A stretch of 61,991 nt of DNA, counting the filler, from Basidiobolus ranarum (lineage: Eukaryota), in assembly GCA_040143965.1 (NCBI GenBank). It is 26 parts of 26 records of this genome, joined end to end, with 100 filler letters (N's around TTAATTAATTAA, not from the genome) between each part and the next. Parts side by side here need not be neighbours in the genome. Positions count along the whole stretch, not along the records: positions 33,489 to 35,775 come from JASJQH010010400.1; 25 more parts are not named here. One strand, 5' to 3'. Both the position numbers and the translations under genes were made by a program. Positions within the stretch are counted from its first letter, which is position 1; each line of letters starts with the position of its first letter. The notes under the pieces were generated by a model. The model did no database searches and was not told the origin of the DNA. It saw only the letters and a list, made by a program, of their open reading frames with translations. Positions 1-61,991 of this stretch are shown here, piece by piece.

Positions 1-1128
1 GACTGGGAATAATAATAAAGGTTCGATCTGAATATGCATCACGCTGATAGTTCCGTACGGTCAAGAAGTTAAAAAATGTCTGCACCTTTGTGAGCAATCA
101 CCATTGATAGCTATAGAGGTTGATTTTGAATTTATATTTACATTTTCGACATGAAACATCTGAATGACTATCAACCACCATACAGCGAGGTTAGATGCTA
201 ATAATGTCAAGAGTAGCTCTCTTGGCTTATTCCTTTGTGACCATACATATTCATTCGCGCCCTAATTTCACCGTTACTATGAAGGCGAAATGACGGTTGT
301 ATAGTCAGTTATTTTCATTGATCACACTTCTAGGAATTCTTAGTATTATTTGGAAATATTTGGCTCAAGCAAGTAATTCTTAATAGAACCTTTCCAATGA
401 TTATTTTATTCGCGCCATATGCTATCCATCTTAGTTCAAGCACACGCTGTCACTCCTCGTCAGTTGTTTCCTTAAGAGGTGGGTTCTATGTAGCTTTATC
501 CCACTTTTTATCTCTTTTTCACTGCCATATCTGTGTTGTGTACTGCGTATCTTAAATCCGGAAGTTTTCCCTTCGTGTTCCATTGTGGGCTTTCGTAGAT
601 GGTAACTTAATGTTAACCTGGGCACCTTTATATGACTTACCATAGAACTACGAACTTATCATAAATACTAGCCTTTCCAAGTAGCAACTATGTTAAGGTT
701 AAGAGAAACTTAAGTAAGCAAAAGTTTACTCTCATTTTGAATTTCTGGATGTTACAATTGGATTTACATTATCATTAAAAGTGCCAGTACCTTTACTCAG
801 ATCAAGAAATAGATATTGTTCGAATTCATAAGAATTCCATGTCTGAACTTTTCAACACACCTCAAATTCATGCAATTAATGTCAATGATTAAGCTATATG
901 CGGTCATTGTGGCTAAAGATACAAGTCTACTTGTTCAGCAAATAATCTCATTCAAATTCCAACTTGGCCATATCTCGCTAACCAATAAACCATATATCGC
1001 CGCCAATGCAATATGTGCGAGCGTAAATCAAAATCTCTTGGAACTCGCGTTCTAAGCACTTTATTGATCTCTCTTGATCATGATTTTCTATGACAAGTGG
1101 TGGAACAATAATTACCTCTATACCTGAT

Positions 1129-1746
1129 TCATAGCTTAGACCTCTGCAATTTGTGAAGACGGCTTCGGGCTATGGCAATGATATACTCCAGAGCAATACG
1201 CATCTCTTGATCACGTTGACCATGAGCCAGGCGCTCCTCCATGATAGGAACTATTTCTGCGCGAGTACGGCCATCAACAAAGAGCACAAAGCGAAATCCA
1301 TATTTTTGCTCATATGCTTTGTTCAACTGTTCTAAGCGTCGTAAAGTCATGATGAGGGTATGTTGCTCAATGGGTACTTGACTGCTCAGATCACCACGGG
1401 TTTGTTCATCTTTCGACATATAGGGTAGCATAGTCACTGGTGTGCCTAGACGAGGAGCTGCATCCACCACTTGTAATATTTCATGTTCCGTCAGTGGCAA
1501 CCCACCATTCACTCTGCTAGATGGAGCGAAAGTTTCTTGATGACTAATCTTTCCATTACCGATAGGAAAGATAATATACTCTGCTGTAGATATGAGGACT
1601 TCGTATGAAGAATAGGGCCGATGAATCCACAAGCGCTCTGCCAGTGGCGGGCAGTCTCCGAACAATATGTCGATTGGCACAAGGAACTGCTCATAAGTCA
1701 TATTGTTTAGCTCGCTTATCAATGGTAGTGTGAGTGTACTCGACAT
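1129..1746 (-). CDS. OHCU decarboxylase family protein (UraD-like), possibly catalytically altered
   Basis: Intact 205-aa ORF with family motifs LNNM..EQF, RPYSS, SKDEQ, LNKAYEQKYGFRFVLFVDGR, EERL and IAIARSRL. The usual (N/R)AHPxLG motif reads DAAPRLG. Confidence 0.9.
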   Translation of the reverse strand: MSSTLTLPLISELNNMTYEQFLVPIDILFGDCPPLAERLWIHRPYSSYEVLISTAEYIIFPIGNGKISHQETFAPSSRVNGGLPLTEHEILQVVDAAPRLGTPVTMLPYMSKDEQTRGDLSSQVPIEQHTLIMTLRRLEQLNKAYEQKYGFRFVLFVDGRTRAEIVPIMEERLAHGQRDQEMRIALEYIIAIARSRLHKLQRSKL

Positions 1747-2296
1747 GATAGCTAATCTTAAGATATGAATATCGCAAGTTAATAATAAGCTTTAGGCGTA
1801 CATAAGGCAGTTTTAAACCAAGATTCACATGCGAGTTCAGTGTCAAATACAAAGAAAAATAGGGGAAGAACATATCTTGGGCCCCCTTATGGCATTCGCA
1901 AAAGCAACCAAGAAATCAAGGAGGTTATAATAGAATTCTCATGTTAGTTTTAAATGATCTGTTATAATCACATACTCACTTAGGTGACCAATAGAACAAA
2001 ATAAGGAATTAATTTGAACATTTCTCAAGCCTGTTTTCATAACAAGTGGCCTTAACCTATGCTTTGAATTAGCCAATATATTATGACTAAATTATGAATT
2101 ACCTGCTTTGTCACGCTTTTCTATTCCTCTCTTGGTGAGATTAGGAGGCGTTTCATGATGCTGCAAAACCCCATGGTAATTTAGATGAAACCAGTGTAAA
2201 TTAAATACTAGTATCTTTTTAGAAATTAGAGATAATACAATTAAGCCAAATATGTACTACCATCCCGAAACCCGGGAAGCTACCACCTCGAGGAGN

Positions 2297-2395
2297 NNNN
2301 NNNNNNNNNNNNNNNNNNNNNNNNNNNNNNNNNNNNNNNTTAATTAATTAANNNNNNNNNNNNNNNNNNNNNNNNNNNNNNNNNNNNNNNNNNNN
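2297..2395. other. Artificial contig-joining spacer (N-run + TTAATTAATTAA + N-run); the same spacer recurs about every 2.39 kb, 25 times in the window
   Basis: Identical six-frame-stop linker flanked by Ns at every junction. Contig lengths fall steadily from about 2296 to about 2280 bp. Confidence 0.98.
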
Positions 2396-2573
2396 CAAAG
2401 ATAGCTCATTTTACTCCCACGGATGTTCTGAACACAACCCCAGTGTTAGTTTTCTGTATTTCCACCAAAAAGTATAAATGCTTTATTTCTGGACAATAAA
2501 CAATTAACCTCGCAAAGCTATTCACAACTCCACTTTTCTAAAGTTCCTCCAAACAGCCCATATTTTCCCAATA
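2396..2573 (+). repeat. End of an LTR-like repeat terminating in ...TTTTCCCAATA; other copies at 45417-45547 and 47801-47911
   Basis: Three near-identical copies share the same terminus and are followed by unrelated sequence. Confidence 0.7.
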
Positions 2574-2673
2574 CTCTCATGCATCAGGAATAGATTATGT
2601 AGAAACTTTTGCTCCCATAGCAAAGTTTGATTCAATCAGATTGATTTTAAAATTTCAGCTATATCAGTTTGTA

Positions 2674-2855
2674 GGACTTGTTCTCTGTGACAGTGCCAGA
2701 TTGTGCTGTATATGTCATATTGGATAAAGTATTCTAAGATTCATGCAGCACAATTTAGCACTATCCAGCACCCTCTGGCATGATCAATTTCAATCACATC
2801 TACTGTATTATGTTGATCTAAGGTCCAATAGATCCTGGCACAATGGAACAAGTCC
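2674..2855. mobile_element. 182-bp MITE with GGACTTGTTC...GAACAAGTCC terminal inverted repeats, inserted in Copia RT
   Basis: TIRs are directly visible. A second 182-bp copy lies at 57365-57546 and a partial copy at 52359-52466. Confidence 0.8.
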
Positions 2856-3449
2856 ATAATACATCAAACAGAGATGAAAACAGCCTTTTGAATGGTGAAG
2901 TTGCTAAGGGGATCTATATGAACCAGCTAGATAGACTTGTGGACCCAGAAAATCTAAAAAAGTGTACAAATTCTGGAAAACAATTGTTAGCTTAAAACAA
3001 TCTCCAAGAGCATGGAATACCAAGATTGATGCTTTGGTGGAAACATTCAAATTCCAAATGAGTATGCTGACCATACTATCTACTTCAGGCCATATAAGAC
3101 AAGCCAAGTGTTATTGGCCTTATATGTAGAAGACCTTATTTTAGCAAGCAATGACCAGAAGACTTTGGAGAAGCCCATATCAAGCTTATCTACCAAACTC
3201 AAAATGACTGATATTGGTGAACTAACATTCCATCTTGGAATTCAAATCAAGATAGATTGAGCTACCAAAACAATAACTTTAAACCAGTCTAAGTATATAC
3301 TAGACATACTTTTTAATTTAAAGTAGAAGAACGTGAAAAGTATCTACTGTAATGGAGACATATCTTGACTTGCTCAAGAATGGCTCAAATCAGATGTTCT
3401 TCAATTTAAACAAAAGCCAGAAACTTCCTTATCAATCTATGGTTGTTAG

Positions 3450-3798
3450 TATTGAGATTAGCATTGCCTAAGCACCTATATAGTCTTCTATAGCTTAGTA
3501 CTTAGTTATCTTATATTTCACTAAGATCTTATCCATTATTCCCAATTGGAGTTTACTTACAATACATATACCAACTCAGAAGTTCTCAATCATATAAATT
3601 CTTCAAACTTGCGCTGGAAGCCCCAAGGCTTTGTACACATGTTTCAGGGTCCTTCCCTAACACATTCTACACTTTAGTTTGCTCACATCTTGACAAAACA
3701 ATAAATGTCAACTTTTGACTGATTAATTAACAAGTGAAAACCACCAATTTCTCTACTTTCTCTAAACCACTTCCAACAGGCTCCCAAATACTTCAACA
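3450..3798 (+). mobile_element. Copia solo LTR (349-bp family) inserted in the RT of its own family
   Basis: TATTGAGATT...CTTCAACA, matching consensus TGTTGAAATT...TTAACA. Flanks GTTAG/GATAG are a decayed 5-bp TSD, and the RT frame resumes afterwards. Confidence 0.88.
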
Positions 3799-4789
3799 GA
3801 TAGTTTGTAGCATTTCATTGTGGGAACATGACCAGACTTTGCATATTCTCTGGGAGATATGAGGCCATTTATATCATGGATCTGATTAAATCAAAGCAGT
3901 TAATTGGATTCCAGATATTTGACAGGTACCATGGATGTGTGCATAAAATAATATATTCTGGATCAAACTTTGATCTGATGGGATATTTAGGTGCCAAGTG
4001 GTGAAGAGATATTGAAGACAGGAAATCTACAATTGGATAGTTATTTCTTTGCTGCAATGGAGCTAATTCTTGGAATGCAAAGAAATAACCTACCATAGCA
4101 CTTTCAACTACACAAGCAGAATACATGAGTGCCTGTGAAGCACCAAAAGAGGGACTATGGTTAAGAAAATTTGTAACAGATTTAGCCTATTTTTAAATTC
4201 ATCAACTACAATAATTTAAGATAATCAGAGTTTTATCAAATTAGCTAGAAATCCCAAGTTCCATACTATAAACAAACACACAGATATTAGAAATTATTTT
4301 ATTAGAGAGACTATAAAAGATAAGTTTATTTTCTTAATCTATTGTTCTACAGAAGACATGATAGCTGATATATTAAGCAAACCATTTACAAGACCAATAT
4401 TTGAGAAAGCTGGACCTTCTTTAGTATTAGTATATATGACTGCTGAGTAGAGGGAGAGGGTTAAAATTATGAATGCCTAAACACCTATATAGTCATATTT
4501 TGCTTAGTACCTAGTTATTGTATATTTCACTAAGCTATAGCCCATTGTTCTTAATTGAAATTTACATAGAATACTTTTTCCAACTTGGGAGCTCTGAAAT
4601 ATATGTATTTTTCAAACTAGTGCTAGAGGCCCCATACTTTGAACACATGTTTCTGGGACCTTCCTTAATACATTCTACATGTTAACTTANNNNNNNNNNN
4701 NNNNNNNNNNNNNNNNNNNNNNNNNNNNNNNNNTTAATTAATTAANNNNNNNNNNNNNNNNNNNNNNNNNNNNNNNNNNNNNNNNNNNN

Positions 4790-7083
4790 CCAGTATATCA
4801 GACTCTCAAAATGCAGATCTTGATAATGGTGTGAAGAATCTGGTAAGTGGGACAGTTGAGCTGCAACTCACTGGCTCTGTTGCTTTTCCCTTGGGTTGAC
4901 TAACTTCCTGCTCCTTGAGTACTTCTTGAGCTGCTTTTCTTTCTTTTCCAAGTCAACAATTGCGTACATTTTTGAGATGTTTCAAAAATAGGCCCATACT
5001 AGCCCAATTGCTATTTGCTTTCAAAATCCCGGGTTTAGCCATATGAAATAAGTCAAGAACCTTTGAGTAACACCTGGTTTTTGGTTTTTCCATCATTGGC
5101 TCAAATCCAGGTGATTTTGGGCAAGATTCTGCACAGTTTCCAAAATGTTAAACCACTCATCATCAGAGCAAGTGACAGCAGCTCTGCCATTTACAGTCTT
5201 TTTGTTTCCAGTTTTCCTATGAGATTTCTACTTTCATGTGCCCTACCAAATTTGGGTTGTTGTGCAGGCTTAATGGGCAACACATATTCTGCTCTGCTAG
5301 CTTATTGCAGTAATGTTCATATGTATGGTGTGCACTTGATACAAATCCCATATGAGAATTCCCTAAAAGAAATTTGAGGATTGTAATCGTAGGAAAACTG
5401 TCACAATTTTAATAACTTTGGGATTGCCCAATAAGCCACATGAAATAAGTCAAGAACCTTCAGAGTAATGCCTAGTTCTTGGTTTTTCCAAAATTGGCTC
5501 AAATCCAGGTGATTTTAGGAAAGATTCCTCACAATTTCCAAAATATTAAACCACTCATCATTAGAGCAAGTGGCAGCAGCTCTGACATACAGAGTCTTTC
5601 TGTTTGCCAGTTTTGCTATGAGATTTTTATATCATGTGCCCAAGCAAATTTGGGTTTTTATGTAGGCTTAATGGTCTGACACATATTCAGCTCTGCTAGA
5701 TTGTCATGGTGACATTCATATGTGTGGTGTGCAATTGATTCAAATCCTGTATTAGAATGCCCTAACAGAAATTTGAGGATTGTTATTGTAGGAAAACCAT
5801 CATAATTTCAATACTTTGGGGTTCACCATTTACTTACCATCATAAATTTGTCAAGTTAGATTTGATTTTAATCAATTTTTTCAGTTTCAGGAGTGAAATT
5901 TCAAGATCTTGCAAAATACTTGCTCATGGTTTGCTACAATGTCAGAAAAGTATGGATCAACATATGTGTGGAATACATAGCTCAAATTTTACACAATTAT
6001 CACTTGAATGCTAATTTGTCACCTTCAAAATCCCTAGTCTTTTTGATATATTCTCCAGATTATTTTTTTGGAGTTCTTCATACCCAAGGTTTAGCTCATA
6101 CCCAACACAAGTTTGTATCAACATCTCCATCAAAGCCCACCATTGTCTTAACATTGCTGAATCAACATTCTTGCAGCTATCTGACAGTTACCCTGCAATA
6201 TTGTGTAACTCTGTATTAAGTTCTTCCCAGATATTAGCATGGTCAACACCAGACTGAATGTCAAATTGAATTTACTTCTTCTGAAGCCACTTTCTGCATA
6301 CTTGCACTGAGTTTTTCCCTTCATACTTTTGAAAATATTCCTCAAGCACTTTGAAAAGTGCCAGTTGAGGTTGGAGAGCTGTGAGTTTTATTAGCTGGTG
6401 TTTTGGCTTGTTGAGATTTCTACATTCATGAGCCCAAGCAATTTTGGGTTGTTGTGTATGCTTATTGGTCCAACACATATTCAGCTCTGCTAGATTGTCA
6501 TAGTAAAATTCATATGTATGGTGTGGGATTGATTGAAATCACATATGAGACTAGACAGAGAGAGCAGCATGTTGCTGTAGTTTGAGTACAGCATTCTGAA
6601 GGTCTTGTGTCATTGTTGAGTGACTCTCTAACTGTTGACTAGTTGCTTCCAAATGCTGCATTAATTGCTATATTGTGGTATTATTGCTTGTCATGGCCTG
6701 TATAGCAACTTCATAGTTTTTACCTATGATTGCATACAAATCATAATGGTGTTCTGCCAGCAATTCCCTTATTGTAATAATTCCATCCAAATTTTCTACA
6801 GAGGGTTGTTAAAATAGTGGGCAAAGTAGCCATTTTGGTTGATGGTCTTGACAGTGTTTTGGTTGAACTTTGCTCAACTGCTGATTTACTATGTAACTGG
6901 GGGATTACAATCTCTTCACTTGCACTATTGCTGGAAAGGAACATATCTGGTAAATTGATTAATGCTTCACTATTACTTCAGTTAGTTTCCAGCATGTTCA
7001 TGCCTTCCAAAGTGGGTAGTGGATTGCTAGACTGCTCATCAATTAAGTCCTCTGTTCTAGCTGGTTTTTTTCCTTTTGTGCCA
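4790..7083 (-). mobile_element. Rearranged pieces of CACTA-like element ORF2 with two internal CCCTAA termini (5361, 5760)
   Basis: Homologous to 50732-52358 on the reverse strand. The segment at about 5030-5430 is duplicated at about 5430-5820. Confidence 0.85.
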
Positions 7084-7387
7084 NNNNNNNNNNNNNNNNN
7101 NNNNNNNNNNNNNNNNNNNNNNNNNNNTTAATTAATTAANNNNNNNNNNNNNNNNNNNNNNNNNNNNNNNNNNNNNNNNNNNNGGCTACGGGTTAGCTAA
7201 AGAAATAAAATAGTTCTTATCAGTTGATTAATTGAATTGATTGTATGTGTTGCTAATTTTTAATCAGATTGATTGTATGCAAATCTCAAGATAAAGTATG
7301 CAACTCATCATCAACCCAAATGTTCAAAACATCTATGAAGCCAATATTTATTGACAGTGATACTGAAGAGCAAAACCAACAAAACCT

Positions 7388-7756
7388 GTGGTTCATAAAC
7401 TTGCACCTAAACACTTAGCCTTTGCTGATGTCTTTGACAAGAAGAAATCCAATATATTCCCAGCTCACCACCCATATGTTTGCCCTATAGATCTACAAGA
7501 AGGAAAACAACCACCATTTTGGCCTATTGATGGACTGACCCAGCCAGAACGCAACATTCTGAAAGAGTATGTTGCAGAAAATCTGGAGAAAGGATTTATC
7601 CAACATTCAAAGTCTCCTGCAGGCTCTCCAATCTTATTTGTTAAGAATCAGGATGGATCCCTCTGTCCTGGTGTTGATCATACAGGCTCAAATAGCATTA
7701 CAGTCAAAAGACAGTACCCCTTGCCATTAATCAAGTAACTCTTGAATCAGCTTGTT
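7388..7756 (+). pseudogene. Ty3/Gypsy pol, start of reverse transcriptase
   Basis: FADVFDKK..IDLQEGKQPP..ENLEKGFIQHSKSPAGSPILFVK.QDGSL..YPLPLI. Confidence 0.93.
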
Positions 7757-7876
7757 TTCATAATAAAATATTTTTCTTTTAGTTATTATTTAATATTAAA
7801 AGGTATAATAATAATTAGTTGTTATAGTTCCTTATATAAATTTTTGAGAGATATATAATTTATTAAAAGTATATTA

Positions 7877-8950
7877 TTACTTACAAATTGCTCCCTGTCC
7901 TAATTTTGGTGATCTTTTGTTTACATTTTTACAATTGGTTTGCTTAATAGATCTTATTCCACATACAAATTTGTTTGGCTTTCTGGATCCAGTTTTTACC
8001 ATACTTTTAGGTCCTGGTCTCAATATGTATCCTGGATCCTCAAAATCTCCTTTGTTACTAGGTTGTTCATCTCAACTCATTGAACTAATATTGATTTTTG
8101 ATGCCGCTTTAACTACCAAACTATAAGTCTTGTAATGAGTCTTATATGCACTTAGTTCATTTGTTTCTCTTGCTTCTCCATTGGTTTCTTTACAATTAAG
8201 CTCCTCACCATCTTTTTTAAGACTATTACTCCATTGACCCATACCTTTGCAAAGAGCTTTGTATTGAGCTTTAGTAAGCTTTTTGTCATTAATATAATTT
8301 ATAAGCTTAGATGCAATTTTATCCCATATGTTATCATCATCCCAAGTATTGGCAACCAAATCTCCAAGTTTGACACTTTCCATATTGTTTTCCATATTCT
8401 CACAAAAATTTTCAATACCATTAGGAAGAATATCATCAGGTAAAATTTCTTTAAAAGCAACAAGAGTATTGAATTTGGAAACAGAGTGTATCTTGGATGC
8501 ATCACAAATATCCTTCAGATCAATACTACCAATACCTACATCAGAATCTAATTCATGATCATCAATATCAATAGTTTGTTATAAGTATTTTTGTAAGTTT
8601 TAATTATCTAATTAAAGTTTACATTATGGATATTGCTTGAGATAATCTTATCTTTGTCTCTATTACCTGTACTTTCTCTCAACTGTGTATTCCTACTATT
8701 AATTGCTTTATTCCAATTCCTTGAAAATTTTGTTAAAAGTTTTTTATTAACAAGTTTTTGAGAAATTTTTTGTTTTAACCCATTAGTTATCTTATTCCAT
8801 GCATCATCAAGATTATCAGCATCTTTATGGATGGCTTTTGGGTTCAATTCTTTGTAATTATTAGGATTCCTTGGAATAGTACCTTCACCAGAATGACCAG
8901 GTAAGACAAGATCTTTACCAAGGGTTTCACAAACATCCCACAAGATATTG
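7877..8950 (-). pseudogene. Unidentified AT-rich foreign ORF (about 350 codons, 2 stops, 1 frameshift) inserted antisense in Gypsy pol
   Basis: ORFs 8608-8950 and 8072-8395 join via a frameshift near 8580 and continue past a TGA to ...RSPKLGQGAICK* at about 7877. An AT-rich tail follows at 7757-7876. Confidence 0.6.
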
Positions 8951-9476
8951 GACATCTGCTCATCAGGCATCTCCATGGACCCTAAGAAGGTTAAATCTGC
9001 TCTGTCTTGGGGTACTCCCAAGAATGTGAAGGATGTCCAATGTTTCCTTGGATTTGCAAACTTTTACTAATGGTTTATCAACAACTACTCCAAAATATCT
9101 GCTATATTAATAAAACTTACAAGGAAGGAACTCCCATCTGACTGGAACTCATCTGGCCAACAAGCATTTGTAACTTTAAAGAATGCTTTTACCTCAGCAC
9201 CAGTCCTGACATGCCCCAAGCTAGACAAGCCTTTTATTGCTGAAACTGATACATGTGATTTTGCTCTAGGAGTAGTACTATCACAGTGTGGCAATGACAA
9301 CTTACTGCACCCTTTTGCCTTTTACTCAAGAAAGTTCTCTGCAGCACAAATCAACTACAACAAAGTACTGTGTGCAATTATTGCTGCATTTGAACAATGG
9401 CAACAAAAATTGGATGGAGCAAATTACATTATCATAGTCTTTTGTGATCATAAGAATCTGCAGTATTTTAGTACTA
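8951..9476 (+). pseudogene. Ty3/Gypsy pol, RT C-terminus and RNase H
   Basis: [69 protein letters not shown]. Confidence 0.93.
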
Positions 9477-9576
9477 NNNNNNNNNNNNNNNNNNNNNNNN
9501 NNNNNNNNNNNNNNNNNNNNTTAATTAATTAANNNNNNNNNNNNNNNNNNNNNNNNNNNNNNNNNNNNNNNNNNNN

Positions 9577-10247
9577 AGACTTCTTGGTGAGATTGATGGA
9601 GATACGCAGTATTATTGTTTTAGCCATGGGGTAGTTATTTAAGCAATGACACATCTACTTGTGGCAGGACATTTGTTGACTGCAAGTTAGGGATATATAG
9701 GCTGAATTCTTTACAGAAATTTGCCAAAATCCAAGAGCTTATTCTCATTGTGAACAGTATCAAGAGTCAGCTATTTGCCAAGTGTCAGAGCTATTCAAAA
9801 TTACAGATGTTTAGCAATTTTTCCATGGTTAGTTTGTAGGTAACGCAAATTGATGTTGTTGAGTTATGTCTGATCAGTCAAGTATGTGCATATGTAGAGA
9901 CTAAACACAATAAGATTCCTGTATTTTTTGATTCTCATTATGGCTGGAATACAAAGCCTAAAATATCTAAATAAAGGCATGCATAATATTCCAAATTCCT
10001 GCAGTAAACCTGGTAATTTGACATTTGAAAAATGATATTTTGCAGAAATTGCTGGAAATTAATAACACATTCCAAATATGAGGATCAATTTTTAACATGT
10101 ATGAATACTGTCAGAATACAATCAAGAAACCACCATCAAAATCCCTGTCAGAATGCAAGCCACCAATATTGTGATGGTTCTCTGACAGTTTTGCAATTTA
10201 GAAGAGTAGATCCAATCCAGATCAAAGCAATTATGTTTTTCTTAGGG
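9577..10247 (+). mobile_element. CACTA-like element: transposase C-terminus and transposase-side terminus (...TTTTCTTAGGG)
   Basis: Homologous to 43600-44324, 54949-55518 and the reverse copies at 25273-26220 and 56653-57230. Confidence 0.85.
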
Positions 10248-10254
10248 ATAAATT

Positions 10255-11698
10255 AATCACAAGCACAGTCACTGCACAAAGCCACCAGCTGCACAAAACC
10301 TGTTGAATATTGATAATAATAAGTGCACAAAAAGAGCTTTAGTTTTCCACAATGCATCCACTGGCTGTGCTTTACTTCAAAGTTTTGCTAACACTGCTGA
10401 AGGTCAAAATGCCATTTAGTTACCAAAGTTATATGACCAGAATGACCAACATGATATAGGTAGATACATGACTTTTGTTGTATCAGTAAGTTCAGAATAC
10501 TTTGAGGTCATGCTGCTGGTTGTTGACCTTGGCTATTCCAGTCCCTTTGGTAGAATATCATAAGATGAAGAAAAAGACAATAGTTTTTTTATGGACTTTT
10601 TCTTATTGGCAAGCATTAGTCCACTCATGACATTTGTAGTAAAGGAAGCAGCTTTGATTAAATAGGAGTGGGGAGTTCAATCCAATCTTAGCAACTAGGT
10701 ATTTATTGGTTTTCTCACACTTTCATCACAGTTGACTGGCAGCTGTTGCTTGGTACAGACCTGGTCCAAGTAAAAACACTTGTCAATCTTATGACTTATA
10801 ATCCTTCCTTAATTAAAGTACTTTCATGTACAAATTATTGTTTGGCTTTAACCAGAGATCTGAAAAACCTGAAGTCATGTACTATTTGCACACAATTAGC
10901 AATCACTGAATGAGGTTAATATTGTTCATATTAGACATACATACCATTGATTCCCCATCTTAAAGTTTTGATGAAATCACCCATATATAGTTCATTGATC
11001 TATACCCAAGCTACTCAGAATAAAGCTGATGGTAGTAACAATAGACTTGTTGGATATCACTACCAGAATCCCTAACAAAAAAATTCAAATTTGCATTTCA
11101 TACTATTTCCTGACTGTTATATGATGGAACTATGCAGGTATTGTAATAATTTTCTGATGGTTTCTCTTCCAGCCCTTTTCTGCTCCATTTTCTTATGGTA
11201 TTCCTACCTCTATATTTGTGTTTTCTTTGGTCTACCTCTGGTATTCATTCCCATATTCTTCATAAGTAATCTGAGAAGCCAAGGTTCCTGTGCAAATACA
11301 TAATATCATGCATTTGTATTGACACTGTATGGTTTCTTATTAAGTGAATATACCATTGGAAAGGATTGCTTGCCAATAGCTTTATTTAACTTAAATCTTC
11401 ATCCATTTGAATGGTCTAGGAGTTATGTTATTTTGAAGCAATAAATCATAGCTGGGACTAAATAACCAGTGCTTATAGATAGCTTCTTGGAGCATTTGAT
11501 TGTGGAATTTGAATATATATCTGATGGGGTTCATATAAGTATTTTTCTTTAAAACCAATAAGATTGAGTGTAATGGTAGCACTTCTCCCATCAGTAAACT
11601 TGGATGTTTTTGTGAGCACCATAGAATATGTTGCCATAGATATTTTCATATCAATGGAGCTTACTAGACATATACATTATGCCTATCGAAATACTGCT
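10255..11698 (+). pseudogene. CACTA-like transposase N-terminal half, interrupted at 11070-~11268 by another CCCTAAC-ended segment
   Basis: Cys motif SC.N.C..F...LKNLKSCTIC, then YIPLIPHLK, YQNL..QG, INLNL and GL/GPK regions. The first ~180 bp match the reverse complement of the ~50240-50433 segment. Confidence 0.8.
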
Positions 11699-11969
11699 GT
11701 TATGGTGAGTCTTGCTACCCACTGGCAGGCTGACATATTTCCACTCTTGGCTCATATCATTGCTATTACACAGTTTCTATTTCATTGTTGCTATTTTACT
11801 TACCCATATTTTGTAGCCAATCATACCTCACTATTAGTATTATCCCATATTATTTGATATTTGTCTCTANNNNNNNNNNNNNNNNNNNNNNNNNNNNNNN
11901 NNNNNNNNNNNNNTTAATTAATTAANNNNNNNNNNNNNNNNNNNNNNNNNNNNNNNNNNNNNNNNNNNN

Positions 11970-13098
11970 GATATCAATTCAACAAATAGCCAGCGTAACA
12001 TTAAACTTAGTATTGGCAGTAAGCCTAAGATTGTATTACTAAAGGTGATCAGCAGCAGCTAGAGCCCCCCATTTGGTACTTAGCACTTACTATTCAACAA
12101 TATTCCAATACTACTTACTCAGCTATATAGGGTAAAGTTCAATATCAATGAGTCATTTGAGTTAGGATCAAAGTTTGAATCAAGTGGGAAAATGCTTGAA
12201 AATGACAAGATACCATCATATTTTACCAGTACTCCCATCAATATCTACTCTTCTAGGCATTCATTCAAATGTAAAGACTGGAAGTATTGGACCTGCATAT
12301 ATTTCAGTGGAATCTTGAAAAAATTTCTGCCTGATTAATGTTGGCAACATTGAGAGTTGTTTGCAGATATTGTTACATATTTTAATGGCATCAACCATCA
12401 TTGGTGGATCTCAGGCAGATAAAGTGACTGTGCAAAGATTTTTTAATTGGATATGAAAACTTTATTACAGGTTTAGAGAAGATAGACTGAATCTATGCCA
12501 GTATTCAATACATTACTGGCTGCATCTTTCACTATGCTTAGAGATCAAGGCCCTGGCTGTACATTCTGGGAGTTCCTAATGGAGTGCACCTGCTGTGATA
12601 TTATGCTTGGTGTAAATTGTCAATTTTATCATATGCTAATTGGATCACAAATGAAACAGTAAAATCAGTGATAGATATATTATGATGGATTAAAGAGACT
12701 CCAGAGTGTATTAACCTTCCAAAAAAGGGCTCTTTTTAATGTGTTCATGGGTTTTTGCATTGTTTGAGCAAAATAACAGCTACAAAGCCCCATCCATGGA
12801 AACAGAGTAAGTATTTCTATAATTTAGACTCTTTTGTTTGTGTGATTATCTGACAGTATTTCTAGGAAAGCTGCAAGACAGACTTCCTGGTGAGATACAT
12901 CATGATATGCAGTATAATTGCTTTAGCCATGCAGTATCTACTCAATCAATCACAAATCTACTTGTGTCAGGGTATTTGTTGACTGCCAATCAAGGATATT
13001 GTGCTGATTCTTTATGGAAATTTGCCGAAATCCAAGAGCTTCTTCTCATTGTGAATGGTAACAAGAGTCAGCTACTTGTCAAGTGTCAGTGCTATTGA
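11970..13098 (+). pseudogene. CACTA-like (Tnp2/DUF4218-type) transposase C-terminal half
   Basis: IPSYFT.TPINI....FKCKDWKYW, LPD.CWQH, IHYWLHL and GP...FWEFLME (W.FPMER motif). Confidence 0.85.
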
Positions 13099-13371
13099 TT
13101 GGCTGTGATGACTGTTACATGGTGGAATCTGTTGTAACATATTGTCTATCTTGAGATTTGTATGCAACTGTGGTAGGTTCTTCAAGCTCAGTCAAACCTT
13201 CACTATCTCTCACAAAGACCTGTTGTGTTGGTCTTGTGAGGGTATGCATTGTTATTGATTGATGTCTTAGTAGTTTACTTTCAGGTGTCAGATCTTCAAT
13301 ATTTCCTGCAGTTAGCCTTTGTTGCTGTCATGCAGTAGTAAGCAATAAACCAGTGTGTCTGTCCAGTGGCA

Positions 13372-13997
13372 TGGTCCTTGGAGCTGATGGTTCTCCAGCT
13401 GTAAAAAGCTCACTGGTTGGTTTGGTTGAATCAGGTATATAATGTGCAATAATTCTTAAAAATGCAGGCTATCCTCTTTTGGTTCTTCATTGACTGCTTT
13501 CTCTTCAACAAAAATGGGAGTAACATCACCAACTCTTACAAGCTGGCATTGACATTGATGTGTACCATTACTTGAAGAAACAACTTCTTGGGCTCTTGCT
13601 CTTGGTGGAGGTGTTACCTCAATTCTAGTGGTGAGTTGTGTAGATTCTTCTTGGGAAATAGATACCTTATCAGGAGTCTCTTCAATTCAGAGTGACATGG
13701 TCCTGGGAGCTGACTGTTCTCCAGATGTAAAAAGCTCACTGGTTGGTTTGGTTGAATCAGGTATATAATGAGCAATGATGCATAAAAATGCAGGCTATCC
13801 TCTTTGTGGTTCTTCATTGACTGCTTTCTCTTCAACAAAAATGGGAGAAACATCACAGACTCTTCCAAGCTGGCATTGACATTGATGTGTACCACTACTT
13901 GATGAAATAACTTCTTGGGCTCTTGCGCTTGGTGGAGGTGTTATCTCAATTCTAGTGGTGAGTTGTGTAGATTCTTCATGTGAAATTGATACCTTGT
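13372..13997 (-). repeat. Two diverged tandem copies (about 320 bp) of a decayed S/T/E/Q-rich coding-like segment
   Basis: CATGGTCC..GAGCTGA...AAAAGCTCACTGGTTGGTTTGGTTGAATCAGGTATATAATG...GATACCTT occurs at about 13370-13670 and about 13696-13996. Confidence 0.75.
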
Positions 13998-14362
13998 CAT
14001 TAGTCTCATTGTTTTGAGATGATCTAGACATCTGTGCAACAGTCTGGACAGCTTCAATTTTGCTTTAGGAAAAATCTTGTGGTTCACTAATTTCACTTGT
14101 AATTTTCTTTACACTACTGTTGATAACTTGGCCCATATTGTCCTGAAATATTGTTTTGAACTCTGCAACCTCAGTCAACAGTTGCAGCAAAGTCTCACTG
14201 AGTTATGGTAGATAACTGTTCAAAACATCTTTTGTCTCTAAAGTTGAGGCTGCAACAGTTGCNNNNNNNNNNNNNNNNNNNNNNNNNNNNNNNNNNNNNN
14301 NNNNNNTTAATTAATTAANNNNNNNNNNNNNNNNNNNNNNNNNNNNNNNNNNNNNNNNNNNN

Positions 14363-15916
14363 CAGTAAAGCTGATGGTATTACCAATATACTTGATGGAT
14401 CTCACTACCAGAATCTGAAGAGCCAAGGTTTTGTTGAGAACATATATGAACATGCATTTACATTTGCTCTGGATGGTTTATCACTATACAAATATACTAT
14501 TGGAAAGGCTTGCTGACCAATAAGTTTAATTAACTTAAATCTTCCTCCTTCTGAACAGCATTAGAGTCACAATATTTTGATACTATCCATCATATCTGGA
14601 CCTAAATAGTCAGTGCTTATAGATAGCTTTGTGCAGCCTCAGATTTTGGAATTTAAATGGCTTACTAATGGGATTCAGATGGGTGAATATATTATTAAAG
14701 CTAATATCATTGTATGTATTGGTGTCACTCCTGCCATTGGTAAACTTGAAGGCTTTTGCAAGCATAGTGCCCTGCTTGCTGCGGATTTTGTCAAATGAAT
14801 GGAGTCTACTCTATCTATCAGTCAAATGCAATACTTCTTTCTAAATTCATTACTACGATCCATGATTTTACCATCAAGAGCCTTGCCACATTTCAACATG
14901 CTGACTGACATCAATTCAACAAATAGTCAGTCTAAGATAAAGCTTGGTATTAGCCATAGCCTAAGATTATATGGCTAAAGGGGTCAGCAAGAGCTAGTGC
15001 TTCCCATTGGGCACTTTGCACTTGCTATTAAACAACATTCCTATACTGCTTATTCAGCTGTATAGTGGAAAATTCAATATGAATATGCCATTTGAGATAG
15101 GATCAAAGTTTCAATTGATTAGGAAAACACTAGAAACATCAAGATACCATCATATGTTACCAGGACTCCCACCAATGTCCACTTATCCAGGCATTTATTC
15201 AAATGTAGAGACTGGAAGCATTGGATTTGTATAAATTCAAGTGTAATCTTTAGAAGACTTCTGCCTGATAAGTATCAGCAACATTGGGAGTTGTTTGTGG
15301 ATATTGTTAATATATTGTTACAGCATCAATTCACATTGGCAGATCCCAGACAGATACAGTGACTGTGTTAAGATTTTGTAATTAGATATGAAAAAATGTA
15401 TTACAGGCTTCAAGAAAATTGACAGAATTCTTGCTAGTATTCAATGCACTCCCTGCTACATCTTTCACAATGCTTAGAGATCTAGGGCCTTGCTATGCAT
15501 TCTAGGAATTCCTAAGGGAGTGTAACTGAGGTGAAATGATACTCCATGGGAAATTGTCAGTATTAACATATGCTAATCGGATTAAAGATGCATCAGCAAA
15601 ATCTGTGATTGATGTAATTTGATTGGTTAAGAAGACTTCAGACTATATTAATCTTCAAACAAAGGGCTCTTTTCAATGTGCTCATAGGCTTTTGCATTGT
15701 TTGAGCACAATACCAGCAATAAAACCCAATCTGTGGACACAGAGTAAGTACCTCTATAATTTGGACTAATTTGTTAGTGTGACAATCTGATGGTATTACT
15801 AGGAAACCTGGAAGAGAAACTACTGGGTTAGATTGATTGAGTGATGCAGTATTATTGTTTTAGCCATAGGGTGATCTATTCAAGCATTGATACATCTGCT
15901 TATGGCAGAACATTTG
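14363..15916 (+). pseudogene. CACTA-like transposase catalytic region (Transposase_21/Tnp2-like)
   Basis: LDGSHYQNL..AFTFALDG..C*PISLINLNLPP..ISGPK..IDSFVQP..CIGVTPAIGKL (GDTAAIGKL in the copy at 43056)..FPLGTLHLL. Confidence 0.9.
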
Positions 15917-16654
15917 CCCTAACAGATATTTGAGGATTGCTATTGTAGGAAAACTATCACAATTTTAATCCATTTGGCAGTGACCAGTTAGTTACCATCA
16001 TAAAATTGTCAACTTAGATTTGATTTTGATCATCTTTTTCAGTTTCAGGAGTGAAGTTTCAAGATTTTGCAAAATAGTTGCACAAGACTTGCTACAATCT
16101 CAGAGAACTATGGATTAACACATGTGCAAAAAACATAACAAATTTTACACATTTACCACTTGAAAGAAAATTTGTCACCTTCAAAATCCCTAGTTTCTTT
16201 GGTGTATTCTCCTAAATATTTTTATAGAGTTCTTCACACCCAAGGTTTAGCCCATATCCAACACAAGTTTGTATCAATATCTCCATCAAAACCAACAATG
16301 TATTAATGTTGCTGAATCAACATTCTTCCAGCTATCTGGCGGATACCCTGCAATATTGTGCCACTCTGGAGTTAGTTCTTCCCAGATATATGGATGGTCA
16401 ACACCAGACTGAATGTCAAGTTAAATGTTCTTCTTCTGAAGCCACTATCTGCATACTTGTACTGCATTTTTCCCCTCATACTGGTGAAAATACTCCTCAA
16501 GTAATTTTACTATTTCTATGTGTGACACTACTGAGGGTACCTTGTGGTGTTTGTATGGCTTTTTGCTTGCCTTGACCTTTGGGACTAATTTCAACACTTT
16601 GAAAAGTACCAGGTGAGGTTGGAGAGACATGAGTTTTATTTGCTGGTGTTTTGG
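15917..16654 (-). mobile_element. CACTA-like ORF2-side terminus (CCCTAACAGA...) inserted in a transposase copy
   Basis: Sharp junction ACATTTG|CCCTAAC, followed by the reverse-strand 3' end of ORF2. Confidence 0.88.
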
Positions 16655-18409
16655 NNNNNNNNNNNNNNNNNNNNNNNNNNNNNNNNNNNNNNNNNNNNTT
16701 AATTAATTAANNNNNNNNNNNNNNNNNNNNNNNNNNNNNNNNNNNNNNNNNNNNGGGAAAACTTGACCAAGCAATAAATTAAATTACCTTATAGGTACTG
16801 TTATGAAACTGACAATTTCTTGGGGATGTCTGTTGCTCCCGTTTTTCTACATTTTTTTTCTCTGCAGACAGAACTACAATATTGAGGTACATCTTTTGTG
16901 TCTCCACCATAACAGATGTCAGCTATATTTGTAGTTGGAACTGGAATTAATCTACGATCTAATATGGAACATCCTTTTTTTTCGGGACTACATTGATCCG
17001 CCTGTGACTCTTTTTACTATTTTTGGCATATGCAGGCCAATCATTACGCCCATTGCCCTCGTTGGGTATCTCGAATATATTTGATGGTCGCTCGTGAGAC
17101 ATTACCACTTTCGTTTAAATTACGTTCTAGGTATAAGAAATCACTGAAGCCTTGTCAGCAAGGAACTTACTAATGGGGAGCTTCAGGAATTATCATCCGA
17201 GCAAAGTCTGAGTCTGTACGTCGTCACATCATAAGAAATTAAGACATTTAAGCAAATAGAGATAAGCAGTTTAAGTGTGCGAGGCGGTGCTGCTGCTTTG
17301 TGACCTGTTAGTACTTGGGACAATCAGTCTAGGCAACTTACCAGAACTTGGTCGGAGTACCTTTCACAATGAGTGGCCAGCAACTGGTAGCAATATTCTA
17401 GGGTAGTTACGATATAAATGGAAGTTTTTGACACGTAGCTCCATGAAAGAAGCATTTTCTCACCCCTCGGAGCTTTCTAAAACAGTAATTTTGCTCATAC
17501 CTCATCAGCCTATTATCGCACCATATTAAGTGATACAAAAAGTGGTTACTGATTCGCCACCTGCAGCAGTAACCATCGATCGAACCGATTCTGGTTGAAC
17601 GGGTTGTTACCATACAACTGGAGCTTGGGATAACCCAAGGACAAGGTCAACGATTGTCATATCCAAACCGTGGTAAAAACCAGAATTCGCCTGGTATTCC
17701 GTCACAATAACAGGATTTCTGAGATTGGATACTAAGGCAGTTCAAACCTTGATCGGTTGGGCATATTCGATACAATACTATACCACGTTTCAATCAACAT
17801 TTGTTTCATCTCGCCTGTGTATCTACTATTACTATAGCCGGGATAAATTAGCCAACTCATTTCTGATAAATGATTAATATTACTAGAAGTGTTGTAGGTT
17901 CCGCATTGAACGCACTGCAGAGTTACCATAGCTTTGTATTTGGGTTGAGGTTAGGCTTGGGTGTTGAGTTTTATGATAGGAGACCTAGGTCTTGAATTTC
18001 TTACATGTGTCATTGAAACCACGCGCCTATATTTCTACCCTAAATGAACTCTACTATGACCATTTTAAAAGCAACGTTAATAGACAATTTTGATGATTTT
18101 TATGCTTGTGATGGCAGATTAAAGATACTGTTATGTGATGAACTCAGATGACTTGTTATATATGAATGAGTGAGTTGTTGGAGCCTAGAACACTCAAGTA
18201 ATGGATCAGACACCCTGCCATCTTCTGTATAAACAAACTGCATGTACTTTCCTTTAATATGGTAAGAAGGTGGCATTTTTGTTGGGTTGGGTGCAGGGTA
18301 AGTTGCTGATGCTATATCAGACATTGACAGCTTTTTTTCAGCTTTGTTGCTTCTATTTATCATAAGACAGTATATATTCCAATTCTACTTTCTAATTCAA
18401 ATACATTCA

Positions 18410-18491
18410 ATTAATTAAGACCACCAGACCTGGTGATAAACTTGCTCATAAAAGACTAGGGCCTTTTGAGATTATTAAGCAAATCATTTTA
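18410..18491 (+). pseudogene. Gypsy integrase C-terminal fragment (GPF motif)
   Basis: IKTTRPGDKLAHKRLGPFEIIKQI. Confidence 0.75.
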
Positions 18492-19046
18492 CCCTAACAG
18501 AAATTTGAGGATTGTTATTGTAGGAAAACCATCACAATTTTAATCCATTTGGGATTGACCATTTACTTACTATCATAAAATCATCAAGTTAGATTTGATT
18601 TTAATCAATTTTTTCAGTTTCAGGAGTGAAATTTCAAGATCTTGCAAAATAGTTGCACATGATTGGCTACAATCTCAGAGAACTATGGATCAACACATGT
18701 GCAAAAAATGTAACTCAAAATTTACACAATTTTCACTTGAATGCTAATTTGTCTCCTTCAAAATCCCTAGTCTCTGTAATATATTCTCCTGAATATTTTT
18801 ACAGAGTTCTTCATACCCAAGGTTTAGCTCATACCCAACACAAGTTTGTATCAATATCTTCATCAAAGCCCACCATTGTATTAACATTGCTGAATCAACA
18901 ATCCTCCAGCTATCTGGTGGATACTGTCATAATAAGGAACTGGACAAGGACTGGGAACAACAACAAGAGGCTAGAAGGCAGGAGAGTACTTGGGTGTAGA
19001 TCACAAGACAAGACTGGACAAGGAAGATACTTTGGCAAGAATCTTT
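18492..19046. mobile_element. CACTA-like terminus (18492-18924) with a nested 530-bp-family Gypsy LTR (18925-19046)
   Basis: CCCTAACAGAAATTTGAGG start, then an abrupt switch to TGTCATAATAAGGAACTGG. Confidence 0.85.
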
Positions 19047-19146
19047 NNNNNNNNNNNNNNNNNNNNNNNNNNNNNNNNNNNNNNNNNNNNTTAATTAATT
19101 AANNNNNNNNNNNNNNNNNNNNNNNNNNNNNNNNNNNNNNNNNNNN

Positions 19147-20476
19147 TAATCCTTCACAACAACACAAAATTGCTTGTGCACATGAAAGTATAAATCTCAT
19201 AGTAAAACCGGCAAACCAAAAGACTCTGAATGTCAGAGCTGCCATCAGTTGCTCAGATCAAGAGTGGTTTAAAATTTTGGAAACTGTGTTGAATCTTGCC
19301 TGATATCAAATAGATTTGAGCCAATCATGGAAAAACCAAAAATTAGGCATTACTCGGAAGGTTCTTGACTTATTTCATGTTGCTTATTCTGGGTTTTTGC
19401 AAGCAAATGGCAATTGGGGTAGTATAGGCTTATTCATGAAACATCTCAAAAATGTATTCAATTATCAACTTGGAAAAGAAAGAAAAGCAGCTAAAGAAGT
19501 ACTTAAGGAAAGGGTAGTTGGTAAACTCAAGGGAAAAGTAAAGGAGCCAGTGAGTTTAGGCTCTACTGTCCCACTTACCAAATTCTTCACACTAGTACAA
19601 AGATCTCCATTTCTAGAGTCAGATATACTGGCAAAAAAGCTTAATTTCACCATGGAACCAGCTACACCAGTTGGAAGAGTGCTAAATTTCAGAGTTTATC
19701 CAACACCTGGCATCTCTCAACAAGCCAAACAACCAGCAAATAAAACTCACAGCCCGCCAACTTCAATTGGTACTTTTCAAAGTGTTGAAACTAGCCCCAA
19801 ACTTGAAGGCAAGGAAAAAGCCACACAAACACCACAAAGCACCCTCAGTAGTGTCACACTACAAGGATATACAAAAATAGTCAAAGTGCTTAAGGAGTTT
19901 TTTCAGAAGTATGAAGAGAAAAACACAGTGTAAATAAGCAGAAAGTGGCTTAGGAAGAAGAACATTCAACTTGACATTCAGTCTGGTGTTGACCATGCCG
20001 ATATCTGGGAAGAACTTAATACAGAGTGGCACAATCTTGTAGGGTATCCACCAGATAGCTGGAAGAATATTGATTCAGCAACATTACTACAATGGTGGGC
20101 TTTGATGGAGATATTGATACAAACTTGTGTTGTATATGAGCTAAACCATGGGTAAGAAGAACTCTATAAAAATATTCAGGATAACATATCAAAGAAACTA
20201 GGAACTTTGAAGGTGATAAATTAGTGTTCAAGTGGTAAATGTGTAAAATTTGAGTTATATTTTTTGCACAAACATTAATCCATAGTTTACTGAGATCATA
20301 GCCAATCATGTTCAACTATTTTGCAAGATCTTGGAATTTCACTCCTGAACCTGAAAAAATTGATTGAAGTCAAATCTAACTTGACAATTTTATGATAGTA
20401 AGTATATGGTCAATCCCAAAACAATTAAAATTGCCATTGTTTTCCTACAATAACAATCATCAAATATCTGTTAGGG
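19147..20476 (+). mobile_element. CACTA-like ORF2 3' two-thirds and terminus (...CTGTTAGGG)
   Basis: ORF 19316-19933 is homologous to 31800-32543 and 51917-52375. The segment ends at TTAGGG 20476. Confidence 0.9.
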
Positions 20477-21438
20477 AAATCAAATCATCAACTCCAGAGA
20501 TACTAAAATCCAAATTTGGAATCTGAAGCTATCTATCAACATTATCCAAATTGAGAAAATATCACATCTGAAATAAGGTCTAAAACATCAGCCACCAATG
20601 AATATATGGCAAAGATCAAACCATTAACAATCCCTGTGGTGAATATTCCTAGCAGAAAACCAACAAGCAATAATCATGTCTCAAACTTCACTAGCAGTAC
20701 TGAAACCAAGGAGAACAAACTATTACATGATATTCTGGAATCAAGCAGCTATACAAGTGGTAAAACATTAGGCAGCACTGGAATTGCACCAATTTATACC
20801 AGAAAACCGGACAATTACTCTGAGGATACCAATAATTTGGAACCGGCTTTTGGAAGGCAGCATATTATCTCTGCCAATGAAAAATATGGTAATAAGAAAA
20901 GGATATTTTTCCAGCCAATCGGGAATCAGGAAATTGTGCTTAGAAACAAGGCAATAATTTTCTGACTACTTATATACCTGAGAAAGATCCTACTCTCAAT
21001 TTGGCTGACATTGGATGCAATCAATTATTGGAAGCATGTAACCAACCACAACAAGTATTCAATCAATTTCAAGATTCAGGCAAGCAGGTCTCAGAAATCC
21101 CACCAAGTAGAAATCAGAAGCATCTTGTAAGTGAAACATCTGACCATTCAACTGAGAATTTTGGATTAATCAAATCAGAGCATTCAATCAACAGATTCAA
21201 TTAAGAAAATGGGTGTAATATATCTGCACATATAGCATTTTCTGAACCAAAACATTTGTCACAAGCTCTGAAGTCTGGTGAAGCAACAGAATGGAGAAAA
21301 GCCACTGATGATGAAATTCACTCCCTAATCAAGAATAACACATGGATCCTTGTGGACTTACCTACTGGAAGCAAAAGTATTGGTAATAGATGGGTACTGA
21401 AACTGAAACTTAACTCAGCTGGATCTTTCAACCGGTAG
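20477..21438 (+). pseudogene. Copia integrase-RT linker and RT start
   Basis: EPKHLSQALKS..W..A.DDEIHSLIKNNTWILVDLP.G.KSIGNRWVLKLK. Confidence 0.88.
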
Positions 21439-21549
21439 NNNNNNNNNNNNNNNNNNNNNNNNNNNNNNNNNNNNNNNNNNNNTTAATTAATTAANNNNNN
21501 NNNNNNNNNNNNNNNNNNNNNNNNNNNNNNNNNNNNNNTCCAATCAAAC

Positions 21550-22079
21550 TGTTACAATAAGGAACTGGACAAGGACTGGGAACAATGACAAGAGGCTAAA
21601 AGGCAGCAGAGTACTTGGGTGTAGACCACAAGACAAGACAAGACTGGACAGGGAAGATACTCTGGCAAGAATATTTATTGATAATTGGTGTTGATCAGAC
21701 TGAGGTCTGATCAAGGAATACATGGGGCTTATATAGATATTGCAAGGAGCAACGTAATATATCTCATAGGGAATATACTGTGACAAGTTTGTAAGATGAG
21801 GTGTTTGGGACTACAATGACCAATACAAAGAGGGATGATGTAAGGATGATCAGGTGACCTTCCATGGAAGGTCTGGGTAGAAATACACTATGTGTGGGAT
21901 GATATAATTGGTAAGGATTCATGGAATGTTCCAAAGAACATGACTTCCATTTAAGGTAATCTGGATGAACTAACACCAAATTGCCAAGAAGGGATGGCAC
22001 AGCAGATATGATGTCATAATTCAATAATAGAGGAGTTCAATTTGTAGTGGATCAGTATGCCAAGATCATAATCATGACA
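21550..22079 (-). mobile_element. 530-bp Gypsy-type LTR (sense on minus strand) with a PBS-like remnant at 21539-21549
   Basis: TG...CA termini. Copies at 44346-44885, 48492-49006, 47493-47700, 52567-52907 and about 44920-45220. Confidence 0.88.
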
Positions 22080-22689
22080 CCAACCTCTCATAGCATTTAT
22101 TCTCAGCTACCAATTCATAGCAATTATTCTAAGCTTTTTCTTTCCATAAGCAACCCTTCCCTCCATTGAAAAAGCTTCTAGCCTTTGCATCATCCAAAAC
22201 TGCACCATATTCTTATCCTTTCCTTTACTAGATATTCTTCCTTATATCATAGTAAGATAATAAAGATTCCTATTGCAACTCAACTAGGCTTGACTATTGA
22301 AGATTACAGTATAGATTCTTTAATAGTTATCTTCACTTTTGCAGCCATTGAATTTATCCAACTCTTAATCAAAGTCTTTGCCAATCTCAAAAGAACTATA
22401 TCTTTTTTTTCAGACTTCAAGTTAGAGAAACCACCAGAGTTTTATCTACCCTTGCAGTATTGAGGATTTTTGATAGTTCTATTATCAGAAATAATCTTTT
22501 CTCATAAACTATTCAAGCTATGGACATACAAAAGTGTGTCTGTACCCTTTAAAGATAGAGTGAAGCATATATCTCCTATTGAATTTTTAAGGTTCCAGTA
22601 TTAAAAATTCAGCTTTGCTGGAGATTTGTGGTGGGATTAAGCTTTATTATTGAGTATTTAAGTTAACATCCCTATCCCACACTACAGTG
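22080..22689 (+). mobile_element. Second DNA-transposon-like family ending ...CCCACACTACAGTG (CACTG terminus)
   Basis: A homologous copy ends identically at 47301 and is followed by unrelated sequence. Confidence 0.65.
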
Positions 22690-22734
22690 GGAAGAGTTCT
22701 TTTCTACTTGCATATTGTTGATCTTAAATCCATG

Positions 22735-23580
22735 TTTCTTTTTTGAACAGGTTCTTGCTACATGTCCAGGAGCTGCACAATAGAGGCAATGATTCTCTTG
22801 TTTGCATCACTATTTTTCCTCAGGGCAAAGCTTTCTGAATCAAGTTCCATCCACTTGCATTGGGTCATCTGCTTGAGCTGTATTTTGTGGTTGATGAAAG
22901 GGAGATCTAAAAGCAGATGAAGAAGGAGAGAAGAAAGAGGCCATATTTCTTTGTTGTTGTCTTTGAAACAACCTGTTATCACATTTCAATGCCTGATGAA
23001 CAGCATCAATCAAGGTCATTGGGTCAGCTTTAGTGAGTAAAAGATCCTTAATATTTTCTTGGAGTTTGAATTGTAATTGTTTAATCAGAGCAGATTCTCC
23101 CCAATCAAGATCACAGGCAAGAAAGTGGAATTTGGCAGCATAAGTTGATGCAGGCTTTGACCCTTGTTTAAGTGCACAGAGCTTGGAGGCTGAAGTTGTT
23201 TCCTTATCTGCATTTTCAAATATGGCTTCCAGTTCAGCAAGAAAGGCAAGGAAGTCTGAAAGAAGTGTGGATTGACTTTCCATCAAAGGAGCCAACAAAG
23301 ATAGAGCTATTCTTGAAAATAGTGTTCCCACCAAGCCAGCTTTTGTTTGGTCAGAGGGGTAGCAATGGGCACATAACAAGATGATGAGCTTTTCTGCACA
23401 ACAAAACCACAATAGTTTTGGCAACTGCTATCAAACATATTTGACAAGGAGCTATTGGGTTCAGGAGTTGGATTTGCAGTATAGTTGGGTGGAGCTTGAT
23501 TGTGTACTTGAGCAAGAGAAGCACAAAGTTCTTGATTTTCTTGCTGAAGCTGAGTTAGAGCTCACAAGAAATCTTCCATT
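22735..23580 (-). pseudogene. Ty3/Gypsy (chromovirus-like) gag with CCHC zinc knuckle
   Basis: KL.ALKQGSKPASTYAAKF..LA.DLDWGESALI..DDPMQVDG, followed by CLYCAAPGHVARTC. Confidence 0.9.
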
Positions 23581-23929
23581 GTGAGGGCTGGTGTAGACTT
23601 AATACTTGCTATGCTGGAAGGAGGAAGTTAAAAAACCACAATTTTGTCTAGGAATGATAATCACAATGCAATGTCCAACTTTCTGTTGAAGAAATATTTG
23701 GTGCCTTGACAAAAGAATATACTGGGATCAACATACTTTGATCTTGATCAAGTACTAAAGCTTCTTTGATCAAAAACAACTGTAAACTCAGCCAGTAGTG
23801 TCTTGACAAGGATAAACTTAGAGCATTTANNNNNNNNNNNNNNNNNNNNNNNNNNNNNNNNNNNNNNNNNNNNTTAATTAATTAANNNNNNNNNNNNNNN
23901 NNNNNNNNNNNNNNNNNNNNNNNNNNNNN

Positions 23930-26220
23930 GTGGCTTATCCTGGGTTTTTGCAAGCAAATGGCAATGGTCTAATATAGGGCTGTTCATGAAACATCTCAAA
24001 AGTGTATGCAATTATTGACTTGTAAAAGAAAGAAAAGCAGCAAAAGAAGTATTCAAGGAAGAGGATGTTAGTAGACCCAAGGGAAAAGCAAAGGAGCCAG
24101 TGAGTTTAGGCTCTACTGTCCCACTAACCAAGTTCTTCACACCATTATAAAGATCTGTATTTCCCAGTCAGATATACCAGCAAAAAAGCTTAATTTCACC
24201 ATGAAAACAGACACACCAGCTGTAAGAGTGCTAAATTTGGAATCTTAACCAACACCTGACATCTCTCAGCAAGCCAAAGGACCAGCAAATTAAACCTACA
24301 GCTCTCCAACCTCTAGTGGAACTTTTCAAAGTGTTGACATTAGCCCCAAACTTAAAGGCAAGCAAAAATCCACACCAATGCTGCAAAGCACGTTCAGTAG
24401 TGTCACATTACAAGGATACATAAGAATAGCAAAAGTGCTTGAGAAGTATTTTCAAAAGTATGAAGGGAAAAATGCAGTGCAAGTATGCAAATAGTGGCTA
24501 CAGAAGAAGAACATTCCACTTGATATTCAGTCTGGTATTGCCATGTGGATATCTGGGAAGAACCCAATACAGAGAGGCACAATATTGCAGGGTATCTGCC
24601 CGATAGCTGGAAGAATGTTGATTCAGCAATGTTAATGTAATGGTGAGCTTTGAAGGAGATATTGATTCAAATTTGTGTTGGATATGAGTTGAGCTTTGGG
24701 TATGAAGAACTGTATAAAGATACTCAGGAGAATGTATCAAAGAAACTAAGGATTTTGAAGATGACAATTTAGCATTCAAGTGGTGCATGTGTAAAACTTG
24801 AGTTACAATTTTTACACATGTGTTGATCCATAGTTCTCGCAGATTATAGCCAATCATGTGCAACTATTATGTGAGATCTTGAAATTTCACTCCTGAAACT
24901 GAAAAAATGATTAAAATCAAATCTTACTTGAAAATTTTATGATGGTAAGTAGAAGGTCAATCCAAAATGGATTAATATTGTGACAGTTTTTCTGCATTAA
25001 CAATCCTCAAATTTCTGTTAGGGAATGTTTATTGGTCTTCTTCCACTTTTATCACAGTGAATTGGCAACTGTTGCTTGCCATAGACCTGGTTCAAGTGTA
25101 TATAACTTGTTAATTGTATGACTTATAATGCTTCAGTAATTAAACTACTTTCATGTCTAAATGGTTATTTGGCTTTCACCAGTGCTCTGAAAAACCTGAA
25201 GTCATGTACTGTTTGCACACAATTGGCAATCACTGACTCAGGTAAATATTGTTCAAATTTTGCTTATATATCCCCTAACAAAAATAAAAGCAATGTGATC
25301 TGGATTAGATTCATCCTTCTGGATCATAGTACTGTCAGAAAGCCATCACAATATTGGTGGCTTTCATTCTGCCAAGGATTTTGATGATGTGATGGTGGTT
25401 TTTTGATGGTATTTTGATGGTATACTTAGAAGTTAAATTTTGAGCCTCATATTGGGCATGGATTACTTAATTTCCAGCAATTTTTGCATAAAATATAATT
25501 TTCAAATGGCAAATTTCTGGGTTTAATGCTGTAGGAATTTGAAATAATATGCATGCCTTTATCTAAATATTTCAAGTCTGGTATTCCAGTCATAATGAGA
25601 ATCAAAAAATACAAGAATCTTGTTGGGTTTAGTCTCTACATCTTCAGATACTTGACTGGTCAGATACAACTTAGCAACATCAATATGGTTTACTACCACT
25701 CTAATGATGGAAAAATTGCTAAGCATCTGAAATATTGAATAGCACTGACACTTGGCAAATAGCTGATTCTTGTTACCATTCACAATGAGAGTAAGCTCTT
25801 AGATTTTGGCAAATTTCCGTAAAGAATTCAACCAAAATATCCCTTACTTGCAGTCAACAAATGTTCTGCCACAAGTAGATGTGTCATTGCTTGAATAGAT
25901 TACCATATGGCTAAAACACTAATACTGTGTATCTTGATCTATCTCACCAAGAAGTCTGTCTTGCAGTTTTCCTAGAAATACCATTAGATTGTCACACAAG
26001 CAAATTAGTCCAAATTATAGAGATACTTACTCTGTGTCCATGGATTGGGCTTTGTTGCTGTTATTGTGCCCAAACAATGTGAAAACCCATGAGCACATTG
26101 AAAAGAGCCCTTTGTTGGCAGGTTAATATACTCTGGAGTCTCCTTAACCCATTGCATTACATCCATCACTGATTTTGCTGATACATTGTTAATCAGATTA
26201 GCATATGGTAATACTGACAA
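23930..26220. mobile_element. Nested CACTA-like copies: ORF2 + terminus (to 25023), transposase N-terminal piece (25024-25272), reverse transposase-side end (25273-26220)
   Basis: Termini TTAGGG at 25023 and CCCTAACAAAAAT at 25273; internal homology to the other copies. Confidence 0.85.
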
Positions 26221-26320
26221 NNNNNNNNNNNNNNNNNNNNNNNNNNNNNNNNNNNNNNNNNNNNTTAATTAATTAANNNNNNNNNNNNNNNNNNNNNNNN
26301 NNNNNNNNNNNNNNNNNNNN

Positions 26321-26857
26321 GTCAATTTCCCCAGTGGTACTGGAAAATATTGCCAGCACAAGTAAAAGAATGTTAAAGGGATGCATAGTAGCGCGAACTA
26401 TCACACAATACCAATGAACCGGATTACTCTCAGTAACAGTGTTTTTTCCGTACTGTCTCTGAAAGCTTTGGACATCACTCCAAGACAATGGATAAAGAGT
26501 ATTTCCATCTATAACACCAAATGCCGGTTTAACAATGGTGCATACTTCAGGGATATGGAAATGGTCACTTGTATTTTTGTGCATTGTTGATTTTCGAGAA
26601 GTAAATGACAGAACACCTGCTATCTTTGATATTGAATGCAAGAACCCGGAAGTAGTTTCACCAGATATGGTATCACTTAGAAGGGCAGATCTAACGTCGG
26701 TAATAGATGTTCTATTCATTAGTATGAGAAAACTCCATTTCACTTTGATCGCTTTTATACTTGGGAGCCAGTTGTTAAGCATCTTCTTGAAGCCAGAGAT
26801 ATCCACTGACACTTCCCTAAACAGATAATTTCTAATGGGTGCTGTGAGCTCAGCCAA
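26321..26857 (-). CDS. N-terminal part of a P-type cation ATPase, most similar to MgtA-type (P3B) Mg2+ importers; cut by the contig end, true start probably in an upstream exon
   Basis: PLSWSDVQSFQRQYGKNTVTESNPVHWY.VIVRATMHPFNILLLVLAIFS..TG matches the Cation_ATPase_N pattern with MgtA-like NPFNxLL. A CTAAC...AG intron-like end lies just upstream, and CpGs are retained. Confidence 0.72.
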
Positions 26858-28230
26858 TGAGCGGACTTCAGCTTGTCACGTTAGAAAATTCAACTTTCTA
26901 ATTGTGTATATACATAGTAGAGTACAACCAGTGTATTGAAGGCTTCGATGGATCTGAGGATCATTTATCCCACTAGTGAAAATATTAGCTAATGGTAAAG
27001 TAGCACCATGAGTGATTCCCCAATCATGGCAAGATACAAATATAGCTTTCATCAACTAAATGCTGGATTTTTTATAAGCAAGTCTACATTAAATTGACCC
27101 TATTTTGTGATAGGTACTGAAGAAGCTTCTCTGAGTACTATTACAACAGACTCAAGACGGGTACTTCTCAAAACTCGAGCAGGTCAACACGAAATTGTCA
27201 GAAATAGTCACCTACCGCCCAATCTTCCAACTTAAGCTCAGAACGAATTCATTAATATATGAAGGCTACAAAGGACACAGATATCGACCATGGCTTGGTG
27301 CCACCATGGTAACACATTGTTATTTCCTTGATTGCGACTCCGCATATCTATTCATTAATATATAGGTGGTGTTATCGAGAAACTCCTCCGCATGTGATAA
27401 TTCCCATTGAAATCTACGAAATGAATTAGGCCCAGATGGTATGACGAATGCGAATGTCACAAAAGGTCCAAGTTATTCTTGAGATTTGCAAGCGTGCCAA
27501 ACTCTAATGACATGTGATGCAATCTTGCCTTTTCTGGACAGATCAGAGTTCCATAGTGTAACATTGGATGCAACAATTGAAATAAATCTCCTGTGACAGC
27601 AGTGAAATATCCAGTAACATTGTTGCATTTCAAAATGTTGAGAATAGCTTACTGCGGTCAATATCTAACAAGCATAGTATATCCATTATTGTAGTTGTGA
27701 TTTGAGGTCAATCCTTTGACCATCTCTATCAGGATTATCCGCCCATTTCAGAATTCTACCCCCTTGATATGCAACCAAATGTACCATTCAATTTGTATAT
27801 ATTAATCCAATAAACTTGGGCAAAAACCTTATCGGAATACATGGCATGAATATATGAATTCAATTCTCTATGTAAAAAAGCCGGCTAAATCCATATTTTT
27901 CTTCAAATACAGCATGACACAGTGTTAATATTCAGAAATAGTATCAGCAATGAAAGGAGTTTTGTTGCTCAATCATAGATCCTAATACAGATAATTATAG
28001 AGGCATAAGACCAGTCTGTTTTCTCATTATGCCTCTACACACCCATCATCATTATTTCTAAATATTATTAGAACCAAGTCTCTAATCTAACATTGATTTG
28101 CTGCTAATATTTGGTCTGATAAGTGTTTTACTATTTTGAGTATTGTAAAGAAAAAGAATTGCAGAATACTCTTTCATCCTTTTGAATATTTGCTTGCAAG
28201 GACTATATTTGTAAGAAAGCAGGGTAGATC

Positions 28231-28610
28231 TTGTTAAAGTATTTGGGAGCCTGTTGGAAGTAGTTTTGAGAATTAGAGAAATTGGTGGTTTTCACTTATT
28301 GATTTATTGAGTAGAAAGTTGACATATACAATTTTGTCAGGATGTAAGCAAACCAAGAAGTAGTATGTCCTCTTATATGCTGAAATTAGAAGCATTTTCA
28401 GTTCTCTGAAGACTTACAGCAGCCATGGAACTCGAACAAAGACTCTAAATGAATAGAACACTTGTTGGGGGTTGCTAATGTTAAAGTATTTGGGAGCCCG
28501 TTGGAAGTGGTTTGGAGAATTAGAGGAATTGGTGGTTTTCACTTATTGATTTATTGAGTAGAAAGTTGACATTTATAGTTTTGTCAAGATGTAAACAAAC
28601 TAGCATGTAG
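28231..28610 (-). mobile_element. Two partial reverse copies of the 349-bp Copia LTR
   Basis: TGTTAAAGTATTTGGGAGCC at about 28231 and about 28479. Confidence 0.85.
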
Positions 28611-29229
28611 NNNNNNNNNNNNNNNNNNNNNNNNNNNNNNNNNNNNNNNNNNNNTTAATTAATTAANNNNNNNNNNNNNNNNNNNNNNNNNNNNNNNNNN
28701 NNNNNNNNNNAAATGGTGGGTATGGGAAGCATTCAAAAAAGTCTACAAAGTGCCAAAGACTAGTGACTAATGGACATAATAATGCCTCTTTTGTCCTACT
28801 GGTTTCGTCTCTTTTGCCCTACTGGTTCGGGTTCATTTTTGTTCAAAACAAAGCTATTTCTGCTTCATCTTAATTTGTTATCATAGCTATTTTAACTTTT
28901 ATTAAAATCAATAGTTGAACTCTTAATGAATGTCTCGTCCAAGCAAACAAAGAGTAAAACAAAACTTCAATTTCAATCCGATGCGATATCTCCGACTGGT
29001 GTGCTCTCAATACTCACGCGACTTTTTGGACAAATTCATTTTCAATAGGATATTTTAGTATTCATATTTATAACAGATCACAGAATAGCCTGTTAGATCA
29101 TATATTGTGCTAAATACGTACAAACTTCTGGATTCAAAGTAACACAACCACTGGCGCTAGTGAAGAGTAGAAGCAACTAGAGTATTCTATATGGTTGGAA
29201 GATTAGACTAATAATAGGGTTGAAATTGA

Positions 29230-30999
29230 AGGGGAGGCTACGAAGTGGTAAAGACTGCTTGCAAACGATGAAAGGTATGGCAAGGATATGGTGCTAAGAA
29301 ATGAGGGGTATGGGAAATACTTAAAGGAGTGTATATGGAGAGCTAAAGACCATTTACAAATGATGAAGAGTATGGTGCCACAAACGACGGGTATAGGAAA
29401 CATTTGAAGGAAAGCCTATAAAGTGGTAAAGAAGTGCAAAAGACTACTGAAAACGACGAAGGGTATGGTGATAACAAACAACTGGTACAGAAAACACTTA
29501 AAAGAGAGTCTGGGCAGTGCTGAAGGCTACTGACAAGTGATGAAAGGTATAGTGCCAAGAAATGACAACTATGGATAACACTTAGAGTCTACGAGCAGCG
29601 AAAGACCACTGCTAAATGCCAAAGGGTATGGTGCCAAGAAACGGCAGGTATGTAAGTTAAGACTACTGACAAATGACGAAGCATATGGTGCCAAGAAACC
29701 ACTGGTACGGGGAACACTTAAATAAAAGTTTATACAGTGCTAATGACCACTGACAAATGACAAAGGGTATGGTGATAACAAACGCCCGGTTTGGGAAAGA
29801 CTTAAAGGAGAGTTTATAAAGTGCCTAAGACTACTGGAAGATGATAATGAGCATAGTGCCAGGAATAAGGGGTGTGAAAAACACTTAAAGAAGAATTTAC
29901 GTAGTGCTAGAGGCTACTGGAAAATGGAACCTATACAGTGCGAGGACTATTGGAAAATATTGAAGGGTATGGTGCCAAGAAACGATGAGTATGGGAAACA
30001 CTTAAAAGAGAGTCTAGAAACAATGGGTTTGGAAACGCTTATAGTTGAGTTCAAAAGGTGCTAGAGACAACTTACATATGACAAATTATATGGTGCCGTG
30101 AAAAGACGGGTATGGATAACATTCAAGGAAGAGTCTACAAAGTGCGAAAGAATACTGCTGAGTGACAAAGGGTATGGTACCAAGAAACGAGGGGTATGGG
30201 AAAATCTTACTGACAAATGACAAAAGGTATGAGCCAATAAACAAGCGGTATGGAAAACACTAAAAGGAGAGTCTACGCAGTGCTAAAGACTGCTAACCAA
30301 AGGTGAAAGGTATGATGTCTATAAACAAGCGGTATGGGACACACTCAAAAGAGAATCCACGCAGTGCTATATGGTGCCAAGAAACCACTGGTATGGGAAA
30401 CACTAAAACCAAAGTTTATACAGTGCTAACGGCCATTTACAAATGATGAAGGGTATGGTGACAACAAACAATGAGTATGAAGAACACTTAAAAAAGAGTT
30501 TATGTAATGCTAAAAACCACCGATAAGTGACAAAGAGTATGGTGCCAAGAAACGATGGATTTGGAAAGCACTTAACGTAGAGTCAACAAAGCGCTGGGAA
30601 ACATTTAAAGCAGATGCTACAAAGTGCAAACACCTATTGACAAAAGACAAAAGTATGGTGCCAAGAACCAAGCGGTATGGGAAACACTTAAAGAAGAGTT
30701 TGTAAAGTGCTTAAGACTAGTGAAAAATGACAAAGAGTAAGGTGACAACAAACGAAGGGTAGGGGAACACTTACTGGATAGTCAACAAAGTGCTAAAGTT
30801 AACTGACAAATGATAAAGGGTATGATCATAACAAACTTTAGGCGTGGGAACCACTTAAAAAAGAGTCTACGAAGTGTAAAGACTGCTCACAAGTGACAAA
30901 GGGTATGGTGATAACCAACGGCAGGTATGGGAAACACTTGAAAGAGAGTTTACGAGTCTTAAGGACTGCTGCAAACAACGGGTATGACCAACACTTTAA
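29230..30999. repeat. Diverged tandem satellite, 84-bp unit, about 20 copies, plus one detached unit at 28711-28770
   Basis: Consensus read by eye: GTATGGGAAACACTTAAAAGAGAGTCTACAAAGTGCTAAAGACTACTGACAAATGACAAAGGGTATGGTGCCAAGAAACGACGG. Period 84 measured at 30108->30192 and 30676->30760. Confidence 0.92.
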
Positions 31000-31099
31000 N
31001 NNNNNNNNNNNNNNNNNNNNNNNNNNNNNNNNNNNNNNNNNNNTTAATTAATTAANNNNNNNNNNNNNNNNNNNNNNNNNNNNNNNNNNNNNNNNNNNN

Positions 31100-32880
31100 T
31101 TTGAAGGTGACAAATTAGCATTCAAGTGGTAAACATGTAACAGGTGAGTTACGTTTTTTGCACATGTGGTGATCCATAGTTTGCTGAAATTGTAGCCAAT
31201 CATGTGCAACTATTTTGGGAGATCTTGAAATTTCACTCCTGAAACTGAAAAATTTGATTAAAATCAAACCTAACTTGATGATTTCATGATGGTAAGTAAA
31301 CAGTCAGTCCCAAATGGCTTAAAATTGTGTCTGTTTTGCTACAAATACAATCCTCAAGTATCTTTTAGGGTTCAAAGCAGCTAGTCAATAGCTAGAGAGT
31401 CACTGAACAATGATACCAGACCTTCAGAATGCTGTACTCAAGCCATAGCAACATGCTCCTCCTTCCATCCTTTCTCATATGGAATTTAAATCAACCCCAC
31501 ACCATATATATGAACATCACCATGATAATTGAGCAGAGCAGAATAAGTTTTGGACCATAAAGCCCACACAATGACCCAAAATTGGGCACATGAAAGTAAA
31601 ATCTTATAGGAAAACTGGCAAACCAAAAAACTCTGAATGTCAGAGCTGCATCACTTGCTCTGACAATGAGTGGTTTAACATTTTGGAAACTGTGCAGAAT
31701 ATTGCCTGAAATCACCTGGATTTGAGTCAATTGTGCAAAAACTAAAAGCCAGGTGCTACTCCAAAGTTCCTTGACTTATTTCATGTACCTAATCCTGGGT
31801 TGTTTCAAGCAGATGGCAATTGGGCTAGTATAGGCTTAATCATGAAACATCTCAAAAATGTATGCAATTATCACCTTAGAAAAGAAAGAAGAGCAGCTAA
31901 AGAAGTACTCAAGGAGCAGGAAGGTAGTAAACCCAACGGAAAAGCAAAGAAGCCAGCAAGTTTTGGCTCTACTGTCCCACTTACTAAATTCTTCACACCA
32001 TTAGAAAGATCTGCATATTCAGAGTCAGATACACTGACAAAAAAGCTTAATTTCACCACAGAACCAGGTACACCAGTTGGAAAAGTGCTAAATATATATG
32101 TTTTTCCAATACCCAGCATCTCTCAACAAGCCCTGGCATCAGCAAATGAAACTCACAGCTCTCCAACCTCAACTGCTACTTTTCAAAGTGTTGAAATTAG
32201 CCCCAATGTTAAAGGCAAGCAAAAAGCTGCACAAACACCGCAAAGCACCTTCAGTAGTTTACACTACAAGGATGTACAAAAATATTTAAAGTGCTTGAGG
32301 AGTATTTTCAATAGAATGAAGGGTAAAACACAGTGCAATTATGCAGAAAGTGGCTTCAAAAGAAGAACATTCAACATGACAATCAGTCTGGTATTGACCA
32401 TGCAGAGATCTGGGAAGAACTTAATACAGAGTGGCACAATATTGCAGGGTATCTGCCAGATAGCTGGAACAATGTTTATCAGGAACATTAATACAATGGT
32501 GGGTTTTGATGGAGATATTAACACAAAATCATGTTGGGTATGAGCTAGACCTAGGGTATGAAGAACTCTATAAAAATATTCCGGAGAATATATCAAGGAG
32601 ATTAGGAATTTCAAAGGTAACACATTAGTATTCAAGTGGTACATGTGTATAATCTTAGTTATATTTTTTGCACCTGTGTTGATCCACAGTTCTCTGAGAA
32701 TGTAGCCAATCATGTGCAACTATTTTTCAAGATCTCAAAATTTCACTCCCAAAACTGAAAAATTTGATAGAAATCAAATCTTACTTGATGATTTTATGAT
32801 GGTAAGCATACTGTCAATCCCAAATGGATTAAAATTGTGATGGTTTTCCTACAATAACAATCCTCAAATATCTGTTAGGG
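31100..32880 (+). mobile_element. CACTA-like terminus (to 31370) followed by a second ORF2 copy with terminus (to 32880)
   Basis: TTAGGG ends at 31370 and 32880; ORF 31800-32543. Confidence 0.88.
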
Positions 32881-33388
32881 ATTATCCATACTGATAATTG
32901 AGAGGAATATATCTCAAAATCTGTTCTAACTTCTGCTGTACACATGGGATGAAACAATAGACTACAGTCCCATATTTGCCACAGCAGAATGAAGCAACAG
33001 AACATGCAAACAGATAAACCATGGAAAAGGCAAGATCAATGCTTCATAATTAAGATTTACCAAAACAGTTCTGGGCTGAATTGGTTGCAACGGCTGTATA
33101 TATTAGGAATAGGTATCCTTCTAGGTCTCTATTGGCTATGGCACCTTATCAAGCTTGGTTTGGAAGTAAACCTGATGTGGCTAATCTTAGAGTTTTTGGA
33201 AGTACCACCTATGCAATGATTCCAGACCAGAAGAGAACAGAATTAGACCAAAAAGCCCAAAACATCTTTTTTTGGGATATTGTGATGGAACAACAGGGTA
33301 CAGATTATATAGCACTGAAAATAAGAGGCTAATCAAATCAAGGGATGTGGAATTTGCTAAAGAAGAAAATTTTCAATCAAAAGAATCC
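32881..33388 (+). pseudogene. Copia integrase core C-terminus
   Basis: IIHTDN..EY..TVPYLPQQN..FWAELVATAVYIRNR.P..PYQAWFGSKPDVANLRVFGS. Confidence 0.9.
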
Positions 33389-33565
33389 NNNNNNNNNNNN
33401 NNNNNNNNNNNNNNNNNNNNNNNNNNNNNNNNTTAATTAATTAANNNNNNNNNNNNNNNNNNNNNNNNNNNNNNNNNNNNNNNNNNNNAAAAGCATTAAC
33501 CTGGAATATCAAGCAATATCACGTAATCCAACTTCTTCACTTTAAATTAAATCATAAGCATAACT

Positions 33566-34081
33566 ATGAGATTCACTCTTGTAACTGTCGCTTTAGTCAC
33601 CTGTATGGCTCCAGTTTACCAAGCTTCCGTCAGTTTGGATGGGAGATGTGGGAATGGGGTTGATTGTCCAACTGGAACATGTTGCTCCACTTGGGGCTTC
33701 TGTGGTACTGGATCATCTTACTGTGGTGGTAGCGGAAATAGTGGAGCTAACGATAATAACAACGACAATAGTGGTGGAAGCAGTGGCAATGGGAATGGTG
33801 GTGGTAACAGTGATGGCAATGGTAGTAATGATAGCCAAACACCACATAGCGAGCCCAACCCCGATAATTCTCAACCAAGTCCAGCACCAACCCAACAAGG
33901 TGGTGATGGGAATAACGCTGGAAGTACACCACAGCAACCGATGGCAACGACTCCAGTAGCTGCCAATCCAGAACCAACTCCAAGCAATAACAACAAACCA
34001 AATGGAGGGGAATCTCTTTTCAATTCGCTCACACTACTTAGTGGAGTAGCAATCGTCTATACTGGATATTGGAATTATTAA
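33566..34081 (+). CDS. Secreted, probably GPI-anchored hevein-type (CBM18/chitin-binding type 1) protein
   Basis: Signal peptide, DGRCGNGVDCPTGTCCSTWGFCGTGSSYCG, G/N/S/P-rich stalk and hydrophobic C-terminus. The ORF is intact. Confidence 0.92.
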   Translation: MRFTLVTVALVTCMAPVYQASVSLDGRCGNGVDCPTGTCCSTWGFCGTGSSYCGGSGNSGANDNNNDNSGGSSGNGNGGGNSDGNGSNDSQTPHSEPNPDNSQPSPAPTQQGGDGNNAGSTPQQPMATTPVAANPEPTPSNNNKPNGGESLFNSLTLLSGVAIVYTGYWNY

Positions 34082-34697
34082 CTTGAAATGACACTAAGCC
34101 TATAATCGAACATCATCAAAGTGACACTTTTAATAAATCGCTCACTTGATCTACTTGGCTTACCAATGAAATGATTCTCAAAGAAGTAGAAACTTTGAAA
34201 GATCTACTTAACACTATATATTGATCCTGCTTTACTTATATTATTGTCAAACTACCATTATATACCATAATAATACTGTATTCCTTTAAAACGCTATGTT
34301 GCCCTTGCATTATATTCTTCAAGAATATTGGAAAGAGTCACTCTATGTATATACAAATTTTATACAATTTCAGATTTACCTTTTTATATTGTGTAATACA
34401 AATTATTCAGTATATTATTATTTGTTGCACGCCAAAAAGAATTTAGCATTGATCAGGTTATTTAATTAATGCGTATTGATAAAACTAGGCATATTTTCAT
34501 TAAAACAATATACCCTGATAGAGCCTTAACAGAATGAAACTAACTGAACGAATAACATTCACGTAATAATCCAGACAGTCATTGCATGATTAAATCTGGA
34601 GTAAACACGATTGCTTCATGCACAGCCTACTACTATAACGGAGAATGCACATGTGATCTCGTTAATAATATTACCTGATTGAATAGTGTACTTTATT

Positions 34698-34922
34698 TTA
34701 GAAAGTCAAGCTTGCTACACTTATCGAGATAAATTGGGGACTGCTGCTAAATAACAGAAGGCTGGGTGTAGCTCCTTTTAGATCAGTCAAAACATCTTTA
34801 GTAGCAGCTGAAGTTAAAGCAGCGTAAACTTGCTGTGGAGTGGGCACCTGTCCCTCAGCCAAAAGTAATGCTGCAATGCCAGCGACATGAGGACTAGCCA
34901 TACTGGTACCAGAGAGCTTTTT
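34698..34922 (-). pseudogene. C-terminal fragment of a subtilisin (S8, proteinase K-like) protease
   Basis: LSGTSMASPHVAGIAALLL contains the catalytic Ser motif. No upstream S8 exons are recognisable within the contig. Confidence 0.88.
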
Positions 34923-35084
34923 GCTAACCCTAACCCTAAACTCAGACGATTGCAAAAAATAATTAGACAACCATAGAAAACTAATCTAATGAATGTCAAC
35001 AGTAAAACTAGACGTATATATTGAGGAATTTACATTTGACAGAAATATGAGTTACATTATCATAAAGCGAATCAAATAGAAGCA

Positions 35085-35775
35085 AGTTTTTGTGACTACA
35101 GACTTTTTCGTGAAGTCTTTTTGTCTCTTGTTGACAAACGGGTCTGAGATGGAAGTACGACTGGCAAATCCCAGCTTTCAGCCAAAGTGCGTCAGGCAAG
35201 AGAGAAAATAAACATTTATAAAGAAGAATATTGCCAACTTGCTTCCTATGCACCTATTAAATTGGTGAATGCTTAACAAGTAGCAATTTATGAAAGCACC
35301 AACATTCATACCACCTACATTAATAATGTAGCTCTTCACTTTGGAAATCGTCTCGGAATGTTTCTAAACAAAGTTTTACAAAAAAAAAAAAAAGATCAAG
35401 CGGACTCAAGATATGAAAAACAACAGCCGCTCAGAAGAGGAAATAAAAACTTCAGTCAAAGCCAATATACTTGATGTTCGCAATATAATTAAAGCAGAAA
35501 TATCTTCAAGAACTGTACCAACTGCCCCAGCAAATTTCTTGGATGACATGGCTGTGCATCAAATTCAGAACTTTTTGAATGTTTACCCAGACAATTATAA
35601 ATTTGCAAAGGGCTCTGTTTACTACAATGCCAAAGCAAACCTGCTGCAGCATTTACACCCATTTTATATGCTCGCAAAAATATGTGAAGATAATAATATG
35701 AAATCATTTAACTACTTCACACTGCGAAAAGGCTTTATCCCTTCTTATATGACAATAGATACTAAGATCTTGAAC
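35085..35775 (+). pseudogene. Fanzor1 (eukaryotic TnpB-derived RNA-guided endonuclease) N-terminal/central region; disrupted and cut by the contig end before RuvC
   Basis: DFFV/EVFLSLVDKR..YKEEYCQLASYAPIKLVNA*QVAIYES..YINNVALHFGNRLGMFLNK, then a poly-A frameshift, then ..YPDNYKFAKGSVYYNAKAN.LQHL..FY.LAKICE...KSFNYFTLRKGFIPSYMTIDTKILN. These motifs are recalled from fungal Fanzor1 proteins. Confidence 0.8.
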
Positions 35776-35875
35776 NNNNNNNNNNNNNNNNNNNNNNNNN
35801 NNNNNNNNNNNNNNNNNNNTTAATTAATTAANNNNNNNNNNNNNNNNNNNNNNNNNNNNNNNNNNNNNNNNNNNN

Positions 35876-36460
35876 TAGGGATTTCAAAGGTGACAAATTA
35901 GCATTCAAGTGGTAATTGTGTAAAATTTGAGTTATGTTTTTTGCACATGTGTTGATCCATAGTTCTCTGAGATTTTAGCCAATCATATGCAAATACTTTG
36001 CAAAATCTTTAAATTTCCCTTCTGAAACTGAAAAAATTGATTAAAATCAAATCTAACTTGACAATGTTATGACAGTAAGTAAACAGTCAATCCCAAATGG
36101 ATTAAAAATGTGATGTTTTTCCTACAATAACAATCCTCAAATTTCTGTCAGGGAATGGAGTGCACCTGTGGCAAAATGATGCTCCATGTGAAATTGTCAG
36201 TATTACCATATGCTAAACTGATTAACAATGTATCAGCAAAATCAATGATAGATGTAATGTGATGGGTTAAGGAGACTCCAGAGAATATCAATATGCCAAC
36301 AAAGGGCTCTTTTCAATGTGCTCACAGGTTTTTGCATTGTTTGAGCATAATAACAGCAACAAAGCTCAATTCATGGACACAGAGTAAGTATCTCAATATT
36401 TGGACTAATTTGCTTGTGTGACAATCTGACAGTATTTTTTAGGAAAGCTGCAAGACAGAC
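35876..36460 (+). mobile_element. CACTA-like terminus (to 36153) inserted in a transposase copy
   Basis: ...TTTCTGTCAGGG|AATGGAGTGCACC (MER motif region). Confidence 0.85.
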
Positions 36461-37879
36461 TTAAAAACTCCTGAAGAACTGAAGAAAGCTACAAACGCTA
36501 ACAAGGACTACTTTGACAAAACCCAACCCCTCCAACCTAAGCCACTATAAGTTAAAGAACTTGTCTTGGAATATGATTCCACTCTTGACAAACAATGGAG
36601 CAGGAAGTTTGACAAATTATGGAGAGGCCCACACAAAATTGTTGAAGTTGTAGGTAATGGAAGCTAATACACCACAGAACTAGATGGAACCAAGCTCAGA
36701 CTACCAGTTGGAGGGAACTGACTAAAGTTATTCAAGAATAGAGAAAACAACTCAACCTGATGAGTATGGTTTTTCACTTGCGTTCAAAATTCAGAGGGGG
36801 GTGGATGTAGTGAGGTAGCATTGCTACTCACTGGCAGGTTGCCTTATTTCCACTCCAAGATCATATGATTACTATTGCACAATATCTATTTTATTATCCA
36901 TATTTGACTTACCCATATTTTCTAGCCAATCATATTGCACCATTAATATTATCCCCTATTATTTCAGACTTAACAATATTAACCCACATTAGCCTTGTGA
37001 TTTTCTGGAAAATTCTACAATCTTCCAGAACATTCCACAAGATTCTTGGAATATTTGACAATTGCTTGAGTTTTGACCAATCAAAACTTGACTTTGCTGG
37101 AACATTCCATGACTTTCTGGATTATTCTAGAACCTTCCAGAACATTCCATGGATTACTAATCTTATGATTTATGGTGATATCATAACCCCAGATCCCCAC
37201 CAATAGAATTCTCTGGAACTTCCAAAAATTGTCATTAGAAATCATTTCTACCATCAGATAAGTATAAACAGGTGCAATATCTTTTCAAATAAAAATCATC
37301 CTGTCTTTCAACTAACAATCACTACTTGTGATCACCCTTTGTTTTCATCACTGCTTACAAGACCTTTGAGCAGGAAGCTCAAAAGAGACTACTAGAGGCA
37401 GTTACTGGCTACTGTGTGACTAGAAAGCACTTGACAGGCTCAAAGGAAGTACTGACAGGTAGGTGTTATTTTTCTGACACTATATATTTTTTTCCCTTGC
37501 TTTGTCTGCATAGGCAAGGAACTTTTCATATCCTTGGATAAATCACTACTAGTGCATACTTGTTCAAAACCCTGCTGGCTGAGTTTACAGTTGTTTTTGA
37601 TTGGATATACCCTTCTATCTGGTCATTCTCAAAGGACATTGAAGCTGGTATATTCTTTTGTCAGGTGCCGGCATATTATTCAACAGAAAGCTGGACATTG
37701 CATTGTGGTTTATCAGTCCTTAGACATTTCTAGAGGCTTGATTCCCTATCACAATGAGCCAAGAGGCAAGAGACAGACCCATATTACAGTACATCCTAGA
37801 GTTATTCAACTGTGGTTATTGCACCCTCTGAGCACCTCACAAAACCCTTAGGATATTGCAGTTAAAGTTACTGCTTACA
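36461..37879 (+). mobile_element. Gypsy integrase C-terminus, PPT and approximately 1.07-kb 3' LTR (36806-37879)
   Basis: LDKQWSRKFDKLWRGPHKIVEV..ELDGT, then AGAGGGGGGTGGA followed by TGTAGTG...GCTTACA. A related LTR start lies at about 11698. Confidence 0.8.
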
Positions 37880-38161
37880 TCCTAAAACAACCACCCCCGG
37901 TTCCAGTCATAGCGTAGATCAAACCACCTACCATAGATTGATAAGGTAACTCAGGGCTCTCAAATGACACATTTTGAGCCATATTTGGCTGATTTTCTTC
38001 ATTTTTGATGGGATTTTTGACTAGTTTCACACCTGGATATGTGGGATTCACTACTGGCTTGCAATTCTCCATCCTGTAACATCTGAGAATGTCTGAGATG
38101 CTATTTAAATTGATTCAGAGTAAAAGATTTGCTTAATATATCTGTATGGATCCACAGACCA
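37880..38161 (-). pseudogene. Copia RT fragment
   Basis: LNQFK..ILRCYRMENCKPVVNP..LPYQSMVGGLIYAMTGT. Confidence 0.85.
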
Positions 38162-38262
38162 NNNNNNNNNNNNNNNNNNNNNNNNNNNNNNNNNNNNNNN
38201 NNNNNTTAATTAATTAANNNNNNNNNNNNNNNNNNNNNNNNNNNNNNNNNNNNNNNNNNNNC

Positions 38263-38631
38263 GGTGGATGCAGTGAGTCTTCTTGCTATACTCTTACCAA
38301 AACCAAGACCAAGACAAAGCATCCTTGGTCAACCAAGAGCCATACAGAGACGGATCACTCCACTTCTACTTCTACCACTACCACCAAGAAGCACACTAAA
38401 ACGCACTCCACCGAAAGCCCAACCAAGACTCACTCTGGCTCCAAAACCCACTCTAGCTCATCAGAAACCCCTAGTGACAACGGTCGCGGATGTGTCTCTG
38501 GTAGATACAAATGTGATGGAGACGGCTTTTATCAATGTGTAAACAAGATCTGGCGTCGTCGTCCTTGCGGAGAAGGTACTAGATGCATTCCCAATGGAAA
38601 GGACAAGGTGATCTGTGATTATCCTCACTAA
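38263..38631 (+). CDS. 3' end of a secreted protein with a T/S/K/H-rich linker and C-terminal CBM19-like chitin-binding module (frame not in the ORF track)
   Basis: Open frame from the contig edge ending CVSGRYKCDGDGFYQCVNKIWRRRPCGEGTRCIPNGKDKVICDYPH*. Confidence 0.82.
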   Translation, partial: GGCSESSCYTLTKTKTKTKHPWSTKSHTETDHSTSTSTTTTKKHTKTHSTESPTKTHSGSKTHSSSSETPSDNGRGCVSGRYKCDGDGFYQCVNKIWRRRPCGEGTRCIPNGKDKVICDYPH

Positions 38632-39639
38632 AGGTAATATGTTGATAAATAGACTAGTGAGAGCCAAGCAAACGCTGATCTAGACAAGCAAAATGAATAT
38701 TATAAGCCCAGAAAATACCGCAAACATAGTGAGGCACTCTCTAGCAACATCAAGAAGACATAAAACCCCATTATTTATTCTGCCCTATAGTTACTTAATT
38801 ACCATCAATTTCCAAAGAATTCTAAATCATATCATGCCGATTGAATTGGCTTCGTTAAATATGCGCCTGTTGAAATAAGTAAAAACAATCAATAAAATAT
38901 CTATTTAAATTACCAATACTCAATTTTAATATTTATTACGCAACTGAGTTTAATGCCATTTGTTATGTAACATGTAATGTTATAATCACTCTCTTTAGGC
39001 CAAGTATTTTGCATGAATCAAAGAGTGGAGATGTCAATTTAAGGAATATTTCTCGCTATTATTAATAACAGTAACAATTTGTTGTTTATATTCCCATTAC
39101 TACCTTCAAAATCAAGAATACAGACTTTGGCATGCCAAACAGGTATGTTGGTAAAATTAGGCCGATTTTAAGCTTAAATTACAACTTCTAATTCCCGAGA
39201 TAAATCCAGAGAAATAGCAAATATAAATAGACACTTTTTGAACGTTGTCAATATCGATTGTGTTCATGAATTATTCTAAGACATAACGAAAATTCAGATT
39301 AACTTAATTCGTCAATAGGAATAAAACTGCATTAATACACACGGCATTTAAGCCACTCGTGAGCAGATCGAAAATATGTGGTTGTCAATTTCAGGATCGA
39401 AAACTATTTTTGAGCACTTCCCACTTGCAGATGGTGAAATTCTATTGATCTCTTGGATATGAAGCTTCTGTTATTGTCGATAAAAAAGTTGCCAAGTAAC
39501 TGCTTGTCCACTAAAATTAAGTCAAGATCATAGTGAATTGTGTAGCGCAAACCTAACTAATCCCCAAAGACTATGGACAAAAGTATTTAAGTAGTTTGAT
39601 GAGTGCTTATCCATTATCATCTCTACCTCTTCCATTACA

Positions 39640-40547
39640 ATGATAAACATGTTCACTAATCGCAGAGGTTACATCTATGCTGGAGCTCATTTGATTGCGC
39701 TGGCTCAACCGCTAATTGCTCAATCCTACACAGGAGTAGCTATCCTTGATACTTCGATATTTATGGCCACGACCTACACTTACACTGTAGGATATGGTTC
39801 GGATTATGAAGTATATGAGATAGCCTCAGGTTCCTATACGGCAACAGTAGCTGGTTATAGTGCTACTAATACCATACCACCTCAAACATATTCAGATATT
39901 GTTCCTCCACTTACCTTTACGGATGACTTCCGCGGAGAATCAGTTACGCAAACCTTCTCCGAAAGTACAGAATTGAGAGTACTTCCTGCGAGAACTGTTG
40001 TACAGCATATAAACCCTACTACTATAACTAGGTTTTTGCCAACTATGCTTACCAGCGTCGATCTGGCACCTCTTACGGACACAGTACTTGCAAGTGCTCC
40101 ATTTCCTACAGTCACATTGACTGGCCCTGATGACCCAAATAGGAGTACATCTTGGGAGTTAGACGTGAGTCTAGATACCCTTTCATTTAGACATACTATT
40201 AATGGCCCTACTGTTACTCACTTTGCTGGAAGTAGCTTAACTACAAGAGTCCTCTCAATACAGACCATCACCTACACTGAGAATGGGAGTATTTCAATTT
40301 CTGTTTTCCCTTTGCAAACAGTGACAAATACGGGATTACCCTACTTCACTGAAACTTTTGGTGAAACCGTGGTTACCAGAATTGTTGAACCTACAGTTGT
40401 AAGTGACATACTACCACCAGTATTTGTTACAGCTATCCCGACAATCACTATCACTGAACCAAGCACTACCGTGCTACCCTCTACTGTGATCGGCACCGTG
40501 ACACCAACTACCAACTCTGTAATCACTCAGGATTCGACATCCTTCAC
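39640..40547 (+). CDS. Thr-rich putative secreted/cell-surface (adhesin/mucin-like) protein, 3' truncated
   Basis: More than 300 uninterrupted codons, hydrophobic N-terminus ending ..PLIAQS, quasi-repeats such as T(YS/VS)DI(V/L)PP, and CpG retained. Confidence 0.75.
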
Positions 40548-40647
40548 NNNNNNNNNNNNNNNNNNNNNNNNNNNNNNNNNNNNNNNNNNNNTTAATTAAT
40601 TAANNNNNNNNNNNNNNNNNNNNNNNNNNNNNNNNNNNNNNNNNNNN

Positions 40648-42932
40648 TTAATACAATGGTGGGCTTTGATGGAGATATTGACACAAACTCATGTTGGGTA
40701 TGAGCTAAACCTTGGGTATGAAGAACTCTATAAAAATATTCAGGAGAATATATCAAAGTGACTAGGGATTTTGAAGGTGACAGATTAGCATTCAAGTGGT
40801 AATTGTGTACAATTTGAGTTATGTTTTTTGCACATGAGTTGATCCATAGTTCTCTGAGATTTTAGCCAATCATTTGCAACTATTTTGCAAGAGCTTGAAA
40901 TTCCACTCCTGAAACTGAAAAAATTGATCAAAAATCAAATCTAACTTGACAATTTTATGACAGTAAGTAAATGGTCAATCCCATATGGATTAAAATTGTG
41001 ATGGTTTTCCTACAATAACAATGCACAAATTTCTGTTTGGGAAGGTGTTAAGGAAGGTTGCAGGAACATGTGTCAAAGCTTGGGGCTTCTAACACAAGTT
41101 AGAGAAATGCATATATCTGATAACTTCTAAGTTTGTGAAAAAATCATCAGTAAACATTGATTGAGAATAATTGATAATATCTTAATGATTTATAAGATAA
41201 CTAAGTACTAAGGTATATTTGATTATTTAGGTGCTTAGGCCATGCTAATTTTGACACTCCCAAATACCTGGATTAGATTATGTTCAAACTTTTGCACCTT
41301 TAGCAAAGTTTAATTCACTTACATTGCTTTAGCAATTTCATCTGAACATCAGTGTATTATAAATCAAATGGATGTTGATATGCTTTATTGAGTGGTGAGC
41401 TTTTGGAGGAGATGTATACTGACCAGCCAGATAGATTTGTGGACCCCAAGAATCTTAAAAAATTTCAGGCTTTGGAAAACATTCTATAGCTTCAAGCAAT
41501 CACCAAGAGCTTGAAATAGCAAGTTAGATGCTATTTTGGAATCAATCAGATTCCAAACTTTAAACCAGTTTAATTATATCCTAGGTATACTTGAATTGTT
41601 TAGATGGAAGAATGCAATCCAGCATATACCACAATTTAGACAAATATTAACTTCAGCAACTATGGCCTAAATCAGACATTCTTGGATACAGAGAAGATCC
41701 AGAAATTTATGTATCAATCAGTGGTTGGTTGTTTCATATACAGCATGGTTAGAACATGGCCAGATGTAAAATTTTCTGCGGCATTTATTTGCCAATAGCT
41801 TTATGAGTATGGATCCACACAAATCATAGCAGTTAAGTGGATTTCCACTCTAGAGACAAGTCTGAACTTAACAAAAATGGTTCAAATCAAATTTGATTTG
41901 ATTTTATTGGAAGCAAAGTAATTCCTCAACAATTTATGGTGGGTAGTTTGCTGTACAGCATGGATTAACTAAATGCCCTATATTTCATACAAGTATTAAG
42001 CATATACATATCAGACTGCATTTTATTAGAGACATTATAGAGAATAAGTTCTTTAACTTAACTTATTGCTGTATTGAAGACATGATTACTGAAATACAAA
42101 CCAAACCAGGGGCTAGACAGAAATATGAGAAATTTAGACCTTTTGTAGGATTAGTTTACATAATTGAAATTAGCATTTCCTAAATACCTATATAGTCATA
42201 TATATCTTAGTATTTGATTGTTCTATATTTCACCAAGATATGACCCAGTATTCACCATTAGAATTTGTCCAAAAATCCCTCCTCATTTAAAAGTTTTCAG
42301 ATATATAGATCTTTCAACTTTGGGCTGGAAGCCCCAAAATTTCCACACATGCTCCTGGGACCTTCCTGAACACGTTCTAAATGTTGGCTTATTTACATCA
42401 AGACATAGCTATAATTGCCAACTTTTAACCCAATACATCAATAAGTAAAACTCCTAGTTTCTCAATTCTCCAAATTACTTCTTACAAGCTAATAAATACT
42501 TTAACATGTATCACAGTTTGATTGAATACAGCCTAGTACTTAGTTATTCCATAATCTGTTAAAACAGCATCCATTATTTTCCATTGGAATTTACTTGGAC
42601 TAGTTCCACAAACCTAAATATTATCCATTAAATAGAGTTTTCAAATCTGTGCTACAGGGCCTGGACTTTTCCCACTTGTTTCTGTGACCTTCCTCAACAC
42701 ATTCCAAAAGTAATTTTGCCTACAACTCAACAAAACTATATATATTGACTTTGCCTTTATCAATAAATATTCACTGATTGATGCAATTCAACTTTGATTC
42801 TCTGGAAATATTATAGTTGGTGAATATTGAGAAAAGTCCAGATTTACTAGGTGTTTCCCTTACAATATTGCAAACTTTGTTGCTTCACAAGTAGCTATAT
42901 ATCCATCAAAGTATTTTAGGTGCCTGCTGGAT
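40648..42932. mobile_element. CACTA terminus (to 41041), reverse Copia LTR piece, heavily decayed Copia RT/RNase H and further LTR copies (about 42163-42506 and 42507-42770)
   Basis: QMDVD, SFKQSPRA* and YQSVVG motifs; homology to the 349-bp LTR. Confidence 0.8.
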
Positions 42933-43032
42933 NNNNNNNNNNNNNNNNNNNNNNNNNNNNNNNNNNNNNNNNNNNNTTAATTAATTAANNNNNNNNNNNN
43001 NNNNNNNNNNNNNNNNNNNNNNNNNNNNNNNN

Positions 43033-44324
43033 AGCTAATATCAGATTAAGTATTGGTGACACGGCTGCCATTGGTAAACTTGGAGGTTCTTGTGGGCACA
43101 ATGCACTATCTTGCTGTAGATTTTGTCAAATCAATGGAGTATAGAATATCAGGCATATGTATTACTACTATCCAAATACAACACTAAACTCCATGATTCT
43201 ACTGTCTAGATCCCAGTCAGATTGCAATATGATCACTGATAACAATTCACCAAATAGTCAGTCTAACATCAAACTTGGTATTAGGCATAAGCCTAAGATT
43301 ATATTGCTAAAAGGGCTCAGTTGGAGCCAGAGCTTCCCGTTGGCCACTATGTACTTACTATTCAACAACATTCCAATAGTACTTACTCAGCTATATAGTA
43401 GAGAATTCATTATGAATGAGCTATTCAAGACAGGATCAAAGCTTGAATTGATTGGGAAAATGCTTGAAAAGGTCAAGATACCATCATATTCTACCAGGAC
43501 TCCCATCAATATCCACTCATCTAGGTGTTTATTCAATAACAGCAACAAAGCCCAATCCATGGACACAGAGTAAGTACCTCTATAATTTGGACTAATTTGT
43601 TTCTGTAATAATCCGATGGTATTTCTAGGAAAGCTGCAAGACAGACTTCTTGGTGAGATAGATGGAGATATGCAGTATTATCATTTTAGTCATGGGATAA
43701 TCTATTCAAGCAATGACACATCTATTTGTGGCAGGACATTTGTTGACTGCAAGCTGTGGATATATTGGCTGAATTCTTTATGGAAATTTGCCAAAATCTA
43801 AAAGCTTATTCTCATTGTGAATAGTAACAAGAGTCAGCTATTTGCCAAGTGTCAGTGCTATTTAATATTTCAGATGTTTTGAAATTTTTCCATCATTAGT
43901 TTGCTGGTAAAGCATATTGATGTTGTTGAGTTATGTCTGATCAGTCATGTATGTGCATATGTAGAGACTAAACACCTCAAGATTCTTGTATTTTTTGATT
44001 CTCATTATGGCTGGAATACAAAGCCTAAAATAACTGAATAAAAGCATACCTATTAATTTGAATTCCTACAGCAGTAAACCCGGTAATTTGCCATTCAAAA
44101 ATTATATTTTGCAAAAATCAGCGGAAATAAATAATGCATGCCAAATATGCAGATGAATATTTTAACATGTATGAATACCATTGTAATACTATCAAGAAAC
44201 CACCATCACACCATCAAAATCCCTGGCAGAATGCAAGACACTGATATTGTGATGGTTCTCTGACAGTTTTGTAATTTAGAGGGGTGGATCCAATCCAGAT
44301 CAAATTGATTTTATTTTATTTGGG
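43033..44324 (+). mobile_element. Internally deleted CACTA-like transposase with terminus
   Basis: IGDTAAIGKL..FPLATMYLL, then a deletion at about 43537, ending TTTTATTTGGG. Confidence 0.85.
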
Positions 44325-44345
44325 ACATCTGCAACATGAGTAACC

Positions 44346-44898
44346 TGTCATGATTCTGATCTTGGCATACTCATCTACTACAAATAGAACTCTTCTATTA
44401 TTAGATTATGATATCATATCTGCTGTGACATGCTTTCTTGGCAATCTTGTGTTAGTTCATCCAGGTTATCTTATACGGAAGTCATGTTCTTTGGAACAAT
44501 TCATGAAACCTAGCCAATCATGTCATCCCACTTATAATATATTTCCACCAAGACCTTCCGTGGAAGGTCACCTGATCATCCGTACTTCATCCCCCTTTGT
44601 ATTGGCCCTTGTAGTCCCTAACACCCTGAGACTTGAACTTGCCAAGATATATTCCCTATTCAGTGTATAATATTTCACTCTGCAATATCTATATAGGCTT
44701 CTTGTTTTCCTTGATTAGACCTCAGTCAGATCAATGCTAGTTATCAATAAAGATTCTTGCCAAAGTATCTTCCCTGTCCAGTCTTGTCTTGTTTTATCTT
44801 GTCTTGTGGTCTACACCCAAGTGCTCTCCTGCCTTCTAGCCTCTTGTCATTGTTTCCAGTCCTTGTCCAGTTCCTTATTGTGACAGTTTGATCAGACT
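44346..44898 (+). mobile_element. Gypsy 5' LTR (44346-44885) with a self-complementary primer-binding site GTTTGATCAGACT
   Basis: TGTCATGA...TTGTGACA, TATA-like box at about 44689, and a PBS complementary to the LTR-internal AGTCTGATCAA. Confidence 0.8.
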
Positions 44899-45547
44899 AC
44901 TTATACTTGCTTGTAGACTTATGCCAAGACCTTCAATGGAAGATCACTTGAACATTGTTACATCATCTGTACATCATCCCTCTTTGTGTTGGTCCTTGTA
45001 GTATCCAACACCGCAACACTTGAGCTTGCTACAGTATATTCCCTATTCAGTATATTATGCTTCACCCTGCAATATCTATATAAGCCCCATGTATTCCTTG
45101 ATCAGACTGAGGTCTGATCAATGCCAGCAAGTTTGTATTTCTTGATCAGACTGAAGTCTGATCAATGCCAGTTATCAATAAAGATTCTTGCCAAAGTATC
45201 TTCCCTGTCCAGTCTTGTCTTTGTTGAAGTTTATTGTCTTTATCATATATGTTATCCCTATCTTTATACACCTAACTATTTCATATATCACATATTAGTT
45301 AGTCAACATTATTTAGNNNNNNNNNNNNNNNNNNNNNNNNNNNNNNNNNNNNNNNNNNNNTTAATTAATTAANNNNNNNNNNNNNNNNNNNNNNNNNNNN
45401 NNNNNNNNNNNNNNNNAGAGTTAGTTTTCTGTATTTCCACCAAAACATTGAAATGCTTTATTCCTGGACAATAAACAATTATCTCAGAAAGCTATTCACA
45501 ACTCCACTTTTCTAAAGTTCCTCCAAACAGCCCATATTTTCCCAATA

Positions 45548-47301
45548 GTATTGTCACCATACAAGTACATATAAAAATATTAAAAGTGCTGGAGGAGTAT
45601 TTTCAGAAGCATGAAGGGAAAATGCAATGCAAGTACACAGAAAGTGGCTTCAAATGAGGAATTTTTAACTTGATATACAGACTGATATTGATTTTGAAGA
45701 TATCTAGGAAGAACTTAGTACTGAGTGGCACAATATTGCAGGGTAACTGCCACATAGTAGGAAGAATGTTGATTCAGCAACATTAATACAATGGTCGGCT
45801 TTGATAGAGATTTTGATATAAACTCATGTTGGATATGAGCTAAACCTTGGGTATGAAGAGCTCTATAAAAATATTAAGGAGAATATAGCACAGAAACAAG
45901 GAATTTCAAAGGTAACAAATTAGCATTCAGGTAGTAAATCTGTAAAGTCTGAGTTATGTTTTTTGCAGATGGGTTGATCTATAGTTCTCTGAGATCATAG
46001 CCAATCATATACAACTATTGTGCAAGATCTCAAAATTCACTCCTGAAACTGAAAAATTGATAAATATCAAATCTAACTTAACAATATTATGACAGCAAGT
46101 AAACAGTCAATTCAAAATGGATTAAAATTGTGATGGTTTTCCTATGATTATAAACCTCAAATCTATGTTAGTGGTCTCCAAATTTAATGATGGCAGGAGT
46201 GTTGTCAACACAATCAATGATGCTGGCGTTGTAGTGTTGTAAATATACCTATCATATCTTGCACATAATAAGCAGGAAGAATATTATCTATTGCTATCTT
46301 ATAATATTTGACAGATCAAGAAAAAGAATAGGAGTATTTGATCACTCATAGTCCCATCAACACTAAACATTTCACAGCAATTCAAGCAGCAATCAAGAAC
46401 TCCGGAATTAGAGCTTTGCAACCATGCAAGAATCATAAGATTTGATCAAATATTTGTGGTGCTACAACCATTTCAAAATTGCCAACACAAAAATTGACAC
46501 TAGCATATATTCAGAACACAAGAATTCAGGACCTCAAGATGCTCACAAAATTAGTACTTACTTTTGGACCAGCCAATGGATTCTCTTCATATTTTGCACA
46601 GAGCTGCAACAGTATTTGAAGCTGATGTGCTCTAAGTTCCAAAGCTAAAGCTGCTTTATTAGTGATCTGATTAGCACTTTGATGCTAAGATACCCATTCA
46701 TAGCATTAATTTTCAGCCACCAATTCAAAGCATTGATTCTAAGCTGTTTCTTTATATAAACAACCCTTCCCCCTATTGAAAAAGCTTCTAGCCATATCAC
46801 CATCCAAAATTGCACCATATTCTTCATCCTTTCCTTAACTAGATATTCTACCCAGTATCATAGTAAGATAATAAAGATTCCTATTTCAACTCAACTGTTC
46901 TTGACTATTGAAGATTTGAGTACATATTCTTTCAAAGTTGTCTTCACTTTTATAGCCATAGCAAATATTCCACTCTTAATCAAAGTCTTTGCCAATCTCA
47001 AAACAACTATATCTTTTTCTTCAGACTTCAAGTTAGAGAAACCACCAGAGGTTTAACTACCCTTGTAGTATTGAGGATTTTTAATAGTTTGATTATCAGA
47101 AATAATCTTTTCTCATGAAGTCTTCAAGCTAATGACATACCAAAGTGTGTCTTTATGCTTTAAAGATAGAGTAAAAAATATATCTCCTATCAATATTTTT
47201 AAGCTTCCAGTATAAAAAATTCAGCTTTGCTGGAGATTTGTAGTGGGATCAAGCTGTATTACTGAATATTTAAGTTAACACCCCTATCCCACACTACAGT
47301 G
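45548..47301 (+). mobile_element. CACTA ORF2 end (to 46173) inserted in the CACTG-ended family (46174-47301)
   Basis: Homology to 20000-20476 and 22080-22689. Confidence 0.75.
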
Positions 47302-49006
47302 TTAAAAAAAGAATCACCCATCTGAGACCCATTTGAGACTCATTGAAATTCTGCAATCAAAGGCTGCAAGAAACTATCTATACCCACAGGTGATTTATGG
47401 CCCAATATGTTGGATAGTATAAAAAAATTATGACACTTCTACTGTCTAGAAGGAGGAAGATTTGATTCAATTGAAATAAATGGCAAGCAAACTGTCACAA
47501 TAAGGAACTGGACAAGGACTGGGAACAACGACAAGAGGCTAGAAGGCAGGAGAGTACTTGGGTGTAGACCACAAGACAAGACAAGACAGGACTGGACAAG
47601 GAAGATACTTTGGCAAGAATCTTTATTGATAACTGGCGTTGATCAGACTGAGGTCTGATCAAGAAATACATGGTGCTTATATAGATATTGCAAGGTGAAA
47701 NNNNNNNNNNNNNNNNNNNNNNNNNNNNNNNNNNNNNNNNNNNNTTAATTAATTAANNNNNNNNNNNNNNNNNNNNNNNNNNNNNNNNNNNNNNNNNNNN
47801 CCACCAAAAAGTATAAATGTTTAATTTCTGGACAATAAACAATTATCTCACAAAGCTATTCACAACTCCACTTTTCTAAAGTTCCTCCAAACAGCCCATA
47901 TTTTCCCAATAAAATCTGGGGCTTCTAGCACAAGTTTGAAAAAATCTATGTATCTGAGAACTTCTAAGTTGGTAAAACTTTTTCAAGTATATTCTAATTG
48001 AGAATAATGGAAAATATCTTGGTGACTTATGAGATAACTAAGAACCAAGCAATATATGACTATATAGGTGTTTAGGCAATGCTAATTTCAACAAACTTAA
48101 CCAGTAGTGTCTTGACAAGGATGCACTTAGAGCAATTATCCAAAGGTGGAAGGTACCATTGCCTTACCAGGGAAGCTTGGGAAAGATGGTTAATAAGAGG
48201 GAAGCCAACCTTGGGGGTTTCAAGGTTGGAGAACAGGGATGGTGAGAGGTCTACAGGCAAGTGTAAGTAGTCTAATCAAGCTGTCACAATATGGAACTGG
48301 AGAAGGATTGGAAACAGCAACAAGAGGCTAGAAAGCTGGAGAGTACCTGAGTGTAGACTTCAAGCCATGACTGGACATGACTGGAGAGCAAAGAGGCTTG
48401 TATAAAAGACTTGTTCCATTTTAATGAGCCAGATCAGGCCAGCTAAAAAGTGTGCCACCACCAATTGGCACAACTGGGCACTATCTGGTATTGTCACAAT
48501 AAGGAACTGGGGAAGGACTGTAAACAACATCAAGAGGCTAGAAGGCAGGAGAGTACTTGGGTGTAGACCACAAGACAAGACTGGACAGGGAAGATACTTT
48601 GGCAAGAATCTTTATTGATAACTGGCAGACTGAGGTCTGATCAAGGAAAACATGGAGCTTATATTGATATTGCAGGGTGAAATTTGATATACTGAATAGG
48701 GAATATACTGTGCAAATTCAAGTGTTGGGATGTTGGGGACTACATGGATCAATACAAAGAGGGATGATGTAAGGATGATCAGGTGACCTTCCAGCAAAGG
48801 TCTTGGCAGATATATACTATGTGTGTGATGTCATGAGTGGCTAGGCTCATGGAACTTTCCAAAGAACATGACTTCCATGTAAGGTTATCTGCATGAACTA
48901 ACACAAGTTTGCAAGAAAGGATGGCACTGAAGATATGATGTTATAATCTAATAATAGAAGAGATTGATTTTCAGTGGATGAATATCCTGAAATTGGAATC
49001 ATGACA

Positions 49007-50083
49007 GATTTTTGGTCATAATTTTGACATAAGCAATGTATCCAAAGATCCTCAAATGTTTTACATCAGGTTTAACTCCAAACCAAGCTTGAAATGGTGT
49101 AGTGTTAGAAAGACTTCTAGTAAAATTCCTATTCTTAAGATATACAGCTGTAGCAACAGATTCTGCCTAAAAGTTATGAGATAAACTTTGTGCATTTATC
49201 ATAGATCTTGCCATTTCTGTTACAGTCCTGTTAGCTCTTTCAGCAACTCCATTTTGTTGAGGTGAACAGAGGGCAGCTGTTTCCTGCTTAATTTCATGAA
49301 CTTTGCAAAAGTGCTTAAATAGTGTTGAATTATATTCTTAACCATTATCAGTATGTATTTTCTTGTTTTTAGTTGCAGTTTCAGTCTCCACAAGCCCTTC
49401 TGAGGTGGCCTTGCATACAGATATTAGATTCTTGGTAATATCTGGAACATGTAGTACATCCTTAAAAGTATATACTTTCTCTTCAGAAGCTCCAGTTAAA
49501 TTGACTTGAATTGTTCCCATTCCAATAGCATCCAATATGCAGTCATCTCTCATGAAAACCTTTCTAATTGGGATATCTTCAGAATCTACAAACCAATGTT
49601 TTTCATTAGTGAAATGTTGGGAGGCTCCAGAATCAATGTACCATGTCTGAGAATCCTTATTGATAGTCATAGATAGAGCAGATATGAACAAGTGATCTTC
49701 TGTTATAACTGCATTTTCAGATTCAGTACATTAATCTTCTTTTGCAATTCTTTTGAAGCAATCTTTGCTTAAATAGCCAGTTTTTTTACAGTAGTCACAG
49801 AATGTGTTGCTTTTCTTCTTAAAGTGCTTTTACCTGTATAGGAAGGTTTCCCATAGCCTATTAAAGCATTTTCTTCATTCTTTTGGTTGGATCCTGATTT
49901 GTGCAGATCTTCATCCAGAAGTCTGCCAAATACACAATTTAAGGCCAAATTTGCAGTTCTTAATTCTGGAGCCATTACTAGGCTCTGAAACTCATGTGGT
50001 AGGCTATTGAAGACTTTAACTATGATATCTTGATTCTTAGTAGATTCTCCAATAAATTCCATTTCATCCACCAAAATGGTGAC
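49007..50083 (-). pseudogene. Copia gag (CCHC), protease and integrase, internally deleted
   Basis: CDYCKKTGYLSKDC; WYIDSGASQH; PQQNGVAERANRTV. Confidence 0.92.
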
Positions 50084-50183
50084 NNNNNNNNNNNNNNNNN
50101 NNNNNNNNNNNNNNNNNNNNNNNNNNNTTAATTAATTAANNNNNNNNNNNNNNNNNNNNNNNNNNNNNNNNNNNNNNNNNNNN

Positions 50184-50519
50184 GCAGCAAGTCCTCAAAG
50201 TTGTCTGGACTTACTGGTTTGACCAAAGTTGCATTTTGACCTATATCATTCTGGTCATATAACTGTGGTAACTCCATGGTATCTTGACTTTTGGCAGTGT
50301 TGCCAAAACTTTGAGGTAAACTACAGTCAGTTGATTCAATGAGCAAGACTAAAGTCAACTTAGTGCACTTATCACTGTTGTTATACACCTTTGTGCAGCT
50401 GGTTGCTTTGTATAGTGACCATGCTTGTGATTATTTTTTCTATGAAGCCTCTGGCTTTCATAGTACGAGAATTTGTGACAATAATAGCAGGGCTTCTTTA
50501 AATGTTTTTGTTGTGGCAT
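50184..50519 (-). pseudogene. Start of the CACTA-like transposase gene (MPQQKHLKKPCYYCHKFSYYESQRLHRKNNH, Zn-finger-like)
   Basis: ATG at 50519 on the minus strand. Its continuation matches 10255 onward, which leads into the Tnp2-like domain. Confidence 0.7.
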
Positions 50520-50731
50520 GAGAAGAATATTGTAGAAAAAAGAACACCTGCTACATAAGGGTGGTATTTTAGGTATAGCCCATTAATAGCATCAGCTGAT
50601 TCTGAGATGGTGTCGCAGATGTGTCATCAGGGGATTTACAAGATATTTCTGCAAATGAATGGCAACTTTGGTTTATTATAAGCTGTTTCTAAGCAATTTC
50701 ATTACACCAAGTTTACCATTTGAAAGTTTCA
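50520..50731. promoter_or_regulatory. Putative bidirectional promoter between the divergent transposase and ORF2
   Basis: 212-bp gap between opposed ATGs at 50519 (-) and 50732 (+). Function is inferred from position only. Confidence 0.5.
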
Positions 50732-52358
50732 ATGCCATTCAAAAAGCATTCAAAATCTAAATAAAAATTGGCTTCCGAGTCAAAGCCTGCTGCCACAAAA
50801 GGAAAAAAACCAGCAAGAACAGAGGACTTGATTGATGAGCAGTGTAGTAATCCACTATCCACTTTGGAAGGCATTTATATGCCGGAAACTAACTCAAGTA
50901 ATGATGAAGCATTGATCAATTTACCAGCTGTGTTCCTTTGCAGCAATAGTGCAAGTGAAGAGATTGTAATCCCCCAATTACATAGTAAGTCAATAGTTGA
51001 GCAAAGTTCAACCAAAACACTGTCAAGACAATCAACTTCCAAAATGGCCACCTTGCCCACTATTGAACAACCCTCTGTAGAAAATCTGGAAGGAATTATT
51101 ACAACAAGGGATTTGCAGGCAGAACACCATAATGATTTGTATGCAATCATACGTAAAAACTACAAAGCTATTATCCAGGCCATAACAAGCAATAATGCCT
51201 CAGTAGTGTAATTAATGCAGAGATTGGAAGCAACTAGTCAACAGTTAGAGAGTCACTCAATAATGATACAAGACCATCAGAATGCTGTATTTAAGCTACA
51301 GCAACATGCTGCTCCCTCCATCCATTCTCATACTGGATTTCAATCAAGCCCAAACTATATATATGAACATCACCATAACAATCTAGCAGAGCAGAATATA
51401 TGTTGGACCATTAAGCCTATACAATGACCCAAAATTGCTTGGGCATATGAAAGTACAATTCTCATGGGAAAACTGGCAAACCAAAAGACTCTGAATGTCA
51501 GAGCTGCCATCACTTGCTCTGATGATGAGTGGTCTAACATTTTGGAAACTGTTTGGAATCCTGCCTGAAATCACCTGGATTTGAGCTAATTATTGAAAAA
51601 CTAAAAACCAGGCATTACTCTGAAGGTTCTTGACTTATTTCATGTGGCTTATCCTAGGTTTTTGCAAGCAAATGGCAATTGGGCTAGTATAGGCCTATTC
51701 AGGAAACATCTCAAAAATGTATGCAATTGTTGACTTGGAAGAGAAAGAAAAGCAGCTAAAGAAGTACTCAAGGAGCAGGAAGTTAGTAAACCCAAGGGAA
51801 AAGCAAAGAAGCCAGTGAGTTTAGGCTCTACTGTCCAACTTACCAAATTCTTCACACCATTACAAAGCTCTGCATTTCACTAGTCAGATATACTGGCAAA
51901 AGAGCTTAATTTCCCAATGGAACCAGATACACTGGTTGGAAGAGTGCTAAATTTGCAAGTTTATCCAACACCTGGCATCTCTCAACAAGCCAAAACACCA
52001 GCAAATAAAACTCACGGCTCTCCAACCTCAACTGGTACTTTTCAAAGTGTTGAAATTAGCCCCAAAGTTAAAGGCAAGCAAAAGGCCCCACAAACACCAC
52101 ACAGCACCCTCAGTAGTGTCACACTACAAGGATGTACAAAAATAGGCAAAGTGCTTGTGGGGTATTTTGAAAAGTATGAAGGGAAAAACACAGTGCAAGT
52201 ATATAGAAAGTGGCTTCAGAAGAAGAACATTCTACTTGACATTCAGCCTGGTGTTGATCATGCAGATATCTGGGAACAACTTAATACAGAGTGGTGCAAT
52301 ATTGCAGGGTATCCGCCAGATAGCTGGAAGAATGTTGATTCAGCAATGTTAATACAAT
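50732..52358 (+). pseudogene. CACTA-like accessory ORF2, near full length (consensus roughly 590 aa), interrupted by a MITE at 52359
   Basis: ORFs 50768-51211, 51215-51427 and 51917-52375 chain together through stops and a frameshift. Many homologous copies occur in the window. Confidence 0.8.
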
Positions 52359-52907
52359 GCACTTGTTCCCTGTGATAGTGCCAGATTGTGCTATATATAT
52401 CATATTGGATAAAGCATTCTAAAATTGATGCAGCACAATTTGGCACTATCCAGCACCATCTGGCATNNNNNNNNNNNNNNNNNNNNNNNNNNNNNNNNNN
52501 NNNNNNNNNNTTAATTAATTAANNNNNNNNNNNNNNNNNNNNNNNNNNNNNNNNNNNNNNNNNNNNAAACATAATATACTTAATAGGGAATATACTGTGG
52601 CAAGTTCAAGAGTTGGGGTGTTGGGGACTACAAGGACCAATACAAAGAGGGATGATGTAAGGATGATGTAAGGATGATCAGGTGACCTTCCATGGAAGGT
52701 CTTGGCGGAAATACACTATGTGTGGGATGACATGATTGGTTAGGTTTCATGGAATGTTCCAAAGAACATGACTTCCATATAAGGTAATCTGGATGAACTA
52801 ACACAAGATTGCCAAGAAGGGATGGCACAGCAGATATGATGTCATAATCTAATAATAGAGGAGCTCTATTTGTAGTGGATCAGTATGCCAAGATCAGAAT
52901 CATGACA

Positions 52908-54848
52908 ATTGGTCCACACAAATCTGAATGAGTTATATCCAAATTTTTGGCAGATTTGATTAAACCTGATATCTTGAATGGTTGCTGACTTTTTTCCTAT
53001 ATGTGTAACCCCCACAAACCTCTGTCTTATTTGAGAGGTTAGTTTTAATTCCCAATATTAGCTGATTTATATTGTTCAACCAAATTATCAAATCCAATCT
53101 GGCTAAGTCTCTTGTGCTATAATTGAATGATTACTTGATTGGAATGACCTACACTTGCATATAAGCCACTTACATATAAGTTTGTATAAATTTCAATCTT
53201 TTCCCTTAGCTAAACAATTCTTATTTCAATCAATGATGATGCATCCTGACTTACAAAAATTTAATTTTAGTCCTTCTGAGATGGCCTTGCATAGAGTTAT
53301 TAAGTTCAACACATTTCTTTATAATCCACAAACAAATGTTATTCTTTTCAACAATGTTGGGAAACTCCATATACAAAATTTCATTTGCAATAATCCATGT
53401 TGGTAGTTGTATATAGAGCAGATATGAACACGGAAGAGATTTGCTGCTGCCATATTTCCAGATTCAGTACATTTTACTTTGTTTGCAATTCTTTTGAGCA
53501 GTTGTTATTTAAAAGTCCAGCTCTTTTATAGCTCTGCTATCCAGATCAGTAGTAGATGCTCCAATGTATTCTATTTCATGTGCTAAAATATTGACTCTTT
53601 TAGATTGTGATTTAATGTGTTCTCCTGGCTTCATTTTTAAGTTACAGAATTGTGTTCTTAGACACATCCTGTTGGCTACAAAATATGTTAGGTGCCTTCC
53701 TAGGCTTTTCTTACTTTTGTGGCCAACTATAATATTCTGAAATCCTTCTTCATGCAATAGGGTCTTGTGTTATAATTTTGCAAACTTGAACATTGGTTCC
53801 ATCCAATTCTTCAGAAGAGGGAAAAGTTTTGGATATTTGAGAAGTAGACATCACAAAGAGGGCAAGCTTCAGGCTCATAACATGTCATAGTATTTTGGGG
53901 ACTTGCTCAAAGTGGTTTGGAAAAATAGAGAAATTGGTGGTTTTCACTTGTTGATTTATTGAGTTGAACATTATCCTATAGAGTTTTGTCAAAATGTAAA
54001 CTAGCGTACTTATATACTTTGTTAAGGAAATTTCCAGGAACATGTGTGCAAAGTGTGGAGCTTCTAGCACAAGTTTGAGAAATCTATATAGCTGAGGATA
54101 TCCTAGTTGGTAGAAATATTGAGAATAACAAGCAACATCTTGGTGAAATATGGAATGACTAAATATGAAGCTATATATGACTCTATAGATGCCTAGACAA
54201 TGATAATTTCAACACAAGATAATCAAAGTTTTGGCAAATATGCTAGAAATCCCACATGTCATACTAGAGGCAAACATAGAGATATTAGACAGTATTTTAT
54301 TAGAGAGCCTATAGAGATCAGATTTATTGCTTTAACTTGTTATTCGATGGAAAATATGATAGCTGATATATTGAACAAACCATTTACTAGGCAAAAGTTT
54401 GAGAAATATATATCCTTTCCTTACAATTAGTATATGTTACTATTTAGTTGAGAAAGAGTGTTTAAACTAGCATAGCCTAAGCATTATTATAGTTTTGTAT
54501 TGCTCATAATCCAGTTATTCCGTATGTCACAAATATATCACCCACTACTCTCAATTAGAATTCCCTTTGAATATATCTAACATAGAAGTTCTGAGATATA
54601 TCAATTTTTCAAACTAGTGTTAGAGGCCCCAAACTCCGTACACATGTTCCTGTGACCTTCCTTAACACATTTTATTTGCTTATTTGGTTAAATTCTCACA
54701 ACACTTTAAATGTAAGCTTTTTACTCAATAAGTGAAAAGCGAAAACCATCATTCTCCTTGCTCTCCAAACCACTTCCTACAAACTCCTAAAATGCTTCAA
54801 CAGCAATAACAGTACACCTTCATAGAGGCTCTATATCTTAGCTGCATA
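52908..54848. mobile_element. Decayed Copia gag/pre-integrase (minus), LTR copies (about 53884-54213 reverse; 54459-54802) and RNase H fragment
   Basis: QFCNLKMKPGE; DNQS....ARNP..H.R.KH.DIRQYFIRE..MIADILNKP. Confidence 0.8.
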
Positions 54849-56015
54849 NNNNNNNNNNNNNNNNNNNNNNNNNNNNNNNNNNNNNNNNNNNNTTAATTAA
54901 TTAANNNNNNNNNNNNNNNNNNNNNNNNNNNNNNNNNNNNNNNNNNNNTACTGCAAGTTGGGCAAATATTGGCTGAATTCTTTACAGAAATTTGCCAAAA
55001 TCCAAGAGCTTATTCTCATTGTTAATGGTGACAAGAGTCAGCTATTTGCCAAGTGTCAGTGCTCTTCTAAATTTCAGCTGTTTAGCAATTTATCCACCAT
55101 TATTTGCTGGTAAAGCATATTGATGTTGTTGGGTTGTGTCTAATCAGTCAAGTGTGTACATATGCAGAGACTAAACACAACAATGTTCTTCTATTTTTTT
55201 ATTCTCATTATGGCTGTAATACAAAGCCTAAAATATCTGAATAAAGGCATGCATTTTAAATCAAATACCTACAGCAGTAAACCCAGTGATTTGCCATTTG
55301 AAAATTATATTTTTGCAAAAATTGCCAGATATTGAATAATGCATGCCAATTTGAGGATCAATATTTTAGCATGTATGAATACCATCAAGAAACCACCATC
55401 ACACCATCAAAATCCCTGGCAGAATGCAAGCTACCAATTTTGTGATGGTTCTCTAATGGTTTTGCTCTTTTGGAGGGTGGATCCAATCCGGATCAAATTA
55501 ATTTTATTTTTGTTAGGGAATATATAGTGCTCAATGGTAAATATTTTCATTAATAGAAGTTTACAATACCCTTGGGCTTGAAGGGAAACATGTCTGGCAA
55601 GTAGTTCAACCAGATGAAGAAGAGCAAATCTCTGAAGAAGAAAGTACAGATTCTGATACTGAAATAAAGAAGCCAGGGCAATGTTCAAAGAAAAAGACAG
55701 AAAGGTACTTGAGAATATTTGTCTAAGAGTGGGATCACAGCAACTAATGTTAGTCAGAGTTGTTGACTCTGCTAAGAATGCAGGAGAAATCCTAGTGGAA
55801 TATAAAGAGCAAAAAGAACTGGCTCAGTTAATAAAGCTACAAAGAAATACTTAAACTCCTGTATTTCTGAGGACCCAGTCACTATGTTACAGATCAATGG
55901 TGTCATCACACTTGCCCAACAACTGGAATCAGTGAGGTATGATGTACTAAAAATTGATATAGTTGTTGCACTCAAATAATGTTGAAGTATTTGGGAGCCT
56001 GTTGGAAGTAGTTTG

Positions 56016-56297
56016 TGTTGAAAGTCTGGTGACTTGTGGTACAAGCAGTAATTCCCAAAGAGAAAAATATGGAGTATGGTGACTGCATCTGAAGACAAAG
56101 TCTAAGGCCAATCAGTTGTTTGTATAGCTGAAATGCCAAAGTACCATACATTGACAGACTACGTGAAGATTCCCTAGCAATATAGGCGTAGCATACAAGG
56201 ACTGGTAGCTCAGTGATTAGAGCACCTTGCTAGAGTGAAGGAGGTCCCAGGTTCAAATCCTGGCCAGACCAATATTTCTCCCTAGATAATTTCAATT
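56016..56297 (+). mobile_element. 282-bp solo-LTR-like insert carrying a tRNA-like gene, nested in a Copia LTR (55980-56613)
   Basis: Exact 5-bp TSD GTTTG (56011-56015 and 56298-56302). Ends are TGTTGAAA...TTTCAATT, and the host LTR resumes after the TSD. Confidence 0.75.
56199..56271 (+). tRNA. 73-nt tRNA-like cloverleaf, anticodon AGA but short variable loop (pseudo-tRNA or Pol III promoter module)
   Basis: GGACTGG-TA-GCTC-AGTGATTA-GAGC-A-CCTTG-CTAGAGT-GAAGG-AGGTC-CCAGG-TTCAAAT-CCTGG-CCAGACC-A. A and B boxes are present; mismatches at A3:A70 and G31:G39. Confidence 0.8.
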
Positions 56298-57364
56298 GTT
56301 TGGACAATTAGAGGAATTGGTGGTTTTCACTTATTGATTTATTGAGCTGAAAGTTGACTTTTATAGTTTTGTCAAGATGTAAGCAAACTAATGTGTAGAA
56401 TATGTGAAGGAAGGTCCCAGAAACATGTGTGCAAAGTTTGGGGCTTCTAGGACAAGGTTGAAAAATCTATATATCTGTAAACATCTAAGTTGGAAAAATT
56501 GTACAAGTAAAATCTGATTGAGAATAATGGAAAATATCTTAGTGAATCATAAGATAACTAAGTACTAAGCTGTATATGACAATATAGGTGCTTAGGCAAT
56601 GTTAATTGTAACAATTAATAGTCTCCCTGTATCATATCCAGCCCTATTATTCCCCTGACAAAAATAAATTTATTTAATTTGGATTGGATCCACCCTTCTG
56701 GATTCCAAAACCATTAGATAACCATCACAATATTGGTGGCTTGCATTCAGCTGGGATTTCAATAGTGAGACAGTGGCTTCTTGATTGTATTTTGATGGTA
56801 TTCATATACATTAAAATATTGTTCCTCACATTTGGTTTGTGTTATCAATATCCAGTAATTGTTGCAAAAATCTTATTTTTGAATGGCAAATTTTTGGTTT
56901 ACTGCTGTTGGAATCCAAATTAATATGCATGCCTTTATTTACATATTTTAGGCTTTGTATTCCAGCCATAATGAGAATCAAAAACACAAGAATCTTGTTG
57001 CGTTTAGTCTCTATATATGCACATACTTGACTGATCAGACGTAACTCAACAACATTAATATGCTTTACCTGCAAACTAATGATGGAAAAACTGCTAAACA
57101 ACCAAAATGTTGAATAGCACTGACACTTGGCAAATAGCTAACTCTTGTCACCATTCACAATGAGAATAAGCTCTTGGATTTTGGCAAATTTCTGTAAAGA
57201 ATTCAGCCAATATATGCCCAACTTGCAGTCNNNNNNNNNNNNNNNNNNNNNNNNNNNNNNNNNNNNNNNNNNNNTTAATTAATTAANNNNNNNNNNNNNN
57301 NNNNNNNNNNNNNNNNNNNNNNNNNNNNNNCTTGACTTTTCAGATTCTGGTAGTGCTATCCATT

Positions 57365-57546
57365 GGACTTGTTCTCTGTAATAGTGCCAGATTGTGCTGT
57401 TTATATCATATTGGATAGAGTGTTCTAAAATATATGTGACATAATTTGGCACTATCCAGCACTCTCCGCCCCGATCAATTTCAATCACATTGACTCTAAT
57501 ATATTGATCCAAGGTCCAGTAAATCCTGGCACAATGCAACAAGTCC
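57365..57546. mobile_element. 182-bp MITE copy
   Basis: GGACTT...CAAGTCC ends; homologous to 2674-2855. Confidence 0.8.
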
Positions 57547-59611
57547 ATCAAGTATATAAAAGTTCAAAATGGAAGAAGGCAATCCAGTATCTATCTCAAT
57601 GAAGAAAAATCCTAGCATGGCCAAAAACGGCTCAGATAGGATTTGCTTGGATTGTAAAAAAGCCAGAAATTTACTTACTAATCTATTGGGGGTAGTTTGT
57701 TATATATTATGACTAAAACATGGCCAGACATTGCATACTCTGAGGGAGTCATCAGCTAATATATTCATAGTTAGGGATCTGAACAAAACAAAATAGTAAA
57801 GTGTATTTTCAATAATCAGAAACATATCATAGATCTATGCTTAAAATGTATATATATTGTGAATAAACTTTGATCTGATGGGATATTCAGATGCAAGCTT
57901 AGGCAGAGATATTGACCACAGAAGATCTAGAGCAGAAAACTGCATCTGTTTGGTGTTGAACATGTTTTTTGGAATTCCAAGATACAACTTACTGTAGACT
58001 TCCACAAACTGAAGTATAATAAATTGCTGCTTCTGATGCAGTAGTAAGAGCAATATTGATGAGAAAACTATTAATAGATATGAGCAATTCTTGAATTTTA
58101 CAGGCCAACTTGGTTGAGGAAAATTGTTGAAAAAAGCTTTGCCTAAGCACTTATGAAGTCAATATGGCTTAATATATACTAATCCTTCATCTCATCAAGA
58201 TACTACTAACAATTCTCAATCAGAATTGACAGGAAATATCTCTACCAAATGAGAAGTTTACATACATTTTGATTTTTCAAACTTGTGCTAGAAACCCCAA
58301 GCTTTACACATATGTACCTTGATCCTTCATTAACATATTATGCATGTTGGTTTGCTTACATCTTGCAAAGAGTATGTTTGTTGACTTTTGACTCAACAAC
58401 TCAATATGTGAAAATGACCAAATTCTCTAATTCCCAAACCACTTCCTACAGGCTCCAAAATACTTTCATAGATAGAGGGCATCATTCTATTAGCAAAACT
58501 ATAGAGAATCAGTATATTGACTTACCTCATTGCACTACAGCAGTAATGATTGCTGATTTATTAATCAAACCATGAGGTGTGGAAATGTTTTTGAAATTTA
58601 AACTGTCATTACAACTATAGTATATCACTATTTAGCAGACAAAGAGTGTAGAAGTTAGCATCTACAAATATCAATGTATTCATGAATAGCTTAGTACTTA
58701 GTTATACTATACTGCAGTATACTATTGTTAATCATTCTCAATCTGAATTTACTTTGAAAATTTTGACAAAAGTTTATGTTCTCATTTATATAGATTTTGC
58801 AAACTTTTGTCAGAAGTGACACACCTTGCATATATGCTCCTGAGACCTTCCTTAACACCTTGTACATATTGTTTTGTTTACTTCTTGATAAAACCACAAA
58901 TGTCAACTCCATGCTCAATTAATCAACAAGTAAAATATCAGTGTTCTGTCATTTTTCTGGCCACTTCCAAAAGGCTCCCAAACATCATAACACAAAGATC
59001 CTCCAATGTTTTACATCAGGTTTGACTTTAAACCAAGTCAGACAGGGTATGGAGTTAGACTTTCATTGATGCATCTATTCTTTGAATATATCAATATAAT
59101 AACATATTCTGCCAAAATATTATGAGATATCTCTTGTTCATTTATTATGGATCCTATAATTTCAATTAAAGTGTTTTTAGCTCTTTCTGCAGCTGCATTT
59201 GGTTGAGGTGAGTTGGAGGTAGTAGTTTCTCCCTTGATTCCAATGACTTGCCCAAGTGAATAAATGATGTTGAAGTATATTATGCTGATGTTGGTTCCAG
59301 TTCTAATATCCACAAGAGTCCTAGAACTTACCTAAAAAAAAGTTGATTCTTTTCTTTCCATAAATGGATCCAAGTGTTTCTTGTATAATCAGCAATAAAT
59401 ATGTTTATTTATCTCTATCAGCCAAGAGATAAATTTTACATAGATCCACCTACATCTAACTTATCTCTATGCAATTTATTGATAGATATAATTGAACCCA
59501 AGTTCTTGAAAAGTTGCCTGGCTTGTTTTCCATATCTAGAGCCCTGGTAATTTTCCATGGTGCTTGCAAGATTGATTTGAGGTCCAAAAATTTGGCAATT
59601 TTCAATCATTT
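57547..59611. mobile_element. Highly decayed Copia RT/RNase H with LTR copies, then a reverse Copia integrase fragment (about 58995-59600)
   Basis: GYSDAS; SPQPNAAAERAKNTLIE; LTR homology at about 58125-58468 and 58650-58990. Confidence 0.75.
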
Positions 59612-59840
59612 NNNNNNNNNNNNNNNNNNNNNNNNNNNNNNNNNNNNNNNNNNNNTTAATTAATTAANNNNNNNNNNNNNNNNNNNNNNNNNNNNNNNNN
59701 NNNNNNNNNNNTATATATGATATATGTTCCGATTTTCAGCTAAGTGATATTTGACTAAGTAATGTTAACTAACTTATATGTGATATATGAAATAGTTAGG
59801 CTTATAAAGATAGAGATAATAAATATGATAAAGACAATAA

Positions 59841-60381
59841 ACTTCAACACTCAGAAGGGCTAAATTCAATTTTGATAAGTCAGGATGCATAATCACTGCT
59901 CAAAAGGGAATTATTCAGCTTTGGGAGAAAAGGATCAGAACTTGTACAAACTTACATATAATCCAAGAGGTTTCTGGGTAAATATAAGTTATTCCAATCA
60001 CCAAACTATTTGATTATGGCATAAGAGATTTGGCCATATTGGATTTGTTAGTTTGAGCAAAATGATCAAAAATTACCTTATATCTGGAAATCAAATTAAC
60101 CCCCAACCAAAATGGAAATTTGTGAGGGTTATGTAAATGGAAAAACAGCCAGGCAACCATTCAAGAGCTCTTGTTTAATCAAATCTGTCAAAAAATTGGA
60201 TTTAATTCATTCAGATTTGTGTAGACCTGTGCAATATTTATCTTTAGGTAAAAAAAGATATTTGTTCACATTTATAGATGTTTATACAAGATACACTTGG
60301 GGCTACTTAGTGAAAAGAAAAGAAGCACTCTCTATCTTTAGAGATTTTGACACACTTGTGAAGACGGAAACTGGAACTAAA
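59841..60381 (+). pseudogene. Copia GAG-pre-integrase and integrase N-terminus
   Basis: LWHKRFGHI..CEGYVNGK..RQPF..LDLIHSDLCRP..YLFTFIDVYTRYTW. Confidence 0.9.
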
Positions 60382-61991
60382 CCCTAACAGAAATATAAGG
60401 ATTGTTATCATAGGAAAACCATCACAATTTTAATCCATTTTAAATTGACTATTCACTGACTTTCATAAAATCATCAAGTTAGATTTATATTTATTCAATT
60501 TTTTCAGTTTCAGGAGTAAAATTTCAAGATCTTGCAAGATAGTTGCACATGAATGGCTACAATCTCAGAGAACCATGGATCAAACATGTGCACAAAATAT
60601 AATTCAAATTTTAAACATTTACCACTTGAACACTATTTTGCCACCTTAAAAACCCCTAGTTTCTTTGATATATTCTCCTGAATATTGTCAACAAGTACTT
60701 CATATCCAAGGTTTAGCTCATATCCAATGCAAGTTTATATCATTATCTCCATCAAAGCCCACCATTGTATAAATGTTGCTCAATCAACATTTTTCTGTTG
60801 AAATTAGCATTGCCTAAACACCTATATAGTCATATATAGCTTAGTACTTAGTTATCTTATAATTCACTAAGATATTATCAATTATTTTTCAATTGGAATT
60901 TACTTAGAATATTGTTACCAACTTAGAAGTTCTCAGATATTTAGATTTTTCAAACTTGTGCTAGAAACCCCAAACATTGCACATATGTTCATGGGACCTT
61001 CCTTAACATATTCTACATGTTAGTTTGGTTACATCTTGACAAAACTGTAAATGTGAACTTTCGACTCAATAAATCAATAAGTGAAAACCACCAATTCCTC
61101 TAATTCTCCAAACCAATTCCAACAGGCTCCCAAATACTTTAACATCTTCCAGCTATCTGGCAAATACCCTACAATATTGTGTCACTCTGTATTAAGTTTT
61201 TCCCAGATATTAGCACAATCAACACCAGATTGAATGTCAAGTTAAATGTTCCTCTTTTGAAGCCATTTTCTGCATACTTGCAATGTGTTTTTCCCTTCAT
61301 ACTTTTGATAATACTCCTCAAGCACTGTTACTATTTTTATATGTCCATGTAGTGTGACTCTACTGCAGGAGCTTTACAGTGTTTGTGTAGCTTTTTGCTT
61401 GCCTTGAAATTTGGGGCTAATTTCAACACTACAAAAAGTACCAGTTGAGGTTGGAGAGCTGTGAGTTTTATCTGCTGGTATTTTGGCTGGTTGAGAGGTG
61501 CCAGGTATTGGATCAGCTTCCAAATTTAGCACTCTTGCAACTGGTGTACCTGGTTCCATGTTTAAATTAAGCTTTTTTACCAGTATATCTGACTGTGGAA
61601 ATACATATCATTGTAATGGTGTGAAGAATTTGGTAAGTGGGACAGTATGCCTAAGCTCACTGCCTCCTTTGCTTTTTGCTTGAATTTACTAACTTCCTGC
61701 TCCTTGAGTACTTCTTTAGCTGCTTTTCTTTCTTTTCCAAGTCAATTATGATGTACATTTTTGAGATATGTCATGAAGAGGCCTGTACTAGGCCATTTAC
61801 AATTTGCTTGCAAAAATCCAGGATAAGTCACATGAGATAAGCCCTAACAGAAATTTGAGGATTGTTATTGTAGGAAAACCGTCACAATTTTAATCCATTT
61901 GGGGTTGACCATTTACTTACCATCATAAAATTGTCAAGTTAGATTTGATTTTAATCAATTTTTTCAGTTTCAGGAGTGAAATTTCAAGATC
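60382..61991 (-). mobile_element. CACTA-like terminus + ORF2, with a second terminus inserted at 61842
   Basis: CCCTAACAGAAAT at 60382 and 61842. Confidence 0.88.
60796..61144 (+). mobile_element. Well-preserved 349-bp Copia solo LTR
   Basis: TGTTGAAATTAG...CTTTAACA with a TTTTC/TCTTC 5-bp TSD, inside CACTA ORF2. Confidence 0.92.

Follow-up and report, generated by a model that had tools for sequence, protein, structure and literature searches.

A probable Fanzor1 pseudogene fragment of the Mucorales/PpFz1 clade beside a subtilisin fragment in Basidiobolus ranarum

Among the Fanzor1 proteins of Mucorales, that of Parasitella parasitica (PpFz1) has been studied structurally and biochemically. 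According to the sections of PMC11423790 drawn upon here, PpFz1 is an ωRNA-guided nuclease that has been shown to cut DNA in vitro; its TAM is 5'-ATN, its ωRNA is 75 nt long, and its structure has been determined by cryo-EM (PDB 9cf0-9cf3, Cell 2024). The same sections describe a cyclophilin-binding insertion, FRI, which is reported there only in Parasitella and Rhizopus (PMC11423790). Fanzor1 families of these fungi were catalogued earlier by Bao and Jurka in 2013, with four families in Rhizopus oryzae, ten in Mucor circinelloides and three in Phycomyces blakesleeanus (PMC3627910, Table 1), and three each in Spizellomyces and Allomyces. In the parts of that survey cited here, some Mucorales Fanzor elements are placed with MuDR-like ends, and the RuvC catalytic pattern of Fanzor1 is given as D ... 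E ... RD (PMC3627910).

The DNA analyzed here, which will be called the window, is a stretch of 61,991 bases composed of 26 contig pieces of 2,280-2,295 bp arranged by descending length; it is not a continuous chromosome. One of the pieces, 33489-35775 (2,287 bp), carries at 34941-35775 what is very probably a non-functional Fanzor1 pseudogene fragment of the Mucorales/PpFz1 clade in a Basidiobolus-like fungus. The contig end at 35775 is the genuine end of the piece and cuts the relic. It is followed by an artificial spacer at 35776-35875 (N44-TTAATTAATTAA-N44, belonging to neither strand) that joins two unrelated short contigs, and mapping of the spacers shows that the sequence after 35875 is unrelated to the relic and not contiguous with it. 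The original prediction was right in stating that the RuvC domain and the ωRNA are not visible here, as the contig ends at 35775. Neither tblastn nor a six-frame HMM search located the RuvC/Zn-finger half in any of the 26 contigs, and these searches returned no Fanzor piece besides the relic itself. Self-blastn detected no second copy of the relic DNA in the window, and an Rfam search of 33489-35775 gave no match at E<=0.1. An otherwise complete C-terminal half may lie past the contig end.

When translated in three frames, 34941-35775 on the plus strand reads as the N-terminal portion of Fanzor1, distributed over two phases. In frame A (the phase of 34941) the translation runs through LFREVFLSLVDKRV, a stop, DGSTTGKSQLSAKVRQAREKINIYKEEYCQLASYAPIKLVNA, a second stop and QVAIYESTNIHTTYINNVALHFGNRLGMFLNKVLQKKKK, and in frame B (the phase of 34942) an open run extends to 35775 and contains a 121-aa ORF from the ATG at 35413. 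The two nonsense codons interrupt the frame-A stretch (35094-35390, +), in which the motifs FREVFLSL and YINNVALHFGNRL are found and which, from the architecture of TnpB and Fanzor proteins, would belong to the REC lobe. The TGA at 35145-35147 aligns without a gap with an Arg of P0002 (Rhizopus microsporus) and P0014 (Rhizopus stolonifer), the TAA at 35274-35276 aligns, also without a gap, with a Gln of P0002 and of the family consensus, and both are compatible with single C-to-T changes. A missing base in a T5 run (35104-35108, +) shifts the reading from frame B into frame A; with this switch the score against the family HMM is 104.6 bits versus 95.4 bits for frame A alone, a gain of 9 bits. 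The reading returns from frame A to frame B at an A14 run in a Lys-rich linker (35380-35393, +), where two HMM alignments meet. An intron as the cause of the frame changes is rejected, because the abutting alignments leave no extra sequence between them. The open frame-B stretch that follows (35398-35775, +; 126 codons) runs up to FNYFTLRKGFIPSYMTIDTKILN, where the contig stops. The frameshift at the A14 run may be a homopolymer length error in the assembly, and the same holds for the T5 run; the substitutions in the relic, unlike the homopolymer frameshifts, could not be assembly errors.

These translations and family-HMM alignments reproduce the earlier reading of the locus as two stops, two frameshifts and a 121-aa ORF. 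The upstream part (34941-35093, +) is the most decayed, and more so than had been described, with further stops in either frame (34974, 35022 and 35037 in frame A, 35077 in frame B). It is 5'-truncated and weakly alignable, from about HMM node 30 on, and a comparison with P0014 and with P0003 of Basidiobolus ranarum suggests that it probably contains a third frame change near 34995.

The identity of the relic as Fanzor1, as originally predicted, is borne out by the match of its 121-aa ORF to PpFz1 (PDB 9cf0) at E=2e-20 over chain residues 677-794. An HMM of the family, made from 24 members, matches the two frames of the relic at E=1.5e-45 and 3.5e-31, and because of these values the match cannot be a matter of chance. 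Together the two frames span nodes 30-295 of the 654 in the HMM. Its consensus contains dFfkevflsL, taYlnnikahfGnrl and FqcfPLRksfipcyitiDtkiln, so all three motifs listed in the original prediction for fungal Fanzor1 proteins are found in the family. No Pfam family was matched above threshold by the relic pieces, and Pfam searches with P0001, P0003, P0014 and P0043 gave nothing useful; several homologs of the relic carry the precomputed tag PF26935.1. PpFz1 itself was not recovered by a short-motif search of the protein collections.

The search with the 121-aa ORF retrieved three longer proteins, namely a 591-aa protein, P0002 (761 aa) and P0003 (213 aa). Among these, P0002 is the full-length hypothetical protein BCV72DRAFT_303884 of R. 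microsporus, which matches PpFz1 (9cf0-9cf3) at E=1.4e-120 and the Fanzor1 protein of Spizellomyces punctatus (SpuFz1, 8gkh) at E=3.6e-37. Alignment with the C-terminal region of PpFz1 covers residues 528-721 of P0002 (E=6e-44), and alignment with the C-terminal region of SpuFz1 covers its residues 578-721. The C-terminal half of P0002 holds IDPG..D, E-x-x-TS-x-C-x-x-C and NRD blocks that are aligned to both structures and that we take to be RuvC-I, RuvC-II and RuvC-III. Its CPEC...C..C region aligns with the PDB chains of solved Fanzor1 proteins, and the Pfam family Cas12f1-like_TNB is matched at E=0.021, which is below the cutoff of that family. The homologs of the relic, as P0002 compared with 9cf0 and 8gkh demonstrates, continue into a TnpB-like RuvC/Zn-finger half, in agreement with the original prediction. 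The family is large, an exhaustive search with P0002 giving 1,850 cluster representatives at E<=1e-3 and 153 at E<=1e-30.

The extent of the decay can be judged against this family. HMM nodes 1-29, which correspond to a conserved N-terminal block in P0002, P0003 and P0014, are unmatched in the relic. Twelve columns are at least 80% conserved across 54 family rows, and the relic retains nine of them. The three that have changed are YYD, now YYN, ANP, now ANL, and the Pro of FPLR, which is 100% conserved in the family rows and is Thr in the relic. With 126 codons still open and nine of 12 conserved columns kept, the decay is moderate, and the inactivation may have been fairly recent. It is extremely improbable that the locus is a Fanzor1 gene still in working order, with introns or sequencing errors mistaken for defects. 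Both frameshifts do lie within homopolymers and the final 126 codons are open, but the nonsense codons align residue for residue with the Arg and Gln of the homologs with no insert and hence are not introns, the invariant Pro is replaced by Thr, the N-terminal block is absent, and all of the B. ranarum relatives that were found (7/7) are fragments. The stops, the frame changes, the missing N-terminal block and the Pro to Thr replacement leave no intact reading frame of a functional Fanzor1 protein. Nor does the locus have the recognizable ends (TIR/TSD) of a transposon, since on the left there is a truncated ORF and on the right the end of the contig.

If the locus is a pseudogene fragment, as we consider very probable, the following course of events may be proposed. 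The ancestor of the relic would have been an active ωRNA-guided nuclease like PpFz1, and decay would have set in after the loss of mobility. What is left on the contig is the N-terminal part alone, approximately positions 30-295 of the 650 or so of the family, disabled by nonsense codons, frameshifts and the loss of conserved residues, and 5'-truncated where it adjoins a truncated subtilisin fragment on the opposite strand. The relic is very probably inert today, the trace of a DNA transposon that once carried a Fanzor1 gene of the Mucorales/PpFz1 clade. From the architecture of TnpB and Fanzor proteins and the aligned range of 9cf0, the retained part is presumably the REC lobe with the first WED strands, and by homology to PpFz1 it would correspond to the region contacting the TAM duplex and the guide/target heteroduplex.

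Comparison with the described systems indicates where the relic belongs. It has conserved motifs in common with PpFz1, including F.CFPLR..FIP.YMT.D.KILN, and both lie within one broader Fanzor1 clade of Mucorales. However, PpFz1 is intact and active, whereas the relic is a broken N-terminal fragment on a contig without RuvC, TNB, FRI or ωRNA. Identity between the two, judged by eye, is well under half and lower than that to the Rhizopus proteins. The nearest relatives outside Basidiobolus are P0002 of R. microsporus and P0014 of R. stolonifer, with 60-65% identity over the aligned pieces; P0002 differs in carrying the three C-terminal blocks described above, before which the relic ends. SpuFz1 (8gkh) and bacterial TnpB resemble the full-length homolog P0002 in architecture and have the C-terminal RuvC/Zn-finger core in common with it, but the N-terminal part that is kept in the relic is, as seen through the alignment of P0002, weakly similar to SpuFz1. 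The 121-aa ORF itself gave no match to SpuFz1 8gkh at E<=1.

The proposal that the relic marks an uncharacterized fungal Fanzor family does not stand, because the Mucorales clade in which it lies holds the solved and TAM-defined PpFz1 and because Mucorales Fanzor1 families were catalogued in 2013. The relic is an ordinary transposon remnant of a Fanzor1 group that has already been studied structurally and biochemically. No new nuclease, ωRNA or TAM is to be gained from it, since the regions in question are lacking and an active protein of known structure already represents the clade. The relic does add Basidiobolus to the fungi known to have Fanzor1 remnants. A full-text search for Fanzor together with Basidiobolus returned no paper, and survey supplements may already list the genus.

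Seven homologous gene models were found in B. ranarum, all of them fragments of 72-213 aa. Those named are K7432_005479, K7432_013685, K7432_011096, K7432_018482, K7432_010510 and K7432_007029 (P0043, P0003 and P0330-P0333). The models are located on other contigs, none is identical to the relic, and all are annotated as hypothetical proteins. Their identity to the 121-aa ORF ranges from 59 to 88%, with 79% for P0043 (166 aa), 83% for P0003 (213 aa) and 59-88% for P0330-P0333 (72-150 aa), of which P0332 reaches 88% and P0333 86%. No protein of 213-2,000 aa with more than 62% identity to the 121-aa ORF was found in the protein collections. These collections offer no support for the suggestion that there may be intact relatives, given that each of the seven B. 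ranarum models is 72-213 aa long. Gene callers often skip transposons, and for this reason the absence of an intact Basidiobolus copy among the proteins is weak evidence.

Phylogenetic analysis with FastTree, comprising 65 tips and the 220 profile columns covered by the relic, places the relic in one group with P0003 and P0043 (support 0.988; all supports are SH-like and refer to local branches only). This Basidiobolus group is sister to a pair of R. microsporus proteins, P0002 and P0001 (0.905). R. stolonifer P0014 falls outside the group formed by the Basidiobolus and R. microsporus sequences (0.807), within a clade with a support of 0.962. An adjacent clade includes proteins of Rhizopus arrhizus as well as a 90%-identity cluster to which P. 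parasitica and Rhizopus delemar contribute members. All of the named neighbors in the tree that were labelled belong to the Mucorales. Ten representatives that cover the C-terminal part only are labelled; seven are from Mucorales, one is from Coemansia and one has R. delemar members in its 90% cluster, and Basidiobolus does not occur among the ten. The Basidiobolus copies thus nest within the Rhizopus clade, nearer to R. microsporus than R. stolonifer is, and this nesting is the sole mildly new point of the locus. On account of it, one may tentatively consider, as a possibility rather than an expectation, that a transposon bearing Fanzor1 moved between Mucorales and Basidiobolus, in either direction, and then decayed in Basidiobolus. 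If true, the transposon would have crossed two deeply separated fungal lineages, and the nesting provides a small lead on the horizontal transfer of transposons among early-diverging fungi.

The relic adjoins the last 65 codons of a subtilisin (Peptidase_S8) on the minus strand at 34740-34934, including the catalytic-Ser motif GTSMASPHVAG. The fragment is 91% identical to residues 331-395 of the B. ranarum protein P0153, which identifies the contig as coming from Basidiobolus or a close relative and not from a contaminant. The Fanzor fragments nearest to the relic (P0332, P0333, P0003 and P0043) point to the same host, as they too are B. ranarum models. It matches Pfam Peptidase_S8 at E=1.1e-8 over profile positions 233-276 of 288. 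The contig lacks the ~330 codons before these; instead of an Asp-His-Ser catalytic triad in one polypeptide there are only the Ser region and the C-terminus. The reading frame overruns the stop of the B. ranarum homologs by ~14 codons (34698-34739, -), suggesting that the stop has been lost and that the subtilisin is itself a relic.

Homology to subtilisin stops at 34934 and that to Fanzor starts between about 34950 and 34971. The original prediction had an OMEGA-type element landing in or next to the subtilisin gene, a picture that the junction does not bear out, for the Fanzor frame is 5'-truncated at the point where it meets a truncated subtilisin. Truncation of both reading frames at this point means that the junction does not mark where an inserted element terminates. 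The strict form of the picture is unlikely, namely that a complete OMEGA-type transposon (Fanzor1 with its ωRNA) interrupted a functioning subtilisin gene, possibly within an intron, with the remainder of both past the contig end. In its favor, no more than about 10 bases separate the subtilisin homology from the Fanzor homology, the two genes are mutually antisense, and the minus strand at the junction resembles, on a by-eye reading, the 3' end of an intron (CTAAT ... TTTAG just before V-R-V-S codons). However, neither a transposon end nor the ~30 conserved codons with which Fanzor should begin are present between the ORF and the subtilisin, the overrun past the stop of the homologs hints that the subtilisin, too, is a relic, and no further piece of subtilisin or Fanzor is present in the window.

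The junction coincides with a telomere-like sequence, CCCTAACCCTAA (34928-34939, assigned to neither strand), and the window has no other CCCTAA/TTAGGG dimer. Read on the minus strand, the greater part of this sequence is formed by the subtilisin codons V-R-V-S, for which homologs have VKVS, VNAS and VDAS. Telomere healing at this site was considered and set aside, since the sequence is largely subtilisin coding and probably not an added telomere. The same repeat bears on whether the junction could be an assembly chimera, in which unrelated short-read contigs were joined through a CCCTAA-like repeat and the neighborhood would say nothing about insertion. We regard this as very unlikely. The assembly is highly fragmented, with 26 pieces of ~2.3 kb in the window, and the junction falls on a telomere-like repeat of 12-17 bases, but with most of that repeat being V-R-V-S codons of subtilisin, little shared repeat is left for mis-joining, and CpG content is alike on either side of the junction. 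The two truncated fragments could have come together through a deletion after an old insertion into an intron of the subtilisin, through a rearrangement, or through chimeric assembly.

The observed/expected ratio of CpG is 0.58 in the relic, confirming that it retains some CpG as originally noted, and 0.49 in the remainder of its contig. Of the 26 contigs, 20 have a ratio of 0.12 or less, as low as 0.0 in the extreme, and six have one of 0.43-0.75; G+C is ~30-41% per kilobase across the window. Because the relic keeps its CpG, its location appears to be in a gene-like compartment and not in the CpG-depleted repeat compartment. The sharply bimodal distribution across the contigs suggests a heavily CpG-depleted repeat compartment beside normal genic DNA, the depletion following a pattern as from methylation-driven C-to-T decay.

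Several other features were observed in the window and in the sequence clusters. A fragment of a retroelement polymerase is present at 33081-33329 (+) in the neighboring piece 31100-33388 (Pfam SH3_retrovirus, E=9.9e-11), and Copia-like reading frames occur near 37875-38072, for which a Pfam search gave no match. The 90%-identity Fanzor1 cluster of P0008 has members named from both P. parasitica and R. delemar. P. parasitica is a mycoparasite of Mucorales, and the sections of PMC11423790 used here speculate on exchange between parasite and host; the P0008 cluster fits a recent exchange of that kind between the two genera. On the same contig as the relic, 33566-34081 (+) encodes an intact 171-aa ORF with a hevein-like Chitin_bind_1 domain (Pfam E=2e-7, above cutoff), followed by a low-complexity region rich in Gly, Asn, Ser and Pro and then by a hydrophobic tail; the product probably belongs to the cell wall, in secreted or anchored form.
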